64,000 bases of DNA. Source: an uncultured Candidatus Saccharimonas sp. GTDB taxonomy: Bacteria > Patescibacteriota > Saccharimonadia > Saccharimonadales > AQU-01. The notes under the pieces were generated by a model. That model searched no databases, was not told where the DNA came from, and worked only from the letters and a program-made list of their open reading frames with translations. The stretch covers positions 1,997 to 65,996 of the forward strand of contig CALRGT010000004.1 in the NCBI GenBank assembly GCA_943358095.1, written 5' to 3'. Below are positions 1 to 64,000 of the stretch, one piece after another (positions within the stretch are counted from its first letter, which is position 1; every line of letters begins with the position of its first letter). Both the position numbers and the translations under genes were made by a program.

Positions 1-1
1 T

Positions 2-235
2 CAAACGTTTACTTTTTATGGCTCAGTAGCCAGCAGGCAAACGTGGACCTGGACATGGCAAACTGGTGGGGCGTGCGGAGATGCCGTGAATGATCCTGTA
101 AATGGCTACATATCTGGAATTGAACATAACGACAGCCAATATGACTACAACTTATTATATGCTCCACCACCAAGCTATCCAACAACTAGCACCTATAACG
201 TCCTTTCTTGGCGAGAAGTACTAACTAAGCCTTAA
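2..235 (+). CDS. 3' end of a CDS beginning upstream of the window; function unknown
   Basis: Frame is open from the window edge to TAA at 233-235 (...YNVLSWREVLTKP*). It lies directly upstream of pilM. No motif recognised. Confidence 0.4.
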   Translation, partial: QTFTFYGSVASRQTWTWTWQTGGACGDAVNDPVNGYISGIEHNDSQYDYNLLYAPPPSYPTTSTYNVLSWREVLTKP

Positions 236-350
236 TGCACTACCCTAGTAAACTCAATAAATCTGTTATAATTCTATTAAAGCTAATGTTTATAAAACAG
301 GTGGGTATGAAACTTACAATCAACAGTCTAAACTGGCAAGGAATACAGGT

Positions 351-1412
351 ATGAACTCTCGATACCTATATAAAGACAAGCCCCTATTCGGGTTAGATAT
401 TGGTTTTAGCTCTATAAAGGTCATGCAAACTAAGCCAGAAGGCAAAAATGCAATTGTTGCTGGCTATGGCGTCAACAGATTCGACCCAAAGATAATTAAA
501 GATGGAGTGATCGTAGATATTCCGGCAATGGCCAAATCCGCTCATGAACTTTTTGATAAATTTGTTATAGGTGAAATATCCACTCGAAGAGTTGCTATGA
601 GCATACCTGCCATGCATACATTCACAAGGACGATAAAGCTTCCTAAACTCACAAATAAAGAACTAGAAGACGCCGTTAGGATGGAGGCTGAGCAATACAT
701 TCCAGTACCAGTGGACGACTTATATATGGACTACTCTATTACCTCCACAACAGAAACAGAAATAGAGTTACTTGCTGTAGCTGTTCCCAAAAAAATCGTA
801 GACTCTTACGTTGCGCTGGCTAAAGTGCTCGGACTTGAACTTGTAGCTTTAGAAGCAACAATTGCGTCATCCTCTAGATTATTTGTACATACTGAACTTA
901 GTGATGTTCCGACAGTCATTATCGACTATGGCTCTGTGTCTAGCGACATCACAATATTCGACCATGGCATTATCGTAACAGGAACAGCCGGCGGAGGCGG
1001 AGATAACTTTACTGATCTAATCTCAGAAGCCTTAGACATATCTAAAAGCGAAGCGCAGGTCATAAAAGCCAAATATGGACTTAGCTATAGCAAAAAACAA
1101 AAAGAAATAACTACCGCACTAAAGCCTACGCTAGAACAAATACTGAAAGAGATTCGACGCATGATTAGATATTACGAAGAACGTTATGGCGACGACCGCA
1201 AAATCGTACAAATCGTGACCTTAGGTGGAGGGTCAAATATGCCAGGACTTAGCGATTATATGACTAACGCATTGCGACTACCCGTAAGAATGTCCAACCC
1301 TTGGGACAAGCATGTAATGTTTAAAAACATACAACCCCCAGGTGGCGTAGAAAGCTCCATGTACATAACAGCAGCCGGACTATCGTTGACCAAGCCAAAG
1401 GATTTATTCTAA
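351..1412 (+). CDS. pilM: type IV pilus assembly protein PilM (actin-like ATPase fold)
   Basis: 353 aa with a PilM/FtsA-like pattern (N-terminal GLDIGFSSIKV, C-terminal TLGGGSNMPGL). TAATG overlap with a PilN-like gene. Confidence 0.85.
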   Translation: MNSRYLYKDKPLFGLDIGFSSIKVMQTKPEGKNAIVAGYGVNRFDPKIIKDGVIVDIPAMAKSAHELFDKFVIGEISTRRVAMSIPAMHTFTRTIKLPKLTNKELEDAVRMEAEQYIPVPVDDLYMDYSITSTTETEIELLAVAVPKKIVDSYVALAKVLGLELVALEATIASSSRLFVHTELSDVPTVIIDYGSVSSDITIFDHGIIVTGTAGGGGDNFTDLISEALDISKSEAQVIKAKYGLSYSKKQKEITTALKPTLEQILKEIRRMIRYYEERYGDDRKIVQIVTLGGGSNMPGLSDYMTNALRLPVRMSNPWDKHVMFKNIQPPGGVESSMYITAAGLSLTKPKDLF

Positions 1413-2020
1413 TGATCAACCTATTACCTCCAGATATTAAACATAGCTTGTCTTACGCCAAAAAGAACGATCAGCTACGACATTGGTGCATGGGGCTAGC
1501 TATCACCGGTTTAGGTACGGCACTAGTCTTACTGTTCGGTATTTTCTACATACAACAATCAACAAACAACTACGCAAAACAAGTAGAAAGAACAAAGTCG
1601 GACCTTGAGGCGCAAAAATTACCCGAGACTCAAAAACGCGTGGAAGATATCTCTAGCACTCTTAAGTTAACAGCCTCTGTACTGTCCAGAGAGATTTTAT
1701 TCTCTAAGCTACTCAAACAAATTGGCGCCGCAATACCCGAGCATGCTAGCTTAACTGGACTTAGTATTAGTAAAGTTTCTGGCGGCATAGATCTAACTGC
1801 TGCAGCGTCTGACTATAATACCGCCACTCAAGTTCAAGTTAATTTACAGGATCCAGCCAACAAAATTTTTGACAAAGCCGACATCATAAGCATCAACTGC
1901 TCTTCGGCAGACGCATCCGATCCTCGTTATCCATGTACAGTATCCATAAGAGCGCAGTTCGCTGCCAAAAACCCCTTTCTGCTCATAAACTCTGCCAAAA
2001 CATTAGGAGCAAAATCATGA
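1412..2020 (+). CDS. pilN: PilN-like type IV pilus inner-membrane component
   Basis: 202 aa with a MINLLPP N-terminus, one TM helix and then a coiled-coil-like segment. Stop/start coupling on both sides. Confidence 0.6.
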   Translation: MINLLPPDIKHSLSYAKKNDQLRHWCMGLAITGLGTALVLLFGIFYIQQSTNNYAKQVERTKSDLEAQKLPETQKRVEDISSTLKLTASVLSREILFSKLLKQIGAAIPEHASLTGLSISKVSGGIDLTAAASDYNTATQVQVNLQDPANKIFDKADIISINCSSADASDPRYPCTVSIRAQFAAKNPFLLINSAKTLGAKS

Positions 2021-2649
2021 AAAGCAAAAATTCATTCTATGCTATGGCAGGCTTAGTAGCTCTACTTATAGTGGGAAATATTAGTGCAGTGTATTTTGGT
2101 GACTTACTTTTGACCAACAAATCAGAAAGCCTAATGAGCGTAAAGCTGGAAAGCAGAGTTCTTGATGAGCAGCAGATCTCGATCAAACAAGCCAAAAAAG
2201 ATATAGAAAAATATCAAGGACTAGAAAAGATTGCTGGTTCAATCGTCCCCCAAGATAAAGACCAAGCAGAAGCAGTAAGAGAGATTATTAAAATTGCAGG
2301 CGATAACGGCATTACTATCAGCACCATCAGCTTCCCTGCATCAACACTTGGACAAATAGCTCCTAAAGTAATTAAAACCGATGGCGCAGCCACAGCAACT
2401 AAACCAATTGCGCCGGGCATAACTCAGACGACAGCAGTCGAAGGCATCAAGGGTGTATTCAGTCTACAGATAAACGTCCAGCAAGACACTAGCAAAGCTA
2501 TTACTTACGACAGATTAATAGGGTTCTTGAATGCCCTTGAGCAGAATCGCCGCACCGCTCAAGTAACAAATGTTGCAGTAACTCCAAATCCTACAGACCG
2601 CAACAAACTTACCTTCAATTTAACGCTATTAACTTACATAAAGCCATGA
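2017..2649 (+). CDS. PilO-like type IV pilus inner-membrane component
   Basis: ORF 1933-2649 trimmed to ATG 2017 (ATGA overlap with the pilN stop). TM helix plus coiled coil. Assignment is by position after pilM/pilN. Confidence 0.5.
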   Translation: MKSKNSFYAMAGLVALLIVGNISAVYFGDLLLTNKSESLMSVKLESRVLDEQQISIKQAKKDIEKYQGLEKIAGSIVPQDKDQAEAVREIIKIAGDNGITISTISFPASTLGQIAPKVIKTDGAATATKPIAPGITQTTAVEGIKGVFSLQINVQQDTSKAITYDRLIGFLNALEQNRRTAQVTNVAVTPNPTDRNKLTFNLTLLTYIKP

Positions 2650-2662
2650 AAGGCTGATAACT

Positions 2663-2971
2663 ATGGCTACTAAAAAATTAGACCTAACGAGTACATTGAA
2701 AAAATTTAAATCATTTGAGAGTATTGGAATGCGCTATTTATCTTTTATGTTAGTGCTATTAAGCCTGGGTGTGTATAGCTTTATAGTGTTTCGAATTAAT
2801 AGCCTAATTACAGCGGAACCAACCGACGAGCAAATAAGCGAAAAGCTGCAGACTGTTCAGCGACCGAAAATAGACCAAGCATCCATAGACAAGATTAATC
2901 AGCTTAGCGACAACAGCGTTGAGGTGAAGGCAATATTCAAAGAAGCACGCCAGAATCCATTCCAAGAATAA
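2663..2971 (+). CDS. small membrane protein, last gene of the pilMNO cluster
   Basis: 102 aa with one TM helix (YLSFMLVLLSLGVYSFIVF). Starts 13 nt after the pilO-like stop. No motif. Confidence 0.4.
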   Translation: MATKKLDLTSTLKKFKSFESIGMRYLSFMLVLLSLGVYSFIVFRINSLITAEPTDEQISEKLQTVQRPKIDQASIDKINQLSDNSVEVKAIFKEARQNPFQE

Positions 2972-2987
2972 TAGCTCTCTTTGGAAA

Positions 2988-3620
2988 CTATCTTTTTAAT
3001 TCATTTTCGACATATTCTTCGTGCGCCTGTATCACAACTCTAGAGATGCTATGAGGATGAGGGACATAAGAAAATTGAGGAGACACTGTCTCGCCGGCGG
3101 TTTCGATTAATAAGTTTCCATAATGAAACAATCGCGGCAACACACCTTTTTGGGTCACGGTTACATCCTGTATATTCCCGATTCCTGATTGAGTGACTAC
3201 TCTGTTAAATAGACTCTTGTAGACTACTTCCGCAATTTTTTCGTTAGTAATGAATATCGAGCTACTCCTATATATAAAAGCGGCAATCGAAGTCCCAACA
3301 AACATAGAAATAACTAATACAGCTACAATTGCTATGACAATACCGCCCATGGCTGTGCTGCTAATATTAAGACCTAGGTTAACTAAAAATGAGCTCGACA
3401 AGGTCATTATAGCTACTATCAAAATAGCTGCAGTAATAAATCCGCCCGTCAACCAAATTCCAATAACCCCAATTGGGTGTTTATGAACTTCTGCTAAAAT
3501 CGTTTCATCGTCATCAAACTCAACATATTTAAACAATCGCCGGCCAAGGGGCGACAACTGCTTGCACGCCTCAATTTTGTGAGGAGACATAGTATATTCA
3601 TTATCTTTTTTGACAACCAT
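2988..3620 (-). CDS. membrane protein, possibly bacterial PH (YdbS/YdbT-like) domain
   Basis: 210 aa. Two long TM helices are followed by a soluble segment (ITNEKI...GNLLIETAGE) that resembles bPH_2 topology. Pattern-level call only. Confidence 0.45.
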   Translation of the reverse strand: MVVKKDNEYTMSPHKIEACKQLSPLGRRLFKYVEFDDDETILAEVHKHPIGVIGIWLTGGFITAAILIVAIMTLSSSFLVNLGLNISSTAMGGIVIAIVAVLVISMFVGTSIAAFIYRSSSIFITNEKIAEVVYKSLFNRVVTQSGIGNIQDVTVTQKGVLPRLFHYGNLLIETAGETVSPQFSYVPHPHSISRVVIQAHEEYVENELKR

Positions 3621-3628
3621 TACGCTTA

Positions 3629-4660
3629 TTATAACAGTTCGGACTGTTTACGCTTATCGGTTTTGCCGAGATGCTTATAAGCCTTGGACGTTACTTTGCG
3701 ACCACGGGGCGTACGCTCCAATAGTCCAATTTGTAACAGATACGGTTCGATAAAATCTTCAATTGTAGTTGCCTCATCACCAAGAATAGCAGCCAACGTA
3801 TTAAGTCCAACTGGCCCACCGTCATGCAAGTCTATGATTGTCGTTAGTAGCAATCTATCGGCTGGATCAAGACCAATGGCGTCAACTTCTAGTAATTTTA
3901 ACGCCTTTTCAGTTTGAGTCATATCGATAATACCGTCACCGTTAATATCGGCGTAGTCACGAACTCTCTTCAACAATCTGTTAGCTATACGAGGAGTTAA
4001 ACGAGCGCGAGTAGACAGAGTGTCGGCAGCCTGCTTATCGATTTTGGAACCCAGTATTGATGCTGAGCGAGTCACTATTTGTGCAATCTCACTTGGGTCA
4101 TAAAATTCTAGACGATGAATCATACCGAACCTATCTCGTAATGGCGCAGCTAGTGCTCCAGTCCTTGTCGTAGCTCCAATTAATGTAAACTTTGGCAAGT
4201 CCAGTCGTAGGCTTTTTGCGCTAGGCCCCTTGCCCAACATAATATCAATCGCGTAATCTTCCATAGCACTGTATAAAACTTCTTCTACGCTACGATTCAA
4301 TCTGTGAATTTCATCAATAAATAAAATGTCACCGTCTTGCAAGTTCGTAAGCAAGCTCGCTAAATCAGCCGCACGGTCTATCGCAGGCCCGCTAGTGATT
4401 CTTATCTGCGCACCCATCTCGTTAGCAATAACGCTCGCCATCGTTGTCTTGCCTAGTCCAGGAGGGCCGTAGAGCAAGACATGATCTATTGGCTCTTCGC
4501 GCTTCTTGGCTGCTGCAATAGCCAGCTTCAAGTTAGTTTTGATGCGCTCTTGACCTATCATATCGGCAAAAGTTTTTGGCCTTAACGTTACTTCAATTAA
4601 TGCGTCGTCGTCGTTGTCGTCAGCCGTAACTTGAGTATTAATAATTCGTTCAATCGCCAT
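3629..4660 (-). CDS. ruvB: Holliday junction branch migration helicase RuvB
   Basis: 343 aa with Walker [10 protein letters not shown] and Walker B FIDEIH. Typical RuvB length and position after ruvA. Confidence 0.95.
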
Positions 4661-4663
4661 AGT

Positions 4664-5239
4664 TTACCTTTTTAACGCCTGTTTAACGCGAGCCTCAGTG
4701 GACAGGCTTGAATCAACCTTACTTAGTGCCATGGCGGCGTCTTCACGGCTATATCCCAGGCCAACTAATGCTTGTAGCGCCTCATCTCCATCGCTAAATG
4801 ATGAGCTCTGCAAGAAAGCTGTTGCGTCATCGGCTGCATCGAGTCCAAGCTTGTTCTTAAGATCAACTACAACTCTTTCAGCAACTTTTTTACCAACACC
4901 ACTCGCGCTAGATATAAACTTAACATCTCCAGCCGCGATACTTGCTCTTACCTGGCCTTCGTTTGCAAGGTCGGTAATTGCTGCAGCAGCTTTGGGCCCA
5001 ACACCATTGACGCTTAATAGTTTTATGAATAGATCTTTGCGAGTTTTGGTTGAGAAGCCGTATAAGTCGTGCGCCTCTTCTTTAATATGCTCATAAATAT
5101 ATACTTTAATGTCCGTACCGAGGCGCATATGGGCCTGTTCGTCGCTAAGAGTATAGACGCCATAGCCTACTCCATTACAGTCAATAACGGTAACTCTACC
5201 ATCGTGTTCCAAAACTTTGCCACTTATTTGCGCTATCAT
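4664..5239 (-). CDS. ruvA: Holliday junction DNA-binding protein RuvA
   Basis: 191 aa with helix-hairpin-helix motifs (NGVGPKAA, SGVGKKVAERV). Immediately upstream of ruvB. Confidence 0.9.
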   Translation of the reverse strand: MIAQISGKVLEHDGRVTVIDCNGVGYGVYTLSDEQAHMRLGTDIKVYIYEHIKEEAHDLYGFSTKTRKDLFIKLLSVNGVGPKAAAAITDLANEGQVRASIAAGDVKFISSASGVGKKVAERVVVDLKNKLGLDAADDATAFLQSSSFSDGDEALQALVGLGYSREDAAMALSKVDSSLSTEARVKQALKR

Positions 5240-5245
5240 GTCCTA

Positions 5246-5722
5246 TTATTGTACACGAATACTGGTGATGTGTGTCAGCGCAGCCGCTAAAGCATCTGCG
5301 CAATCATCCGGCTTTGGTATTTCACTTAGACCCAAATGAACTCTAACCATTTCTTGCATTTGAGCTTTCGTAGCCCTTCCATACCCTGTCATCGCCATTT
5401 TAATTTGCAGTGGTGTGTATTCGTAAATTTCAACATTAGCTTTTTGCAGCGCTAATAATATCACTCCCCTAGCCTGACTAACTGTCATAGCGGTGGTTAC
5501 GTTTTGCGAGAAAAATAACTTTTCAACAACCGCAATATCGGGTTTATGCTCTGCAAGTAATTCCTGTAATGAGTCGTAAACATCTGCAAGTCGATTTGCC
5601 ACGGTATCGCCTATTACTGTCCTAATTACACCGGCATCAAGCAATTTAGGCGTATTCTTGGTTAGCTCAATAAACCCAAAACCAATAATTCCCGAGCCTG
5701 GGTCAATGCCAACAATTTTCAT
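5246..5722 (-). CDS. ruvC: crossover junction endodeoxyribonuclease RuvC
   Basis: 158 aa with a MKIVGIDPG N-terminus (catalytic Asp). RNase H-like resolvase pattern. Confidence 0.9.
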   Translation of the reverse strand: MKIVGIDPGSGIIGFGFIELTKNTPKLLDAGVIRTVIGDTVANRLADVYDSLQELLAEHKPDIAVVEKLFFSQNVTTAMTVSQARGVILLALQKANVEIYEYTPLQIKMAMTGYGRATKAQMQEMVRVHLGLSEIPKPDDCADALAAALTHITSIRVQ

Positions 5723-5727
5723 TTAAA

Positions 5728-6453
5728 CTAAGCCCCGATATCTTCAGCAATATCGAAATTAACATGTGTGGCGGTAACATCGTTTTGATCGTCAAGAGCA
5801 TCCATCAAACGTTCGATTTTTCCTGCAGTGTTTGCGTCTGTAATTTCTATAGTAGTCTTTGGCACATAAGTTAACTCGGCTTCAATTACTTCCAATCCTG
5901 CCTGCTTCAATGCATCACGCACGCTAGCCAAGGCTTTTGGTTCACTATAAACTAGAGTTTCGTCGCCTTCTTCAACTGCATCTTCGGCTCCACAATCTAA
6001 AATAGTCAAAAGCAAATCTTCGCCAATACCTTTTACGCGAATCAATCCTTTATGCTCAAATTGAAAAGCCACAGCTCCCTTTTCCGCCATATTGCCGCCG
6101 TGTTTAGAAAAAGCTAATTTAACCTCTGGGTAGGTACGATTTAAGTTATCGGTTGCGACTTCAACTAGAATACCAACACCACCGGGACCGTAACCTTCGT
6201 ACATTACTTCTATTAGCTGTGCTGCATCTTTGTCAGAAACACGCTTAATGGCTCGTTCAATATTTGTCATCGGCATGTTGGCAGCCTTGGCTTTTTCTAT
6301 GGCCATAGCTAGAGTGCTGTTAAGTGCCGGATCCGTGCCGCTACGTGCAGCTATTGCAATTAGATTGCCTAATCTTGTGAATACAGCGCCACGCTTTGCG
6401 TCAGTTATGCCCTTTGCGCGCTTGATTGTCGACCATTTACTGTGCCCAGACAT
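5728..6453 (-). CDS. yebC: YebC/PmpR family DNA-binding regulator
   Basis: 241 aa. The MSGHSKWSTIKRAKG N-terminus is diagnostic of the family. Confidence 0.9.
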   Translation of the reverse strand: MSGHSKWSTIKRAKGITDAKRGAVFTRLGNLIAIAARSGTDPALNSTLAMAIEKAKAANMPMTNIERAIKRVSDKDAAQLIEVMYEGYGPGGVGILVEVATDNLNRTYPEVKLAFSKHGGNMAEKGAVAFQFEHKGLIRVKGIGEDLLLTILDCGAEDAVEEGDETLVYSEPKALASVRDALKQAGLEVIEAELTYVPKTTIEITDANTAGKIERLMDALDDQNDVTATHVNFDIAEDIGA

Positions 6454-6456
6454 ATT

Positions 6457-7923
6457 TTATATTTCTCCGCCTACGACTTGTTTTATATCTGTAATTATAC
6501 CACTGCTTGTCTTAATTTTATGCCATAATATTATAACTAACATAATCATTCCGCTGTACATCAACACCATTTGCCATACGGTTATTGACTGCTTCACTAA
6601 TGCTCTCGGCAATCTAGACAATAAAGACACCACATCTAACATATAGGTCAAAGATAGCCTCGACGGCATAGCCAGCCAGCCCGACATAAAAGGCACGAAC
6701 ATTCCAGCCAAACCAGCAACCAGACATAAGGACATCGCTATCGGAACTAGCGGTACCACCAACACATTGGCTAGCAATGCTACAGCCGAAAATTGTCCAA
6801 ATATATACATAATTATTGGCATAGTCATTATCTGAGCAGCAGAAGTCTCGATAATTAACGTCATTAATATTTTAGGTTGCCTACTTTTAAATACCCTTTT
6901 AGTTATTAGCGGTGCCAGAACTAATATTCCAAAAAAAGCTAGAAAAGATAAATACCAACCGATGTCCGACCATAGATATATTGGATAAACTCCGGCCGTG
7001 ATTACTGCAGCCAATAATATCAAAACTATAGGGCGAAATGTTCTGCCGTAATACCAAGCCCACAAACTAAGAGTACTTACAATTGCCGCTCGGACTATAG
7101 AAGCGCTGAAGCCTGTGAATAGCAAGAAAATTCCTATCAAAAGTAACGATGCGACTGTACTCTGATATTTTGAACGCTTTCTGAGCAACTTCCTGACGGC
7201 TCGCATTATTATTGTTAGATTATATCCAGACACTGCGACTACGTGAGTCAAGCCAACTGCCGCTAACTGCAGGCTAACAGATTTTGGTATCGTGCTGCGC
7301 TGACCGATCAACAATCCAAGACCAAAAGATGCAGCCGGCTCAGGCAATGCCGACTGCATTCCAGCCTCAAAACGGCGACGAATTACTTCAATTAAAGAGT
7401 CAGATTTTTCGATAACTTTTATGCTCGCAAATGATAGACTAGCCTGACGTGGTCCACGAGTTGGATATAATTTTGCACTAACCTGCACAATATCGCCCTT
7501 ATAAACCATTGGCTCGCCAAAACCCTTAACACCTATCTTGCCAACCAAGTCTATGCGATAAGGTTCAATAACTTTAATTTGACCTAAATCAAAACTAATT
7601 TGAGATTTATCTCCGTAGACTGCATCGCTATCAGCTACACCCACAACAACTACATTATTTTTATATAAATTATTGTAATTATCTAGCAGCGACATATATG
7701 CACTGCCTCGCCACCAACCGATAGACAACCCAAGTAAAATTAAAGGAACAGCAAACATAACTCTTGCTCTGCGCAGGGTTATTGTTATCAATAATAAGCT
7801 AACCGCTAGCCACCAATGTTGAAATTCAATTTTAGTTCGAGCCAGTCCTAGTCCGACCAATACTGCCGTCAAAAATACGGCTATTAAAGTCGTTCGCCGA
7901 AACTTATATTTATAACTAGTCAC
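6457..7923 (-). CDS. comEC: ComEC/Rec2 family DNA-uptake channel (no beta-lactamase-like C-terminal domain)
   Basis: 488 aa, polytopic, with an N-terminal OB-like region followed by the competence membrane domain. Confidence 0.75.
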   Translation of the reverse strand: MTSYKYKFRRTTLIAVFLTAVLVGLGLARTKIEFQHWWLAVSLLLITITLRRARVMFAVPLILLGLSIGWWRGSAYMSLLDNYNNLYKNNVVVVGVADSDAVYGDKSQISFDLGQIKVIEPYRIDLVGKIGVKGFGEPMVYKGDIVQVSAKLYPTRGPRQASLSFASIKVIEKSDSLIEVIRRRFEAGMQSALPEPAASFGLGLLIGQRSTIPKSVSLQLAAVGLTHVVAVSGYNLTIIMRAVRKLLRKRSKYQSTVASLLLIGIFLLFTGFSASIVRAAIVSTLSLWAWYYGRTFRPIVLILLAAVITAGVYPIYLWSDIGWYLSFLAFFGILVLAPLITKRVFKSRQPKILMTLIIETSAAQIMTMPIIMYIFGQFSAVALLANVLVVPLVPIAMSLCLVAGLAGMFVPFMSGWLAMPSRLSLTYMLDVVSLLSRLPRALVKQSITVWQMVLMYSGMIMLVIILWHKIKTSSGIITDIKQVVGGEI

Positions 7924-8112
7924 ATATCAAAGATAGTTGACGTTAAATCAGATTAAAATTACTAATGCTTCCGATGCTATGCTAATTCAGCTTATTGTCA
8001 TTTATTAGCACGGTATTTTGTGAAAATCCTAATATGTAGCAGCAGATATATACTCCCCGCCCTGAACGCCGGTTAACTCAGTGGTTCGTTGAGTTCAAGT
8101 CAGTGGAACAAT

Positions 8113-8147
8113 TCCAAGAAAAAAGACCTACCTTTGGCAGATCTTTT
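8113..8147 (-). terminator. intrinsic terminator after the tRNA-Lys-derived element
   Basis: Minus strand AAAAGATCTGCC-AAA-GGTAGGTCTTTT forms a 12-bp stem with 2 G-U pairs, running into TTTTTTCTT. Confidence 0.55.
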
Positions 8148-8151
8148 ATCT

Positions 8152-8227
8152 TGGAGGGCCCAGTGAGACAGCGTCCGGCTGCGCGCGGGCTAACTCACGA
8201 TGCCGTAAGTTCAAATCTATGGGCTCC
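8152..8227 (-). pseudogene. 76-nt tRNA-Lys-derived tRNA-like element (D/anticodon arms replaced, T-loop expanded)
   Basis: Compared with tRNA-Lys at 9263-9339, the last 18 nt are identical, the T-stem 5' strand TCGTGAGTT is identical, and the 5' acceptor strand plus U8A9 matches 10 of 11. The middle is 16 unrelated nt, and a 23-nt GC-rich insert sits in the T-loop. Confidence 0.65.
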
Positions 8228-8265
8228 AAATTTAGAACCCCTCTTTCGAGGGGTTCTAAATTTGG
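8226..8265 (-). terminator. 18-bp perfect hairpin downstream of the 8321-8824 gene
   Basis: CCAAATTTAGAACCCCTC-TTTC-GAGGGGTTCTAAATTTGG. It abuts a 9-nt copy of the tRNA-Lys 3' end at 8263-8271. Confidence 0.6.
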
Positions 8266-8320
8266 AGGGCCATTGTGTACGCTATTACAACTATTTTGAA
8301 AATCTGCAAGCATACTGAGA

Positions 8321-8824
8321 CTACGCTTTTATCTTGGATGTCGTGTTTTTAGGTTCGTGCGCTTTGACAAAACGATGATAGCCCAAGTACAGCACTGTAA
8401 CTAAGCCAACAGTGACCACAATAAATACGTACTTACTATTCTCCGACGCGAAACCGCGACCTAGGCTATATAACAAGACGAATAAACCACCTAACATAAC
8501 TCCGTCTGCCATTACTTTGATTTTATTCTCATATACCAAACTTACCGCAAGAAGAACAACTGCAGCGATTAAAGCTATTATTGATACATTGCGGTTATAG
8601 GGACGCATATCTTTATTATGCTGTTCCATTTTGATATCAAAGGCCCTTTGTGTGGCGAGTTCATCGGTTGTTGGTTCTTTGCTGAGCGTATTAAGTACTA
8701 CCGGAAACTCAGGCGCCTTGGGTCCTGGATAAAATGTATTTATACCTACACCAATGAAGATTGCTATTAGCAGGCCCAGAAAGAAAGTGTAGACTAGCTT
8801 AAGAATTTTATTGTCTTCTTTCAT
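8321..8824 (-). CDS. hypothetical membrane protein (about 4 TM)
   Basis: 167-aa ORF with hydrophobic helices at the N-terminus and in the C-terminal half. No motif. Confidence 0.55.
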   Translation of the reverse strand: MKEDNKILKLVYTFFLGLLIAIFIGVGINTFYPGPKAPEFPVVLNTLSKEPTTDELATQRAFDIKMEQHNKDMRPYNRNVSIIALIAAVVLLAVSLVYENKIKVMADGVMLGGLFVLLYSLGRGFASENSKYVFIVVTVGLVTVLYLGYHRFVKAHEPKNTTSKIKA

Positions 8825-8871
8825 AAAACCTCCTGGTTACGTTACTTATATTATACTCCTTTCATGCCATC

Positions 8872-8906
8872 ACTATATAAATAAATGCCCCTAAATAGGG
8901 GCATTT
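8872..8906 (-). terminator. intrinsic terminator after the DUF1059-like gene
   Basis: AAATGCCCCT-ATTT-AGGGGCATTT on the minus strand, followed by TTATTTAT. Confidence 0.55.
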
Positions 8907-8958
8907 AGAATAAGCGGTATTGGAGGGACGTATGTATCGCTGTTGCAACTATTATTCG

Positions 8959-9189
8959 TTACGCGTCTTCTAGCGAGTCAAAACTATTTTCAAATTTTTT
9001 GTACCAGGCTTGCTGATTTTCAGGACTCCAAGCCATCATCTCTTCCATTGCTTTTTTATGTGCTTCATCGCCGGCTTGAACCTTTTGCATTACGTGATTT
9101 CTGCTATTTTCACCCATTTCTGCAGATGTTTCACCGGTTATTACTTCGTCGCAAGCCCCAGCAAGATTGTTACACGTTGATTTCTTCAT
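8959..9189 (-). CDS. small DUF1059-like protein
   Basis: 76 aa. The N-terminus MKKSTCNNLAGACDEVITGETSAEM fits the C-x(6-7)-CD...GET pattern I associate with DUF1059. The opposite-strand ORF 8943-9191 is judged a shadow. Confidence 0.5.
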   Translation of the reverse strand: MKKSTCNNLAGACDEVITGETSAEMGENSRNHVMQKVQAGDEAHKKAMEEMMAWSPENQQAWYKKFENSFDSLEDA

Positions 9190-9218
9190 AATTAATCTCC
9201 TTCAAAAACATTATACAT

Positions 9219-9245
9219 CAAAAAACAGAGGCAAATTACCTCTGT
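9219..9245 (-). terminator. intrinsic terminator after tRNA-Lys
   Basis: Minus strand ACAGAGG-TAATTTG-CCTCTGT followed by TTTTTTGAT. Confidence 0.65.
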
Positions 9246-9262
9246 TTTAAGCATAAGCTGTA

Positions 9263-9339
9263 TGGAGGGCCCAGTGAGACTTGAACTCACGACACCCTGC
9301 TTAAAAGGCAGGTGCTCTAACCAGCTGAGCTATGGGCCC
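9263..9339 (-). tRNA. tRNA-Lys (anticodon UUU), CCA encoded
   Basis: Manual cloverleaf: acceptor GGGCCCA/TGGGCCC, D arm GCTC-AGCTGGTTA-GAGC, anticodon arm CCTGC-CTTTTAA-GCAGG, T arm GTGAG-TTCAAGT-CTCAC. Confidence 0.9.
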
Positions 9340-9574
9340 CTATTACGGGGTGGTTGATTGTTAAAATTGAGTTCGTCTATTAGACGAATCTTACTCAGCT
9401 GATTAGAGCACCAAGGTGCACATAATTATTTTTGTCCTTAGCCGTGAACGGCTTGGACGCCAGCTGAGCTATGGGCCCCTATATTGGGCAATAGTTATTG
9501 TTACAATTACAATAATATCAATTTAACACCTTATATTATCTCGATTTATAGCAAAAAGTCAATGTTTTAACAGA

Positions 9575-10069
9575 TTACTTGTGCTTCTTTTTGTGAGTTG
9601 GGTGCGGTTGTTTGTGGGTTGATTTTAAGAATATAATGCTAACAAAAAGCCCAAAAGCAACTATGAATCCTTGCATGTTTTCAAGAGTAGCCCACATTTG
9701 GGTGCTGGTGATGTTTGTTTTTGTTGATCCAGCAAATAGCGGAACAACTGACAATGCGGTAAGTAGTCCAACAGCAATAGCGGGAAGTACATTTAGCATT
9801 GCTTTTGATCCTTTAGAGCTTTTGCGTAACAGAATTGCAGCAATAAATGCCGGCAACACTACTAGCGATATATTAAGCGCCTCCTCTGCCAACATTCCTT
9901 GATTAGGAACTGTCGATTTCATTACCAGAGTCAAGTCGCCAATAACAAACATTCTAAGCACAATTCCCGCACATAAGACCAGAAATACTACCGACGCACT
10001 AGTCCGAATAACAATCAGAAACATTGTAGTGAGGCCTGTAATAAGGCCAAGAATTATCAGAGCATTCAT
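9575..10069 (-). CDS. hypothetical polytopic membrane protein
   Basis: 164 aa with about 5 TM helices and a basic C-terminal tail (HKQPHPTHKKKHK). Confidence 0.5.
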   Translation of the reverse strand: MNALIILGLITGLTTMFLIVIRTSASVVFLVLCAGIVLRMFVIGDLTLVMKSTVPNQGMLAEEALNISLVVLPAFIAAILLRKSSKGSKAMLNVLPAIAVGLLTALSVVPLFAGSTKTNITSTQMWATLENMQGFIVAFGLFVSIIFLKSTHKQPHPTHKKKHK

Positions 10070-10157
10070 AGATATATCATAGCATGAGCACTTTGATACT
10101 TTTGCTTATTTAGCGTTGACAAAAATAATCTACAGACCAAACGGCTAGAATACTTAA

Positions 10158-11060
10158 CTACGCGCCGATACGGTCTTTGCGGCGCTTGCCCTTAGCGTTT
10201 TGCTCTACATATTCTATGATTTTTTCTGCTACGTTATGGCCAGTAATTTTTTCTATTCCAAAACCTGGGCTTGCATTTACTTCTAGAACTAGTGGACCAC
10301 GGTTAGATCTAATAATATCAACACCGGCAATCGAAAGTCCCATTGCTTTAGCGGCTTTGAGAGCAGTTTTGCGTTCTTCATCGCTAAGTTTAACTGGTGA
10401 TCCTTCGCCTCCTTGGTGAATATTGGACCTAAAGTCATCGTCTAGACTCTGACGCTTCATACTAGCAACAACTTTGCCGCCAACTACAAAAGCACGGATA
10501 TCAGTACCGGCCGATTCGGCGATAAATTCCTGAACCAAAAAACTCACGCTCTCTACATAAAATGCCTGCATTACAGCTTGAGCAGCTTTGCGTGTTTCCG
10601 CCAAAACCACACCATTACCATGAGTGCCACGAGCAACTTTAATGATTAGCGGTGTGCCGCCAGCTTGGTCGATAACAGCGTCAAGATCAGCAGTTTCGCG
10701 GGCGAATACAGTCTTAGGAATATCTACTCCTGCTTGCGCTAATAATTGACTAGAGCGTAATTTATCACGCGTACGGTTTATAGCAATTGACTTGGAAGTG
10801 GTAAATATTCCCTGCATTTCGAACTGTCGAGCGATAGCAGTTCCGTACTTAGTTAATCCTGATGCGATTCGAGGAATGATGACATCAATATCATCAAGAT
10901 TTTCACCCTCGTAATGAACGACTGGGTTACTCTGCTCAATAGTCACGTAACATTTAGCGTAATTAACTACGATAACTTCGTGACCGCGCTTCTCAGCTTC
11001 TTCCTTTAGACGTTTGGTCGAGTAGTTACCCGGACCCTTAGATAAAATTGCAATTTTCAT
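10158..11060 (-). CDS. rimK: RimK-family ATP-grasp alpha-L-glutamate ligase
   Basis: 300 aa. MKIAILS N-terminus and an ATP-grasp pattern throughout (GTHGNGV, LEVNASPG). Confidence 0.85.
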   Translation of the reverse strand: MKIAILSKGPGNYSTKRLKEEAEKRGHEVIVVNYAKCYVTIEQSNPVVHYEGENLDDIDVIIPRIASGLTKYGTAIARQFEMQGIFTTSKSIAINRTRDKLRSSQLLAQAGVDIPKTVFARETADLDAVIDQAGGTPLIIKVARGTHGNGVVLAETRKAAQAVMQAFYVESVSFLVQEFIAESAGTDIRAFVVGGKVVASMKRQSLDDDFRSNIHQGGEGSPVKLSDEERKTALKAAKAMGLSIAGVDIIRSNRGPLVLEVNASPGFGIEKITGHNVAEKIIEYVEQNAKGKRRKDRIGA

Positions 11061-11075
11061 ATTAAATCCTTTACC

Positions 11076-11495
11076 TTATAGCGTTACGATATCACCTGCA
11101 CGGTTTACGTCAACTAGAAATTTATTTTTCCGCAAAAAACGACGACCAATTAGCACTGGCCATTTCATGTCGCTGCGATCCGCCAAACTAAGTTCTATCG
11201 GATAAGTTCCATCTTTTATTACGATGTTAGTGGTGATAAAGAATCTATGTTCGCTTTTACCATTAGAGCTTTTTACGCGACGGTTAACGTAGTCTGTGGC
11301 TACTATAACAATCTCCGGATGATCAAATGGCGAAAAACGTAAATGCTTTACGTCATCCTTGATAAATTCTTCAATTTTAGTACTATGAAGCGCTCCAGTA
11401 AAAGCACCAGTATCAATCTTGGCTACCACTTTAGACATCCCATATTCTGGAAAGTCTACGTGCTCAAAAGTACTAATTATTTGTTGTTCGTCCAT
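11076..11495 (-). CDS. retropepsin-like aspartic peptidase (family formerly called ATP-dependent zinc protease), RimK partner
   Basis: 139 aa with a KIDTGA (D-T-G-A) motif and a LIGRRFL tail. Immediately upstream of rimK in the same orientation. Confidence 0.7.
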   Translation of the reverse strand: MDEQQIISTFEHVDFPEYGMSKVVAKIDTGAFTGALHSTKIEEFIKDDVKHLRFSPFDHPEIVIVATDYVNRRVKSSNGKSEHRFFITTNIVIKDGTYPIELSLADRSDMKWPVLIGRRFLRKNKFLVDVNRAGDIVTL

Positions 11496-11539
11496 CTTTA
11501 ATCTATATTATGTCAGATTATTAATTTTAAGGCGACTTA

Positions 11540-11656
11540 TTATTTATTAACTTTTTGAATTCGCAAAAAAACTAAGACAATCACAGTAAGCACGACTACC
11601 ACTAGAGCAATCATAAAGGGTATAAAGCCTCGTTGATTATTCATAAGCTTTTTCAT
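11540..11656 (-). CDS. possible 38-aa single-TM micro-protein
   Basis: MKKLMNNQRGFIPFMIALVVVVLTVIVLVFLRIQKVNK*. Below the ORF-track cutoff. No strong RBS seen. Confidence 0.25.
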   Translation of the reverse strand: MKKLMNNQRGFIPFMIALVVVVLTVIVLVFLRIQKVNK

Positions 11657-11721
11657 CTAATCTAATTATTATCCATAATTAGTCATTTGTATAGACTCTT
11701 ATAATCAACAGTAGAAATACT

Positions 11722-12807
11722 CTATTTATTAAATAAGCCGTGCTTCTTGTTGCCCTTAAATTCTTCCAAGAGTTCCTGTTGTTTCTTGGTAATTTTTGTA
11801 GGCGTGTCTACGACGATTGTCACGATATGACTACCCCGAGCAGTACTTTTAAGATGAGGCACTCCATGACCGGATAGCTTAAAGTCAGTTCCACTTTGTG
11901 TGCCAGCAGGTATTTTCATTTTGATAGGACCATCAACGGTTTCTACCTTAATTTCAGTTCCAAGTGCAGCATCAACCATATCAACATGCTCCTCGCTCAA
12001 CACCAAATCACCTTCTCTGGTGAACTTTTTGTGAGGCTTAACACGGATATTCACATACAAGTCGCCCTTGGGACCATGAGCAATGGCTTGACCATGCTCT
12101 CTTAATCTTATTGTTGCGCCGTCGTCTATGCCAGCTGGGACTCGTAGCCGTATATCTTGACGCTTAGACTGAGTGCCTTTGCCCTTACATACTGTACAGA
12201 TCTTTTCAGGGACCTTACCAACACCCTTGCAGCCATCACATACGCTTGCCTGCTGAATATTACCAAAGACTGTTCGCATAACTCGAGTAACCTGACCAGA
12301 GCCCTTACAAGTACCACAGGTTTTTAATTCGTAGCCTGGCTCGGCTGTCGTACCCTTACAATGCTCACAGGTGTCGTCTAGGGTTATCGGGAGAGTTTTT
12401 TCTACGCCAAATATAGCTTCTTCAAAGCTCAGGTCAATGCTAGATTCAACATCTCTACCACGAGCTTCCCGGGACTGTGACTGACCACCGCCAAAGAAGC
12501 TGCCCAAGATATCTCCAAGCCCCATATCACCAAAATCAAAATTATTGCTTCCACCAAATCCTGCATACGGATTGCCGTCACTTGCTGCACTACTACCTAC
12601 ACCAGCATGCCCAAATTGATCATAGCGCTGTCTTTTCGATGCGTCTTTTAGCACTTCGTAGGCTTCGTTTACTTCTTTAAATTTGGCTTCATCACCTCCT
12701 TTGTCTGGGTGATGTTCGATAGCAGCTTTGCGAAAAGCCTTTTTAATTTCGTCAGCTGATGCCGACTTGCCTAGTCCTAATACTTCGTAATAATCTCGTT
12801 TTGCCAT
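11722..12807 (-). CDS. dnaJ: molecular chaperone DnaJ
   Basis: 361 aa with a J domain (HPD), a G/F region and four CxxCxGxG zinc-finger repeats. Confidence 0.95.
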
Positions 12808-12817
12808 TTATACTATT

Positions 12818-12844
12818 TTAGCACTCTAAACTAACGAGTGCTAG
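12818..12844 (-). promoter_or_regulatory. CIRCE operator (HrcA site) upstream of dnaJ
   Basis: TTAGCACTC-N9-GAGTGCTAG matches the consensus TTAGCACTC-N9-GAGTGCTAA at 17 of 18 positions. Confidence 0.8.
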
Positions 12845-12849
12845 TTCTT

Positions 12850-13482
12850 TTAAAAGCCCAGCTTAGGACCATAAAAATACCAGAATTCACGCAATATTAA
12901 TACCAATAAAATAACATAAATAGTTACCAGTACTTCTCCGTGATTAAACCTAAGCCATTTAGCGTATTTCTTTTTAATTTTTATTGTTTTATTTTCGATC
13001 AAAAAAAGCACCGTATACCAAGAACTTAGAATCAACACAATCCATACCGTCAAGCAGTAGATACAAATCGCCTTTATTACAAACAGGCTTTGCTCCATCA
13101 AGAACAACATAAACAGCAGACTGCCAACCATCTGAAGTGAATATAATTGCCAGAACCACTTCTTCATCTTGGCACCAGCCAGCATAACAACACCCAAGAA
13201 GATCATTGCGGTAAAACTAGCCAGCCCCATCAACGGATTAGGGAAACCTAGGACCGTAGCAGTTTTGGACTGCATAACAGAGCCACAACTAAGAACTGGA
13301 TTTAGATCACAAATAAAACTAATGCTAGGATCTTTTATTAGTGCAATATGATCCTGGACCAATATAAACGATGCCACGAATCCGACAATTCCGCAAAATA
13401 TCAAAATCACTGGTAAGGTTTGGCTGAGCTTATAACCAAAAACTTTATTGGTTATACTCTGTATTCTCTTGTTTTTTTTCAT
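12850..13482 (-). CDS. vitamin K epoxide reductase (VKOR) family membrane protein
   Basis: 210 aa with loop cysteines C-x7-C (CDLNPVLSC) followed by GSVMQS, a CIYC redox motif in a TM helix, and 4-5 TM helices. Confidence 0.75.
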   Translation of the reverse strand: MKKNKRIQSITNKVFGYKLSQTLPVILIFCGIVGFVASFILVQDHIALIKDPSISFICDLNPVLSCGSVMQSKTATVLGFPNPLMGLASFTAMIFLGVVMLAGAKMKKWFWQLYSLQMVGSLLFMLFLMEQSLFVIKAICIYCLTVWIVLILSSWYTVLFLIENKTIKIKKKYAKWLRFNHGEVLVTIYVILLVLILREFWYFYGPKLGF

Positions 13483-13550
13483 ATCTATAACCAGTATAAC
13501 TCCTTTGTACTGAGCTTACTATGACATCACCAACTTAAGCGTGAATCGTC

Positions 13551-15467
13551 TTACTTTTTGTCGTCGACAACTTCGCCCTCTACAGGCTCTTCTTTGTCAT
13601 CTTTGTCATCTTTCTTATCTTCTGCGTTTTCGTCATTCGCTTCTTCGTCTTTTGCAGCAGCTTCATACATCTTTGCTCCAATTGGCATCGTAGTATCTAC
13701 TAAAGTTTTAGCGGCAGCTTCAAGAGCCTCTTTGTCCGCTTTTTCGTCAGCAATAACTTTTTTGGCTTCTTCAATTGCGTCCGTAAGGGTCTTCAAATCA
13801 TCTTCAGCTAATTTGTCCTTATTATCGTCTTTCATCTTTTCGGCTTGATATATAGCGCTGTCGAGATGATTCTTGGCTTCAATAGATTCACGCAATTTTT
13901 TGTCTTCTTCTGCATGAGCTTCGGCGTCTTTAGCCATTTTTTCTACTTCATCTTTACTTAGTCCAGAACTACCCTGAATAGTAATACTCTGTTCTTTGCC
14001 AGTGCCTTTATCTTTAGCAGTAACATTTAAGATACCGTTAGCGTCTAGGTTAAAGGTGACTTCTACTTGAGGAACTCCACGTGGAGCAGACGGAATACCG
14101 TCCAGAACAAATCGTCCTAGACTCTTATTGTCAGTCACTAATTCACGCTCACCCTGAACGACATGAATTTCAACTGAACTCTGATTGTCTGCTGCAGTCG
14201 AGAAAACCTCGCTTTTGCTAGTAGGAATAGTGCTATTGCGTTCTATCAATTTAGTAGCGACGCCACCAAGAGTTTCGATTCCTAGTGATAGCGGAGTAAC
14301 ATCAAGCAACAGAACATCCTTAACATCTCCCTGTAATACACCGCCTTGGATTGCAGCACCTACGGCTACAACTTCGTCTGGGTTTACGCCCTTCATCGGC
14401 TCTTTACCAAAGATTTTCTTAACTTGCTCGGCAACAGCTGGCATACGAGTCATACCACCTACAAGTACGATAGCATCTATGTCGCTAGCCTTAAGACCGG
14501 CATCTTTTAGCGCTTTTTCGCAAGGGATACTGGTTTTTTCGATTAGATCAGAGACTAAACTTTCTAGCTTAGCTCGGGTCAATTTATGCTCAAAATGCTT
14601 AGGACCTTCAGCATCAGCAGTCAAGAAAGGAAGATTAATATTTACCTCTTGAGCACTTGATAGTTCGATCTTGGCTTTTTCGGCCTCGTCACGCAATCTT
14701 TGCATGGCGGCTTTGTCGTTAGAAATATCTATTCCAGCTTCTTTTTTGAATTCATCGACAAAATAATTTACAAGCACGCGGTCAAAATCGGCACCACCAA
14801 GGTGGGTGTCGCCATTTGTGCTCTTAACTTCAAAAACTCCGTCGCCCAACTCTAGGATAGAAACGTCGAATGTTCCACCACCAAGGTCAAATACGGCAAT
14901 CTTCTCATCGCCCTTCTTTTCCTTATCAAGACCATAAGCCAATGCGGCTGCAGTTGGTTCGTTGATAATTCTCTTTACTTCTAATCCAGCAATCTTACCA
15001 GCATCTTTTGTAGCTTGGCGTTGTGAATCGTCAAAGTAGGCTGGAACCGTAATGACAGCTTCTGTTACAGGTGCACCCAAAAAAGCTTCAGCATCAGCCT
15101 TAAGCTTGCCCAAGATCATGGCACTTACTTCTTCGGCGCTATATTCTTTGTCACCCATTTTAACTTTAGCGCTATTGCCGCTCTTAACGATTTCGTAGCC
15201 CATAAGTTTAAGATCTTTTTGAACTTCTTTGTCGTTAAAGTTACGACCAATAAGTCGTTTTACTTCATAAATTGTGTCTTTGCTGTTAGTAACTTGCTGG
15301 CGTCGTGCTACCTGACCAACCAAGCGTTCACCCTTTTTGTTGATAGCAACTACGCTCGGAGTAGTGCGCGCACCCTCAGAGTTAGCAATAATTTCTGCTT
15401 TGCCTGACTGCATTACAGCCATAGCACTGTTGGTAGTACCGAGATCGATACCGATGATTTTACCCAT
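13551..15467 (-). CDS. dnaK: molecular chaperone DnaK (Hsp70)
   Basis: Hsp70 signatures [17 protein letters not shown] and [10 protein letters not shown]. Start moved from 15494 to ATG 15467, which is preceded by AGGAG. Confidence 0.95.
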
Positions 15468-15506
15468 TATTTTGTCTCCTTTTAAATGATTCAATTCGAT
15501 GATTTT

Positions 15507-15533
15507 CTAGCACTCATTATAGCACAGTGCCAA
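15507..15533 (-). promoter_or_regulatory. degenerate CIRCE-like inverted repeat upstream of dnaK
   Basis: CTAGCACTC-N9-CAGTGCCAA matches the consensus at 15 of 18 positions. Confidence 0.5.
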
Positions 15534-15551
15534 CTCATAAATTATAGTTTT

Positions 15552-15578
15552 CTGGCAGTCTCATGTCAAGAGTGCCAG
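15552..15578 (-). promoter_or_regulatory. second CIRCE-like inverted repeat upstream of dnaK
   Basis: CTGGCAGTC-N9-GAGTGCCAG. The arms are 8 of 9 self-complementary, and the right arm is 7 of 9 to consensus. Confidence 0.45.
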
Positions 15579-15638
15579 AATTGTTGTTAGCTGGTTAACT
15601 TCTGACAGCTCTACTTGGTCAAGAAAGCTGACGTAAAC

Positions 15639-15911
15639 TTAAATCTCAAAAATCTTGAACTCAACAAAACCGACGAATCGTCTAAATTCACGCAACACTT
15701 CTTCTTTTGACCCAGTATCGGCTATATTGAGAGTTTCTTTGTCGTCAAGAATAGTACCAACTCGGAATAAATCTTCTCTCAATACCGTTTCAGCATACTC
15801 GCTTTGATTATTCTCAAACTCATCAAGTACGCCGTGCATTGCTATAGGCCATCTAATATCATAAACATCAGGAATTTCGTTTGGCTCAGACTCGTTCATC
15901 ATTTTTGCCAA
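15639..15911 (-). CDS. hypothetical acidic cytoplasmic protein
   Basis: 90-aa ORF between grpE and dnaK with no TM helix and no motif. Confidence 0.45.
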   Translation of the reverse strand: MAKMMNESEPNEIPDVYDIRWPIAMHGVLDEFENNQSEYAETVLREDLFRVGTILDDKETLNIADTGSKEEVLREFRRFVGFVEFKIFEI

Positions 15912-15926
15912 TCAATAGCTATGCAA

Positions 15927-16127
15927 TTAGTCTCTTTTTTCATACTTCATAACACCAAAGGTTGGCTCTAGTCGCCATATTGCAACATCCAATGAGTTCA
16001 ACGCTAAACCTGGACAACCACTATCAACTAACCTGTTATATCTATCTATCACTTCTGAAGAAACTTCTCTCGTCTCTGGATTAAGTTGCTTTGATACTTG
16101 CGACTCAAAAACTTCCGAATTACTCAT
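15927..16127 (-). CDS. hypothetical small protein, translationally coupled to grpE
   Basis: 66 aa with an ATGA overlap with the grpE stop. No motif. Confidence 0.45.
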   Translation of the reverse strand: MSNSEVFESQVSKQLNPETREVSSEVIDRYNRLVDSGCPGLALNSLDVAIWRLEPTFGVMKYEKRD

Positions 16128-16609
16128 CTAGAACCTACCTTTACCATTGCGTGTCTTATTATTTCATCACCAACCTTATAACCAGCTTGTAATTCTTCTG
16201 TCACTACTTCCGTATCACCCTCACCTTCTTCCATGCTAATTGCTTCGTGAAGTTCTGGATTAAAATGCTCGCCAACTGTTTTGATTCGTTCGACGCCAAT
16301 CTTTACCATCGTATCTTCAAACTGCTTAACTACACCTTGGACGCCTTTAATGTAGTCATTGTCAGCCAATTCTTTTGGCACATTTTTTAGGGCTCTCTCA
16401 AAATTATCAATTACCGGCAAAAGTTCTTTTACTATTAGTGACTTATAAAATCCACCCAATTTAATCCGATCTTCTTCCGCTCTACGTCGTACGTTCATCG
16501 CATCGGCTCTTTCGCGCAACAAAGCTTCTGTCAGTTCAGCTATTTGAACTTCGTGCTCGTTTACGACAGGCTCAATTATATCTGCAATATCTTTTTTAAC
16601 TTTACTCAT
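16124..16609 (-). CDS. grpE: nucleotide exchange factor GrpE
   Basis: 161 aa with an N-terminal coiled coil and a C-terminal GrpE core (LLPVIDNFERA, HEAI). Overlaps the hrcA stop. Confidence 0.9.
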   Translation of the reverse strand: MSKVKKDIADIIEPVVNEHEVQIAELTEALLRERADAMNVRRRAEEDRIKLGGFYKSLIVKELLPVIDNFERALKNVPKELADNDYIKGVQGVVKQFEDTMVKIGVERIKTVGEHFNPELHEAISMEEGEGDTEVVTEELQAGYKVGDEIIRHAMVKVGSR

Positions 16610-17306
16610 ACATCGACTCCTCTAGTGTTTTACCTGCTCGTTCAACTAAACTCATTACATCACGATAACTTTGGCGCGTAGGGCCAAGTACACCTATAAA
16701 ACTACGATCGCTAAAAGGACTTCTGAATTTACTAATTATCAAACTGCAGCCACTGTTGCGACCAATAGGATTCTCAGCTCCTATGTATACGCTGAGTGCT
16801 TCGTTGGGAGCAGCTTCTCTAAGCCATGGTTCAAGATTGTCTAATAGTCGCGCCACTTCCTGTACTTGAGCAGGATGAATAAATTCTGGTTGACCAAATA
16901 AGTTACTAAGTCCACTCATATAAAGCTGATTACCAATGGTTCCAAGACCTAGATTATGTGTCAGTTCAACTAACGTATCGACTGTATTACGGATAACTCG
17001 TTCTGGCATTCCTCCGTTATTAGTTCTTGCCGCCAATGCTCTTTCTACGCGAGGATTAGGAGTCTTTACAGATTCGCCACCAACCTGATTAACATAAAAT
17101 CTATAACCTTTATCGGTTGGAACACGTCCAGCACTTGTGTGTGGCTGCGATATAAAGCCTAGTTCTTCAAGGTTGGCCATTTCAGCTCTAACGGTAGCGC
17201 TAGAAACATTAAAAAGCTTAGCCAAGAGACTTGAGCCGACTGGGCTAGCCACCTCAGCATACTGTTCGATTATGGCATCAAGGATTTGAATTTGTCGTTC
17301 AGTCAT
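16602..17306 (-). CDS. hrcA: heat-inducible transcription repressor HrcA (short form)
   Basis: 234 aa with an N-terminal winged helix (LTERQ..IL..I...Y.....PVGS..L). The operon continues with grpE, and a CIRCE site lies upstream. Confidence 0.85.
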   Translation of the reverse strand: MTERQIQILDAIIEQYAEVASPVGSSLLAKLFNVSSATVRAEMANLEELGFISQPHTSAGRVPTDKGYRFYVNQVGGESVKTPNPRVERALAARTNNGGMPERVIRNTVDTLVELTHNLGLGTIGNQLYMSGLSNLFGQPEFIHPAQVQEVARLLDNLEPWLREAAPNEALSVYIGAENPIGRNSGCSLIISKFRSPFSDRSFIGVLGPTRQSYRDVMSLVERAGKTLEESMYE

Positions 17307-17325
17307 AATTAAGCATTATACTTTT

Positions 17326-17352
17326 TTAGCACTTAAGTAACAAGAGTGCCAG
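17326..17352 (-). promoter_or_regulatory. CIRCE-like operator upstream of hrcA
   Basis: TTAGCACTT-N9-GAGTGCCAG matches consensus at 15 of 18 positions. It overlaps the 3' end of the upstream CDS. Confidence 0.65.
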
Positions 17353-18082
17353 CCAGGTAACTCTGAACATCACCTAGCAAATGTACGGCGTAGTCCCTAG
17401 CTTTCTGCTCCTTGTCGGAGTCAAGAACATCGTGCATGAAATATTCATTCAATAGATTAGTACAGGCGTGAAACTCATCATTTATTACAAGTTTGTAGAA
17501 TGGTTCTTTAAGAGCACGGTCAATTTCTTCCAAAGCGCTTTGTAGTCTAATTCGTACTTCATCTTCAGGCATATGACCACGACCGCGTAATCTCTGCATC
17601 CAAACATCAAAAGATGGAGGAAGAATAAACACAATTTTAGCGTCTGGCTTAATTCCATGTATAGTTGTTGCGCCGTCTGGAGTGACTTCGTTTATAGCGA
17701 TCTTGCCTGCTCGATTAGCATTATTGAGCTCTCTTATACTTGCTCCAGAAACCTGCTGACCATGTACTATTGCCGCTTCAAGATACATACCAGTTTTTAA
17801 ATCGTGCAAATAATCTTCTTCGTTTCTAAAGAAATACTCGACACCCTCTTGCTCCCAAACACCATTATTTTGACGTTTAGGCCTAGTGGTGTCTGAAACC
17901 ATATAGTGATAATCGCCAGATTTTAGTAGTTCGTTGATTATGGTGTTACGGCCAGAAGAAGTAGTGCCAACTAACAATACTAAGCGTGTTTTACTTAGTA
18001 TTTCTTGAGCTTCAACACTCGGATGATAGCCCCTTAAGAGCTCTTGAAATTCAGATAAAAGTTTTAATTTTGGTCGTTCCAT
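17333..18082 (-). CDS. guanylate kinase-like P-loop protein with atypical Walker A
   Basis: 249 aa with a Gmk-like SDTTRPKR...GVEYFF block. The P-loop reads GTTSSGRNT, with Arg where the canonical Lys sits. Confidence 0.5.
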   Translation of the reverse strand: MERPKLKLLSEFQELLRGYHPSVEAQEILSKTRLVLLVGTTSSGRNTIINELLKSGDYHYMVSDTTRPKRQNNGVWEQEGVEYFFRNEEDYLHDLKTGMYLEAAIVHGQQVSGASIRELNNANRAGKIAINEVTPDGATTIHGIKPDAKIVFILPPSFDVWMQRLRGRGHMPEDEVRIRLQSALEEIDRALKEPFYKLVINDEFHACTNLLNEYFMHDVLDSDKEQKARDYAVHLLGDVQSYLAGTLVT

Positions 18083-18130
18083 ATACTATTATTAGCAGTT
18101 TTTGACCAAAAAAGCAAAGAACGTAAGAAG

Positions 18131-19912
18131 TTAATCGCGCTTTAGCATGACAGTAAACGCTTCTGCCGGAATCTCTACTTTTCCAAAACGTTTCATTCGT
18201 TTCTTGCCCTTAGCCTGCTTAGCTAAAACTTTCTTTTTGCGCGAAACGTCACCACCATATAATCCTGTCGTAACATCTTTTCGATAAGCGCTAATATCTT
18301 CTCGAGCGATAAATCTACCACCTATAGCTGCCTGCAATGACACTTGGAAGTTTTGACGAGGAATCACTTCTTTTAATTTAGATACAACATCTCGTCCTAC
18401 GCGCATTGATTCTGTACGGTGCAGCATAATACTTAGTGCATCCACCTTTTCTCCAGATACATAAAAGTCAACCTTGACCAAATCTTCACCACGATAATCA
18501 TCAAGCTCGTAATTAAAGGATCCGTAGCCGCTAGTTACACTTTTTAGTTGATCATAAAAATCGGTTAGCAAGTTAGCCAGTGGAGCCTCGAAACTAATCA
18601 AAGCTAACTGTGCATCAACATATGATAAGTTTTTCTGTATGCCGCGCTTGCTTATTATCAACTGAATAACTGCTCCAACGTAATCTTTAGGAACGACTAC
18701 TTCGCCCTTTATCCAAGGTTCGCGAATTTCAAGAATATTTGCAGGATCAGGCAAGTCGGCTGCAGATTTAATATCAAGTTCTTCGCCATTCATTAAACTA
18801 ATCTCATAATCAGTAGACGGATTAGTAACGACCAAATCTAGATTATATTCTCGTTCTAATCTTTCACGGACGATATCCATATGTAGTAATCCCAAAAACC
18901 CAATCCTTACTCCAAAACCTAGTACAGCAGAATTTTCTGGGGTAAATTGTAGGGCCGAATCGCTTAGTGATAGCTTTTCGATGGCATCTTTAAGTTCTTG
19001 ATAATATTCATTACTTTGAGGGAAGAAGCCGGCGTAAACAAAAGGCTTAACTTCTTTATAGCCTGGCAAATAATCCGAAGCAGGATTATTAGTAAGAGTC
19101 ACCGTATCACCAACACGAGCCTCACGAGTGCTCTTAAGGTTTGTAACGATGTAGCCAATTTCGCCCGCCTGTAAACTACCAAGAACTGACATGTCGGGCT
19201 TCAACATGCCTACTTCCAGGGCGATGCCTTTTGCTCCAGTTGCCATCATAGTGACTTGGTCGTTTTTGCTTATCGCTCCATCGACGACACGCACATACAA
19301 AACCACGCCTCGATAATCATCATAATAACTGTCAAAAATTAAAGCTGTCGTAGGGGCGGTAGCATTGCCACTTGGGCACGGAATATCTGTAACGACACGC
19401 TCAAGAACAGCTTCAATTCCTATTCCTGTCTTGGCGCTAATCAATAAAATATCTTCTGGCTTACAACCAAGTAAACCAACAACTTCTGCCGTAACTCGCG
19501 GCACATCTGCGGCCGGTAAATCAATTTTATTCAATACTGGGATGATAGTCAGGTCGGCTGCGAGCGCCAAATATACATTGGCTAAAGTCTGAGCCTGAAT
19601 GCCCTGAGAAGCATCAACAATTAATAAAGCGCCCTCACAAGCCTCAAGACTACGCGACACTTCGTAACTAAAATCAACATGCCCAGGAGTATCTATCAAG
19701 TTCAGCTCGTAATCCTTATAGGCCATACGCACAGGAGCTAATTTTATTGTAATTCCCTTTTCGCGCTCTAAATCCATACGATCAAGTAGTTGCGCTTTCA
19801 TATTTCTTTTCTCGACAGTTCCAGTAATTTCCAATAATCTATCGGCCAAAGTAGATTTACCATGGTCGATATGTGCGATTATACAAAAGTTTCTGATGTG
19901 GTCTTGTTTCAT
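18131..19912 (-). CDS. lepA: translation elongation factor 4 (LepA)
   Basis: 593 aa with GTPase motifs AHIDHGKST, DTPGHVDF and NKID, plus the LepA C-terminal region. Confidence 0.95.
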   Translation of the reverse strand: MKQDHIRNFCIIAHIDHGKSTLADRLLEITGTVEKRNMKAQLLDRMDLEREKGITIKLAPVRMAYKDYELNLIDTPGHVDFSYEVSRSLEACEGALLIVDASQGIQAQTLANVYLALAADLTIIPVLNKIDLPAADVPRVTAEVVGLLGCKPEDILLISAKTGIGIEAVLERVVTDIPCPSGNATAPTTALIFDSYYDDYRGVVLYVRVVDGAISKNDQVTMMATGAKGIALEVGMLKPDMSVLGSLQAGEIGYIVTNLKSTREARVGDTVTLTNNPASDYLPGYKEVKPFVYAGFFPQSNEYYQELKDAIEKLSLSDSALQFTPENSAVLGFGVRIGFLGLLHMDIVRERLEREYNLDLVVTNPSTDYEISLMNGEELDIKSAADLPDPANILEIREPWIKGEVVVPKDYVGAVIQLIISKRGIQKNLSYVDAQLALISFEAPLANLLTDFYDQLKSVTSGYGSFNYELDDYRGEDLVKVDFYVSGEKVDALSIMLHRTESMRVGRDVVSKLKEVIPRQNFQVSLQAAIGGRFIAREDISAYRKDVTTGLYGGDVSRKKKVLAKQAKGKKRMKRFGKVEIPAEAFTVMLKRD

Positions 19913-19998
19913 GCAATAAGCAGTATAACAGAGGTGGGAGTATTAACCAATCTATTGTTATTATCTGATTTATAAATACATAGCTTGGTGCTAATCGT

Positions 19999-21597
19999 TT
20001 AGCCTTGGTAGTCTACTCGAACAGGCTTCATTATAAACTGGCCAATTCTACGCAATACTGGTCGCGGCTCGTCCAAACCAAATAGTAGCGACATGCCGAC
20101 ATGTACCAAAATTGTTGAGCCTGCGATTGCACCAAATTTAAAACCTAAAGTTACAAAACCTCTGTCCGCCAACTGCAACGGCAATATTGTCACCATCACA
20201 AATGCCGTCATCACACTAAATCCTGTTACAGAAACAATTCTTATTACAGATCCCCAGAAAGCTCGGTTAAGAATGTATTTATCGCGCACTACCATTATTA
20301 TGAACAACAATAAAACTTCAACTGCAGCAGTTGTAGATTGTGCGAGAGCTAGTCCTGCCGATCCATATGCAGTTGGACGAGCCAAATTAAATACTAAAAT
20401 TACGTTCACACCAATAGCGAACAAAGAAACTAATAATGGAGTTTTGGTATCTTTTTGTGCATAGAAATATCGCGACACGATACTATAAACGATCCGGAAA
20501 AAGATAGCGATTGTTAGGTATCCAAATATAAGGGAGACTTCTGGTGCCACCTCTCCAAATAGCAAGCGTGCCAAATAACCACGCGTAAAATAAGAGACGA
20601 CTACGACCGGCATAGCTAGCCAAATCATAAGTCTTAGAATTCTAAAGAAATCGGCATGAAACAAGTCGGGACGTCCTTCTGCCAGCCGTCCTGCCAGTCT
20701 AGGAAAGGCTGCTGTAGCAATAGCATTACCAAAAAGCATAATAGGAACGTTAGCCAAAGTAGTGGCAAAGTTATAATAACTGACCGTGCCGTGTGCCAAA
20801 ATATTAGCTCGATTTGTCTCTACGATATTGTTAATAGAATCGATACCTTGGTCGATAGATCGAGCCGGCAATGCATGCGCCACCTGCTTAAAGTCGTTAG
20901 TCTTAAAGTTAATCTTTAGACGATATTTGAATCCTAACCCCCATAGACCAAAAGTTGCCACTAGCAGCTGCGCAAATGCACCCACTACAGCACCAACACC
21001 GAGCCCAACAACACCCAAATGAGTCTTAAATATATAGACGCTAATAATAATAGATAAGTTATAAAACAGCGGTGCTATAGCATAAAAGAAGAATCTACCG
21101 TAAGTCTGCTGAACACTGGTAATAATTCCTGAAAGTGTAAAAAGAAGCGGGTTCAGCGCGATTAAACGCATTATCTGAGTCGCTTGATCTAGATTGTGCG
21201 GAGAAAGATTTGGGGCCACAATGTTATGTAGCAAAGGCCGAGCAAATATAAAGATAATGACCGCCACAATCGCCATTATAATTCCAAGCAAATTTAGAAG
21301 ACTGCTGGTAATCTCCCACATCCCCTCTTTATCACCCTTATGTAATCGATCCGCCAACACTGGCACAACGGCTACACCCAACGCACCGGCTGCAATAGTC
21401 AAGAAAAAGAAGTCTGGTATCTGGAAAGCTGCAAAAAAAGCATCAGTACTGCCTGGGTCAATTAATGTAAAGTTAGTACTAACCAAACGGTTGCGAAAAA
21501 ATCCAAGCGTCTGACCGAATAAAGCCATAGCAATAAGTAACACAGTAACTCCGCCAAAGGAGACGCGATTATTTGCTTTTTTTATCCAGTGTTTCAT
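19999..21597 (-). CDS. murJ: lipid II flippase MurJ/MviN
   Basis: 532 aa with about 14 TM helices. The N-terminal region (GFFRNRLVSTNF) is typical of MurJ. Confidence 0.8.
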   Translation of the reverse strand: MKHWIKKANNRVSFGGVTVLLIAMALFGQTLGFFRNRLVSTNFTLIDPGSTDAFFAAFQIPDFFFLTIAAGALGVAVVPVLADRLHKGDKEGMWEITSSLLNLLGIIMAIVAVIIFIFARPLLHNIVAPNLSPHNLDQATQIMRLIALNPLLFTLSGIITSVQQTYGRFFFYAIAPLFYNLSIIISVYIFKTHLGVVGLGVGAVVGAFAQLLVATFGLWGLGFKYRLKINFKTNDFKQVAHALPARSIDQGIDSINNIVETNRANILAHGTVSYYNFATTLANVPIMLFGNAIATAAFPRLAGRLAEGRPDLFHADFFRILRLMIWLAMPVVVVSYFTRGYLARLLFGEVAPEVSLIFGYLTIAIFFRIVYSIVSRYFYAQKDTKTPLLVSLFAIGVNVILVFNLARPTAYGSAGLALAQSTTAAVEVLLLFIIMVVRDKYILNRAFWGSVIRIVSVTGFSVMTAFVMVTILPLQLADRGFVTLGFKFGAIAGSTILVHVGMSLLFGLDEPRPVLRRIGQFIMKPVRVDYQG

Positions 21598-21672
21598 CTA
21601 CAAATAATTATAGATTACTGCTGGCTCAAACCATAACTCTAACGTAAAAATGTAGAACTTATGATGCGTGAA

Positions 21673-23553
21673 CTAGTAAAGTTGAGCTTCTTTTGGCATT
21701 ACGGTGCCTTTGAGCACTTCCAAGACTTCAGCCGCTTCAACAGTTTCATTTTTGAGCAAACGATCTTTTAGGTCTTCGAGTTTTGCCCTGTTGGCCTTAA
21801 TTACTTGTCTCGCTCTAGTACCAGCTTCTGTTATCAAACTCTCAACTTCGTCATCAATAATCTTCGCAGTTTCGTCAGAATATTGTCTGTCGTGCATGAT
21901 TCTTTCCATCATGATACCGTCTTCGGTGTGGAATACTTGGTCGCGCAATTTCTTGCCCATACCCTGGCTAACAATCATTTCTCTAGCTAGTTCAGCAGCT
22001 TTCTGTAGATCATTTCCTGCACCGGTAGTAACTCTGTCAGAGCCGTAAACAACTTCTTCAGCTATTCTTCCGCCTAACATTCTGGCGAGCACATCCTTAT
22101 ATTCAATAATTGAATGATAGTTCTTGTCTTCTGGCGGAATAAACCAAGTAACTCCACCTGTACCGCCGCGAGGGATAATAGTAACCTTGTGAACAGTGTC
22201 GCTGTCTGGCAAAACATGACCAACAACAGCGTGTCCGGCCTCGTGATAAGCAGTAAGTTCCTTTTCCTTTTCGCTCATAACCTTAGTCTTACGTTCAGGC
22301 CCAATCGCTACTCTTTCGAAAGCGCTCGTCACATCATCCTGAGAGATTTGATGTCGATTGTTGCGTGCAGCTACGATAGCCGCTTCGTTTGCCATATTAG
22401 ACAAATCCGCACCAGATGAGCCAGCTGTTTTTGCGGCTAAAGCATCAAGATCAACGTTTTTAGCTAGAGGCTTTTTGGCGAAATGTATCTTAAGAATTGC
22501 TTCTCGGTCTTTTCGATCTGGCAAATCTATATTTACTCGGCGATCAAAACGACCTGGTCGTAATAATGCTGGGTCTAGCACGTCAGCACGGTTAGTAGCT
22601 GCCAGTACTATTACTGTAGTACCCTGCTCGAATCCATCCATTTCAACTAAAATCTGGTTAAGAGTCTGCTCTCTTTCATCATGACCACCGCCCATACCGC
22701 TACCACGCTTGCGACCAACCGCATCAATTTCGTCGATAAAGATAATACATGGGGAGTTTTTCTTTGCCTTAGCAAATAAATCACGAACTCTTGACGCACC
22801 AACACCGACAAACATTTCAACAAATTCTGAACCAGAAATACTGAAGAATGGAACATTAGCCTCACCAGCAACTGCTCGAGCCATCATAGTCTTACCAGTA
22901 CCTGGAGGACCGATGAGCAGAACACCCTTAGGAATCTTTGCTCCAACTGCTTCAAACTTCTTAGGAAATTTCAAGAACTCAACAACTTCTTGCAAATCAC
23001 TCTTTGCCTCATTAGCTCCAGCGACATTCTTGAATACAACTTTATCTTTTTCATTTCCATAAAGTCGAGCCTTACTCTTACCAAAACTCATCGCCTGGTT
23101 GCCCTGACCTTGTGCACTCTTCATCATAAAGAAAATAACGAAACCGATCAGCAGCACTGGGATAATTGCACTCCCGAATGTAACCCATAGATTGCCAGTG
23201 TTTGATTCTGGCTTAACTTCGACGACTACATCACGGTTGCTCAGACCTTGCTCGTAAATACTTGAGCCTGGCTCTTTGCGTGACTTTTCGTTAGCGCTAG
23301 AATCGCCCTTTTTGGTAACTTGAAGATCATTGCCTTGTATTGTGATCTGTTGGATTTGCCCAGCATTTGCTCTCCTTATAACATCGGAGAAAGCTACAGA
23401 CTTGAGCGGTGGAGTTTTGCCCATTGAGGCAACAACAATTAGTCCTATCAATACTAGTAGCGTAATAAACCCTACGTTTTTGAAACTTTTACGATTTTTG
23501 CCGTCAACGGCAGGCTTTAACTTGGGTTTAAACGATTTTTTATCCATATTCAA
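21673..23553 (-). CDS. ftsH: ATP-dependent zinc metalloprotease FtsH
   Basis: 626 aa with two N-terminal TM helices, the AAA motif GPPGTGKT, Walker B IIFIDEID and the zinc site HEAGH. Confidence 0.95.
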
Positions 23554-23581
23554 TTATTATACAGAACCTATATTGCTAATA

Positions 23582-24508
23582 CTAGCGCTCATGCTTATCG
23601 AGTGCCAGATATTCTTTATTTATGTTTATGTACCTCTGTTTATCTACAGAAATTTTCTTGCCAACTTGTAATGTCTTGGCAGCATGAAGTAGTCTCTCTA
23701 CCTGTTGCTTGTCAATATTTTCGACCTGATGACTCCTCAACCAGCCCACCATAACCTCTCTCGCGACAATATGCGGCAACATAATAAACCAATGCCTGTC
23801 TAACTTATCAGAAGATGGGTGAATATCTAGATGATCACGGAGATTCTCGTCGATTTCATTATTCACTAACTTTAAATCATCAATATGACTAATAAACTTT
23901 TTCTTATCATCCTCAGAAAACTTAATTATAATTTGTCGTCTTACGTAGTTACGCAAATACTTTGTTTCTAGATTAGTGCTATCTTCGCGCCACTCAACAT
24001 TATTTAACTTTGCGTATTTGATAATGTCAGCCTTAGACATTCCCAGCAGAGGCCTAATTAATTTGTGAGAACTTTTTAAAGATGTCAAACCCTTGCGCCC
24101 TGTTCCTCTTAATATGTTGATAATAGCGGTCTCTAACATATCGTCCTGGTGGTGAGCAGTAATGAGTCCATCAGCTCTTGAAGATTTCATCACTTTTTCA
24201 AGAAAGTCATATCGCGCCTTCCGAGCCGTAGCTTCACTGGCGTCAGAACCTAACTCGCCTGCATCAAAAACGAAAGGTAGTCCATAACTTTTGGCTACTT
24301 CGCCTACAAAACGCCTATCTTCTACAGAGTCAGGCCTAATGCCGTGATCAAAATGCGCCACAATCAACACCATACCTGACTCAATATTACCGTCACTGGC
24401 TTTGCGATCAATCAATAATCGGCTATGCAACTGATACAGTAAAGCCATAGAATCAACTCCGCCAGATACTGCCACAACATAAATTCCCGAGCTTAAATCA
24501 AAATCCAT
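23582..24508 (-). CDS. tilS: tRNA(Ile)-lysidine synthase TilS
   Basis: 308 aa with the PP-loop VAVSGGVDS and HH.DD motifs of the TilS N-type ATP pyrophosphatase. Confidence 0.85.
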   Translation of the reverse strand: MDFDLSSGIYVVAVSGGVDSMALLYQLHSRLLIDRKASDGNIESGMVLIVAHFDHGIRPDSVEDRRFVGEVAKSYGLPFVFDAGELGSDASEATARKARYDFLEKVMKSSRADGLITAHHQDDMLETAIINILRGTGRKGLTSLKSSHKLIRPLLGMSKADIIKYAKLNNVEWREDSTNLETKYLRNYVRRQIIIKFSEDDKKKFISHIDDLKLVNNEIDENLRDHLDIHPSSDKLDRHWFIMLPHIVAREVMVGWLRSHQVENIDKQQVERLLHAAKTLQVGKKISVDKQRYININKEYLALDKHER

Positions 24509-24585
24509 ACACTAATCTTAGCAAGTGACTACGCTTTATACATAAGTGTTATACTATATGTACATATATTCAACTAGGAGAGAGC

Positions 24586-24984
24586 ATGACCAAGAATAAG
24601 AAACAGCAGCTAATATACATCTCAGTTGCCGTAGTGATATCTATTATAGGCGCTGTTTTCATCGCCACCCGACGCGCAGACACCAGCCTAAAATCTTCAA
24701 ATACGAAACTTACCAGTAAATTTGAACAAACGACCAATCCAGTAATAGACATCTACAAATCGACTTTCATGCAAAACAAAGTATCTATCAAAAAAGGTAG
24801 CACTGTTAATTGGAGCAACCTTGATTCTATAGACCACACTGTTACGGGTGACAATGGTGGACCCAGCAGTGATACCATCAAGAATGGCGAGATCTACAGC
24901 TACAAGTTTGATACCGTTGGCACTTTTAACTATCACTGCAAATTTCACCCAGCGATGACCGCCGTCGTTATCGTAACGAATTAA
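24586..24984 (+). CDS. membrane-anchored type-1 copper (plastocyanin-like cupredoxin) protein
   Basis: 132 aa with an N-terminal TM anchor. Candidate Cu ligands are H (DSIDHTV) and C/H/M (YHCKFHPAM). Confidence 0.75.
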   Translation: MTKNKKQQLIYISVAVVISIIGAVFIATRRADTSLKSSNTKLTSKFEQTTNPVIDIYKSTFMQNKVSIKKGSTVNWSNLDSIDHTVTGDNGGPSSDTIKNGEIYSYKFDTVGTFNYHCKFHPAMTAVVIVTN

Positions 24985-25042
24985 TAATCTGCTTCAAATC
25001 ATAAATACGCTATAGTATAGCTATAAGCCTAACAATATAAGG

Positions 25043-25432
25043 ATGTATATGAACAAAAAAGTTTTAGTAATTATTGCTGCTATCGTTGTCGTAGTGTTGA
25101 TTGCCGTTGGCGTATTGGTGTTTTTGCCAAAAAAAGCTAGCGCCCCCTCCAAAACAACAACCAGTACTGGTGCTGTTATTGTCGCTACAGCTAGCGTAAA
25201 CATCAAAGATATGGCCTTTAGCCCGGCAACAATTACCGTCAAAAAAGGCACCAAAATCACCTGGACCAATCAAGATTCTGTTTCTCACACCGTATCACCA
25301 ATCGTTGGCGACCCGGGCGAAACTCTTGCCAACGGCAAAACCAAATCTTTGATCTTTGCCCAGGTAGGAAAATTTCCATACCACTGCAATTTACATCCTG
25401 AGATGATAGGATATGTCGTCGTAACAGAGTAA
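25043..25432 (+). CDS. membrane-anchored type-1 copper (plastocyanin-like cupredoxin) protein, paralog
   Basis: 129 aa with the same architecture: DSVSHTV and YHCNLHPEM. Confidence 0.75.
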   Translation: MYMNKKVLVIIAAIVVVVLIAVGVLVFLPKKASAPSKTTTSTGAVIVATASVNIKDMAFSPATITVKKGTKITWTNQDSVSHTVSPIVGDPGETLANGKTKSLIFAQVGKFPYHCNLHPEMIGYVVVTE

Positions 25433-25478
25433 GCCTAACAGCTAAACTCGGTAACCAGACCTTCTTCACATATTGTTA

Positions 25479-25555
25479 TGGTAGCGGCGACAAGATTTGA
25501 ACTTGTGACCCCAGGCTTATGAGTCCTGTGCTCTAACCAACTGAGCTACGCCGCC
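25479..25555 (-). tRNA. tRNA with CAU anticodon (elongator Met or Ile2/lysidine type), CCA encoded
   Basis: GGCGGCG-TA-GCTCAGTTGGTTAGAGC-A-CAGGA-CTCATAA-GCCTG-GGGTC-ACAAG-TTCAAAT-CTTGT-CGCCGCT-ACCA. Pair 1:72 is a G-U wobble. Confidence 0.85.
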
Positions 25556-25632
25556 CCCAAAATAAGATGTTAAGAACTGTTTGTTGTATTTATACAAAAC
25601 AACAGGGGTAAATATAGCATATTTGTTTACAT

Positions 25633-25672
25633 AAATCAAAAGAGTCCTATCGTAAAAGGACTCTTTTGATTT
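25633..25672. terminator. 16-bp perfect hairpin (bidirectional terminator candidate)
   Basis: AAATCAAAAGAGTCCT-ATCGTAAA-AGGACTCTTTTGATTT. Confidence 0.55.
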
Positions 25673-25681
25673 GTTTGTGCT

Positions 25682-25780
25682 CTATAGATCCGCAATGATT
25701 GAATCTAATTCGAGTATTTTGCTATCTGTAGTTGCTACTAGCTCGTAAGATAGGCTTCTTGTTTTGTCGAATAATGACAT
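25682..25780 (-). CDS. possible 32-aa micro-ORF
   Basis: MSLFDKTRSLSYELVATTDSKILELDSIIADL*. AAGGGGA lies 5 nt before the ATG, and the hairpin at 25633-25672 follows. Confidence 0.25.
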   Translation of the reverse strand: MSLFDKTRSLSYELVATTDSKILELDSIIADL

Positions 25781-26047
25781 TTATGTCCCCTTATGTCGTA
25801 CTTTTATTGTTTTTGTTTGTTATTACTAACAACTACTATTATACATAACTTTGCTTTTTTGTCAAGCCGGTGCTTGTGTTTAATTGTTATGTGTGGTTTA
25901 ATTACGTCTGCAGGTCCTTTACGGTTCTAGTGCGATATAAGATTTTCGAAGCACTCCCTTGATTCAAGGTTCAAGTTCGTCGAGTTTTAGTAGCCAGTGA
26001 CGTTTAGCGGTCGAACTTGCAACTATAAGTAATCAAGGAAACATTAC

Positions 26048-26347
26048 ATGTACAAATTGTTTGTAGGTGGATTGCCATTTAGCACCACTGATGAAGAAAT
26101 GGCTCAATTATTTAGCCAGCACGGTACTGTTGCTTCTGCTGTTGTGGTCAAAGACCGCGACACTGGTCGTAGCAAAGGTTTTGGTTTCGTCGAGTTTGAA
26201 AACGACGACGAAGGCAAAGCTGCCGAAAAAGCTCTTAACGGATCAGACATGGGCGGTCGTTCAATTACGGTCAACCAAGCTCGTCCTAAAGAGGATCGAC
26301 CACGCCGAGACTTCGGTGGTGGCGGTGATCGCCAACGCAGCTGGTAA
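26048..26347 (+). CDS. RRM-type RNA-binding protein with Gly/Arg-rich tail
   Basis: 99 aa with RNP2 LFVGGL, RNP1 KGFGFVEF and a C-terminal RRDFGGGGDRQR. Confidence 0.9.
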   Translation: MYKLFVGGLPFSTTDEEMAQLFSQHGTVASAVVVKDRDTGRSKGFGFVEFENDDEGKAAEKALNGSDMGGRSITVNQARPKEDRPRRDFGGGGDRQRSW

Positions 26348-26372
26348 TTTATTACCTAGCTAGTTAGCATAA

Positions 26373-26399
26373 ACTCCTGCAGCAATGCAGGAGTTTTTT
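26373..26399 (+). terminator. intrinsic terminator of the RRM gene
   Basis: ACTCCTGCA-GCAA-TGCAGGAGT followed by TTTTTT. Confidence 0.8.
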
Positions 26400-26499
26400 A
26401 ATTCCAGCAGCTTATCTAACTAATATCTTCGTAACTATTATTCAAAAGTAGTACTATATAGTTATCGAATCTAAGCAATACCATAACTAAGGAATACAC

Positions 26500-26553
26500 A
26501 TGTCAAAAGATAAGCAAAAACGCGAAATCAGAAAACCTAAAAAGGCTAAATAG
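26500..26553 (+). CDS. possible 17-aa Lys-rich micro-ORF
   Basis: MSKDKQKREIRKPKKAK*. TAAGGAA lies 7 nt upstream of the ATG. It sits alone between convergent genes. Confidence 0.3.
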   Translation: MSKDKQKREIRKPKKAK

Positions 26554-26571
26554 CTCCTCTTATATAACCGT

Positions 26572-28038
26572 CTATTGAAGCGCAGCTGTTAAGCGCGCTA
26601 TATTATCAAGTATAATCGCACTTTTAGGACGAGCATGCCAGGCCTTTAAATCTATGATTTTGGTCGTTTTAGAGTAAACTTTTGTAATTTCATCAAGCCT
26701 CTCGACAACCTTCTTGTCAAATATGAGCATAGTTACCTCTAAATCTAATTGGAATGAGCGCATGTCTAAATTGCTAGACCCGACAACTGCAATGTCATCG
26801 TCAACAGTTATGTACTTTGAGTGCAGCAAAATAGGTCTATCATAAAGCAGAATCTTTACACCAGCCTTAAGTAACTCTTCATAATAGGACCTCTGAGCAT
26901 GTCCGACCATGGGCTGATCCATGACTTCAGAGTTTATCATCGTAACTTCTACTCCACGCTGTGCGGCACTTGTTATAGCTATCATCAAAGAATCATCTGG
27001 CACGAAATAAGGGTTAACTATGACTATTTTTTTGTTAGCTGAGTGAATTAGTGCGGTAAACAGCATTAGGTTATTGTCGTATTCATAGCCTGGGCCACTT
27101 GGCATAACTTGTGCCAATGTACTTCCAGCAGATTCAATCATCAAAGTCATCTCAGAGGCCTCACCCTCTCCAATCATCTCGTTGGACTCAGAATACCAAT
27201 CTGTAATAAATGCTGCGTGCAGCTGAGTTACGACAGGCCCACGAACTCGCACCATGAGTTCATCGTAATAAATATCATCGTGGCGGTGATAATTTCGCTT
27301 TATGAGATTCAGAGAACCGGTATATCCGATAGAAGAATCAATGACCACAATTTTTCTATGATTTCGCAGATCCGGTCGATTAAATTTTGGCCCCGGAAGG
27401 TGTAATGGAAGCATAGCGTGCCATTCAACACCAATGTCAGTTAGGGTTTTATTCATGATCTCGTATCCAGGCCTGCGCCTCGAGCCCAATGCATCAAACA
27501 AAACTCTAACTTTTACGCCTCTTTTTACTGCCGACTCTAATGCCAGGAATAAATTCTCGGTCGAATCATCAAGCACTATAATATAAAATTCAATATGCAC
27601 GAAGTTTTTGGCATTATTAATGTCATTTATTAATTGCACGAAGTTATCGTCATAATCTGTAAGTATCTCAATATTGTTACCGCTAAAGGCAGGCATCCCC
27701 CCAAGTTTAGTCGTTAATTTAACAAGATGATTAACTCTATCTGTAGCATCAAAATGTACAAATTTACGTAGTTTAGGGTCAGCCTGTGCTTCATCAACAG
27801 CAAATTTGATTATTCCATCCATAGTTCGTTGTTTTTTGCGCCGCGTTTTTGATAATTTAGGGCTACCGATAAGCAAGTAAATAACCAGACCAAATTTGGG
27901 GAATAACATGAGTAGCATCAACCAGGCCGTGGCCGACGATGGCTTTCTATTTCTTGGCACGAAATAAAATGCAGCTATACGAATAAGCCAGTCAAGAGCT
28001 AAGACCGTAGTGAATATATGGCTAAAATTTATGTTCAT
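26572..28038 (-). CDS. cls: cardiolipin synthase (PLD superfamily)
   Basis: 488 aa with two N-terminal TM helices and two HKD motifs (HRKIVVID..GS.N and HSKYITVDD..GSSN). Confidence 0.9.
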   Translation of the reverse strand: MNINFSHIFTTVLALDWLIRIAAFYFVPRNRKPSSATAWLMLLMLFPKFGLVIYLLIGSPKLSKTRRKKQRTMDGIIKFAVDEAQADPKLRKFVHFDATDRVNHLVKLTTKLGGMPAFSGNNIEILTDYDDNFVQLINDINNAKNFVHIEFYIIVLDDSTENLFLALESAVKRGVKVRVLFDALGSRRRPGYEIMNKTLTDIGVEWHAMLPLHLPGPKFNRPDLRNHRKIVVIDSSIGYTGSLNLIKRNYHRHDDIYYDELMVRVRGPVVTQLHAAFITDWYSESNEMIGEGEASEMTLMIESAGSTLAQVMPSGPGYEYDNNLMLFTALIHSANKKIVIVNPYFVPDDSLMIAITSAAQRGVEVTMINSEVMDQPMVGHAQRSYYEELLKAGVKILLYDRPILLHSKYITVDDDIAVVGSSNLDMRSFQLDLEVTMLIFDKKVVERLDEITKVYSKTTKIIDLKAWHARPKSAIILDNIARLTAALQ

Positions 28039-28134
28039 TTAGTTAATTTTATCACGCTAACGTATAGATCACCTTCTTCATGGTCCATATTTTAAATAAT
28101 TAAAATGACTTGCTATTCAACGCTGCTTAAGTTT

Positions 28135-28392
28135 CTATAAATATTTTGAGTTGACGTGGTATTTATTTATACCATTCACGATGTTACTATATCCTAATTT
28201 TTGCAGCTCGATTATTGCAAAATTAGATCGACTACCAGACACACAGTACAAAACTAACTCAGTTTCTTTAGGGACATCTTTTAAGGCTATAGCACCATCC
28301 AAAATTTCTTTTGGCGTTAAATTTATAGCGCCCTCAACATGATCAATAGCAAACTCTTCTGACTCACGAACATCTATAATTAGTCTCGTCAT
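28135..28392 (-). CDS. single-domain rhodanese-like sulfurtransferase
   Basis: 85 aa with the active-site loop YCVSGSRS. Confidence 0.8.
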   Translation of the reverse strand: MTRLIIDVRESEEFAIDHVEGAINLTPKEILDGAIALKDVPKETELVLYCVSGSRSNFAIIELQKLGYSNIVNGINKYHVNSKYL

Positions 28393-28407
28393 ATACTAGC
28401 AATCTGA

Positions 28408-28821
28408 TTACTGAACTGTAATCATGCCTGTATCGCCAGCTTGGTAGTGATTATGAAAACCATATGTTCCTATTTTTGATGCTTTGAAAGTCATGGACTG
28501 ACCTTTTTTGATAACACCCTCATTCAAATCTTTATTGTCAGTGTGCTGAGGGTGCGGGTCAGAGGCAAACTGCAATGAGCTTGATGAATTATTGGTTACA
28601 GATACTAGGTCGCCTGCTTTTACTGTAATATTGGTAGGACTAAAGCCCTTGTCGCTGTAGGTAATAGTTGAAGCTCCTGTTTGTGTTGTAGTCTCCGAGC
28701 TTGCAGATGTTTGTGGGCTAGCCTTATCTGAGGTGCTAGCAGGTTTATTCAAACTCATTATCGCCAGTCCTCCGCCTATCAATGTGACTGTAATAACTGC
28801 TGCTATAATTCCCTTTTTCAT
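28408..28821 (-). CDS. secreted cupredoxin-like protein lacking the canonical Cys ligand
   Basis: 137 aa with an N-terminal signal/anchor and a Ser/Thr linker. The C-terminal beta-rich domain ends GFHNHYQAGDTGMITVQ, with His and Met present but no Cys. Confidence 0.5.
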   Translation of the reverse strand: MKKGIIAAVITVTLIGGGLAIMSLNKPASTSDKASPQTSASSETTTQTGASTITYSDKGFSPTNITVKAGDLVSVTNNSSSSLQFASDPHPQHTDNKDLNEGVIKKGQSMTFKASKIGTYGFHNHYQAGDTGMITVQ

Positions 28822-29065
28822 GACTTCTCCTAATTACTTTCTATCTTAATGATATCAGAAGATGTATGATTACCGGCAAATCGCATGAACAAAAAACTTA
28901 TGTATTTAGTGGTCGGTTTCTCGAGTCTATAAATCTGATATCAGTCATTTATTTGTACCTTTGGATCCAATAATTTCATCTTCAGTCCTAGATGGTATCA
29001 TGAAAAACCGCCAACTATCCATAGGCTCAGCCACAACAAAAAATAATGAGGTGAAATAATTTTCT

Positions 29066-29722
29066 TTACTTGTCAAAAGTAAGCGTTTTAGCAATCATCA
29101 GGTCAAAGTCTTTTAGTACATCTGGATAATTTGTCCCTATGTTATAGCCGGCAATATATTCCCTGCCGCCACTCACAAATAAGTATTGAACTTTTTTATC
29201 GCCAGCTTCTGGGCCAATGCCGAATTCATTGGTCAGTTTGTAAGTTCCGGCCTGCCTCTTACCCGTAACGCCATTTGCAGTAACAACTTCTGATTTAAGG
29301 TCGGTGTAGTCTGTGTCCTTCAATTCGCTGTCAGAGGTGGCAGTTTTTAGACTAGATGTAACATACATTTGGCCGATATTCTCTGTTGCACAAGTACCGA
29401 CCGATTTAGCATCACCACCAACCATAAATAACTCAGCCGAGCAGTATTCTGTATTGGCCGGTACTACCCAAAAGCTTGGATATTTTAACGAAAACTTTGC
29501 GGAAGTGTTAGTGTAAGCAATCCAATCTTTTGTTGGGTCAACAACCACAGCACTGGTTGCGTCATTAGCCTTACTTACTGCAACTTTTGATGTGCCTTTA
29601 GGGATTGTATTGGTGGTGTTATTTTTCTTGTATACAAAATACCCCGTACCACCAATAATCGCTACCACTGTTAACAGTAGTAATACTTGCACTATACCAA
29701 AACCTTTTTCATTTTTGTTCAT
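29066..29722 (-). CDS. hypothetical membrane-anchored secreted protein
   Basis: 218 aa with an N-terminal TM helix and two Cys in the ectodomain. No motif. Confidence 0.5.
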   Translation of the reverse strand: MNKNEKGFGIVQVLLLLTVVAIIGGTGYFVYKKNNTTNTIPKGTSKVAVSKANDATSAVVVDPTKDWIAYTNTSAKFSLKYPSFWVVPANTEYCSAELFMVGGDAKSVGTCATENIGQMYVTSSLKTATSDSELKDTDYTDLKSEVVTANGVTGKRQAGTYKLTNEFGIGPEAGDKKVQYLFVSGGREYIAGYNIGTNYPDVLKDFDLMIAKTLTFDK

Positions 29723-29985
29723 AATCCACCTTTCTATTTAAGGTCAGTATACTCTCAATACTTCGTAAACAAAAAAACAAGAGGGGGCACCCTGAGGCTT
29801 AACCACTGGCAGATGTGAAGAATGTGAAATAGTGTTTTTCATTTACTGCATCGTTTTGGAATAAAATCAATAAAAAATTCCAGCTAAATATAAAATCAAA
29901 TACTATCTGTTCTTATAAATACCCAAAAAAACTATTGCTGTGATTATTGCTCCAGCAATAAAAATATATATGTTTGGCATAATAT

Positions 29986-30129
29986 CTATTTTTTTAAAAG
30001 TGCGCCTAACGAAAGGATGGAAGGAACCCAAAGACCGACAAACAATCCTTGATCATGTTCACCGCTAAACCACAAATATAATGCTAATGTAAGAGAAAGA
30101 CCGGCAGCTGCGATAATGTAATTTTTCAT
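29986..30129 (-). CDS. possible 47-aa two-TM micro-protein
   Basis: MKNYIIAAAGLSLTLALYLWFSGEHDQGLFVGLWVPSILSLGALLKK*. Below the ORF-track cutoff. Confidence 0.35.
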   Translation of the reverse strand: MKNYIIAAAGLSLTLALYLWFSGEHDQGLFVGLWVPSILSLGALLKK

Positions 30130-30222
30130 AAAACTTTCATTATTAATATTATGTATGAACATTTCTATTATACGAAACTTCTAATATTAAACACAACCGT
30201 TTAAATAGCATCATTAATCACT

Positions 30223-30290
30223 TGGTAGCGGGGCCAGGGCAAGCGCACTTCAGTCCAGACATTACATCCCCTGCCCTCTAAAGGCAAGAT
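30223..30290 (-). repeat. tRNA-fMet 3'-end-derived element (distal copy), directly after the SDR stop codon
   Basis: Plus strand TGGTAGCGGGGCCAGGGCAAGCGCAC is identical for 26 nt to the copies at 31985 and 33503. The first 16 nt equal the 3' end of the tRNA at 33673-33747. Confidence 0.75.
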
Positions 30291-31019
30291 CTACTTGCCT
30301 TTAATAGAATAGCCGCCGTCAGCCAAAAAATCTGACCCAGTTATATAGCTAGCTTCATCAGAAGCAAGGAACATTACAAGTGGAGCAATCTCTTCGGGTT
30401 TAGATATTCGACCGAGTATTGTCCCGTCACTTATTCTCTTGAAGGTCTCCTCGTTCCAATCGTTAACTTGGTCAGTCTCTACGTAACCTGGTGAAACCGT
30501 ATTAAATCGTATGTCGGGGTAGGTTTTAGCAAGTGCTTTTGTTATTGATATAATGCCTGCTTTTGTGGCAGCAAAAGTCAGAGTACTAGTGGTCGCAAGA
30601 TTTGGCTGTCCTTTGATAGAGCTGATGTTGATGATACTTCCGGACTTGTTCGATTGCATTGACGGCACTACGGCCTGGATGCAGTGCAATGTGCCCAACA
30701 CGTTCGTTTTATATTCTTCAATTGCCTTATCATCGTCCATTTCAGTGACATCTTTTAGGAAGTTGCGAGCAACTCCTGCGTTGTTGACTAGTACATCAAT
30801 GCCACCCAACTCCTTTATAGCACTCAGAGTGGCGTTTTTGTCGGAAACGTCAAATACGGCTTTGACTGAGCCATCAAGACTCTTTTGAACTTTCTTTAAC
30901 TCCTCGCTATCCGTACGGCCATGGACTATTACTGTATAACCTTGTCTATGGGCTAATTCAGCGATAGCTTTCCCTATGCCTCTACTTGAACCAGTAATTA
31001 AGATTGTTTTCATAGTCAT
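30291..31019 (-). CDS. short-chain dehydrogenase/reductase family protein with Tyr-to-Phe change in the catalytic motif
   Basis: 242 aa with TGSSRGIG, NNAG and NISS motifs. The expected YxxxK reads FAATK. Confidence 0.8.
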   Translation of the reverse strand: MTMKTILITGSSRGIGKAIAELAHRQGYTVIVHGRTDSEELKKVQKSLDGSVKAVFDVSDKNATLSAIKELGGIDVLVNNAGVARNFLKDVTEMDDDKAIEEYKTNVLGTLHCIQAVVPSMQSNKSGSIINISSIKGQPNLATTSTLTFAATKAGIISITKALAKTYPDIRFNTVSPGYVETDQVNDWNEETFKRISDGTILGRISKPEEIAPLVMFLASDEASYITGSDFLADGGYSIKGK

Positions 31020-31031
31020 ATCATATCAGAC

Positions 31032-31062
31032 AAAATAAAATGACCCCAGTAATGAGGCCATT
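31032..31062 (-). terminator. intrinsic terminator after tRNA-like element E1
   Basis: Minus strand AATGGCCTC-ATTACT-GGGGTCATT forms a 9-bp stem with 2 G-U pairs, followed by TTTATTTT. Confidence 0.55.
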
Positions 31063-31073
31063 GTGCTTATGCT

Positions 31074-31133
31074 TGGTAGCCCAAGTGCATTCGAATTGGA
31101 ACGTACTCCTTGAAGAGTTGGCTAGATGGAATA
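31074..31133 (-). repeat. tRNA-like element E1 (GGGCTACCA family), directly after the HAD stop codon
   Basis: Minus strand ...ACTC-TTCAAG-GAGT-ACGTTCCAATTCGAATGCACTTGGGCTACCA. A near-identical 29-nt core is found at 31622-31650. Confidence 0.7.
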
Positions 31134-31517
31134 CTATAAATTTACAGCTAGAAAGTCTTCGAGAGCTTTTAGGTCTTTTTTCACTGGGTCGTAATACATT
31201 GTATTGATACCAGCTGTCTCAGCGCTCTTAACGGCCTCTGGGTTATGCTCAAAGAAGACTACTTCGTCTGGCTTCAATCCATAGCGTTTTAACATAATTT
31301 CAAAATACTTAGGGTCTGTCTTTTCTGGGTCATGCTTTAGAGTAAATACTTCGTACGGCACATCATCCAACTTAAACTCTTTGAATTGCTCGTCATTAGC
31401 ACCAGTCAGGACGATTTTCTTATTAGGAAAAGTCTCTAAGAGTGCGTGCATTTCTTTGAAGATAGTTCCATCTTTAAACACCAAGCCGTCTATTGCGTCC
31501 ACAAGTATTGTTTTCAT
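31134..31517 (-). CDS. HAD-superfamily hydrolase-like protein
   Basis: Start trimmed to ATG 31517 (MKTILVDAIDGLV, a DxD-like motif I). A later FFEHNPEAVKSAETAGI resembles motif IV. 127 aa. Confidence 0.55.
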   Translation of the reverse strand: MKTILVDAIDGLVFKDGTIFKEMHALLETFPNKKIVLTGANDEQFKEFKLDDVPYEVFTLKHDPEKTDPKYFEIMLKRYGLKPDEVVFFEHNPEAVKSAETAGINTMYYDPVKKDLKALEDFLAVNL

Positions 31518-31556
31518 ATCTCCATCATACCAAACCCCAAGCAAGACTCGAACCAT
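31518..31556 (-). promoter_or_regulatory. conserved upstream block with extended -10 (TGGTATGAT) and T-loop-like GGTTCGAGTC
   Basis: Minus strand GGTTCGAGTCTTGCTTGGGGTTTGGTATGATGGAGAT-ATG. A homologous block lies at 32970-33010. Confidence 0.4.
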
Positions 31557-31580
31557 TTAACAGCTAAGAATTATTGGTAA

Positions 31581-31610
31581 CAAAAAACCTCTGCTACGAA
31601 TAACAGAGGT
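31581..31610 (-). terminator. intrinsic terminator after tRNA-like element E2
   Basis: Minus strand ACCTCTG-TTATTCGTAG-CAGAGGT followed by TTTTTTG. Confidence 0.7.
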
Positions 31611-31621
31611 CAAAGTGCTTA

Positions 31622-31713
31622 TGGTAGCCCAAATACATTCGAATTGGAACCTTATCCTTGAGGAGATAAGTTGGTGGACACAGCTTAACAGGGAGGCGAC
31701 GTGTTAATTGAGA
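31622..31713 (-). repeat. tRNA-like element E2 (GGGCTACCA family), directly after the stop of the 64-aa ORF
   Basis: Minus strand ...CTTATC-TCCTCAAG-GATAAG-GTTCCAATTCGAATGTATTTGGGCTACCA. The stem differs from E1 by changes on both strands that keep pairing. Confidence 0.7.
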
Positions 31714-31908
31714 CTACTTTTTAGGAGAGAAGTAGTCAATAGCACCTGAGACCATACAAACGACTCCAACGAAGCCTATAAAAACGGTCCCCCAGTTTAC
31801 ATGCCCAGCTTTGTTCAGACTATCTGTGCTATTGATTAATGCTAGGCCAATTAGTATCTGTACAATTGCCAATCTTGAGTTAGTAGTTTTTGCCATACTA
31901 TTATTCAA
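31714..31908 (-). CDS. small two-TM membrane protein
   Basis: 64-aa ORF with two hydrophobic helices. No motif. Confidence 0.5.
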   Translation of the reverse strand: MNNSMAKTTNSRLAIVQILIGLALINSTDSLNKAGHVNWGTVFIGFVGVVCMVSGAIDYFSPKK

Positions 31909-31946
31909 TCCTTATTTATTCACTCAATTATGCTCGACTTTATGAT

Positions 31947-31974
31947 AAAATAAAAGACCTCGTTTCCAGAGGTC
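31947..31974 (-). terminator. intrinsic terminator after the tandem tRNA-half block
   Basis: Minus strand GACCTC-TGGAAAC-GAGGTC followed by TTTTATTTT. Confidence 0.7.
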
Positions 31975-31984
31975 AAAATGCTCA

Positions 31985-32378
31985 TGGTAGCGGGGCCAGG
32001 GCAAGCGCACATTAATTTGTGCGCCGAGAGGCTTCGGGCAACAGACTAATGACCGAACCATGGGACTTCCGCCATTACTGACTAGGGGCCAGGAATACTG
32101 GGGTATAATCCGCCCGTTTGTCGCTAAAGCGACGGGGGATTAGCGAACCATGGGACTTGCTGGTTCAAATACTGCGGGGCCTGGAATATTCCCTCGCTCC
32201 GGCCCGCCAAATCATTTGGGAGTGGCGGGTCGGGCTCAGGATATAATTTTGTCATAACAAAATTATCGAACCTTTTTGGCTCGAGCCCTGAGCCTCGGCC
32301 AAGAAAAAAGCTCCATCTTACTATGGGACTATTTTCTTGGGAGCAGGGTTAGTTTGCTCTACCGATAGGGACTAGAAC
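31985..32378 (-). repeat. ORF-free GC-rich block of three tandem degenerate tRNA-fMet 3'-half modules
   Basis: Pseudo 3' ends lie at 31985-32000 (exact), 32078-32092 (TGACTAGGGGCCAGG) and 32170-32184 (TACTGCGGGGCCTGG). T-arm-like CGAACCATGGGACTT occurs at 32054 and 32144. Several 7-9-bp hairpins lie in between. Confidence 0.7.
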
Positions 32379-32969
32379 CTAGTTTGCCTTTCTGTACATG
32401 TAGTAATAAGTCGTCACTATCACATTAAAAGTAAGACCTTTCATGCAGCTCACAATAAGTGGTGTAGAGCCAATCATGGCTGCGTATGTAAGGGTGCAAA
32501 GTAGAGCGCCGTAGACGAAATATAAGCTTTTTTCTGAAATGCCACTTGTTCTTTTGGAAGTCACAACATGATAAACCCATGGCGCGGCCGCTATGGTATT
32601 GAATATTACCGCAAACCATCCAGCACTTGCGGGGTAAGCACCAATTAACCAAGCGGCCAGTGGGGCAACCAGAGCTACGCTGAGAATTGCTTTTTGACGT
32701 TTTGACTTGTTGGTAACTAGGTAGCCGATTGTCAAACTTGTGATAATAAACATTGCAAAATTAGTCACTAACGGTACCCATAAATTCTCAGAAGCAAAGT
32801 AAACCATCCACCCGATGTTCCCTGCTGCGTAAAGGGTAAGTGTCGGGGCATAAAGACCTTTAGGGTTGCGAGTATGAACCAGCTTAGCAAGTTGCGAGTA
32901 GTTAGAGAGCAACCAAAAAGCCTCAGCTGAGATAATCAATAAATTTTCAATAATTGTTTGTGTAAGCAC
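32379..32969 (-). CDS. polytopic membrane protein, possibly PQ-loop/SWEET-like transporter
   Basis: 196 aa with a GTG start and 6-7 TM helices. Two internally similar halves each carry a basic loop after the first helix (SQLAKLVHTRNPKG and HVVTSKRTSG). Weak pattern call. Confidence 0.4.
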   Translation of the reverse strand: MLTQTIIENLLIISAEAFWLLSNYSQLAKLVHTRNPKGLYAPTLTLYAAGNIGWMVYFASENLWVPLVTNFAMFIITSLTIGYLVTNKSKRQKAILSVALVAPLAAWLIGAYPASAGWFAVIFNTIAAAPWVYHVVTSKRTSGISEKSLYFVYGALLCTLTYAAMIGSTPLIVSCMKGLTFNVIVTTYYYMYRKAN

Positions 32970-33010
32970 TTATGCATATCATACCAAACAACCAGACAGG
33001 ACTCGAAACT
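32970..33010 (-). promoter_or_regulatory. conserved upstream block with extended -10 (TGGTATGAT) and T-loop-like TTCGAGTC
   Basis: Minus strand TTTCGAGTCCTGTCTGGTTGTTTGGTATGATATGCATAA-GTG. Homologous to 31518-31556. Confidence 0.4.
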
Positions 33011-33081
33011 GAAATACAGATTTAATAATATCGCACAACCAAAGCGACTGGTCTTGAAGCCAATCTCTATCTTTAAAGTCT

Positions 33082-33113
33082 TGGTAGCCTTGGTTTGTTA
33101 TAACTGGAACTTA
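33082..33113 (-). repeat. degenerate tRNA-like element E3 directly after the stop of the 99-aa ORF
   Basis: Minus strand TAAGTTCCAGTTATAACAAACCAAGGCTACCA shares GTTCCA...GGCTACCA with E1 and E2. Confidence 0.4.
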
Positions 33114-33413
33114 CTAATAGCAGAAGTGTGAATCGAAGTCTTTCTTCCATTTAGCAATATCACTCGTTGAAGCACCTGATGACTCTACCTGCTTCATGAG
33201 CTTTTCATGACCCGGGCCAGAACAAAATTGCCTGTCAGTATAGGACATAATGAAACTCAAGGCAGTATTATTATACCGATTGGTGCCTGCATTATTAAAA
33301 ACCACCCAAAATACAGTAACAGCTATAAGTATCGACATGTTAACTGCTAACGATATAATCATGACTATTTTTATAACTTTGGTGTCATCCTTAGTTTCTG
33401 ATTGTTTTTTCAT
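33114..33413 (-). CDS. small membrane-anchored protein
   Basis: 99 aa with one TM helix and two Cys in the C-terminal part. No motif. Confidence 0.5.
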   Translation of the reverse strand: MKKQSETKDDTKVIKIVMIISLAVNMSILIAVTVFWVVFNNAGTNRYNNTALSFIMSYTDRQFCSGPGHEKLMKQVESSGASTSDIAKWKKDFDSHFCY

Positions 33414-33502
33414 TTATTCCTTTGATTATTTAACTTAAGCATAATACATACGCAAATAATATTACAGAACCCCGATTTCTGCAAAGTCATGATGCTTATG
33501 TT

Positions 33503-33640
33503 TGGTAGCGGGGCCAGGGCAAGCGCACATTAATCCAGGCGCCCGCTACGCTGGGGCCTGTGACTAATGACCGAACCATGGGACTTGCACCAGCTAAAGC
33601 TGTTGCGTCCCAGAACCGAGTCCTAAACCAGGACCAAAGA
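33503..33640 (-). repeat. tRNA-fMet 3'-half-derived element adjacent to the intact tRNA
   Basis: 33503-33534 is identical for 32 nt to 31985-32016. The 25-nt block GACTAATGACCGAACCATGGGACTT at 33562-33586 equals 32044-32068. Confidence 0.75.
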
Positions 33641-33666
33641 AAATGACCCATCTTGCGATGAGTCAT
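33633..33666 (-). terminator. intrinsic terminator after tRNA-fMet
   Basis: Minus strand AATGACTCATC-GCAA-GATGGGTCATT (one mismatch) followed by TTTCTTT. Confidence 0.65.
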
Positions 33667-33672
33667 TTACTT

Positions 33673-33747
33673 TGGTAGCGGGGCCAGGACTCGAACCTGG
33701 GACCTCGTGGTTATGAGCCACGCGAGCTGCCGCTGCTCCACCCCGCG
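33673..33747 (-). tRNA. initiator-like tRNA-Met (CAU), CCA encoded
   Basis: CGCGGGG-TG-GAGC-AGCGGCA-GCTC-G-CGTGG-CTCATAA-CCACG-AGGTC-CCAGG-TTCGAGT-CCTGG-CCCCGCT-ACCA. Position 1:72 is an unpaired C/U. The 5' half is close to the E. coli tRNA-fMet sequence as I recall it. Confidence 0.9.
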
Positions 33748-33904
33748 TCGTCGATGTGTGATGGTTGGGTAACTGAGCTGCCGGCAAAACAAGTTTGACC
33801 GTCAGTTCTAGTTACCCCACCAAGCCCTCTCCTCCCGATTTCGAGAATCCTCTCTCGAAATCGATTAAGACATTAGACCATTGAAGACATTTGGAACAGA
33901 TTAG

Positions 33905-33933
33905 ATAATACCTTAACAGGGGGGAATTGTCAA
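33905..33933 (-). promoter_or_regulatory. near-consensus sigma-70-type promoter about 150 nt upstream of tRNA-fMet
   Basis: Minus strand TTGACA-17 nt-TATTAT. Confidence 0.6.
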
Positions 33934-33948
33934 TCTTATAACTAATAT

Positions 33949-34401
33949 TTATTTTGTTTGGCGATGCAAAAAGAAGTTGATCCATGCCTGGAAATTCTTT
34001 TGATAACCCGGCTTATCCCCTACTCGCAAAACAACTTTTGGCTTTGCTGCTTTTGCGGTATTCACCACATTCGCTTTAGCAACTTTATCTGGTATCAAAT
34101 AGACCTTTTCTCCTGGTGCTGCCAAGCCGAATTGTCGCCTCGCCGATAATTCCAAAAATTCATCAGTATTGTAGTACTCGTTCTTTAGATTTAGATTATC
34201 GTTCTCCAATTTACTGACTTCGTTTTGCTGTTCTAGCCTGGCAATTTGTTTCTGAAATTCATAATTTGACTGTATGGCCTTCAACCCGTTCCAACTAACT
34301 ATCAACGCTATGACGCCAAAAGCAATCAGACTAAGACTGCTCGTGTCTGTAAATATTCGCCAGTAACCTTTTTTGTGCCAACTTTTTAATTTTTGAAACA
34401 T
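33949..34401 (-). CDS. septum formation initiator family protein (FtsB/DivIC-like)
   Basis: 150 aa with one TM helix followed by a leucine-zipper-like coiled coil (QIARLEQQNEVSKLENDNLNLKNEY) and then ARRQFGL. Confidence 0.7.
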   Translation of the reverse strand: MFQKLKSWHKKGYWRIFTDTSSLSLIAFGVIALIVSWNGLKAIQSNYEFQKQIARLEQQNEVSKLENDNLNLKNEYYNTDEFLELSARRQFGLAAPGEKVYLIPDKVAKANVVNTAKAAKPKVVLRVGDKPGYQKNFQAWINFFLHRQTK

Positions 34402-34632
34402 TACTTAATCATTATATACGACTTGGCTACTATCTGCAGTCTACTATTATCGAGTCCTAAGAGCCGAAACTAGTGCTATAGCTCTTTAATAACGATCACC
34501 AGAATACTCTATCTAATATCTATACAATAAAGTGGTTTATTTATTTTAAAATTCTGCTATTCTATACTCTTAATATATAGGGTAATGGCAAGGCAAATGG
34601 TGGTAAGCTTCTTTTAATACAGGAGAGTTTAT

Positions 34633-35037
34633 ATGTCGAGGCAGAACGGGCGAGAACTTCCAGGTTCACAAACTATCGAATTATTAGGCGAGCCAAGAGA
34701 CATTATTGAAGGCTACACGTACGAAGAGTCTCAAGCTGACGTAATACCACTCGAAGGACGAGCAGGAAGCCTACACGCTAGACTATTTGAAAAAGAAGTA
34801 TGGATGAAGGACGCCAACTGTCGAGGCACAAAAACAAGCCTATTTTACCCAGAAAGAGGCGAAAGCAATAAGCAGGCCAAAAACGTCTGCGAAGAATGTG
34901 TTGTCTCAATTGAATGCAGCGAGTACTCTTTCTATGAAAAATTCGGCACGTGGGCCGGTCGATCCGAACAAGAAAGAAGAAGTCTACGCAAAGAGTCAAG
35001 CGCTACAGACGAATCAACTTCTCAAGAAATCTACTAA
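34633..35037 (+). CDS. WhiB-like (Wbl) 4Fe-4S transcription factor
   Basis: C-x22-C-x2-C-x5-C (NCRG...VCEECVVSIEC), then GTWAG (the G[VI]WGG turn) and a basic tail RSEQERRSLRK. An N-terminal extension of about 55 aa means the start is uncertain. Confidence 0.8.
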   Translation: MSRQNGRELPGSQTIELLGEPRDIIEGYTYEESQADVIPLEGRAGSLHARLFEKEVWMKDANCRGTKTSLFYPERGESNKQAKNVCEECVVSIECSEYSFYEKFGTWAGRSEQERRSLRKESSATDESTSQEIY

Positions 35038-35074
35038 TCTGTTATTATAGGTAGGTGCAAATGAGGTCTTTGAA

Positions 35075-35150
35075 GGGGGTATAGCTCAGTGGTTAGAGCA
35101 GTCGGCTCATAACTGATTGGTCCTTGGTTCAAATCCAAGTACCCCCACCA
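35075..35150 (+). tRNA. tRNA with CAU anticodon (elongator Met or Ile2 type), CCA encoded
   Basis: GGGGGTA-TA-GCTCAGTGGTTAGAGC-A-GTCGG-CTCATAA-CTGAT-TGGTC-CTTGG-TTCAAAT-CCAAG-TACCCCC-ACCA. Confidence 0.9.
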
Positions 35151-35173
35151 AAGGTTTCCTTTATACCAAATTA

Positions 35174-35206
35174 GTAGAGCCGCAACAATAGCGGCTCTAC
35201 TATTTT
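35174..35206. terminator. bidirectional terminator hairpin between the tRNA and dus
   Basis: GTAGAGCCGC-AACAATA-GCGGCTCTAC followed by TATTTT. Confidence 0.7.
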
Positions 35207-35241
35207 AGATATTAGTGATTTTTAGTTTTCGTAATGACAAG

Positions 35242-36255
35242 CTAGAGAAGTGCTAATAACTCGTCGGCGCTTGTGCAGACCATCAACTTTTCGCGTAGTT
35301 CTTTAGCACCATCAAAACCGTTGATGTATATTTTGCAGAATTTGTTTAGCGTTATAAGTTTGCGCTCATTATTTTTCCAAGTCTTAGCGAACAGCTCCAC
35401 ATGCTTGCGATAAAGAGCGATCTTGGCCTCTTTAGACATTGAGTCCCAAGGCGACACACCTGATTCATTATGAGCAAAAACAAAAGGGTCATGGAATATA
35501 CCACGGCCAACCATTACGCCATCTAAATTATGCTGCTTAGCTAGAGCTTCGCCCTGACTGCGCGACAAAACGTCGCCATTACCAACAATTAAAGTAGCGG
35601 GGGAGATCTTATCCCTTAGCTGCCTGACCTGCCCAATAATTTCCCAGTCAGCTGGAACTTTACTCATTTGCTTTCTAGTGCGACCGTGGATAGTTAACAT
35701 GTTAAGCTTTTGATTAAGTAATAATTCGTGCCATGTTAAGTCCACACTATTAAAGCCAACGCGAGTTTTAACGCTAAGGGGAAGGGGAGTGAAGATATTT
35801 TTGTTATCTCCCCCGCTCTTTTGATCATTCTTTATTTTAGCCCCATCCACAAGTCCGCGCTGACAAGCCTTAATAATCTCAATTGCTAAGTCCCTGTTCT
35901 CTGGCAAAATAAAGGCCGAACAAACTCCACTTCTGACTACATTCTTCTCTGGACAACCAAAGTTCAGATCCATACCATCAAACCCAAGCTCAGTAATAAG
36001 CAAGGCTGTTTTATAAAAATTCTCTGGATTCTTTCCCCATACCTGTGCAATAAGTGGACGCTCTTTGTCTGTAAATCTAAGTTTGGGCATTAGCTTTTCC
36101 CTGCCCGCACTCTGCAATCCATCAACATTCACAAATTCTGTGAAATACACATCGGCTGGCGCGCAATCAGAAATAATCTGACGAAAAACAGTATCCGTAA
36201 CGTCATCCATAGGCGCCAAGACAAAAAATGGTTTTGGTAGATTGCGTAAAGTCAT
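35242..36255 (-). CDS. tRNA-dihydrouridine synthase
   Basis: 337 aa with the Dus pattern LAPMDDVTD.VFR, a NFGCP active-site Cys and a TIHGRT motif. Confidence 0.85.
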   Translation of the reverse strand: MTLRNLPKPFFVLAPMDDVTDTVFRQIISDCAPADVYFTEFVNVDGLQSAGREKLMPKLRFTDKERPLIAQVWGKNPENFYKTALLITELGFDGMDLNFGCPEKNVVRSGVCSAFILPENRDLAIEIIKACQRGLVDGAKIKNDQKSGGDNKNIFTPLPLSVKTRVGFNSVDLTWHELLLNQKLNMLTIHGRTRKQMSKVPADWEIIGQVRQLRDKISPATLIVGNGDVLSRSQGEALAKQHNLDGVMVGRGIFHDPFVFAHNESGVSPWDSMSKEAKIALYRKHVELFAKTWKNNERKLITLNKFCKIYINGFDGAKELREKLMVCTSADELLALL

Positions 36256-36259
36256 CGAC

Positions 36260-36961
36260 CTATTGTAACTTATCTTTCGCGTGTAGCTTATCTAGACCTT
36301 CGCTGGCGATTGGTCGTAACTTGGGGTAACCCTTGGCCACCTCTACCAATTTACTCATCCAAAATGCCTGTCGATTAGCCTCTGAAGCCTGAGCTTCTGG
36401 CAAAACACGCTTTACTCCACCAACTCTCCACTCTTCGGTGTCAACCATCAAATAATAATCTAAACCACCGTTTTCTGGTGTGTACTTAACTTTTTGAGGG
36501 TCATAGTCCATTTTGCTATAACTACCCTCATTCTTTAACTTTGACAAATCAACAAATCTTTTATAAGGCATTAATCCTGGCTGACGAATATCATTTTCTA
36601 AAACTACACTCAATCTAAGTTCCGGGTTCATGACCTCGTCCAACACTTCAGCAAATTGGCCAAGTTTATCCGCACTATTTTGGGCATCTAACGCATAGTC
36701 AATATAATTACGAGTTAGCTTTTTGGCGGCTCGCAATGGATCATCAACTTTTTGAGATTTTTGCCTCAAAACTACTTCAGCAAGATGCTTAGCAGCCCCG
36801 CCGACTTTCTCTGGAAAATTTTGTAAGCTCAAAGCCTCAACTTGTTCTGGTTTAGAGACAGGCAAAAATCCTGATACATAATCTATAGCCTCAATACGCT
36901 CAAAACGATCTAGGCCACGATTGGGATACGGCAATTCGATGTTAAAATTTTCTTTTTTCAC
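36260..36961 (-). CDS. hypothetical protein
   Basis: 233-aa soluble ORF 4 nt upstream of dus. No motif recognised. Confidence 0.5.
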   Translation of the reverse strand: MKKENFNIELPYPNRGLDRFERIEAIDYVSGFLPVSKPEQVEALSLQNFPEKVGGAAKHLAEVVLRQKSQKVDDPLRAAKKLTRNYIDYALDAQNSADKLGQFAEVLDEVMNPELRLSVVLENDIRQPGLMPYKRFVDLSKLKNEGSYSKMDYDPQKVKYTPENGGLDYYLMVDTEEWRVGGVKRVLPEAQASEANRQAFWMSKLVEVAKGYPKLRPIASEGLDKLHAKDKLQ

Positions 36962-36963
36962 TA

Positions 36964-37266
36964 TTATTGATTTCTTTCAATACGAGCATTAATCACTTCT
37001 TGTCTAATGCTAATTGGAGTTTTAGGGGTTTGAGGGGTTTGTCTGCCACGCAATTCATCTATTTGTTTTCGTACGCTGTCTGGCATTCCAACAGCTGTCT
37101 CTCCAACTTTTTGAGCAGCATCTCTAATAATACTTGCCACTTGTTCGGGGCTTTCATAACCAATATCTTCTGCGACTTTAGGATCTATACCATCTGTCAC
37201 GCCACCGATTTGGTTGTTGCGAAGATTGTCGTAATATGCGGTTCTAATGTCAGATTCTTTTGTCAT
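36964..37266 (-). CDS. hypothetical protein
   Basis: 100-aa soluble ORF 2 nt upstream of the previous gene. The opposite-strand ORF 36967-37290 is judged a shadow. Confidence 0.45.
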   Translation of the reverse strand: MTKESDIRTAYYDNLRNNQIGGVTDGIDPKVAEDIGYESPEQVASIIRDAAQKVGETAVGMPDSVRKQIDELRGRQTPQTPKTPISIRQEVINARIERNQ

Positions 37267-37385
37267 AATGCTAGTATTATATCATACTAATGCTTATAAG
37301 TCCAGTGTTTGTGCATCTTCTGGTATTTTGATTAGGTTAGCTCTATAGTACTGACATATAACTCTTAACATAAGGACTCAGACTA

Positions 37386-38105
37386 ATGGCTAAAAAGAAG
37401 CGTGACGCAAAATCAGATAATAAAGTACTGGCAAGCTCATTATCTTTATTTGCACCAAGTATGAATGCATTTATGAGGAACCTACCAACGTTTATTATTT
37501 TGCTCGCACTACCCTTCTTGGTAACGCTGAGTAATTATCCGAACGGTATGAGCGACAATAACGATATAGCAATTGATACTCCTGTGATACTCGGCATAAT
37601 TTTTAGCATAGCTATTGTTCTTGTAATTTATATAATACTTGGTGCTTTGACCACTAAATTACAGCTTGAAGCAGCTAAAGGCAATGTCGTAAGCCTCCGC
37701 CAGCTCTGGGCCAGCACGAAATCACGCATTGTTACCTTTGGTTTGCTTTGTATTGCGATTGCAGCTTTGGTGACTGTCGGCCTAATCGCCTTCATAATAC
37801 CTGGGATTATATTTATTAGACGCTATGTGATGGCGCCTTATATTTTACTAGACAATGACGACATGACTATTAGTGAGGCGATGAATAAAAGTGCTGAGAT
37901 GTCCAAGCCCTACTCTGGCTATATTTGGGGCGTAATAGGCTTGGTAATACTGCTGAGCTTCACTACTGTAATACCATTTACGGGTCCGATGCTTTCTTTC
38001 GTTCTCACATCTATATATGGAATTGCCTTGCCGCTTCGATATCTTGAAATCAAGAACTTAGGACGTGGTCATTCCCAGCGAAAAACGCGAAAAGCAATCA
38101 AATAG
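37386..38105 (+). CDS. hypothetical polytopic membrane protein
   Basis: 239 aa with about 5 TM helices and a basic C-terminus. Its 3' end overlaps the convergent permease gene. Confidence 0.5.
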   Translation: MAKKKRDAKSDNKVLASSLSLFAPSMNAFMRNLPTFIILLALPFLVTLSNYPNGMSDNNDIAIDTPVILGIIFSIAIVLVIYIILGALTTKLQLEAAKGNVVSLRQLWASTKSRIVTFGLLCIAIAALVTVGLIAFIIPGIIFIRRYVMAPYILLDNDDMTISEAMNKSAEMSKPYSGYIWGVIGLVILLSFTTVIPFTGPMLSFVLTSIYGIALPLRYLEIKNLGRGHSQRKTRKAIK

Positions 38106-39181
38106 ATAATAACCGCCCAGACGCCAATCATTCCAAGTTGCGGCGCTACACCACCTAGTGATTTACCCTCATTTGCTATAAGACGAATACCGTCAATTAC
38201 TGGTGTTAGAGGCAGGTAGCTTGAGGCGTTCTGCAGCCATTCTGGCATGGCATAACGTGGGAAGAACGTGCCAGACAAAAATAGCATAGGAAACACTATA
38301 ATATTCCCAAGTGGTGCGGCCTGACGCTCGTTACGAGCCCAACCACCTATAGCCAAACCTATTCCAAGGATCATTATTATACTTGAGGCCAAAAAGGCCG
38401 CTAGCTCAAATACATTACCGACAAGCTTCAAATCATAGAAGACGATCGCCACCAAAAATAGTATTGCCATCGTCAGTAGACCAACTATTGCCTGCGAAAG
38501 AGCGTTCGATACGAAGTACTGCCAAACCTTTAATGGCGTAGTGTGTAGCCTGCGCAATATACCTTGTTTTTTTAGTTCTGGAAACACACTAATCGGCCCA
38601 AAAATGCCTAAACCAATAATAGAGAATCCTAGCAATCCAGCAAAAGTATAATCAAAGCGCGACAAAGACTTCTCGTTACTTCGCTCAGACGCCACCTTAA
38701 ATGTCTCATTAGACGGACTAAAGCTGTTGTTAATGTCCTTAAACTGAGCTTGAAGTACGCTCACTAGCGTTAAAGCGGCCTGTTCGCTATTAGCAGTAAA
38801 AAGAACTTTGGCGGTACCAGCCGGCTTGCCGTCCACAATGTTGCCAAAGTCTGCAGGCAGAATAATTGTGGCGTCAATTTCGCTACGCTTCATCTTATCA
38901 TTGGCAGTCGATTGGTTAGTAATACTATCAACAACTTTAAAAATTTTATCTTTATACATGTCTTCTACATACTTTTTAGAAAATTCGCTACTAGAGTTAT
39001 TGATTAGTGCAACTTTGAAGGAAACGCTAGGATCTTTGCCAAAAATTCCACCAAAAACGACTAAGAATATCAGCGGAAAGACGATAGTAAAGAATAAAGC
39101 CAGGCGATCACGAAAAAATCGCTTAGTGCTAAGCTTCACAAAAACATAGATCGTATAAAATTGCTTTTGGAGTGGAGTCAT
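38069..39181 (-). CDS. ABC-2 type transporter permease
   Basis: 370 aa with an N-terminal TM helix, a large extracytoplasmic loop and 5 C-terminal TM helices. Follows an ABC ATPase gene. Confidence 0.8.
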   Translation of the reverse strand: MTPLQKQFYTIYVFVKLSTKRFFRDRLALFFTIVFPLIFLVVFGGIFGKDPSVSFKVALINNSSSEFSKKYVEDMYKDKIFKVVDSITNQSTANDKMKRSEIDATIILPADFGNIVDGKPAGTAKVLFTANSEQAALTLVSVLQAQFKDINNSFSPSNETFKVASERSNEKSLSRFDYTFAGLLGFSIIGLGIFGPISVFPELKKQGILRRLHTTPLKVWQYFVSNALSQAIVGLLTMAILFLVAIVFYDLKLVGNVFELAAFLASSIIMILGIGLAIGGWARNERQAAPLGNIIVFPMLFLSGTFFPRYAMPEWLQNASSYLPLTPVIDGIRLIANEGKSLGGVAPQLGMIGVWAVIIYLIAFRVFRWE

Positions 39182-39185
39182 AGCA

Positions 39186-39944
39186 TTAATCCTTTAACTT
39201 CTTGCCTGTTAAATCAATAAAAACATCTTCGAGGTCAGCCTGCTCTACATGCTGAGCCTTCTTGAAGCCACGAGCTAGCAACTGCTTTACTAGCTGTTTT
39301 GGCGGTGCAATAGTTATAATATTGCCCTCGTCCATGATAGCCACGCGGTCACATAGTAACTCTGCTTCTTCCATATAATGAGTGGTCATGATAATAGTGA
39401 TGCCCTTGTCACGAATTTGTTGAACAAGGTCCCATAAATTTCGTCTAGCTTGTGGATCCAAACCTGTTGTTGGCTCGTCCATAAAAAATATCTTAGGGCT
39501 ATGAACTAGCGCCGCGGCTATACTAAATCGCTGCTTCTGGCCACCCGATAACTCTTCTGCATAACTCTTGGCTTTGTCTAATAAATCTACGTCTTCTAGC
39601 AACTTTCTGGCGTCAACTCGTTCACCATAAGCAGCGGCAAATAACTCTAATAGCTCTGTAAGTCGCGTCTTATCCTGAAAAGCCGGGCTTTGTGGCTGAA
39701 CGCCGATAATTTGCCTGATTTTAGTAGGTTCTTCGGCAACGTTAATGCCATCTAGTATCGCCGTACCGCCGTCTATTTCTTTGATTGCTTCAATCATTTC
39801 CAGAGTCGTGGTCTTGCCTGCTCCGTTTGGCCCAAGAATACCAAAAATCTCGCCCTCGTTAACCTCAAAGCTAATGCCATTAACGACAGTCTTATCGCCG
39901 TACTTCTTGGTTAATCCGGTAACTTTTAGTAATACTTTTCCCAT
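39186..39944 (-). CDS. ABC transporter ATP-binding protein
   Basis: 252 aa with Walker A GPNGAGKTT, signature LSGGQKQR and Walker B FFMDEP. Confidence 0.9.
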   Translation of the reverse strand: MGKVLLKVTGLTKKYGDKTVVNGISFEVNEGEIFGILGPNGAGKTTTLEMIEAIKEIDGGTAILDGINVAEEPTKIRQIIGVQPQSPAFQDKTRLTELLELFAAAYGERVDARKLLEDVDLLDKAKSYAEELSGGQKQRFSIAAALVHSPKIFFMDEPTTGLDPQARRNLWDLVQQIRDKGITIIMTTHYMEEAELLCDRVAIMDEGNIITIAPPKQLVKQLLARGFKKAQHVEQADLEDVFIDLTGKKLKD

Positions 39945-39974
39945 TTCACTCTCTACTATAGCCTAATTTTTGAC

Positions 39975-40010
39975 AAAAATAATAGCCCTAAGTTATTAAA
40001 CTAGGGCTAT
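39975..40010 (-). terminator. intrinsic terminator after the 40028-40225 gene
   Basis: Minus strand ATAGCCCTA-GTTTAATAACT-TAGGGCTAT followed by TATTTTTG. Confidence 0.6.
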
Positions 40011-40027
40011 TAATAGGCAAAGATGAA

Positions 40028-40225
40028 TTATCTATCGCGCTTGATTGTCAAAAATCCATTGCGTGGATTTTCGTTGACTGAAAAGCCAGCTGGCAATTCT
40101 GATGCTTCTGGACGGTCGTCCTTGCTAAAGTAGTAGATCATCTGTTGCTTTCCGCCACGTAGTGTTACGTTCTTTGAGTTAAGATGATATGTTACGCCCT
40201 TGGAATTGGTGTGTTGATAACCCAT
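40028..40225 (-). CDS. hypothetical small protein
   Basis: Start trimmed to ATG 40225 (GAGGGAG upstream). 65 aa, MGYQHTNSKGVTYHLNSK... No motif. Confidence 0.5.
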   Translation of the reverse strand: MGYQHTNSKGVTYHLNSKNVTLRGGKQQMIYYFSKDDRPEASELPAGFSVNENPRNGFLTIKRDR

Positions 40226-40513
40226 AGTTACGAACTCCCTCTCTCTTATCGTTAGTAGTAGTACTCCTAACATACTCTGTAGTGTTTTAGATTGTCAACC
40301 CTATCGATCATTTTATATCAAAAGATTTCCACAGATACGATAAGATAGCCGCTCTCCCATAAATAATCAACAGATAAGGTCACCACCGAAGTTAGTATTT
40401 AAAAATTACAATGTAAAAATGTAGTAAACGACTCCTAATAACAGGTTGCAAATCAATGTGCTTATGTATTACACTAATTAGTGAAAATAATAGAGTTAAA
40501 AGGTGGAGTAATT

Positions 40514-41095
40514 ATGGAATTTGCCCAACGCGGTACACAACAATCATCAAGCCCGACTACATCTGGAAGCCAAGTGCCTACAGGATCAAGCAGAAATAAC
40601 AAGACTACTGGTAGCAGAAGCGCACTAATGCCGATGATATCGCTAGTCCTATCGGGATTATTGATACTAAGCGTGCTTTTTTATGTTGTAACTGGCAACA
40701 ATATTGGAGCTAACAACGAAGGTCAATATGTTGCTTCTGGTCAGTACCAAGCCGTATTCCTAAACGGTGGGCAAGTTTACTTTGGTCAAATATCTAGCTT
40801 AAACACTAAGTTTATGAGAGTGCAGGACATTTACTACCTTCGCGTAAACCAAACAGTACAACCAAAAGCTGGAAGTGCTGCATCAAATGACGTGTCGCTA
40901 GTAAAGCTTGGCTGTGAGTTGCACGGTCCAACAGACGCTATGCTTATCAATCGTGATCAAGTCATCTTCTGGGAAAACCTTAAGACTGACGGACAAGTTG
41001 CAAAAGCAGTTGCAGAATACAAGAAAGCCAATCCTAACGGACAGAAATGCGACACAAGCACTTCTGCTGCTACGCCAACCACTTCAAAGCCATAA
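40514..41095 (+). CDS. hypothetical membrane-anchored protein
   Basis: Start trimmed to ATG 40514 (GGTGGAG upstream). It has a Ser/Thr-rich N-terminus, one TM helix and an ectodomain with two Cys. Confidence 0.5.
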   Translation: MEFAQRGTQQSSSPTTSGSQVPTGSSRNNKTTGSRSALMPMISLVLSGLLILSVLFYVVTGNNIGANNEGQYVASGQYQAVFLNGGQVYFGQISSLNTKFMRVQDIYYLRVNQTVQPKAGSAASNDVSLVKLGCELHGPTDAMLINRDQVIFWENLKTDGQVAKAVAEYKKANPNGQKCDTSTSAATPTTSKP

Positions 41096-41116
41096 CAATC
41101 TAGAGTTAAGGCCAAT

Positions 41117-41145
41117 AAAACGCCCACATCGAGTGGGCGTTTTAA
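41117..41145 (+). terminator. intrinsic terminator
   Basis: CGCCCAC-ATCGA-GTGGGCG followed by TTTTAAG. Confidence 0.7.
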
Positions 41146-41210
41146 GTTGAGGATAATATAGTCTTATGGTCGTAATGAGCCATAGTACCAACTCTAATTA
41201 ATGAACCCGA

Positions 41211-41822
41211 TCAAGCAGCTTCTAGCTCTGACTTAAGTAGTCTGTGTAGTGCTAATCTTATAATAAACACAATGAATAGCAGGACAGCAATCAATAAGCT
41301 CCAACCGGCCAAGTCTGGAGACCAAGCTGGCGACAGGAAATCGAATTTATAAAGACTACTGTCTATTGGCATATTGCTGGATGAGTGGTCGGCTATGTAG
41401 GATTGAATACAAGGAATTCGTGGGCCTCCTGCAAAAGTTTCGCCTGGCAAATACTGACACTTGGCGAGTGCTTCAGCCGACAAGCGCGTTTTTTCTTCTG
41501 CTAAGCGTAATTTTTGGACTGCCACAAGTCTATCATATTCATTTTTTAACTGCAGTGGTGGTTTTATCGGACTTGAACCGCTAGCCAAATTAGTATTCAT
41601 GTGTTTATAGACGAATTGGCGCAAATTACGCATCTCTAGCTCTGTATCACTATTCTGCTCGTCAGCTCTAATCACCTTGTCTCTGAGTTTTACCATCTGT
41701 AAATTATTCTGGCGCAACGAATAAACCGAAATCGATCCAGAAATAAGACAAAGTAATAAAATAAACCATGGATTTATGACATGAACTCTTCGTGAATAAT
41801 AATGTAACTGCTTTTTGCTCAT
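41211..41822 (-). CDS. hypothetical bitopic membrane protein
   Basis: ORF 41211-41864 trimmed to MSKKQLHYY. It has TM helices near both termini and a central coiled-coil-like region. Confidence 0.45.
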   Translation of the reverse strand: MSKKQLHYYSRRVHVINPWFILLLCLISGSISVYSLRQNNLQMVKLRDKVIRADEQNSDTELEMRNLRQFVYKHMNTNLASGSSPIKPPLQLKNEYDRLVAVQKLRLAEEKTRLSAEALAKCQYLPGETFAGGPRIPCIQSYIADHSSSNMPIDSSLYKFDFLSPAWSPDLAGWSLLIAVLLFIVFIIRLALHRLLKSELEAA

Positions 41823-41926
41823 GTTTATAATAATTATATACGACCCTGCCCACATCACTTGCAAAATATATTTATCACCCCCGTACTTCGCTAGTTACAA
41901 CCAGCTAATTCCTATATACTAATTTT

Positions 41927-43237
41927 ATGCATATATTCTTTTCAGGCATTGGTGGCGCAGGTATCGGACCTCTAGCGCTTATTGCAAAAAAAGCCGGATA
42001 TGAAGTTAGTGGCTCTGACAAACAAGACAGTCAATATATATCTAACCTCAAAAAGAATGGCATATCAAATTTATACATTGGACAGTCTGAGGCAGATATC
42101 GCAAAAATACATGCCGAGCATCCTATCGATTGGCTCGTCTACTCTTCTGCCCTTCCAAAAGAGAATCCTAATCATCCTGAACTTAAATTCGCTATTGAAA
42201 ATAATATAAAACATTCCAAACGCGATGAATTATTAAACGAAATATTAATCCAGAAAAAACTAAATCTAATCGCTGTCGCCGGAACTCATGGCAAAACAAC
42301 AACTACCGCCATGGTAATTTGGTTATTCCGCCAATTAAATATACCTGTAAGTTATTCGGTTGGAGCAAAAATAAGCTTTGGAGATATGGGTAACTACGAC
42401 CCTGAGAGTGAATATTTCGTATACGAATGCGACGAATTTGATCGAAATTTCTTGTCTTTCGAGCCATATATGAGCCTAATAACAGGAGTTACATGGGATC
42501 ATCACGAGATATATCCAACTCGTTCTGAATATCAGCAAGCTTTTAGCGACTTCGTTGGGCAAAGCTCGCAGACTGTTCTTTGGCAAGAAGATTTCGAATA
42601 CTTAGGCCTGACTCCCTCTGACAACTTATTAGTTCAGGATTCTGGCTTAATCAAAAATAAGAAGTATCATATTGAACTTCCCGGACTTTATAATCGGCTC
42701 GATGCCTGGCTTGCAATAGTCGCTGTTAATAAATTAACCGACACTCCCGTAGAGAAACTAATACATTTAATAGATATCTTCCCTGGCAGTAGTCGTCGTA
42801 TGGAGCAAATTGTTAAGAATCTTTTCAGTGACTATGCCCACACACCAGAAAAAATCACTGGGGCGATGAGCGTAGCACTAGAAATGGCGGAGAAAAATAA
42901 TCAAAAGCTTGTTATCGTCTACGAACCACTAACTAACCGACGAATGCACTATATGGCCAGCCAGCACTACAGCGTGTTTGATGGTGCTGCAAAGATATAC
43001 TGGGTTCCTAGTTATCTAGCCCGCGAAGACTCTTCTCAGCACGTCTTAACTCCTACCGAGTTAATCAAAAGTTTAAGTCCGGAGCTTCAAGAAATAGCCA
43101 AACCAATGGAATTTAATGACGAATTAGAGCAAACCATCAAAGATCATGTTGGCGCAGGCGATATGGTTGTTTGCCTTTCTGGAGGCGGCGGCGCAAGTCT
43201 AGATGAATGGCTAAGAAGCAAGTTCGGTAAAGTCTAG
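41927..43237 (+). CDS. murC: UDP-N-acetylmuramate--L-alanine ligase (Mur ligase family)
   Basis: 436 aa with a MurC-type N-terminus FFSGIGGAGIGPLA...GYEVSGSD and the ATP site GTHGKTTTTAM. Confidence 0.75.
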   Translation: MHIFFSGIGGAGIGPLALIAKKAGYEVSGSDKQDSQYISNLKKNGISNLYIGQSEADIAKIHAEHPIDWLVYSSALPKENPNHPELKFAIENNIKHSKRDELLNEILIQKKLNLIAVAGTHGKTTTTAMVIWLFRQLNIPVSYSVGAKISFGDMGNYDPESEYFVYECDEFDRNFLSFEPYMSLITGVTWDHHEIYPTRSEYQQAFSDFVGQSSQTVLWQEDFEYLGLTPSDNLLVQDSGLIKNKKYHIELPGLYNRLDAWLAIVAVNKLTDTPVEKLIHLIDIFPGSSRRMEQIVKNLFSDYAHTPEKITGAMSVALEMAEKNNQKLVIVYEPLTNRRMHYMASQHYSVFDGAAKIYWVPSYLAREDSSQHVLTPTELIKSLSPELQEIAKPMEFNDELEQTIKDHVGAGDMVVCLSGGGGASLDEWLRSKFGKV

Positions 43238-43804
43238 CTCGTAACTTCCCTGTCTAATAATCGACAGTCTATCACCCGAGAGCTTAACTATTGTTGACGC
43301 AGCATTGCCACTTAAATCACCACCATCCACATAGAAACTAACATTTTCACCAAAAATTTTTGTGGCCTGTTCAATATTAGACACTACCTGGTTGCCGCTC
43401 AGATTGGCACTAGAGGTAACAAGCGGACCCGTAGCCTGCAAAAGAGACCGGAGCTGTTCATTTGCCGGAATTCTAACGGCAATCGAGCCTGAGCCTTGAA
43501 TTTGGTTAATAACGGTCGCATCGCAGTCAATAACAACGCTTATGGGATTTGGCCATAAATGCACCACTTTATTTAGCGCTAAGGGGTCGAGTCCAAATTC
43601 AATTAACTGATCAACTGATCCAGCCAACATTGTACCGGCCTTTTGCTCACGCCCCTTAAGTACATTAATTTGATCTAAAATAGATGGCATGCGGGCAGAC
43701 CCAACTAATCCGTAAACTGTATCTGTCGGTAAAACGCCAATTGCGCCAGATTTAATTAGCTGAACTAGCTCTATATCGTCTAGTTTGTTGAAATTTTTAA
43801 CCAT
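43211..43804 (-). CDS. tsaC: L-threonylcarbamoyladenylate synthase (TsaC/YrdC)
   Basis: 197 aa with the YrdC pattern LPTDTVYGL and SSAN.SG. Confidence 0.85.
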   Translation of the reverse strand: MVKNFNKLDDIELVQLIKSGAIGVLPTDTVYGLVGSARMPSILDQINVLKGREQKAGTMLAGSVDQLIEFGLDPLALNKVVHLWPNPISVVIDCDATVINQIQGSGSIAVRIPANEQLRSLLQATGPLVTSSANLSGNQVVSNIEQATKIFGENVSFYVDGGDLSGNAASTIVKLSGDRLSIIRQGSYELDFTELAS

Positions 43805-43832
43805 CGTGCGAACATAATACTAAAATTATCTA

Positions 43833-44414
43833 TTAAAGGCCAAGTGCTGTATTGGTTAGATCACTAGAAGTAATATCTTGTGTGGCATCTGCCTTAGCAA
43901 TACTTGCATCTAGATCTGTTGATAGCTTAGTGACGTCGGCTGATGTTGCTGGCTTAACTGCAACAGTTGGTGAGGCCACTGTAACTTTGGTAGTTTTGGT
44001 GGTTGTCTTAGTAGAATTTAAGTACAAGAACACTGCAGCTGCTGCAAGAACTACGGCAACAATTACGATAACCAAAACTAGAGCTTTAGACTTCTTTTTT
44101 GGTGTCTTTGGAGTAGACGCAATTAATGGAGACACATCGGCTGGAGTGTTACTATCGCTAGGCATGGCAGGGGCTGGTGTAGTTGGCGTTACATTGAAAT
44201 CTGTTGCAGGTTGAGCCGAGCTCTCTACTGGAAAGTTATTTACAGGAGCTTCCATTGGTGCCTGAGGCATAGCAGCAGGTCTAATAATATCAGCGCCCAT
44301 AGGGTTCGCTGATGGAGCTGGAGTTACTGTTGGCGCCGTGCTTACTGCTGGCATTTCAGGCATCGGACCTTCTGGCATGCCTACTGGTTGAGTGTTGTTT
44401 TGTGTATCTTCCAT
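43833..44414 (-). CDS. Pro/Ala/Thr-rich membrane-anchored protein
   Basis: 193 aa with a low-complexity N-terminus and one TM helix (ALVLVIVIVAVVLAAAAVFLYL). In an operon with three other envelope ORFs. Confidence 0.45.
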   Translation of the reverse strand: MEDTQNNTQPVGMPEGPMPEMPAVSTAPTVTPAPSANPMGADIIRPAAMPQAPMEAPVNNFPVESSAQPATDFNVTPTTPAPAMPSDSNTPADVSPLIASTPKTPKKKSKALVLVIVIVAVVLAAAAVFLYLNSTKTTTKTTKVTVASPTVAVKPATSADVTKLSTDLDASIAKADATQDITSSDLTNTALGL

Positions 44415-44416
44415 GA

Positions 44417-45079
44417 CTAGTTACTTTCTTTGTTAGTAGTTACTTTTTCCTGCGCTTCAAGTGCTGTTCTTATCTGTAATAAGGTTGGCTTTATAGTGTT
44501 CTTGATGTAAGCCTTAATATCAGCTGCATCGGCAATTAGCTTGGTGTTAGCTGTACGTGCTGACTCAAGAACAGCTTTGAATCCGGTAGGGTCGGTGACA
44601 CAGTCATGTAGTTTCAAATCGCTTAAAGCTGTCTTGTATGTTGCTAGATCAGTGTTGAACAACGCTATCTTAGTATTCAGTAGGGCTATTTCTTGTTCTA
44701 GAGTTGTTGTGACTACGCCTTTAGCTTTGAGTTTTGCGACAGTTTCCGTCAATTTCGTTGCTACTTCGGTGTATGCCTTGGAGCGTTCTTTAACATTTAG
44801 GTCTGTTTTTTCACCTATAGTCTTAATCTTCAATTGTGCAGGCTTACACTTAGACTTTATACTTTCGACTTCTTTAGCTTCAGGCTTGACCTTAAGCTCA
44901 ATTTTTTCTTTTTCTAATCTTACCGCTCTATCCTTTATTTCGTTAGCTGATTCTGCTACCGAACTACTAGTATCCATTGTAGTGGTGGTATTATTGGTTT
45001 CAGCTGACGCCATAGGCGCTATTACAAGCAATCCTAAAGCAACAACAGAAAGCGCTATTCTTCTAAAATATACGTTCAT
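44417..45079 (-). CDS. secreted alpha-helical/coiled-coil protein
   Basis: 220 aa with a signal peptide (...APMASAE) and Lys/Glu/Thr-rich helices. The opposite-strand ORF 44541-45101 is judged a shadow. Confidence 0.5.
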   Translation of the reverse strand: MNVYFRRIALSVVALGLLVIAPMASAETNNTTTTMDTSSSVAESANEIKDRAVRLEKEKIELKVKPEAKEVESIKSKCKPAQLKIKTIGEKTDLNVKERSKAYTEVATKLTETVAKLKAKGVVTTTLEQEIALLNTKIALFNTDLATYKTALSDLKLHDCVTDPTGFKAVLESARTANTKLIADAADIKAYIKNTIKPTLLQIRTALEAQEKVTTNKESN

Positions 45080-45176
45080 ATGCTTTTATTTCCTTTATTA
45101 AATACAATACATATATTCTACCATAAGCATCTACAGTCTTACTCCTAATCCCTGCAAACTAAGTTCTTTTTTCCTC

Positions 45177-47108
45177 TTAGTAATAACCTTGGTCGATGCC
45201 GATAGTATTTGTGACATCTTTGATCTTTTTCGCTTCGCCACCATCTAGATTCAACACATAGTCAGCAGTCTCCTGGCTAGTGTGTATGCGATAAACTACG
45301 GTATTGTTGCTCAACCATCTTACTGTACTAATTAAACCACTCTGAGTTTTAAGGGCCTTGTCGGTCTTAGTTATTGTGTCGTAGGCCAAAAGCACGCCCT
45401 TACCGTCTCTTTCTTCTACCCAAAGACTATGCTTAAGATCTGGGCTATCAAAGTATGTAAAGCTCTTAAGTCCAGCTGGCTGGCCCGCCAACTTAGTTGT
45501 TGTCGTAGTACCTATCTTATAGTCATACCAGTCTTGATCTACAGATAAAGTCATCTTTTCATAGGTCGAGCGGAAGATATTCCACACTAACTTATTAACA
45601 ACAATCTGTTTACCTGAGCCATCTACATTAATCTTACTAAAGTTTGAAGAGCCGTCATCCAGAGTCAGTCCTGTGTTGGCGTAATAAACAACGCCTCCGA
45701 CTAATACAGTATCGTTAAAATAATTCCCTGCTGCTAGTTCGCGCTTATCGGTCGTCTTATAGTCGTAGCTCATTATGCGATAACGTTTTTCACTAAACGC
45801 GCTAGCCCCGGCTACGATCTGCATATAAACAAGTCTATCGCCCGACCAACCAATCAATTTAATACTCTCTGACTGCGTGATACTTTTGGTAGAATTGTCA
45901 CTAAGATTAATTATAAGTAAAGTGCTAAGCAAAAATCCGTCCTTATTACGCGCATTGTCTCTAGTGGACACATATGCGGTGAACTCGTCCGCTGGATGAG
46001 ATAGCAATGCCATACCTTCTTGCTCAGAACCCGTACCCTTAAGTATTAAGCCCTCGTTCTTTCCGTCGACATCCACTTTAAATAGGTCATACTTTCCTGT
46101 TCTTTTAGATATAAACACGCTTTTGCGAGCAGGAACCATCTGTACGATTTGTTCAGCCTTACTATCAACCGATATGCTGACCTTTTCTGTTCTATAAGAT
46201 TTAGCGTTGACTGTAATGACAATATTCTGAACATTACTAGGATCTGTAGCTATCAAAACTTTGCCGTTCTTATCTGCTGTAGATATAGCCTCACCTACTC
46301 CAGCCTCTGCATAATCAATAGGCAAGCCAGACAGTAAATCCTTAACAACAAAACTATACTGAGTTCCAACTGCTTTTAGGTTGAAGTTACCAATAGGATT
46401 ACTACCCCAACCAATAGTTATTACTTTTGATAATTCTGCATACGCTCGTTTTTTGATGCGTAAAGTAGTCTTGCCAAGCTTAACTTTCTTAACTGTCGCC
46501 TTTCCATCTCCATCGGTCAAGCTACTTTGACCATTTATTGTTACTTCAATATTTTTAAGTGGCTGCTGACTCGACTCTTCTAATACAGTCAACGAAACAC
46601 TTGATCTGACGCCGGCAGTATTTAAGAGGAAGTACCTACTCTGAGGCACAAAAATAGTCATCAATATAAATAAGAAAATAATGATTATTGTTCGCCATCT
46701 ATTTGTTGGGTTTCCCCATAAAATATCTGCTAGTTTATGAAGTTTAGCGCCAATTCTCTTTTTGCTAGGCAGAAAAGCCTTGGCAACTTCTGCGTCTTCA
46801 GACTCTAGTACGGTATCAGCCTCCTTGGCAACAATGTCGTCAACAGCCTCACTTGTGGTACTGTCCTCTTCAACATTTTCATCATCTAATATATCTAAAT
46901 CTTTCGAGCTAGTTACCTCTACAAAAACCGGATCCTTAACTACAACTTTTGCCGGCTCTTCTATTTTAGGTTTTTTTAAGCCCCGTGACTCTAATATCTC
47001 ATCTTCTGTTGCTTCTTGAGGTGGCGGCCCCATTAATTCACGCATCTTCTTGTCTATTGCTTTCTGATTACCAGCTTGCGGGAGTCCTTCGATCTCCTTG
47101 TCTTTCAT
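45177..47108 (-). CDS. large membrane-anchored surface protein with Ig-like and TolB-like beta-propeller regions
   Basis: 643 aa with an acidic cytoplasmic N-terminus and one TM helix. These are followed by beta-rich repeats, including PD40-like segments (GKYDLFKVDVDGKNEGLI). Confidence 0.5.
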   Translation of the reverse strand: MKDKEIEGLPQAGNQKAIDKKMRELMGPPPQEATEDEILESRGLKKPKIEEPAKVVVKDPVFVEVTSSKDLDILDDENVEEDSTTSEAVDDIVAKEADTVLESEDAEVAKAFLPSKKRIGAKLHKLADILWGNPTNRWRTIIIIFLFILMTIFVPQSRYFLLNTAGVRSSVSLTVLEESSQQPLKNIEVTINGQSSLTDGDGKATVKKVKLGKTTLRIKKRAYAELSKVITIGWGSNPIGNFNLKAVGTQYSFVVKDLLSGLPIDYAEAGVGEAISTADKNGKVLIATDPSNVQNIVITVNAKSYRTEKVSISVDSKAEQIVQMVPARKSVFISKRTGKYDLFKVDVDGKNEGLILKGTGSEQEGMALLSHPADEFTAYVSTRDNARNKDGFLLSTLLIINLSDNSTKSITQSESIKLIGWSGDRLVYMQIVAGASAFSEKRYRIMSYDYKTTDKRELAAGNYFNDTVLVGGVVYYANTGLTLDDGSSNFSKINVDGSGKQIVVNKLVWNIFRSTYEKMTLSVDQDWYDYKIGTTTTTKLAGQPAGLKSFTYFDSPDLKHSLWVEERDGKGVLLAYDTITKTDKALKTQSGLISTVRWLSNNTVVYRIHTSQETADYVLNLDGGEAKKIKDVTNTIGIDQGYY

Positions 47109-47440
47109 GACAATCCCCTCAATTGCGAAGCTTTACTAGACTTACTCATATAGCCTGTCGCGACAATGCATGCAAGAATAATCAAGCCACCAAAAATAAA
47201 TACTTGATAGTGGTGATTTATTGGCTTTACTGATGATGGGATAGATATGCTTGATGCGACAGTTGAGTCGAACGGCTTAAAACCAACATCACCCACACTT
47301 GTAATCTTAATCTTATTATCAGAATTATTTATATTCACCGTACTAGGCTGTAAATTAGTAGTCTCTGCGGCTAATGTCTGGCCGTTAGTAGTTTGAGGAT
47401 TTGGTGAAATTTCTGTCTGATTCTGGTTATCCATTAGCAT
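47105..47440 (-). CDS. small C-terminally anchored protein
   Basis: 111 aa, Asn/Thr/Ser-rich, with one TM helix near the C-terminus. ATGA overlap with the downstream gene. Confidence 0.45.
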   Translation of the reverse strand: MLMDNQNQTEISPNPQTTNGQTLAAETTNLQPSTVNINNSDNKIKITSVGDVGFKPFDSTVASSISIPSSVKPINHHYQVFIFGGLIILACIVATGYMSKSSKASQLRGLS

Positions 47441-47535
47441 TAAGTATATAGGAGATTAGCGCTTTATAAAATGCACCACGAATTAAGTGATTTCTTAAAG
47501 ATAAATCACTGCTTCACTCGTTAATGTTTATGAGA

Positions 47536-47763
47536 TTATTCTGTGTAGTTATTGTTGTCGTGATTATCCGTAAAGAACCCTGGCTGGATGGTATGACGCG
47601 GGAAGTAGTGACCAAAAACCTTCTTTGCCCTGTCTACTGTCATGCCATAATGATCAATTCCGGACTGAATTGCATTCTTTGCGGCTTCGGCTTCATTATA
47701 CGAATTATTGTTATTTTCTGGACTGAACGAACTATGCTTTGACTCGTCGTGATTTTGTTCCAT
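47536..47763 (-). CDS. hypothetical small hydrophilic protein
   Basis: 75 aa. Preferred over the overlapping plus-strand ORF 47524-47742 on composition grounds. Confidence 0.35.
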   Translation of the reverse strand: MEQNHDESKHSSFSPENNNNSYNEAEAAKNAIQSGIDHYGMTVDRAKKVFGHYFPRHTIQPGFFTDNHDNNNYTE

Positions 47764-47967
47764 AATAATTTATTATACGCCGATTATACAAAAGTCAAGT
47801 CAAACCCACGCGCGGCGCATCACTACTATCTGTATCTGTTAAGTTGTGAAAATTTCAACAAGAAATGCGTCGCTGATATCCGATTAAAGCCAAATTTAAA
47901 CTAGATACTTAACTTGTAAAGTAAATTAGATTAGCGTTAATGCGTCAATCACTTACAGCTCTCGTTC

Positions 47968-48363
47968 TTACTTATTACTAGTTATCCACTCAGCAACAAC
48001 CTCGGGTACTGGCATAACACTCAACCGACTGTGCCTGACCAGCAAAAAGTCCTGGCAAATCGGGTTAGCTTTGATTTCAGCTAAAGTGATTGGATTTATT
48101 TTTGACACAAACTTTAGTTCTATCGCCCACGAATGCCTCGGATCTTCAGTATTTAAAAATGGCTCACTAGTTGCTTCGGCCAAGCCAACAATAGCTTTGT
48201 CGGTCATTGATAAATAAACAAATACTTGATCACCAGGCTGCATGGTCTTGATAACGTTGATGGCCTGATAATTATGGACGCCATCCCAAATCGTCTTCTT
48301 ATCACATATAAAATCTTCCAAACTATAGGTATCGGGGTCGGTTTTAACTAAAAAATAAGCCAT
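47968..48363 (-). CDS. EVE (PUA-like) domain protein
   Basis: 131 aa with MAYFLVKTDPDTYSLEDF...WDGVHNYQA...GDQVFVY...SRLSVMPV, typical of EVE domains. Confidence 0.8.
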   Translation of the reverse strand: MAYFLVKTDPDTYSLEDFICDKKTIWDGVHNYQAINVIKTMQPGDQVFVYLSMTDKAIVGLAEATSEPFLNTEDPRHSWAIELKFVSKINPITLAEIKANPICQDFLLVRHSRLSVMPVPEVVAEWITSNK

Positions 48364-48366
48364 AGA

Positions 48367-48690
48367 TTAATCTTTGCTCGACTTGTTACGGAAATGTTTT
48401 ATGTAGATCGCCCATAAGATGCTTACTGCTAATGCCGTGACAATTATTGTGCCACCAATTACGAGACTACTATTCTTATTGGATTGGACCGTCGAACCGT
48501 CATGTACTGCTCCTGAAGCTTCAGAGCTTAGCAGGTCTATTGCTGCATTATTACTTGTTTTGGCGGGCTGTTCAACGTTTTGAATTGCTGAAGGATCAGT
48601 CGTTTGAGTAGTCTGAATATTCGCTGCAGTCGAGTCGCCGACCGGTTGCTGATCACCCTCACTATTAGTAACTTTTAGTACAGATTGCAT
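48367..48690 (-). CDS. small C-terminally anchored protein
   Basis: 107 aa with a Thr/Gln/Ser-rich N-terminus and one TM helix near the C-terminus. Confidence 0.45.
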   Translation of the reverse strand: MQSVLKVTNSEGDQQPVGDSTAANIQTTQTTDPSAIQNVEQPAKTSNNAAIDLLSSEASGAVHDGSTVQSNKNSSLVIGGTIIVTALAVSILWAIYIKHFRNKSSKD

Positions 48691-48769
48691 ATATTTATTC
48701 TACCTCATAATCATTTTATAATTTTTAATTAACGTGCGCATATTTTGCAATTTAACGTTGCAAAAATGC

Positions 48770-48798
48770 TTGACAAGCATATTCAGGTGACGTAATCT
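48770..48798 (+). promoter_or_regulatory. sigma-70-type promoter candidate
   Basis: TTGACA-17 nt-TAATCT. It is preceded by the perfect inverted repeat TTTTGCAA-N7-TTGCAAAA (48744-48766). Confidence 0.5.
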
Positions 48799-48914
48799 CG
48801 AATAATGGTTAATTACATATCAAGCGCATCAATTAAGAACATCGCGATTGTGGCCCCAAATGGGGAGTGCTTGTGTTTGTAAAAAATCGATAACAATAAT
48901 AAACGCAAGAAACC

Positions 48915-48946
48915 ACTCCCCGAAGCAATCCGGGGAGTTTTTATTT
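48915..48946 (+). terminator. leader terminator (attenuator) upstream of the 48963 CDS
   Basis: ACTCCCCG-AAGCAATC-CGGGGAGT followed by TTTTTATTT. It lies 17 nt before the start codon. An upstream GGGGAGTG can pair with CACTCCCC as an antiterminator. Confidence 0.6.
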
Positions 48947-48962
48947 GCAAAGGAGAAAAGGA

Positions 48963-49268
48963 ATGAGTGTCATGGAAATGGACAAAAGCAGGTTCGACAA
49001 TTCACAAGAAGGGCTAAACCTCCAAACAGAAACATTAAATAAACGTAGTAGAGTTAGCGATTTTGTTGGCAGAATAGCAGATGTCGCAAGCATCTGGCCA
49101 AAAAGTGAACGAGTCGGAAATAGTGAACACGAAAGAGTAACGGGACTAAGTGGCGAAAAGGAAAAACGAGAACACAATCCTTTAATGCCAGTACCTACCT
49201 TTCAGCACGAATTTCAAAATCAAGAGCATCCTGACTTTTTGCCAGGATCACACGGCTTTAGCGACTGA
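48963..49268 (+). CDS. hypothetical protein
   Basis: ORF 48945-49268 trimmed to ATG 48963 (AGGAG 7 nt upstream). 101 aa, hydrophilic, no motif. Confidence 0.5.
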   Translation: MSVMEMDKSRFDNSQEGLNLQTETLNKRSRVSDFVGRIADVASIWPKSERVGNSEHERVTGLSGEKEKREHNPLMPVPTFQHEFQNQEHPDFLPGSHGFSD

Positions 49269-49323
49269 CGCATTAGATCCACGTGTATAATAGCGTCTTT
49301 AACTCAACCGAAGGTAGGCCAAA

Positions 49324-49521
49324 ATGGACAGACAGCCTTTTAGCTGGGAAATATTCGATAACAATATATCCAAAGCAATTGGACGAGCGGACAATCTCCG
49401 CCCGTCAGTCTTGTTTGAGCCAAAAAACATAATTACTGAGCAAAAAGTTGCCGACTATACCGGGCATCTACTAGCAGTTATCGACGAGCTGCTTGGCGAC
49501 AATCCTGCAGCAGAGCTTTAG
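49324..49521 (+). CDS. hypothetical small protein
   Basis: 65-aa ORF with GAAGGTAGG upstream. No motif. Confidence 0.4.
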   Translation: MDRQPFSWEIFDNNISKAIGRADNLRPSVLFEPKNIITEQKVADYTGHLLAVIDELLGDNPAAEL

Positions 49522-49523
49522 AA

Positions 49524-50837
49524 TTAAGGCGTGAGGCGATTTATATCGCGTGGGAATAGTGTAGCTTCTTTGACGTTACTAAGTCCGATTATTTTTTGAG
49601 TTAGGCGCTCTAGTCCCATACCGAATCCGCCATGAGCCGGCATACCAGCTTGCATAGCCATTAGGAAATACTTAAAGCCTGGATCTTCCGGATTGCCTTT
49701 GGCTTTTTCAATCAATTGCTTCAAAACTACTTCATAACGATTCTCTCGCATACTACCAGTAATGATCTCCACTCCTCTAAATAACAGGTCAAATCTATCG
49801 GCAAACTCAGGTTTGTCGGCTTGAGCTTTATGATAAAACTTCATCTCACTAGCTGGCCAATCGGTAACAAATACGGCCTCAGAACCAAACTTCTTCTTGG
49901 CGTAGTCACATATCCACTTCTCTTCTGAAGGGGTTAGATCTTTAAGGTCGGCAATCTTATCTTTTGTAGCTTTTTCGTATAATTCATGGATTTCGCTCAT
50001 TGGAATAGAAGGAAAAACATCAGTCAAAACTGGCTTCGTAGCATTCCAGCGCTTCAACTCAACATCATACTCGCCCCAGGCTGCATCAACAGCAGATGTA
50101 ATTAGTCCGCTTAAAAATACTTTAATATCATCTATATCGACAAAGCCCATTTCGCCATCAACGCTGATATATTCTGTCATATGTCTAGTAGTAGCGCTCG
50201 GTTCGGCTCGATAAACTGGCGCGATTTCATAAACTCGCTCAAAAACACCAACCATCATCTGCTTATAAAATTGAGGGCTTTGCGCCAAAGTAGCCTCTTG
50301 ACCAAAATAATCTAGCTTGAAAACTTCGGCGCCGCCTTCTGTTGCTGATGCCAATAGCTTAGGGGTTTGTATTTCCGTAAAGCCGTTTTCGTGGAAGTGA
50401 TTCCTTATCGCCCTAGTTATCGCGCCACGAATCTTAAATATAGCGGCTTCCTGAGTATTTCTAAGTCCTACAGTCCTGTACTCAAATAAAGTATCGAGAT
50501 TTTCTGGCTTATGATCTAGCGGCTTGTCTATTTCAATTGCCGGGGCTTCTTCGACTGGCACCAAAACTGTAATTTTTGGCTGATGCAACTCAGCGCCACC
50601 AGGAGCGCGCTCTTCTTTGACGACTTCACCAGTAACTTCTAGGACAGTACCAATTTGTAGGCCTCGCAACTTCTCAACTTCATCTTTGTCTTCTACGACA
50701 ATTTGCGTTAATCCAGATCTGTCGCGAACATTAATAAAAGCTAACCCACCAAGTAGGCGCTTTTTGTGAAGCCATCCCTTAATCATTACTGATCCACCGA
50801 TTTGGATTGATATATCTTTACTTAATGTTCGTTCCAT
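49524..50837 (-). CDS. aspS: aspartate--tRNA ligase, archaeal/eukaryotic type
   Basis: Class IIb pattern with an N-terminal OB fold, the LAQSPQFYKQ motif and GGFGMGLERL. Start trimmed from 50870 to ATG 50837 (AAGGA upstream). Confidence 0.85.
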   Translation of the reverse strand: MERTLSKDISIQIGGSVMIKGWLHKKRLLGGLAFINVRDRSGLTQIVVEDKDEVEKLRGLQIGTVLEVTGEVVKEERAPGGAELHQPKITVLVPVEEAPAIEIDKPLDHKPENLDTLFEYRTVGLRNTQEAAIFKIRGAITRAIRNHFHENGFTEIQTPKLLASATEGGAEVFKLDYFGQEATLAQSPQFYKQMMVGVFERVYEIAPVYRAEPSATTRHMTEYISVDGEMGFVDIDDIKVFLSGLITSAVDAAWGEYDVELKRWNATKPVLTDVFPSIPMSEIHELYEKATKDKIADLKDLTPSEEKWICDYAKKKFGSEAVFVTDWPASEMKFYHKAQADKPEFADRFDLLFRGVEIITGSMRENRYEVVLKQLIEKAKGNPEDPGFKYFLMAMQAGMPAHGGFGMGLERLTQKIIGLSNVKEATLFPRDINRLTP

Positions 50838-50853
50838 ATTGTCCTTAAAGTTA

Positions 50854-51972
50854 CTAATTAGTGTATTCATCTTCTTGAATTTCTTCTAAAGCGAAATCGT
50901 TAACTGAATCTGTAAAACCAGAAGATATTTCATCTGATTCTACCACTGTTTCAACAGATACGGAAGCGTCATCAGGTTTTGTGAGCCTCAAGCCTTTATA
51001 TTTTGCTACGGCGGTCCTGTCATTAAATTGACCAAATTCATCTTCAATTTGTGTGCCTAAAATCTGCTCAAGTATCGCTTCGACAGTAACCACACCTACG
51101 AGATCGTCAAACCTATTTACTACTATAAATAAATTATGTTTGCTCTTTAGCATTACTGCCAAAGCCTGATCTAGCGGCTCTTCATCATGCATATAATAAA
51201 CATCCTTGCTCATAAGGGTACTTATCTTGCCGCCGGACTTAACATTTATAAGATCTTTTAAATAAAGCGTGCCTACTATTTCATCCTGATTCTTACCATG
51301 ATAAACAGGAAATCTATTTTTGCCGCTGTCGTGAAGTTCTGTTAATAAAATCGGCCCAAGAATCTCGTTGTCGGATATAGCAACAATGGAATTTGGGGGC
51401 GTCATTATTTCGCGAATAATTCTATCACCAAATGTCAACGCATTGCGTGCGGCTTTAAGTTCAGCCTCACTAAATCTACTATCAGACTGACCCGACTGGG
51501 CTTCTAATAAATCCAATAAATCATCTTTTTCGTACAGACCTGTGTGTTCGCTCGATATACGGCTATTCACTAGCTTTGCAACCGGACCTAAGATTGGATG
51601 CAGTAAATTTAGTGTCCATGCCAGAGGAGTAGCTAATAATCTGGCGGCTGTCAGCCCTGTTGTTGATCTCGTATTTGGCATCCAGGCAAATCCTAGCCAA
51701 ACAAAAATCAGACCCACAAGTACGGCTATCGGGGCAGACACAGACCGACTTAAGAAAACAAAAAATCCAGTCGCACCAAAGCCTATAAAGAGCCATAGCA
51801 GTATCTGCATGCTCGTTTCGTAATTAGATGCCTTATAGAGCAAAGCTGCCAACTCATCACCAGATCTAGCTCGCCTTTTAATTTCCTTTAGGGGTAAGTG
51901 GGTGTAGGCCTTTAGCAAACTTACCGAGCCGAAGGTAATGAGCGACAAAAATACGTAGATAACGATGTTCAT
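50854..51972 (-). CDS. CNNM/CorC-type membrane protein (DUF21 + CBS pair)
   Basis: 372 aa with 4 N-terminal TM helices followed by two CBS-like repeats. Acidic C-terminal tail. Confidence 0.8.
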   Translation of the reverse strand: MNIVIYVFLSLITFGSVSLLKAYTHLPLKEIKRRARSGDELAALLYKASNYETSMQILLWLFIGFGATGFFVFLSRSVSAPIAVLVGLIFVWLGFAWMPNTRSTTGLTAARLLATPLAWTLNLLHPILGPVAKLVNSRISSEHTGLYEKDDLLDLLEAQSGQSDSRFSEAELKAARNALTFGDRIIREIMTPPNSIVAISDNEILGPILLTELHDSGKNRFPVYHGKNQDEIVGTLYLKDLINVKSGGKISTLMSKDVYYMHDEEPLDQALAVMLKSKHNLFIVVNRFDDLVGVVTVEAILEQILGTQIEDEFGQFNDRTAVAKYKGLRLTKPDDASVSVETVVESDEISSGFTDSVNDFALEEIQEDEYTN

Positions 51973-52093
51973 ACTTACATTATATAGGAAGCCCCCAAAC
52001 GCAACTAGCTAGTCCACCCAATCTATATCAGGCCTCGCTATAGATAGCCCCTTATGGTATAATTATAAGTACAAATTGAGGAAAAGAGGTGTT

Positions 52094-52741
52094 ATGAGCA
52101 AAAGATTTTTGGCAGTATTGGCAGTGATAATTATAGCTTTTGCAGGTATTTCATATACAAGTAAAAGCAAGGCTAGCACTAGTGAAAATGGCGGCACAAA
52201 CAAAGACCAGACAACTAGCCATATAATAGGGTCCGGCAAAAAGAATATAACGCTAATTGAGTACGGGGACTACCAATGTCCGGCATGCGGCCAGTACCAT
52301 TCAATCGTTAAGGCTGTAGCCGAAAAATATAAAGACGACATATTCTTTCAGTTCCGAAATTATCCATTAATAACGATACATCCTAATGCACTTGCCGGCT
52401 CACGCGCAGCAGAAGCGGCTGGAAAGCAAAATAAATACTGGGAAATGCACGACCTTCTATATGAACAACAGAAAAGCTGGACCAGTGCGAACAATGCAAA
52501 GACTTTCTTCGAAGAATCAGCTAAACAGCTCGGCCTAGATTTAGCGAAATTTAATATCGACTACGCTAGCGATGAAACGAACAACTTCATAAACGCCGAC
52601 ATCAAAGCTGGGCATGCAATAAGTGCAGACTCAACCCCAACCTTTGTTCTAGACGGCAAAAAGATCGAAGAAAATCCTCGAGATCAAGCCAGCTTCAACA
52701 AACTTATTGAAGACGCTATAAAGGCAAAATCAGGAATCTAA
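52094..52741 (+). CDS. DsbA-like thiol:disulfide oxidoreductase, membrane anchored
   Basis: Start trimmed to ATG 52094. It has an N-terminal anchor and a thioredoxin-fold active site YQCPACGQYH. Confidence 0.8.
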   Translation: MSKRFLAVLAVIIIAFAGISYTSKSKASTSENGGTNKDQTTSHIIGSGKKNITLIEYGDYQCPACGQYHSIVKAVAEKYKDDIFFQFRNYPLITIHPNALAGSRAAEAAGKQNKYWEMHDLLYEQQKSWTSANNAKTFFEESAKQLGLDLAKFNIDYASDETNNFINADIKAGHAISADSTPTFVLDGKKIEENPRDQASFNKLIEDAIKAKSGI

Positions 52742-52763
52742 TAAGCCCCAGCTAGTCTCAAAC

Positions 52764-52795
52764 AAAAAAGGTACGAAATAATCGTACCTTTTTTA
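52764..52795. terminator. bidirectional intrinsic terminator
   Basis: AAAAAAGGTACGA-AATAA-TCGTACCTTTTTT. Confidence 0.75.
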
Positions 52796-53235
52796 TAGTA
52801 GTAGCTAATGCTAGTACTGGATGAACTGCTGCCATTTTGGTCGTCGAATTTTTACTTCCACAATACACCTCTTTGTTGATATTATTTTTATTTTGATTGA
52901 CACTTCGTAACTTCCCTCTACAAACCGACACCAGACCTCGTCACACGCACATTTTTTGTTGTTTTTGTCTTCGACGAAGTCTTTAACCTCGACTATCTGA
53001 AGTGCCTACAGTTTCTCACAACCAGCTTATGCTTGTCAACATAATTATTAAATAAATAATCACCACTGTTTATAGATGCATAAAATAGACAAAACTGACC
53101 TGCTTTTTACGCGAAAACTATCACTTATAGGACAAAATAGCGCACTTATTAATTTAGTCATATGGTGGCGACTTTTTGCTCATGAGTATACTCGAGCTCG
53201 TGATAGAATAAACTAAAGAGGGATAGATATTATTA

Positions 53236-54930
53236 ATGCATAGCAACTTCAATGATTTGAGCATGGTGATCGCAGTTGGCGTAGCAATAAGTATTGTTAT
53301 GCGCTTGATCAAACAGCCTCTTATAATAGGCTACATAATAACTGGCATAGTTGTTGGGCCTGCTATTTTAGGGATTATTGACTCGCCAGACAGTATTCAG
53401 GTTTTTGCCGACTTTGGTATTACCCTGCTGCTACTAATCGTAGGACTAGGCCTTAACCCTCGTGTTATCCGTGAGGTTGGTAGAATCGCCGCTTACATCG
53501 CAATAGGTAAGGTATTACTTGCTACTAGCGTTGGATTCGGATTAGCCCACCTGCTCGGATACGGTACTACGGCAGCTTTTTATATAGGAATTTCTCTGTC
53601 GTTCTCTAGCACTATAATTATCCTAAAATTGCTTAATGATAAAAAAGAACAGAATCGACTTTACGGCAAAATATCTATCGGATTCTTATTAATTGAAGAT
53701 TTGATAGCTACTACAGTCCTCGTTGCGGTGTCGGCTAGCGTTGACGGTGGAATGACATTTTCGAGCGTTTGGGCGCTAATCTATAAGATTATAGGACTAC
53801 TAATTGCCCTGGCACTGTTTAGAAGCTTGATCTTGACTAGACTACATAAAATGATCGCAGGCAGCCAAGAATTCTTATTCCTATTTGCTATAGGCTGGGG
53901 ATTAGGCGTGGCGGCTCTTTTTAAACAAGCAGGATTCTCAGTAGAAGTAGGTGCATTAATAGCTGGAGTGATCCTAGCACCTCTTCCTTACGCAGCGGAA
54001 GCCGCCTCTAGACTTAAACCGCTTCGCGATTTTTTTATCGTGCTGTTCTTTATATCTATCGGCTCACACCTTCATCTGGGTACTGTAATACCGATCTTAC
54101 CAAAAGCCATCTTCTTCTCTTCTCTAGTGTTATTTGGTAACCCTCTAGTTGTGATGACAATTATGGGTCTGTCCGGTTACACCAAAAAGACAAGCTTTAA
54201 GACCGCCATGACAGGCACACAAGTTAGTGAGTTCTCGTTAATAATCGTACTTCTTGCTAGTAGCTTAGGCCAAATAGACGAAAAAGTTTTAACACTCATA
54301 ACAGTTATTAGTTTATTTACTATTGGTGCATCGACATACCTAATAACATATAGCGACGGCTTATATAATGTATTAGAGCGTAGTCTGCATATGTTTGAGC
54401 GCAAAAAAATTCGTAAAGAACGAGAGCAAAAGAAACATTATGACCTGGTTTTAGTTGGCTTCTTAAAAGGAGGACATGAGTTTCTTAAGGTATTCCAGCA
54501 ACTCTCTAAATCGTATATTGTAGTCGACTATGATCCCGGCGTGATCGAAAGTTTAGAAAACCGAAACGCTCACTATATATATGGGGATATAACCGATTTA
54601 GAATTATTGGACGAATTAAATCTAGAAACAAGCAAGTTGATTGTCTCTACTCTTAGCGACATGCAAGTAAATGAAACATTACTAAAATGGCTAGAAAAAG
54701 TTAACCCTAGCGCGGTGTTTATCTGTACTGCAAACACGGCAGAAGAAGCAGCCGAGCATTACTCCAATGGAGCATCATATGTAATTCTACCCCACTACAT
54801 CGGTAGTGAAAAAATTGGTGCATTCATAAAGAAGAGTGGACTTAAGAAAAGCGAATTCAAGAAATACCGTGAAAAACATTTGGCATATCTACAATCGCAC
54901 TATGAACTTTTTGCTGAAGCAATCGACTAA
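53236..54930 (+). CDS. cation:proton antiporter (CPA2/Kef-type) with C-terminal RCK/TrkA-N-like domain
   Basis: 564 aa with about 12 TM helices, followed by a Rossmann-like segment (DLVLVGFLKGGHEF). Confidence 0.8.
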   Translation: MHSNFNDLSMVIAVGVAISIVMRLIKQPLIIGYIITGIVVGPAILGIIDSPDSIQVFADFGITLLLLIVGLGLNPRVIREVGRIAAYIAIGKVLLATSVGFGLAHLLGYGTTAAFYIGISLSFSSTIIILKLLNDKKEQNRLYGKISIGFLLIEDLIATTVLVAVSASVDGGMTFSSVWALIYKIIGLLIALALFRSLILTRLHKMIAGSQEFLFLFAIGWGLGVAALFKQAGFSVEVGALIAGVILAPLPYAAEAASRLKPLRDFFIVLFFISIGSHLHLGTVIPILPKAIFFSSLVLFGNPLVVMTIMGLSGYTKKTSFKTAMTGTQVSEFSLIIVLLASSLGQIDEKVLTLITVISLFTIGASTYLITYSDGLYNVLERSLHMFERKKIRKEREQKKHYDLVLVGFLKGGHEFLKVFQQLSKSYIVVDYDPGVIESLENRNAHYIYGDITDLELLDELNLETSKLIVSTLSDMQVNETLLKWLEKVNPSAVFICTANTAEEAAEHYSNGASYVILPHYIGSEKIGAFIKKSGLKKSEFKKYREKHLAYLQSHYELFAEAID

Positions 54931-55547
54931 TTAATACGTCGATATAGTTTATTGGAATCAACATACTCGGCAGTACTTGTAAGCAATCCAGCATGCCCTA
55001 AATCATCCCGTATTTGACTAGACGACATATTAGGCATGGGACTTTTCATGATGAACATCTCTTTGGGAGACGTAGGAAGGCTCGCCAAGGCTTGCTTTAT
55101 CGTATTAGGATCCTGGCCTTCCCTGATGCCAATAATTAAACCTACGCTCTTAAGAAAGCCTTCTATCAAAGGCCAGCTTTGCATATAAGTCAAAACATCA
55201 GAGCCACAAACATAGAATAGTTCGTCGTCCTTAAAATGCGAATTTAGTCGTGGCAAGGTAGTAGCTATACTGAACTTTTTATCTGGCAATTCCAACACCC
55301 TCAAACTAGGGTGAGGCTTAATAGCCAACTTTAACATTTCTAGCCTATGAGCAACATGCGTAACGTCTGATTTATGCCTTGGCTCTATATCGGGCAGAAA
55401 ATATAAATAGTCCAGCCTGGCTGTTTTTACTGCCTGCAGCGCGAATTCAATATGACCCTCGTGCACAGGGTCAAAGCTACCACTAAATATTCCTATTCTA
55501 TTTTTCATTAACCTTATAATACCCCCATGTGAGGCGATTTTAGTCAT
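54927..55547 (-). CDS. nadD: nicotinate-nucleotide adenylyltransferase-like (NadD)
   Basis: The GIFSGSFDPVHEGH motif is the nucleotidyltransferase (H/T)xGH. The start is either 55547 (ATGA overlap with the upstream gene) or Met-14. Confidence 0.75.
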   Translation of the reverse strand: MTKIASHGGIIRLMKNRIGIFSGSFDPVHEGHIEFALQAVKTARLDYLYFLPDIEPRHKSDVTHVAHRLEMLKLAIKPHPSLRVLELPDKKFSIATTLPRLNSHFKDDELFYVCGSDVLTYMQSWPLIEGFLKSVGLIIGIREGQDPNTIKQALASLPTSPKEMFIMKSPMPNMSSSQIRDDLGHAGLLTSTAEYVDSNKLYRRIN

Positions 55548-56983
55548 TTTTTACCCGCTACCAAAACTTTACCAGTACAGATATCGACTTTGTGCTGGCA
55601 ACTTGGACATTCCCAACAATCCTTTTTGACTACTTCAGCCTTTTTGACATTTTTACGACAATTAATGCACCTAATATTGCTACTGGCAGCTAGTCCGGCT
55701 TCATCTTTTTCGGTACCCAGAGAACCTTCTCCGCCTATGGTATTAGAAGCAATAGAATTAGAAGAATTGGCTTTTTCTAATGCCGAGGCGCACGAGGAAG
55801 ATTTTTGGGTATTCTGCGCCAAATTTTCAGCATCCCTGGCTAGCTCGTGGTGACCATGAGCGGCGTATTCTCTGGCTTCGTTTATATGCACGGCAGAAAT
55901 TTCTCCAAACACCATAGGATCAATTGTTTTGTCTACTTTAATGGCGTGTCTTACTAGAGTTTGTCCTGACAATTCATTCACTCGTTTCACAGCATCAATC
56001 GGGCTTTGAATGTCTGCGGCTTCTACAATCAATTGATTAACTATTGAGTTAACTGTTGGAGCTAAATTATCTTCGCGTGACTGACAATATTTTTCATATT
56101 CTTGATAATCTTGAACTGGCCTATCCTCACCAAAAAATGTTCCACCAGCGTGTTTATCGTATAACTTAACTAGATCAGCTACTCCATTAGGCATTAAGCT
56201 TTTGTGAATTAATAATGGTTCATCGATAATCTGCACTGAGCTTTTGCCACCATAATCAACACCCAGCTCGTCTGCCATCGCTTCAATCGTAACGCCATCA
56301 TGCCTTTCCTGACCTGTTGACCTAACTCCAGCCACGAACGCTGAAGCCATTGCCAGCCCATCCTGATCCTTTGTAGTAGCCTGAATAACAGTGGTCTTGC
56401 TGTCAGCAAAAAACCCGTTTTCTTTTAATTCGGACTCTGTCATATCATCAGCACAACGAGATATAACAACAAAATAATGATCGTCTAATACATCTTGTTG
56501 TATTGCCTGCTGCAATCTAAAACCATTACGCGCCTCTGCCTCACTTCGCTGCCGAATTTTTGGTGTAGCCGAGGCATAAATCAAACTATTCTCATAAACT
56601 GACTGCATTGATTGACCAAATTGGACGATCTCGCCGTCTTCGTTAATATTAAGGTCTGTTTTAGTTATATTGCCCTTTTTATAAATTCTCTCAACTACAT
56701 CCGTATAAACATTCTTAGTTACTAGATTTCTAGCATTTTCGTCCCCCCAAGCCGCTCCATGTATAGCCTCATGTAGTGAATTTATTTGCGGACTCGATTC
56801 TACTTCTTGAACCGGCTCTATGTCAACAGTTTTGAGAGCTGACTTGCCGACACCCCGAATAAAACGTTCAGCCCTAGCTCGAACCAGCCTATCTTCCGGC
56901 ATTTCTGCAATATTAACAACTCGAGGAATATACTCAAGTCGCTCATAGTCTTGCAACACCTCTGCGGTGGCGGCCATTGACAT
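55544..56983 (-). CDS. hypothetical protein with C-terminal zinc ribbon
   Basis: ORF 55544-56992 trimmed to ATG 56983 (AAAGGTG upstream). About 479 aa. The C-terminus is CINC-x17-CPSC. No other motif recognised. Confidence 0.5.
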   Translation of the reverse strand: MSMAATAEVLQDYERLEYIPRVVNIAEMPEDRLVRARAERFIRGVGKSALKTVDIEPVQEVESSPQINSLHEAIHGAAWGDENARNLVTKNVYTDVVERIYKKGNITKTDLNINEDGEIVQFGQSMQSVYENSLIYASATPKIRQRSEAEARNGFRLQQAIQQDVLDDHYFVVISRCADDMTESELKENGFFADSKTTVIQATTKDQDGLAMASAFVAGVRSTGQERHDGVTIEAMADELGVDYGGKSSVQIIDEPLLIHKSLMPNGVADLVKLYDKHAGGTFFGEDRPVQDYQEYEKYCQSREDNLAPTVNSIVNQLIVEAADIQSPIDAVKRVNELSGQTLVRHAIKVDKTIDPMVFGEISAVHINEAREYAAHGHHELARDAENLAQNTQKSSSCASALEKANSSNSIASNTIGGEGSLGTEKDEAGLAASSNIRCINCRKNVKKAEVVKKDCWECPSCQHKVDICTGKVLVAGKK

Positions 56984-57221
56984 AAAAAACACCTTTACTC
57001 CCCAGTACAGGCAGAGAAAAAGGCGTCAAAGACATTTTTTGCTCCTGCACGGGAGGCTTTAAAAGTAGCTGTATCGGACTTATATTTCGTCAAAAATATA
57101 TACCGTTGCGGCACAGTTCCTGATTCACACAGGATTCCAGCTCATAATTTGTTAATAGTACTATGGTACCACAAAACACAGGCACTATATGTAGTATTAT
57201 TGCAGTCAATTAGAGCGCTAA

Positions 57222-58019
57222 TTACTTAATAAAAATGAGTAGTAAAACTACAGCAGCTAGCGCGAATCGATAATAGGCAAAAATCGCTAAGCTGTGCTTG
57301 CTCAAGTAGTTGAGCATGAATTTTATTGCAAAAAGACCCGTCACAAAAGCTGTCACGACGCCAACCAAAAACAGAGTAGAATTATCAGAAATCTGGGTAA
57401 TCGCCGAGTGCTTAACAAGTACTTTCAATACTGCGCCTAGAGTAATTGGAATTCCCAACAAAAACGAAAACCTTGTCGCAGACACTCTATCGAGGCCCAT
57501 AAATAATCCAGCAGTAATGGTACTACCAGAGCGAGATATTCCAGGCACTATGGCAGCGGCCTGAGCAACACCCATTGTTAAGGCCTGAGCCCTGCTGATG
57601 TTGGTCAAATCGCTTGGTTTTTTATATCGTGCAGAGTATCGTTCGGCTAATAACATTATCAACCCAAATACAGCCAAATTTATACTTACAAGTGTGGCTG
57701 ACCGAAAGCTAGACTCAGCAGCACTCTCAAATAGATACCCTATTACAGCGGCTGGAATAGTTGCCGCAATTAATAACCATGCAAGTTTAGTCTTATCACT
57801 TTTAACAAATACTGCGCGTAACATACCTAGCAAGTCTTTGTAGAAATACAGAAATAACGCCATCAATGTACCAATGTGCAGCGCAACATCGAACGTGAAT
57901 CCGTTTTCGGCAAGACCCATTGCTTTTTGTATTAACAACAAATGCCCTGAACTAGACACAGGAATGAATTCGGTTAGTCCCTGGACGATGCCCAAAAATA
58001 TCGCTTGAATAATAGTCAC
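57222..58019 (-). CDS. uppP: undecaprenyl-diphosphate phosphatase (UppP/BacA)
   Basis: 265 aa, polytopic, with the BacA motifs EFIPVSSSGH and PGISRSG. Confidence 0.9.
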   Translation of the reverse strand: MTIIQAIFLGIVQGLTEFIPVSSSGHLLLIQKAMGLAENGFTFDVALHIGTLMALFLYFYKDLLGMLRAVFVKSDKTKLAWLLIAATIPAAVIGYLFESAAESSFRSATLVSINLAVFGLIMLLAERYSARYKKPSDLTNISRAQALTMGVAQAAAIVPGISRSGSTITAGLFMGLDRVSATRFSFLLGIPITLGAVLKVLVKHSAITQISDNSTLFLVGVVTAFVTGLFAIKFMLNYLSKHSLAIFAYYRFALAAVVLLLIFIK

Positions 58020-58049
58020 CTTATGAGTATATAGGAGACAGGTAACTAA

Positions 58050-58514
58050 TTATACATTTTCGATTAAGAGTTTTCTTAGGTCGCTTAATCTAGGCATAAA
58101 GCTTTGCTGGGCTCCATTAAGCCCCAACACCTTTAGAGCACCAACTAAAACATATAGTTCATCAATTTGAGCTGCTGATGGCTGACTATTTTGTTCGGCT
58201 TGAGTGAAGTAATACTCTATTTTTTCGACTAGCCACTTCTCTTCTCCAGGCTTGATCAAATTAGTTGATATTTTGGGTGGTTCAGTCTGAACAACAACTT
58301 CCAGCGAACGGGCTGAGTGATCTCGTTTACGCAGATGACCCCTTTTAATTAGACTATTAATATGGAGTGCTGCACTAGCAACCGAGGTATAGCCTTTGGC
58401 TTTCATCACCTCTCTATAGCTAGGACTGTAACCGTGTTCTGCGATAAATTCTTGTACATATGTTAATATTTCTCGCTGTTTTTTGGTTGGGCGAACTGGT
58501 TCCGTGGGTTGCAT
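58050..58514 (-). CDS. LexA-type winged-helix DNA-binding domain protein lacking the S24 peptidase domain
   Basis: 154 aa. The N-terminal 70 aa (LTKKQREILTYVQEFIAEHGYSPSYREV) resemble the LexA DNA-binding domain. The C-terminal half is helical, with no Ser/Lys dyad context. Confidence 0.55.
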   Translation of the reverse strand: MQPTEPVRPTKKQREILTYVQEFIAEHGYSPSYREVMKAKGYTSVASAALHINSLIKRGHLRKRDHSARSLEVVVQTEPPKISTNLIKPGEEKWLVEKIEYYFTQAEQNSQPSAAQIDELYVLVGALKVLGLNGAQQSFMPRLSDLRKLLIENV

Positions 58515-59054
58515 TTATTTAAGTCCTCTCGTGTATGCTATTGGACCATGTGCCCTATGTGCAACAACTCTAGGTACTGTCCGTTTGATGCTTTTTGGTT
58601 CAATATTTTCTGGAAATACCCAATATTTATACCAAACATAATTCCATATCGTGAAGAAAGCTGATGACGCGAACTGGCCGATATAAGGGGTTATTCCCAT
58701 CTGTTTTAATCCCCAAACAATCAGATAATCAATAACGAAGTCAGCCAGAGTAATAATTGCATAACGAGTTGTGACCTTGGTTTTTTGATCGTTTAATTTT
58801 GAACTTTGGAAAACCCAGTATCTTTGTAGTAGGTAATTTATAATCCAACCGATAACATTTGCGGCTAACTTGGCCCACCATAGATTTAGATGAAATACCT
58901 TATCGGCAACAAAAAATACACCGTAACCTGTCCAGAAATACGCGCCGCCACTAATCATGTACTCAACTACACGAATTAATTCTTTTCTGTTATTTTGTTT
59001 TCTTTTGCTCATGTTCGTTGTTTGTACATTACTATGACCATAAGCATTAATCAA
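58515..59054 (-). CDS. GtrA-family membrane protein
   Basis: 179 aa with 4 TM helices and a GtrA-like pattern (ISGGAYFW...QRYWVF). The start may instead be Met-15. Confidence 0.7.
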   Translation of the reverse strand: MINAYGHSNVQTTNMSKRKQNNRKELIRVVEYMISGGAYFWTGYGVFFVADKVFHLNLWWAKLAANVIGWIINYLLQRYWVFQSSKLNDQKTKVTTRYAIITLADFVIDYLIVWGLKQMGITPYIGQFASSAFFTIWNYVWYKYWVFPENIEPKSIKRTVPRVVAHRAHGPIAYTRGLK

Positions 59055-59090
59055 TAACGGTTATTATTATTTATGCTTGTTGAAGACAAT

Positions 59091-60449
59091 TTATTTCTTA
59101 ATATTAGAGTGAGGCTGTTTTATATAGTTCGTTTGGCTCAAGGCTATTCCTGCTAGTCCCCACCAGACATAAGCCAAAGTGTCGTCAGCCCAGGCGTGTG
59201 AAACAAGATTAACGAATATTAAACCAATTAAACTGGCCAGCAAGGCGCGCGCCAAAGGATCGTCTTTTTGTTTATATAGACGAATGATCAGTAATATATT
59301 AACAATCACGAAGCTTAACAGACCTATAATTCCTACTTCTTGACCGATTTGAATAAAGTAACTCTCGGCTATTTTTGGTGGACTTTTAATATTGCGGAGT
59401 GACGCTGGCCCAGCACTACCTACGCCACCTCCTAATGGATGACTCGAAATATCTTTAAGCCCTCCTGATATGGCTGATACACGAGCGGCATTAGAGCTTA
59501 CACTCGATCCGGAGCTGTCGCTCGAATGAAAAAATATATTTTGTACTTGATAGTTGTTGCGCACTGACAAAAACGCCCCGGCAGATACCACGCCCAAACA
59601 TAGCACTGCTACCATTATTTTTCTGGTTAAATACTTTCGTTCAAAGATCACAATCAGAATGCCTAGAGATATAATCATCCCAACCATGGCACTACGCGAA
59701 TAAGTCACGAACAATACATAGACGCAGGCTAAGCCAAATATCATCCAATAACCGCGCTGCTTTCTGGCTGCAGATAGCGCAATCGATAGTATTAAGCAGC
59801 TAATTACTACAAGATAGGCGCCAAGAGGGTTCGGTCCTCTTAGAGTAGATTGAACTCGTACAAAGTCGGGCTGATTATCAACAGTCTGATACGGCACTAT
59901 GGTGGCCCTACTGTAGCCAATATGACTCAGAATATCCTTCGGAAGCACTGTTGCCTGGAGTAAACCAAAAGATATGACTAGAGCCGCCGGTAATATTATC
60001 GCCTTCTTCCAGTTAAAAGTCCTACTTAAATCGCTAAATTTAAACGCCAAATACACTACAGCAAAGAAGCCAACTAATCTTAGGTCAATAATCATCCCGT
60101 AAATTACTGCGGAGCCACTTACTCTGTGACTCACTAAATCGTACACACTAATAGCCAGAAGTATTCCTGAATATACGACCATCGCAACGAGTAATTTATC
60201 TTTTGTGATATTTTTCAATTTGGATCTGTGAGTGATCATAAACCAGGCTAAAACTAGTGCTAAACCTGATAATGCCAATTCTTTCCAAATTCTAAAAAAA
60301 TCGAAATGCTGAAAATGACTAGCTAGGTTGACAGTGATTGGCGCATAGAAGGGCGCTATGACAAATATCGCTCCAATAACAAGACTCAAGAGTCTAGTAA
60401 CTAGATTGCTCGGCTTAAGTTCTGAAGAGTTATGTTTTGCTTTAGTCAT
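59091..60449 (-). CDS. O-antigen ligase/polymerase-like (Wzy_C) membrane protein
   Basis: 452 aa with at least 10 TM helices and a periplasmic-loop region containing RS.MVG. Confidence 0.6.
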   Translation of the reverse strand: MTKAKHNSSELKPSNLVTRLLSLVIGAIFVIAPFYAPITVNLASHFQHFDFFRIWKELALSGLALVLAWFMITHRSKLKNITKDKLLVAMVVYSGILLAISVYDLVSHRVSGSAVIYGMIIDLRLVGFFAVVYLAFKFSDLSRTFNWKKAIILPAALVISFGLLQATVLPKDILSHIGYSRATIVPYQTVDNQPDFVRVQSTLRGPNPLGAYLVVISCLILSIALSAARKQRGYWMIFGLACVYVLFVTYSRSAMVGMIISLGILIVIFERKYLTRKIMVAVLCLGVVSAGAFLSVRNNYQVQNIFFHSSDSSGSSVSSNAARVSAISGGLKDISSHPLGGGVGSAGPASLRNIKSPPKIAESYFIQIGQEVGIIGLLSFVIVNILLIIRLYKQKDDPLARALLASLIGLIFVNLVSHAWADDTLAYVWWGLAGIALSQTNYIKQPHSNIKK

Positions 60450-60546
60450 AGATGTTATAATTATTATAGATGAATATCGTACGAGACCTATTAAATGACA
60501 AAAATCATATTAGTTTCATAGCGCACGAACATGAGACATACACAAA

Positions 60547-62004
60547 ATGAAAAATAGCGCCTCAATAATATACAACTTCTTTTTAATGATAGGCGACTTC
60601 TTGGCGCTTGTTGCTGCATTTATCGGCGCTTATATACTGCGAGTCACACTAGATGCTAGACCTTTAATAGAAGCTATCCCAGCCAGGTCATACTTAGGAG
60701 TATTCTTGGCACTGTTACCCTTTTGGCTAATAATCTTTGGACTTCTTGGGCTATATAACAGCAATATATATGAAAAACGATTTAGTGAAGCGGGTCGTCT
60801 TGCAGCGGGATCATTCATCGGATTGTTATTCGTGGTTTTCTACAATTTTATTGCTCTTAAGCCAATCTTCCCTGCAAAATTAGTACCAATATATGGCTCA
60901 ATGTTGGCATTTGTTATTCTTGTATTGTTCAGAAATCTGGCCAGACTATTAAAAATAACACTTTTTGGCTATGGCGTAGGTCTTACGAACTTACTTATAG
61001 TGGGCGACACAGAATTAAGCTCTGAACTAGTTGAGTCGCTTATTGATAGCCGTCATTCTGGGTATCGCATTCTTGGGGTAGTAGGCGCAAAAGATAAATC
61101 ATTTAGTAAATATCCTGACTTAGCAATTTATAAAACATTTCAAGAAGCAATTGACGGCATTGGCGAGGATTCGGTTAATAGCATCGTCCAAACAGAACTG
61201 TTTTCGGACGAACTCAAGAACCAAGAAATACTAGGTTTTGCACAATCTCATCACGCTGGATATCGTTTTACTCCTGGCAATTCCGAACTTTTCGTAGGCA
61301 AGCTAGATGTCGAGCTTTTTCGATCTTCAGTTCCAGTTATAGCAGTACATCAAACAGCTTTATTTGGCTGGGGAAGAATAGTTAAGCGCCTATTCGACCT
61401 AGTGTTTGCAACAATAATTATTATATTAAGCTCTCCTGTGATGTTAGCTATATCAATCGCAATCAAACTAGGAGACGGTGGTCCTGTTTTCCTACGACAA
61501 ACTAGACTTACCCGTTTTAATCGCCAATTTAAAGTATTCAAGTTCCGATCGCACAATCAACTTTATAATGGCTTAACTCCAGACGAAGCTTTTGCAAAAA
61601 TGAAGCGTCCTGACTTGCTAAAGACTTTTCGAGATAACGGCAACTATTTAGCAAATGATCCTAGGGAAACTAAAATCGGTAAGCTAATAAGGGTCACGAG
61701 TCTAGACGAATTACCTCAACTCTTCAATGTAGTTAAAGGTGACTTAAGTCTCGTAGGCCCAAGAGCATTAATACCAAGCGATCTAGCCGAATATAAAAAA
61801 CGACACACCATATTAAGCGTCAAGTCTGGCATAACTGGACTAGCTCAGGTCTCAGGACGCAACAATATTCCAGTCGAAGAAAGACGATTACTTGACGTAT
61901 ATTATGCTCAAAACTGGAGTTTTTGGCTTGATATTATAATCCTCCTAAAGACAGTTAAAGCAGTTATAGTAAACGAACACGAAGACAAACAGACTCTTTC
62001 ATGA
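60547..62004 (+). CDS. polyprenyl glycosylphosphotransferase (WbaP/bacterial sugar transferase family)
   Basis: 485 aa with N-terminal TM helices and a C-terminal sugar-transferase domain (DELPQLFNVVKGDLSLVGPRA). Confidence 0.85.
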   Translation: MKNSASIIYNFFLMIGDFLALVAAFIGAYILRVTLDARPLIEAIPARSYLGVFLALLPFWLIIFGLLGLYNSNIYEKRFSEAGRLAAGSFIGLLFVVFYNFIALKPIFPAKLVPIYGSMLAFVILVLFRNLARLLKITLFGYGVGLTNLLIVGDTELSSELVESLIDSRHSGYRILGVVGAKDKSFSKYPDLAIYKTFQEAIDGIGEDSVNSIVQTELFSDELKNQEILGFAQSHHAGYRFTPGNSELFVGKLDVELFRSSVPVIAVHQTALFGWGRIVKRLFDLVFATIIIILSSPVMLAISIAIKLGDGGPVFLRQTRLTRFNRQFKVFKFRSHNQLYNGLTPDEAFAKMKRPDLLKTFRDNGNYLANDPRETKIGKLIRVTSLDELPQLFNVVKGDLSLVGPRALIPSDLAEYKKRHTILSVKSGITGLAQVSGRNNIPVEERRLLDVYYAQNWSFWLDIIILLKTVKAVIVNEHEDKQTLS

Positions 62005-63113
62005 CCAAGAAACTTAAGGTAGCGATAGTTCACGACTGGCTAACTGGTGGAGGAGCCGAAAAGGTCGTTTTAGCCTTGCATCAAATGTTCCCTGACGCGC
62101 CTATATACACCTCATACTCCACGCCAGAATGGCGCACTAGACTAGACGATAAAGTAGTGACCGGGTATTTAGGTAAAGCACCCTTCTCTAAGATTAAGAA
62201 GTTTATTCCAATGCTTCGAGCAAGCTGGTTCAGTAACTTAGATCTATTTGAATATGATTTAGTGATCAGCAGTTCTGGAGCTGAGGCCAAAGGATTAAAG
62301 ACCGGGCCGAAAACTATCCACATAAACTATTGCCATGCACCTACTCATTATTATTGGAGCCGCTACGATGAATATATAACCAATCCAGGTTTTGGAAAAT
62401 TCGATCCATTTGCACGAATAGGGCTAAAAGCTCTTGTCGGACCAATGCGTCGCTGGGACTACAAAGCAGCAAAGCGACCTGATTATATTGTCGCCAATTC
62501 GAACTATACAAAATCTCAAATAAAGAAATATTACGACCGAGATGCAACTGTTATAAATCCGCCAGTTGATGTTGATAAATTCATCCAAAAAAGCGGTTCT
62601 TTAGAACGCAAAGGTTTTGTTATTGCAGCTCGCCAAACGCCATACAAAAGAGTTGATCTGGCCGTAACAGCCTGCTCTAATTTAGGCCTCCCTTTACGTG
62701 TTATAGGTAATGGCCCAGACCACGCAAGACTAGTATCTTTGGCCGGTCCAACTATAGAGTTCTTGACTAACGTTAGTGACGCAGATCTCGCTAAATATTT
62801 TCAAACTGCCGAAGCCTTTATCTTTCCTGGTTTAGATGATTTTGGCATAGCCCCAGTTGAAGCGATGGCCGCCGGTACGCCGGTGATAGCCTACAACGCT
62901 GGCGGTGCCTTAGACTATGTAGAAGAATTCAAAACAGGTGTGTTTTTTAACGAACAGAACGCCGATAGTCTTGAATTAGCATTAAAGAAATTTAAAAAAA
63001 TAAAATGGGATCATAAGGCCGTTGTAAATAAAGCAGTGCAATTCAAACCAGAAGTCTTTAAGGTAGATATACGCGAGCTTATCGATAAGGCTCTCGCAAA
63101 ACAAAATAATTAG
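62001..63113 (+). CDS. glycosyltransferase, GT4 (GT-B fold)
   Basis: 370 aa with an ATGA overlap with the upstream gene. The E(x7)E-region pattern is DDFGIAPVEAMAAGTPVIA. Confidence 0.85.
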   Translation: MTKKLKVAIVHDWLTGGGAEKVVLALHQMFPDAPIYTSYSTPEWRTRLDDKVVTGYLGKAPFSKIKKFIPMLRASWFSNLDLFEYDLVISSSGAEAKGLKTGPKTIHINYCHAPTHYYWSRYDEYITNPGFGKFDPFARIGLKALVGPMRRWDYKAAKRPDYIVANSNYTKSQIKKYYDRDATVINPPVDVDKFIQKSGSLERKGFVIAARQTPYKRVDLAVTACSNLGLPLRVIGNGPDHARLVSLAGPTIEFLTNVSDADLAKYFQTAEAFIFPGLDDFGIAPVEAMAAGTPVIAYNAGGALDYVEEFKTGVFFNEQNADSLELALKKFKKIKWDHKAVVNKAVQFKPEVFKVDIRELIDKALAKQNN

Positions 63114-63120
63114 TAAAACA

Positions 63121-63222
63121 ATTTGTCATTTAGCATTTAACATTGATGCATTTATTTGGACATTTAACATTTTTCATTGAAGCTACAATGACCAAATGAC
63201 ACCTGTTAAATAAATGACAAAT
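63121..63222. repeat. AT-rich repeat cluster upstream of glmS
   Basis: A 12-bp perfect inverted repeat pairs ATTTGTCATTTA (63121) with TAAATGACAAAT (63211). Several AAATGAC/CATTTAACAT direct repeats lie in between. Confidence 0.5.
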
Positions 63223-63257
63223 GGTCAATGTCAAATGGTAAATATAAGGATTATTAT

Positions 63258-64000
63258 ATGTGTGGAATTATAGGATATGTAGGACCAGAGCAAGCTCAAA
63301 ACTTTATTCTAGACGGCCTAGCCACGCTCGAGTATCGCGGCTATGACTCGACTGGTTTAGTTGTGATTAATGATGATGGCGCAAAACTAGTGCGTAGCGT
63401 AGGCCGCGTGTCGAGCGTACGTGATGAGCTAGCCGGCAAACCCCTGATCGGAAAATTGGGCATAGGACATACACGTTGGGCTACCCACGGAGCGCCTTTG
63501 GAGCGAAACGCACACCCACATACTGACAGCGACAAACAGTTCTATGTAGTTCATAACGGTATCGTAGAAAATTTCCAAGACATTAAAACGATGTTGGAAG
63601 CGCAATCAGTTACTTTTAAATCCGATACAGATACTGAAGTTATTCCACAGCTACTTGCCTACAATTATAAAAAACTCGGAGATGTCAAAGAGGCTTTCCT
63701 GAAGACAATCAGAAGCCTAAAAGGTGCTTACTCTGTAGTTATGGTAACTCCACTTTCGCCCGACACAATGTACGCAGCAAGGCTTTCGAGTCCTTTAGTT
63801 ATTGGTATTGGCGACAAAGAAAATTTCATCGCTAGCGATCCTACGCCAATAATGGAACACACAAAAAAAGTAATATTCTTAAATGACTACGAGGCCGCCG
63901 TAATCACGGCTGAGTCTTGTGAGATTATCCATATCAAAAAAGGCAAACTAGCTAAACGAATCCCGGAAGAACTCGAATACGACCCAGAACAAGCTTTACT
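63258..64000 (+). CDS. glmS: glutamine--fructose-6-phosphate aminotransferase GlmS (5' part; continues beyond the window)
   Basis: MCGIIGYVG Ntn-amidotransferase N-terminus, then LEYRGYDSTG and GIGHTRWATHG. The frame is open to the window end and was not in the ORF track for lack of a stop. Confidence 0.9.
   Translation, partial: MCGIIGYVGPEQAQNFILDGLATLEYRGYDSTGLVVINDDGAKLVRSVGRVSSVRDELAGKPLIGKLGIGHTRWATHGAPLERNAHPHTDSDKQFYVVHNGIVENFQDIKTMLEAQSVTFKSDTDTEVIPQLLAYNYKKLGDVKEAFLKTIRSLKGAYSVVMVTPLSPDTMYAARLSSPLVIGIGDKENFIASDPTPIMEHTKKVIFLNDYEAAVITAESCEIIHIKKGKLAKRIPEELEYDPEQAL

What the first reader, a model, noticed from the sequence alone, without database searches (positions are those of the whole stretch)
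30223..33640. Common layout: cassette stop codon, then a tRNA-like element, then an A/T-AGCA spacer, then an intrinsic terminator
Five cassette genes end 0-2 nt before a tRNA-derived element: SDR at 30291, HAD at 31134, the 64-aa ORF at 31714, the transporter-like gene at 32379 and the 99-aa ORF at 33114. After the element's ACCA comes a similar spacer: AGCATAAGCAC, TAAGCAC, TGAGCAT or AACATAAGCAT. In three cases a hairpin plus T-run terminator then follows (31032-31062, 31581-31610, 31947-31974), mirroring the real tRNA plus terminator at 33633-33747. There are two non-exclusive readings. (a) Each unit is an att scar carrying the flank of a tRNA-targeting element. (b) The elements act as 3' processing or stabilising signals, being RNase P/Z or CCA-enzyme substrates. 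Reading (b) would be analogous to the tRNA punctuation and t-elements known from organelle transcripts.
Basis: inference. Interest (0 to 1): 0.75.

Follow-up and report, generated by a model that had tools for sequence, protein, structure and literature searches.

The report
Serine-recombinase cassette array at initiator tRNA
The "tRNA-like" pieces after each small gene are most likely docking-site scars of mobile gene cassettes that a family of serine recombinases inserts one after another at the end of the initiator tRNA gene in Saccharibacteria; this makes the locus an integron-like gene-capture site rather than a set of RNA-processing signals.

Summary
The layout is real. On the minus strand, five genes (SDR, HAD, a 64-aa ORF, a PQ-loop protein, a 99-aa ORF) each end next to an element finishing in GCTACCA. 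A short spacer follows, and usually a terminator. All lie downstream of a real initiator-type tRNA-Met gene (33673-33747).

The elements are not tRNA-like RNAs. ARAGORN and Rfam do not call them, and 79 relatives show no folding signal (mean z = -0.3).

Comparative data point to DNA recombination sites.
- The E_B element was found in at least 120 metagenome contigs.
- 61 of 61 hits lie downstream of the 75-nt tRNA-Met gene on the same strand, at a median spacing of about 1 kb.
- A family of large serine recombinases (at least 248 homologues) sits at the same tRNA end. Their reading frames run into the antisense of the tRNA.
- Every recombinase-carrying element of 4.5-6 kb ends distally in E_B.
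- One 4.7-kb circular contig joins E_B directly to the recombinase end, as expected for attP.
- The base at tRNA position 72 inside GCWACCA matches between E_B and its host tRNA in 48 of 49 copies.
- Strains of the window's own species carry the same cassettes in different orders, and the breakpoints share only GCTACCA.

Reading (a), att scars, is supported. Reading (b), RNA processing, is not. This is a new variant of a known kind.

The parts
33673..33747 (-). Initiator-type tRNA-Met(CAT) gene with encoded CCA. It anchors the array, and its last bases (..CCCCG-CT-ACCA) are the left half of the integration site.
   Evidence: ARAGORN and Rfam call it. The 5' CGCGGGG and the C1:U72 mismatch resemble E. 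coli tRNA-fMet (own knowledge). In 61 of 61 cases, E_B hits lie downstream of this 75-nt tRNA on the same strand.
33641..33668 (-). Intrinsic terminator hairpin flanked by an A-tract and a T-tract, directly after the tRNA.
   Evidence: Terminator scan. The same arrangement occurs in other species.
33503..33632 (-). E_A3, a unit with no cargo gene. It holds an inverted copy resembling the tRNA 3' half, a direct T-arm-like GTCCCATGGTTCGGTC, GC-rich hairpins, and an exact copy of the last 16 nt of the tRNA.
   Evidence: (z = -2.0). Homologous units follow tRNA-fMet in L023, L042, L015, L057 and L083.
33414..33502 (-). Leader of the 99-aa cassette (AACATAAGCAT..., a decayed hairpin, and promoter-like hexamers at 33456-33485). 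It is the right half of the junction site.
   Evidence: The same leader plus gene follows three different upstream elements: E_A3 in the window, E_B' in L002 and an E_B in L120. Promoter scan.
33114..33413 (-). 99-aa membrane-protein ORF (cassette cargo).
33082..33113 (-). E_C, a diverged short relative of E_B (GTTCCAGTTATAACAAACCAAGGCTACCA). It is the att arm of the 99-aa cassette.
   Evidence: Read directly. It travels with the 99-aa gene in L002, L217, L219 and L220.
32970..33081 (-). Leader of the PQ-loop cassette: AGACTTTAAAG, a hairpin at 33046-33065, GTTTCGAGTCC, then TGGTATGAT.
   Evidence: Its motifs come in the same order as at the left end of the recombinase-carrying elements (alignment A1; suggestive only). 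Hairpin.
32379..32969 (-). PQ-loop-like membrane-protein ORF (cassette cargo).
31985..32381 (-). E_A2, a composite arm. It holds the E_B 5' module (32341-32381) and three E_A-type sub-units, each with AAGTCCCATGGTTCG and/or CCTGGCCCC. The last sub-unit ends in the exact tRNA 16-mer.
   Evidence: (z = -6.6). In L219, L222 and L223 the arm ends one sub-unit earlier, with an intact ..GCTACCA joined to the distal flank.
31909..31984 (-). Leader of the 64-aa cassette (TGAGCAT, terminator at 31956-31974).
31714..31908 (-). 64-aa (probably 60-aa) membrane-peptide ORF (cassette cargo).
31622..31724 (-). E_B2, a nearly full long-form E_B att arm ending in GGGCTACCA.
   Evidence: nhmmer E = 3.9e-20 over profile positions 15-118. 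Family described.
31557..31621 (-). Leader of the HAD cassette (TAAGCAC, terminator at 31586-31611, GGTTCGAGTCTTGC, TGGTATGAT).
   Evidence: The same leader type directly follows real tRNA-fMet genes in L019 and L086.
31134..31556 (-). HAD-like hydrolase ORF (cassette cargo). It is absent from strain L002.
31074..31138 (-). E_B1, a short-form E_B att arm ending in GGGCTACCA. Together with the following AG it forms the palindrome CTTGG-GCTA-CCAAG.
   Evidence: nhmmer E = 1.4e-16 over profile positions 54-118..
31020..31073 (-). Leader of the SDR cassette (AGCATAAGCAC, terminator at 31039-31062).
30291..31019 (-). Short-chain dehydrogenase ORF (cassette cargo). The allele in L002 is only about 80-84% identical, while the flanks are 95-97% identical.
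30223..30290 (-). E_A1, the att arm of the SDR cassette and the distal end of the array. It holds the exact tRNA 16-mer and is followed by the conserved chromosomal flank AGTGATTAATGATGC.

Best explanation
The region 30223-33672 is a tandem array of small mobile gene cassettes inserted at the 3' end of the initiator-type tRNA-Met gene of a Saccharibacterium.

Each cassette has four parts in order:
- a leader: the spacer, a terminator and promoter-like sequence;
- one gene;
- an arm (E_A, E_B or E_C) that abuts the stop codon;
- the shared core GC-W-ACCA at the end of the arm.

The arm plus core, joined to the leader of the next cassette, forms a recombination site of the attP/attR type. The tRNA 3' end plus its trailer forms the attB/attL counterpart.

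The enzyme is inferred to be a Saccharibacteria-specific family of large serine recombinases. Their own 4.5-6 kb elements integrate at exactly this tRNA end and carry E_B at their far end. The one-gene cassettes are recombinase-less derivatives with both ends retained. They are either moved in trans or left behind after deletion.

Strand exchange is predicted at the two bases C71-W72 of the tRNA. These lie in the middle of the small palindrome ACTTGG-GCWA-CCAAGT.

Shown: the anatomy; the link to the tRNA; the link to the recombinase; the circular attP form; the position-72 match; the cassette permutations. Inferred: that the recombinase acts on the small cassettes, and the exact crossover.
For: 1. 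Anchor. All 62 tRNAs found on the 120 E_B-bearing metagenome contigs are tRNA-Met(CAT). In 61 of 61 cases the E_B profile hit lies downstream of the 75-nt tRNA-Met on the same strand. The median spacing between E_B copies is 969 nt, and one 12.8-kb contig carries 7-8 copies.

2. Enzyme.
- ORFs with Resolvase + Recombinase + Zn_ribbon_recom domains lie directly downstream of the tRNA and converge on it in L098, L131, L213 and L215. In L168 the tRNA side runs off the contig. Remnants occur in L085, L169 and L128.
- At least 248 homologues were found.
- 21 of 22 fetched sequences, and the alignment consensus, end in LVAGAGLEPATSWL. This is the antisense translation of the tRNA 3' half.

3. Far end. 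Every recombinase-carrying element whose far end could be read ends in a long-form E_B (nhmmer E = 1e-19 to 2e-31). Element lengths are 5913 and 6030 bp, and roughly 5.6 kb.

4. attP. L212 is a 4668-bp contig with a 127-bp terminal direct repeat, so it is circular, and it has no tRNA. On it, E_B..TCTACCA is joined directly to AGTTAGACTTTAAAG and the 3' end of the recombinase gene. The recombinase tail there reads the antisense of E_B.

5. Core identity. The W in the GCWACCA of E_B equals base 72 of the tRNA on the same contig in 48 of 49 copies (A/A 24, T/T 24). L215 has a third allele, G, in both.

6. Cassette exchange within the window's own species. Cassette sequences are 93.5-99.8% identical between strains, yet the order differs:
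- window and L216: 99-PQ-64-HAD-SDR;
- L219 and L220: 64-99-PQ, then the distal flank;
- L002 and L217: 64-99-SDR'.
The homology blocks overlap only in the 7-nt GCTACCA. Other metagenome strains differ by single cassettes.

7. The leaders of the small cassettes keep the same motif order as the left ends of the recombinase-carrying elements.

8. General knowledge of these enzymes fits. Half-sites are about 25 bp, there is a central crossover dinucleotide, and attP is pseudo-palindromic (PMC3783163, read).
Against: - No recombinase gene is present in the 64-kb window, and none could be shown in the same species.
- Canonical serine integrases recombine only attP with attB, and they are auto-inhibited on attL and attR (PMC3783163). 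Serial accretion therefore needs a laxer enzyme or another route.
- E_B is conserved over about 113 nt, far more than a 25-bp half-site, and this is unexplained.
- The E_A units (palindromic, z = -6.6 for E_A2) are not explained by the model.
- The dyad symmetry around GCWA is short: 6 bp in most sites and 12-13 bp in one.
- The permutations could also arise by homologous or microhomology-mediated recombination between the repeated modules.
- No recombination experiment or circle-junction read supports activity on the small cassettes.
Confidence: 0.78

Rival explanations
1. Reader's reading (b). The elements act in the RNA. They would be tRNA-like 3' UTR modules that RNase P, RNase Z or the CCA-adding enzyme recognises, and that define or stabilise mRNA 3' ends. 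The analogues would be organellar t-elements or viral tRNA-like structures.
For: - The elements lie on the sense strand of the upstream gene. 111 of 124 E_B copies have a same-strand ORF ending within about 190 nt upstream, most often abutting the element.
- They end in ACCA, exactly like the encoded tRNA end.
- Real tRNA-Met genes carry the same trailer plus terminator.
- Long-form E_B contains a GG-bearing motif resembling a D-arm (CGGTAGAGTAA) and a TTCGAAT motif resembling a T-loop.
- E_B is conserved beyond what a recombinase half-site needs.
Against: - No element is called by ARAGORN, and none matches any Rfam model at E <= 10. This was tested on the window and on 12 further E_B copies.
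- RNAalifold finds no consensus fold in 79 long copies.
- Column covariation is weak.
- Mean folding z is -0.30 on the sense strand and +0.14 on the antisense strand.
- There is no 5' acceptor strand.
- The polarity towards the tRNA, the recombinase linkage, the circular attP and the position-72 match are all left unexplained.
Confidence: 0.1
2. The elements are att scars, as in the best explanation, but the one-gene cassettes are now immobile relics. Their order and content would change only through homologous recombination between the repeated modules, for example after natural transformation. No site-specific recombinase would act on them.
For: - No recombinase gene lies in the window or was shown in this species.
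- Direct repeats of 60-400 nt (E arms, leaders) are good substrates for recombination.
- Single-cassette differences such as L101 versus L196 equal a deletion between two E_B repeats.
- One boundary of the 99-aa block lies at the shared TGGTATGAT, not at the core.
- Recombinase pseudogenes are common.
Against: - E_A3 and E_B2 share only the 7-nt GCTACCA at the exchanged junction, which is too short for ordinary homologous recombination.
- The same 99-aa cassette is found behind three unrelated arms with the break always at ..ACCA.
- The cassette order is permuted, not merely shortened.
Confidence: 0.3
3. The locus is a classical integron or another tyrosine-recombinase system, with the elements acting as attC-like folded sites.
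For: The array is polar and made of mostly one-gene cassettes, with the recombination element abutting the stop codon.
Against: - A motif screen found no tyrosine recombinase in the window or among 1,803 ORFs of at least 170 aa in the fetched loci. This is a crude test.
- The arms do not form hairpins.
- The cassettes carry terminators and promoter-like sequence.
- The linked enzyme is a serine recombinase.
Confidence: 0.03

Closest known systems
Staphylococcal cassette chromosome (SCC/SCCmec) composite islands at rlmH, moved by the Ccr large serine recombinases
   Same: - Large serine recombinases insert elements at the 3' end of one conserved housekeeping gene.
- Several elements accumulate in tandem, separated by repeated core sequences.
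- Many units lack a recombinase and are moved by one supplied from a neighbour.
- The cargo includes anti-phage defence. The abstract of PMC11470126 matches this: the L131 element carries SMODS/AGS_C.
   Different: - The target is a tRNA gene, not a protein-coding gene.
- Units are mostly single genes of 0.6-2.8 kb rather than 3-60 kb.
- Each unit carries a conserved arm of 55-113 nt that abuts the stop codon.
- The recombinase ORF runs across the junction into the antisense of the tRNA.
- Activity on the recombinase-less units has not been tested here.
Integrons (IntI, attI, attC cassette arrays)
   Same: - A polar array of mostly one-gene cassettes, all in the same orientation.
- The recombination element starts at or in the stop codon.
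- Cassette order and content differ between close strains.
- A single fixed insertion point.
   Different: - The enzyme is a serine recombinase, not a tyrosine recombinase.
- No recombinase gene sits beside the anchor in most loci.
- The sites are conserved in sequence and do not fold as hairpins.
- The cassettes bring their own terminator and promoter-like leader.
- The anchor is a tRNA gene.
Tandem genomic islands at tRNA genes with repeated partial tRNA copies (for example tycheposon arrays of Prochlorococcus, or accretion of ICEs and cis-mobilisable elements). This comparison is from my own knowledge and was not checked here.
   Same: A tRNA 3' end is repeated at every junction. Elements accumulate in series, and non-autonomous derivatives keep only their ends.
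   Different: Those systems use tyrosine integrases and much larger units. Here only 7-16 nt of the tRNA are repeated, and the enzyme is a serine recombinase.
tRNA-like 3' structures (plant-virus TLS, plant mitochondrial t-elements, tRNA punctuation)
   Same: The position directly after a stop codon, and a 3' terminal CCA.
   Different: No cloverleaf, no acceptor stem, no model score and no folding signal.

Membership tests
tRNA-like RNA element (TLS / t-element) | Folds into a cloverleaf or L-shape with an acceptor stem, detectable by tRNA covariance models | tested here: not met
   ARAGORN and Rfam (E <= 10) call only the real tRNAs in the window and in L131, L133 and L183. There is no 5' acceptor strand.
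tRNA-like RNA element (TLS / t-element) | Conserved secondary structure supported by covariation or by stability above background | tested here: not met
   RNAalifold finds no consensus fold. Covariation is weak. Mean z is -0.30 for 79 copies. Only the palindromic E_A2 and E_A3 fold well.
tRNA-like RNA element (TLS / t-element) | Processed by RNase P or RNase Z, or a substrate of the CCA-adding enzyme | not testable with these tools
   No RNA-end or enzymatic data are available.
Large-serine-recombinase attachment sites (attP/attB/attL/attR) | Physical linkage of the site to a large serine recombinase gene on the mobile element | tested here: met
   Linkage is met in related loci: L098, L131, L168, L212, L213 and L215, with the Pfam domains confirmed for L098 and L131. 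It is not met inside this window, which has no recombinase gene.
Large-serine-recombinase attachment sites (attP/attB/attL/attR) | The two element ends are joined in a circular form (attP) | tested here: met
   L212 is circular, with a 127-bp terminal repeat, and E_B abuts the leader and the 3' end of the recombinase gene.
Large-serine-recombinase attachment sites (attP/attB/attL/attR) | attP and attB share only a short core that includes the crossover dinucleotide, which must be identical | tested here: met
   The shared core is GCWACCA(A). W matches the host tRNA in 48 of 49 copies, and a third allele, G, matches in L215.
Large-serine-recombinase attachment sites (attP/attB/attL/attR) | Imperfect dyad symmetry of roughly 20-25-bp half-sites around the crossover | tested here: inconclusive
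   The inner palindrome ACTTGG-GCWA-CCAAGT is present in most attP reconstructions. It extends to 12-13 bp only in L131. AG follows ACCA in 64 of 142 copies.
Large-serine-recombinase attachment sites (attP/attB/attL/attR) | The recombinase catalyses exchange at these sites | not testable with these tools
   This needs an in vivo or in vitro assay.
Integron | An IntI tyrosine recombinase gene next to attI | tested here: not met
   No tyrosine-recombinase motif was found in the window or the loci, although the screen is crude. The neighbours of the anchor are DivIC, WhiB and Dus.
Integron | attC sites that fold as imperfect hairpins | tested here: not met
   E_B shows no hairpin or stability signal on either strand.
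SCC-like composite island | Tandem units at the 3' end of one conserved gene, with the core repeated at each junction and some units lacking a recombinase | tested here: met
SCC-like composite island | Homology of the recombinase to CcrA, CcrB or CcrC, and rlmH as the target | not tested
   The target is tRNA-fMet, not rlmH. The relationship of this recombinase family to Ccr was not examined. The comparison is one of mechanism, not of membership.

The most novel reading that the evidence does not exclude
Saccharibacteria possess a serine-recombinase counterpart of the integron. The initiator tRNA gene would serve as a fixed landing pad, and a lineage-specific large serine recombinase, supplied in trans by 4.5-6 kb autonomous elements, would capture, excise and reorder one-gene cassettes. 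Each cassette would bring its own promoter, terminator and a conserved att arm of 55-113 nt. The locus would be the main hot spot of strain-level gene flux in these reduced genomes, and a natural, ready-made integration system for engineering them.
Probability: 0.5. Interest if true: 0.75.

Novelty: new variant of a known kind. Interest (0 to 1): 0.6.

Why it matters
Saccharibacteria (candidate phyla radiation) have tiny genomes and few described mobile elements. In the literature I could search, nothing describes this locus.

If the model holds, three things follow.
- One site, the end of the initiator tRNA gene, concentrates strain-variable accessory and defence genes across the phylum. That explains much of their micro-diversity.
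- The recombinase, attP (E_B plus leader) and attB (tRNA end) form a defined three-part system. It could be tested directly and used as a landing-pad tool for organisms that are hard to manipulate. It would also add to the serine-integrase toolbox.
- It would show that integron-like cassette arrays can be built on a serine recombinase.

The more exotic idea, bacterial mRNAs punctuated by tRNA-like elements, loses its basis.

Tried and rejected
1. tRNA-likeness. ARAGORN, Rfam at gathering threshold and at E <= 10, single-sequence folds, RNAalifold, column covariation and shuffle z-scores were all negative for E_B, E_C and E_A1.

2. Crossover in the T-loop, with the last 16 nt being the displaced host tRNA end. 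Rejected for the E_B and E_C cassettes, because the 99-aa cassette sits behind E_A-type and E_B-type ends and homology starts only at GCTACCA. It may still apply to the E_A units.

3. An RNA-mediated (retro-copy) origin, suggested by junctions lying exactly after CCA. Rejected because the cassettes begin with a terminator and promoter-like sequence, and because a DNA circle and a DNA recombinase were found.

4. Tyrosine recombinase or integron. No motif hits.

5. Xer/dif-like modules. Only a vague resemblance (GTGCGC, GCATAA). Not pursued.

6. Phage origin. The E_B pattern and the recombinase family are absent from the viral contig collection.

7. Exact-protein look-up of the DivIC gene found nothing.

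8. An attempt to show that the window's species carries the recombinase failed. L213 has the same tRNA 3' half but is otherwise unrelated.

9. The idea that the T-arm-like GGTTCGAGTCC in the leaders is a relic of the recombinase 3' coding region is only suggestive.

Full report
**Observation**

The window comes from a Candidatus Saccharimonas/Saccharibacteria genome; the Dus protein is 100% identical to that of a Saccharimonas MAG. Between 30223 and 33747 everything relevant lies on the minus strand.

A real tRNA-Met(CAT) gene with an encoded CCA sits at 33673-33747. It begins CGCGGGG and has a C1:U72 mismatch, as the initiator tRNA of E. coli does (my own knowledge). I therefore call it tRNA-fMet.

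Pfam recognises an SDR, a HAD-like hydrolase and a weak PQ-loop protein. The 64-aa and 99-aa ORFs are small membrane proteins.

The terminator scan finds hairpin plus T-run sites at 31039-31062, 31586-31611, 31956-31974 and 33641-33668.

The last 16 nt of the tRNA recur exactly at 30223, 31985 and 33503. With up to 3 mismatches there are 5 matches against 0.13 expected. The two E_B copies share a 29-mer that is not expected by chance.

**The elements are not tRNA-like RNAs**

- ARAGORN and Rfam call nothing there, even at E <= 10. The same holds for 12 further E_B copies in other loci.
- Single folds are unremarkable for E_A1, E_B2 and E_C. E_B1 gives z = -2.3. Only the palindromic E_A3 (z = -2.0) and E_A2 (z = -6.6) fold well.
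- For 79 full-length relatives of E_B, RNAalifold gives no consensus and column covariation is weak.
- Mean folding z is -0.30 on the sense strand and +0.14 on the antisense strand.

**What the elements are: comparative evidence**

Contigs of close strains were retrieved through the identical Dus protein. They carry the same cassettes in a different order and number.

Across 36 other loci that carry the homologous tRNA, a minority have downstream copies of their own tRNA 3' end. These copies follow the species-specific sequence variants of that tRNA.

The E_B 3' pattern is absent from viral contigs.

E_B turns out to be the end of a conserved module. About 60% of copies are a long form of roughly 113 nt, with these blocks in order: GTTCTAGTC, CGGTAGAGTAA, CYCTAGATA, TTCCAYC, GTTCCAATTCGAATGTACTTGGGCWACCA. 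The rest are a short form of about 55-60 nt. The 5' end of E_A2 in the window carries the first of these blocks.

111 of 124 copies have a same-strand ORF ending within about 190 nt upstream. Most often the stop abuts the module, and sometimes it uses a stop codon inside it.

All 62 tRNAs on these contigs are tRNA-Met(CAT). All 61 E_B profile hits on contigs with the 75-nt tRNA lie downstream of it on the same strand, at a median spacing of 969 nt. The array is therefore a conserved, polar structure anchored at tRNA-fMet.

**The enzyme**

A motif screen, then Pfam and phmmer, found large serine recombinase genes (Resolvase + Recombinase + Zn_ribbon_recom) immediately downstream of tRNA-fMet and converging on it in L098, L131, L213 and L215. 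In L168 the tRNA side runs off the contig, but the recombinase gene and the distal E_B are present. Pseudogene remnants lie at the same place in L085, L169 and L128.

The ORFs read through the leader hairpin into the antisense of the tRNA, ending in ...LVAGAGLEPATSWL. A database search found at least 248 homologues, and the top 120 are at least 55% identical. Of 22 fetched sequences, 21 end in this tail, as does the alignment consensus. The whole family therefore sits at this tRNA.

Each recombinase-carrying element whose far end could be read ends distally in a long-form E_B. Lengths are 5913 and 6030 bp, and roughly 5.6 kb. Cargo includes a SMODS/AGS_C defence pair and a Ser/Thr kinase.

The one exception among the 22 is P0080, whose tail reads the antisense of E_B. 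Its contig, L212, is 4668 bp with a 127-bp terminal direct repeat and no tRNA, so it is a circle. On it E_B is joined directly to the leader and the recombinase 3' end. That is the attP configuration.

**The core**

attP (E_B plus leader) and attB (tRNA plus trailer) share only GCWACCA(A).

The variable base W, tRNA position 72, is the same in E_B and in the tRNA of the same contig in 48 of 49 cases (24 A/A, 24 T/T). L215 shows a third allele, G, in both.

Around the core, most attP reconstructions form the palindrome ACTTGG-GCWA-CCAAGT. In L131 the symmetry extends to 12-13 bp.

Serine integrases use half-sites of about 25 bp around a central crossover dinucleotide, and attP is pseudo-palindromic (PMC3783163). 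I therefore predict exchange at C71-W72. This step is inference.

**The small cassettes**

Their leaders keep the same motif order as the left ends of the recombinase-carrying elements: AG..ACTTTAAAG, a hairpin, T-run-GTTTGGT, ATCTGTA, GGTTCNA... (alignment A1; suggestive only). Their right ends are E arms. This is what a derivative with an internal deletion would look like.

Strains of the window's own species, with cassette sequences 93.5-99.8% identical, show three arrangements:
- 99-PQ-64-HAD-SDR in the window and L216;
- 64-99-PQ followed by the distal flank in L219 and L220;
- 64-99-SDR' in L002 and L217.

At the E_B2-to-99-aa junction the two homology blocks overlap by just the 7-nt GCTACCA. 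The 99-aa cassette with the same leader follows three unrelated arms. Other metagenome strains differ by exactly one cassette.

This favours site-specific exchange at the core. Homologous recombination between longer repeats can explain some events, for example the boundary at TGGTATGAT.

**What remains open**

- No recombinase gene is in the window.
- Canonical serine integrases do not act on attL or attR (PMC3783163). The analogy with the Ccr recombinases, which move tandem SCC-like cassettes (PMC11470126), offers a way out but is untested.
- The E_A units are not explained. Each comprises a bidirectional terminator, an inverted and a direct piece resembling the tRNA 3' half, and an exact 16-17-nt copy of the tRNA end. 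They occur as the sole unit in cassette-free species. They may be mini-elements without cargo, or duplicated landing sites.
- Conservation of E_B over 113 nt, with stop codons in three frames at its start, exceeds what a half-site needs.

**Verdict**

The layout is real, general and functional at the DNA level. Reading (b) is unsupported. No description of this system was found in the searchable literature. I rate it a new variant of a known kind, with interest 0.6.

Noticed in passing
window ~35220 and leftwards; L001, L003, L010: Strains with a roughly 98% identical Dus gene lose synteny right after it. In place of tRNA-Met, WhiB, DivIC and tRNA-fMet they carry LytR_cpsA_psr and a cluster of seven or so glycosyltransferase, EpsG and ATP-grasp genes. 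This is a large structural variant.
   Followed up: no
window 34633-35037 (+): A WhiB-like transcription factor gene sits between the two divergent tRNA-Met genes. From my own knowledge this family is typical of Actinobacteria, the hosts of Saccharibacteria.
   Followed up: no
window 29696-29779; L002 15684, 17242, 20038: An ~80-nt upstream repeat precedes several paralogous genes that have a pilin-like N-terminus (KGF...) and a PsbP_2-like domain; the window copy is at 29066-29722. The strain-variable region continues beyond the array end, since L002 has an extra 199-aa gene and different neighbours.
   Followed up: partly
window 33440-33450, 9240-9262; L014, L042, L061, L086, L087: The motif CTTATGCTTAA lies about 20-25 nt upstream of many start codons. 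Its reverse complement, AAGCATAAG, directly follows tRNA and E ends. It may be a -10-like promoter motif of this lineage.
   Followed up: no
L098 5716-7305; L131 3821-5407; proteins P0001-P0120: The recombinase ORFs end in a tail (LVAGAGLEPATSWL) encoded by the antisense of the tRNA across the integration junction. On excision the tail changes to the antisense of E_B (P0080). The C-terminus of the protein therefore differs between the integrated and the free state.
   Followed up: partly
L131 7512-8888; L098 1348-4179: The cargo of the recombinase-carrying elements includes a SMODS cyclase with an AGS_C sensor (CBASS-like defence), and a Ser/Thr kinase with a MarR-like regulator.
   Followed up: no
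L014, L015, L026, L038, L049: Genome records labelled Burkholderiaceae, Limnocylindria/Limnocylindrales or Pristimantibacillus carry Saccharibacteria-type loci. In L014 the tRNA-fMet is identical to the window's and Dus is 79% identical. These are probably mis-binned contigs.
   Followed up: no
L037 ~15500-16700: An IS3-like transposase (helix-turn-helix OrfA plus an rve-type motif) is inserted just after the first unit downstream of tRNA-fMet.
   Followed up: no
window 31985-32381: E_A2 has an exceptionally stable predicted fold (-152 kcal/mol, z = -6.6). It is built from three tandem sub-units and an AT-rich perfect hairpin. In sister strains the arm ends one sub-unit earlier. Its role is unknown.
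   Followed up: partly
spacers after ACCA: window 31063-31073 vs 31615-31621; one search list: The two common spacer types differ by a 4-nt AGCA insertion that moves TAAGCAY outwards (ACCA|TAAGCAC versus ACCA|AGCATAAGCAC). This resembles the 5-bp shift of the zinc-ribbon-domain motif between attB and attP half-sites described for serine integrases (PMC3783163). It is speculative.
   Followed up: no

Follow-up and report, generated by a model that had tools for sequence, protein, structure and literature searches.

We favor, with a little more confidence than doubt, reading the structured block at positions 31985-32378 as the joint region of a strain-variable, tRNA-anchored, integron-like array with att-type structured sites and an unlinked recombinase. 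The array occupies 3.5 kb (30223-33672) directly downstream of the initiator tRNA gene on a chromosome that exact-pattern matches assign to Candidatus Saccharibacteria, and it consists of five single-gene cassettes (for proteins of 99, 196 and 64 aa, a HAD hydrolase and a short-chain dehydrogenase, SDR) and of ORF-less elements, designated L. Every unit ends in GCT(A/C)CCA or CCTGGCCCC. Exchange takes place at the copies of the tRNA end: the array is made of discrete units that vary in order and number among close relatives, their junctions fall exactly at these core sequences, and the elements are confined to the array. Compensatory changes on the tRNA-sense strand preserve the fold of L. The window, i.e., the whole 64-kb stretch of DNA that was analyzed, is a core chromosomal region encoding RuvABC, ComEC, DnaJ/GrpE/HrcA, FtsH, MurJ, Dus, WhiB and DivIC. 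Its plus-strand GC skew is negative throughout 1-64000 (-0.06 to -0.14), which puts nearly all genes and the whole array on the leading-strand sequence. An RRM-domain RNA-binding protein is encoded at 26048-26347.

On the minus strand, the block begins 1 base past the stop codon of a 196-aa membrane-protein ORF (32379-32969) and is overlapped solely by mechanical ORFs of 41 to 45 aa, confirming the sequence-only reading, which had placed an ORF-free block right after the stop codon of a transporter-like gene. The raised local GC content that it reported was found as well (0.54 to 0.55 over 32000-32299 versus approximately 0.41 for the window), as were all four hairpins that it named. The block is closed by CCTGGCCCCGCTACCA at 31985-32000, followed by a terminator-like hairpin (31956-31974) and a T-run, in agreement with the ACCA end and terminator described earlier. 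Folding of the 451-nt region yielded -166 kcal/mol, with a z score of -5.96 relative to shuffled sequences. Searches with the Rfam 15 models over the block gave no family and only chance-level matches, even at E <= 10, and the tRNA covariance model (RF00005) had no match within 31400-32600 at that threshold. ARAGORN found four tRNAs in the window, none of them in the block, and no tmRNA. As neither the Rfam gathering and E <= 10 scans nor ARAGORN found any, tmRNA, RNase P and other known RNAs were rejected. blastn comparisons of the block with phage and plasmid collections returned no match.

The array is anchored by tRNA-Met(CAT) at 33673-33747 (minus strand; ARAGORN, Rfam tRNA score of 59.1 bits, and sequence), which we assign to the initiator type because of its C1.U72 mismatch. 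The array repeats the last 16 nt of this gene, CCTGGCCCCGCTACCA. Exact copies are present four times on the minus strand, at 33673 (the tRNA itself), 33503, 31985 and 30223, where 0.12 would be expected, and AGTCCCATGGTTCG occurs exactly three times (0.21 expected by chance), so that the repeats noticed in the earlier reading do exceed chance. Seven GCTACCA sites, all on the tRNA strand, extend from 30223 to 33673. As in att repeats, these direct repeats match the tRNA 3' end exactly, share its orientation and lie downstream of an intact tRNA, and the segments that they bound may be present, missing or placed elsewhere in relatives. Further copies of the block's sequences lie beyond its limits, at 33503-33672, 30223-30262, 31074, 31622 and 33082; 33503-33592, the 90 nt just downstream of the tRNA, are 90-94% identical to the part of the block closest to its 3' end. 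The derivation of this noncoding, structured block in part from the 3' end of the neighboring tRNA, as first proposed, is thus upheld.

Three tRNA(CAT) genes are found within 10 kb (25479-25555, 33673-33747 and 35075-35150). The initiator-type 1:72 mismatch is restricted to the middle one, and the first also ends in GCTACCA. A promoter-like TTGACA-17-TATTAT sequence is located approximately 155 nt upstream of tRNA-fMet, which is preceded by a GC-rich leader with two hairpins (33748-33933, minus strand). An insert of approximately 110 nt in this leader is approximately 95% identical in a distant genome, L140 (12859-13040; DivIC 61% identical), and the close relatives L163 and L008 have a short leader devoid of it. 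This distribution suggests that the tRNA-fMet locus itself may have been exchanged between lineages.

All units of the array are on the minus strand. Next to the tRNA is a complete L element of type A (33503-33672; identified from the repeats D1-D3, an nhmmer family search, alignment and covariation), which comprises a terminator-like long hairpin, the helix P2 (CGGTTCTGGGAC / GTCCCATGGTTCG) around a small hairpin, the hairpin P3 and the core CCTGGCCCCGCTACCA. The 99-aa cassette (33082-33502, gene 33114-33413) has its own terminator/promoter leader and a degenerate version, GGCTACCA, of the S end, an element of approximately 75 nt that follows most cassette genes. Next comes the 196-aa cassette (32338-33081, gene 32379-32969), whose product is SemiSWEET/PQ-loop-like according to weak Pfam and NCBIfam matches, and whose S end is shortened at GCTCCCA (32338-32344), a 6/7 match to the core that was used as a secondary site. 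Two ORF-less units follow, as described below. The 64-aa cassette (31622-31984, gene 31714-31908), whose leader contains the terminator hairpin at 31956-31974 together with a promoter-like site, is closed by a full S element, ...TTCGAATGTATTTGGGCTACCA, and occurs in at least six different neighborhoods. The HAD-hydrolase cassette (31074-31621, gene 31134-31556; Pfam) also has an S-element end (S hmm, E = 1.8e-17), and the SDR cassette (30223-31073, gene 30291-31019; Pfam) ends in GTGCGCTTGCCCTGGCCCCGCTACCA. Beyond it lies a distal flank, AGTGATTAATGATGC... (29986-30222, with a 58-aa gene at 29986-30162), recognized as constant by comparison of arrays: in every array variant it comes after the last unit, and in gene-free arrays after the lone L. 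Within the window, matches to the S and L profiles are confined to 30223-33679, which argues that they are not general expression signals.

The cassette leaders fall into a few classes that have in common (T/A)AAGCAYYWTGAC and a terminator hairpin. Those of the 64-aa and HAD cassettes belong to one class, with 92% identity over 25 nt (31604-31628 versus 31967-31991). In some leaders GGTTCGAGTC(Y)TG...TTTGGTATGATG, resembling a T-loop-like -35 box and an extended -10 box, is found directly before the start codon (31520-31556 and 32975-33011 in the window, as well as L007 and L139), implying leaderless mRNAs.

Mapped onto these units, the block is a composite. Its first 41 nt (32338-32378) are a stub of the 196-aa cassette, corresponding to the start of its S end. 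They are followed by a 253-nt ORF-less unit (32085-32337), called M+L2-half, which ends in CCTGGCCCC and was delineated with the help of the relatives L159 and L001; it comprises a terminator-like hairpin (approximately 32299-32337), the element M (32165-32300) and the 3' half of an L2-type element (32085-32164). The last 100 nt (31985-32084) are an L1-type 3' half composed of a 16-nt linker, GTCCCATGGTTCG, hairpin P3 and GTGCGCTTGCCCTGGCCCCGCTACCA, and the linker junction recurs in L008 and L130-L139.

The sequence-only reading had instead described three tandem degenerate modules of a tRNA 3' half, counted from the block's 3' end and carried by one transcript, as a long 3' untranslated region or a separate RNA. 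Modules 1 and 2, i.e., the L1- and L2-type halves, do share head and tail motifs, and the end in ACCA and a terminator and the z score of -5.96 would fit such a transcript. However, the head of module 3, 'AGTCCCATAG', is not homologous to the other two: it is an arm of the terminator-like hairpin at approximately 32299-32338 that opens a different element, M. The head was also proposed to represent the T-stem and T-loop. It is indeed derived from the tRNA, since GTCCCA(T)GGTTCG is identical to tRNA positions 45-57, with 12/12 identities in some copies, but it is no free T-arm: in the elements it forms the 3' strand of a 12-bp helix whose complement lies upstream. A terminator-like hairpin located 39 nt past the stop codon of the 196-aa gene precedes most of the block, and no promoter-like site was found inside the block, which makes transcription as a single 3' untranslated region doubtful. 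In L072, moreover, the 196-aa gene keeps a full, ordinary S site followed by another cassette. As relatives reveal units that assort independently rather than three equivalent modules, we consider a single RNA of this type very unlikely.

The array was compared with those of more than 10 related assemblies, all of them metagenome assemblies, and unit maps were drawn for 12 loci. Arrays are present in the genomes JBAXJI01, CALREK01, CALREB01, GCA_964710555.1 and GCA_043788365.1, and L is missing from the relatives GCA_964630055.1 and the L143 genome. The array of the window is 100% identical to that of a separate 5.3-kb assembly (L158), with the order tRNA, L, 99, 196, M+L2-half, L1-half, 64, HAD, SDR and flank. 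In L130-L137 and L156 the order is tRNA, L2, A'-half, 64, 99, SDR and flank, and L139 has the 64-aa cassette, a 4.3-kb four-gene unit replacing 99 and SDR, a 215-aa unit and the flank. L159 reads tRNA, M+L2-half, an ORF-less unit, 99, SDR, 64, 215 and flank, and L001/L002 end with 64, 99, 196, M+L2-half and flank. Other cargo in L007, L051, L062, L072, L090 and L120 includes AKR and NUDIX proteins, P-loop kinases, histidine phosphatases, alpha/beta hydrolases and pilin-like proteins. L163 and L165 have the tRNA, one complete L and the flank, with no gene at all; this is the smallest state seen among the compared arrays, none of which showed a truly empty site with the tRNA joined to the flank. 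Circular intermediates were not seen either. Both negatives, like the reliance of the comparison on metagenome assemblies and the lack of a recombinase gene described below, count against the reading that we favor.

Unit order and number thus vary among relatives, and the joins are exactly at the cores. M+L2-half, 98-100% identical, comes right after the ACCA of the tRNA in L159, whereas in L001 it immediately precedes the distal flank; it therefore behaves as a unit of its own. The partner changes exactly after ...CCA in 49 listed joints and after CCTGGCCCC in a few. The existence of two junction positions, after ACCA or after CCTGGCCCC, rather than a single fixed crossover argues against the reading that we favor. 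The overlap at novel adjacencies is only 7-9 nt, too short for ordinary homologous recombination to have created them. Neighboring units also diverge unequally in L001, with 95.5% identity for the 64-aa cassette versus 99.5% for 99+196.

An A-rich ORF-less unit of approximately 95-130 nt (CTAAATCACAAAAAATAAACAAAAATCC...) follows CCTGGCCCC in four loci (L001, 51-150; L159, 2382-2470; L072; L087). In L120, a 470-aa orphan ORF on the opposite strand (334-1746 of the oriented copy) directly follows the tRNA and L; it had no match in Pfam, NCBIfam, PADLOC or PDB sequences. A pattern scan of metagenomes mostly returned chance matches in high-GC DNA (approximately 114 of 120 loci), which were discarded, and its only real loci are L051, L062, L072, L087, L090 and L120.

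L elements are approximately 170 nt long, and at least 17 copies were found. Their first part is a long hairpin into which the preceding ...CCA and a T-run are incorporated. It is followed by P2, a helix of CGGTTCTGGGAC with GTCCCA(T)GGTTCG that encloses a small hairpin, by the long hairpin P3, of which there are at least four sequence types, and by the core. The 5' strand of the P2 helix is an inverted copy of the tRNA T-arm. In an alignment of 11 distinct copies, pairing was maintained in 92.5% of the cells, compared with 37-56% in slid controls. Covariation had been suggested as a check of the earlier reading, and compensatory changes are indeed present: both sides changed in 15 of the 33 pairs versus 4.7 in shuffles, a count reached by 0 of 500 shuffles. 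For example, CTGGGAC/GTCCCAG becomes CTGCGAC/GTCGCAG or CTAGGAC/GTCCTAG, and CGGTTC becomes CGAACC opposite GGTTCG. Because G.U pairs are conserved, the fold is assigned to the tRNA-sense strand. Minimum free energy folds show a three-way junction with a free ...CCGCUACCA tail. The hairpin stems of M and L2 are likewise kept by compensatory changes relative to L072, L072b and L140. A pairing of the preceding GCUA with the 3' UGGC proposed by RNAalifold involves invariant columns and was set aside.

This mode of variation bears on whether the block might be a pseudogenized coding sequence. Gene callers do put short ORFs across L in some contigs. However, the changes are indels and paired compensatory substitutions rather than codon-like ones, and an intact ORF at the homologous position, which the sequence-only reading had named as the case against itself, was found in none of the relatives compared. 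We regard gene decay as an extremely improbable origin.

The conserved fold also fits the main rival to our reading, namely that the L elements, including those in the block, are functional structured RNAs tied to tRNA-fMet. Such an RNA of approximately 130 nt might be cotranscribed or produced by read-through and adopt a three-way junction with a single-stranded ...CCGCUACCA tail; it might imitate a part of the initiator tRNA or sequester it, or it might mark and protect 3' ends, and cassette shuffling would then be a side effect of recombination between the multiple copies of its sequence. The compensatory changes and the G.U pairs on the sense strand, as well as the 5' helix strand copied in inverse orientation from the T-arm, are in keeping with this proposal. 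Even arrays free of genes have one L beside the tRNA, as does the distant genome L140, whose locus is inverted, although more distant relatives lack L; this persistence keeps an RNA role as the main rival. The retention of L without cassettes and in L140 also counts against our preferred reading, as it hints at a function of L itself. In contrast, L lies between two terminator-like hairpins without a promoter-like site of its own, it matches no Rfam family even at E <= 10, and half-elements without the 5' domain persist in several strains. An RNA function would also leave unexplained the core end common to unrelated gene cassettes, and on the whole we judge it unlikely.

S is conserved in sequence, TTCGAATG...GGGCTACCA, with CCAYC-GACTTAGCTCC upstream, as seen in an alignment of 22 distinct copies. 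Its last 32 nt align with the last 36 nt of the tRNA, the differences being 3 nt inserted in the T-loop and a missing CCCC. A conserved T-arm hairpin was considered for S and rejected, as its pairing is broken in CCAGG variants. Because the T-stem-like pairing is not consistently kept, no structure is claimed for S, and this inconsistency also weighs against recognition of structured sites in our preferred reading. S does not correspond to an integron attC site with GTTRRRY, since the motif is misplaced (GTTAAGC, inside S, 55 nt from the joint), nor, by inspection, to a Xer/dif-like 11-6-11 site, the motifs being misplaced and the arms not forming inverted repeats.

No tyrosine, serine, HUH or DEDD recombinase was identified among approximately 60 ORFs of the window and approximately 35 cassette proteins, and no match to the Phage_integrase family was detected in the 64-kb window. 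Searches of the orphan cassette proteins for defense systems and recombinases (Pfam, NCBIfam, PADLOC, PDB) returned nothing. Since neither the window nor any array encodes a recombinase, we infer that the enzyme is encoded elsewhere in the genome, from where it would catalyze site-specific joining. In our preferred reading, the copies of the tRNA 3' end (GCT[A/C]CCA, often the full CCTGGCCCCGCTACCA) would act as att-type direct repeats. Each unit has its own copy of the tRNA end at its 3' end, and the cassettes have a 5' terminator and a promoter-like leader. An incoming unit would thus bring its own core copy and regenerate the target, leading to a head-to-tail pile-up; insertion of a unit so built restores the target and gives the upstream neighbor a terminator. 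A unit might subsequently be cut out, lost or inserted again at a different copy. The block itself may have arisen by stacking of a long L-type unit and half an L at the shortened end of the 196-aa cassette. The recombinase would recognize the L fold, perhaps as a folded single strand as in integron attC. The presence of ComEC (6457-7923) and type IV pilus genes (PilM, 351-1412) in the window and the location of the folding strand on the leading-strand sequence would fit single-strand recognition.

By analogy with known systems, the closest pattern is tandem accretion at tRNA or tmRNA genes, and the closest functional counterpart is the integron cassette array. Tandem accretion of integrative elements has been described for the tycheposon islands of Prochlorococcus (bioRxiv 10.1101/2020.12.28.424599) and at the tmRNA gene for the ssrA islands of Dehalococcoides (PMC3146451). 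As in such islands, copies of the tRNA 3' end lie in the same orientation downstream of an intact tRNA and delimit strain-variable cargo, new arrivals push older ones outward, and the anchor is a single-copy RNA gene. Unlike them, the array has units of 170-1100 nt, mostly with one gene and none with an integrase, a conserved 75-nt S end on unrelated cargo, and ORF-less L units with a conserved multihairpin fold.

With integrons and CALINs, the array shares co-oriented, mostly single-gene cassettes that each have a terminal recombination site, strain-variable cassette order and content, and the occurrence of ORF-less cassettes. Like attC, L-type sites are conserved in structure more than in sequence. 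However, there is no IntI gene, the joints are GCT(A/C)CCA or CCTGGCCCC rather than G|TTRRRY, the R''/L''-L'/R' architecture is missing from the sites, the cassettes have promoter-like and terminator sequences of their own, and the platform is a tRNA gene. All units lie after ...CCA in one orientation on the leading-strand sequence, as equally expected for IS200/IS605-type insertion or att recombination. An IS200/IS605-type element was rejected, as no TnpA/TnpB gene was found and the left-end hairpins are variable terminators rather than conserved ends.

Multicopy, ORF-less, modular hairpin elements whose submodules reassort are also known, among them MITEs such as the pneumococcal BOX elements, and REP/BIME. 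The L elements resemble BOX and REP/BIME in being multicopy, ORF-less and made of modular hairpins, but they are found at one locus, in one orientation, and always with a copy of the tRNA end as terminus. tRNA-like 3' structures are found in RNAs such as those with viral TLS or retroplasmid 3' CCA ends. The 3' terminus of the block, ...ACCA after T-arm-derived sequence, is reminiscent of these, although the block has no acceptor stem or cloverleaf, the tRNA covariance model fails, and the T-arm-derived segment is sequestered in another helix.

A further explanation is that the block is inert debris, i.e., partial-tRNA scars and decayed arms left when classical integrase-bearing islands or phages integrated at tRNA-fMet and reshuffled by homologous recombination after natural transformation. 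Direct repeats of partial tRNA sequence are the general footprint of integration at tRNA and tmRNA genes (PMC9897764; Williams 2002, PMC100330; bioRxiv 10.1101/2020.12.28.424599), and the window has ComEC and pilus genes. A viral contig, L151 (IMGVR_UViG_3300035047_000166, 83-1583), harbors a partial tRNA-fMet that spans the anticodon loop through the 3' end and lies 190 nt from the gene for a 431-aa tyrosine integrase; it is a classical att/int pair with the same 16-nt end. L151 was set aside, because the named homologues of its integrase are proteobacterial and the contig has neither S nor L, and it shows only that the tRNA-fMet end can serve as attB elsewhere. Viral scans for the S and L motifs did not find the L pattern, and L129 was a chance coding match. 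Against debris, integrase remnants are absent from every array, the units are compact and mostly carry a single gene, with conserved 75-nt S ends common to unrelated cargo, the L helices are maintained by compensatory change instead of decaying, and identical units occur in new adjacencies that share just 7-9 nt. This explanation therefore appears distinctly improbable.

In full-text literature searches, no account of arrays of this kind was found for Saccharibacteria or Patescibacteria. The array lacks what defines tRNA-gene islands and integrons, as it has no integrase or IntI and no attC, and its cassettes are self-promoted. Tentatively, it might represent an undescribed gene-capture system of Saccharibacteria, with a tRNA+L platform, sites that mimic the tRNA end, a recombinase that is unlinked or of unknown kind, and recognition of the L fold, although we think this less likely than not. 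In such a system the L fold would act as folded single-stranded DNA imported by natural transformation or as an RNA cofactor.

The genomes of Saccharibacteria and other ultrasmall Patescibacteria are tiny and contain few recognized mobile elements, and how these bacteria acquire accessory genes is largely unexplained. The locus is a compact, tRNA-anchored hotspot through which close strains exchange single accessory genes at defined joints of 7-16 nt, among them genes for oxidoreductases, hydrolases, kinases, NUDIX enzymes, small membrane proteins and pilin-like proteins. If L is an RNA instead of a recombination site, it would define a new class of structured RNA linked to the initiator tRNA. 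If L and S are truly recombination sites, the locus would be a new gene-capture platform, and it would offer genetic tools a ready landing site in bacteria whose genetic tractability is recent.
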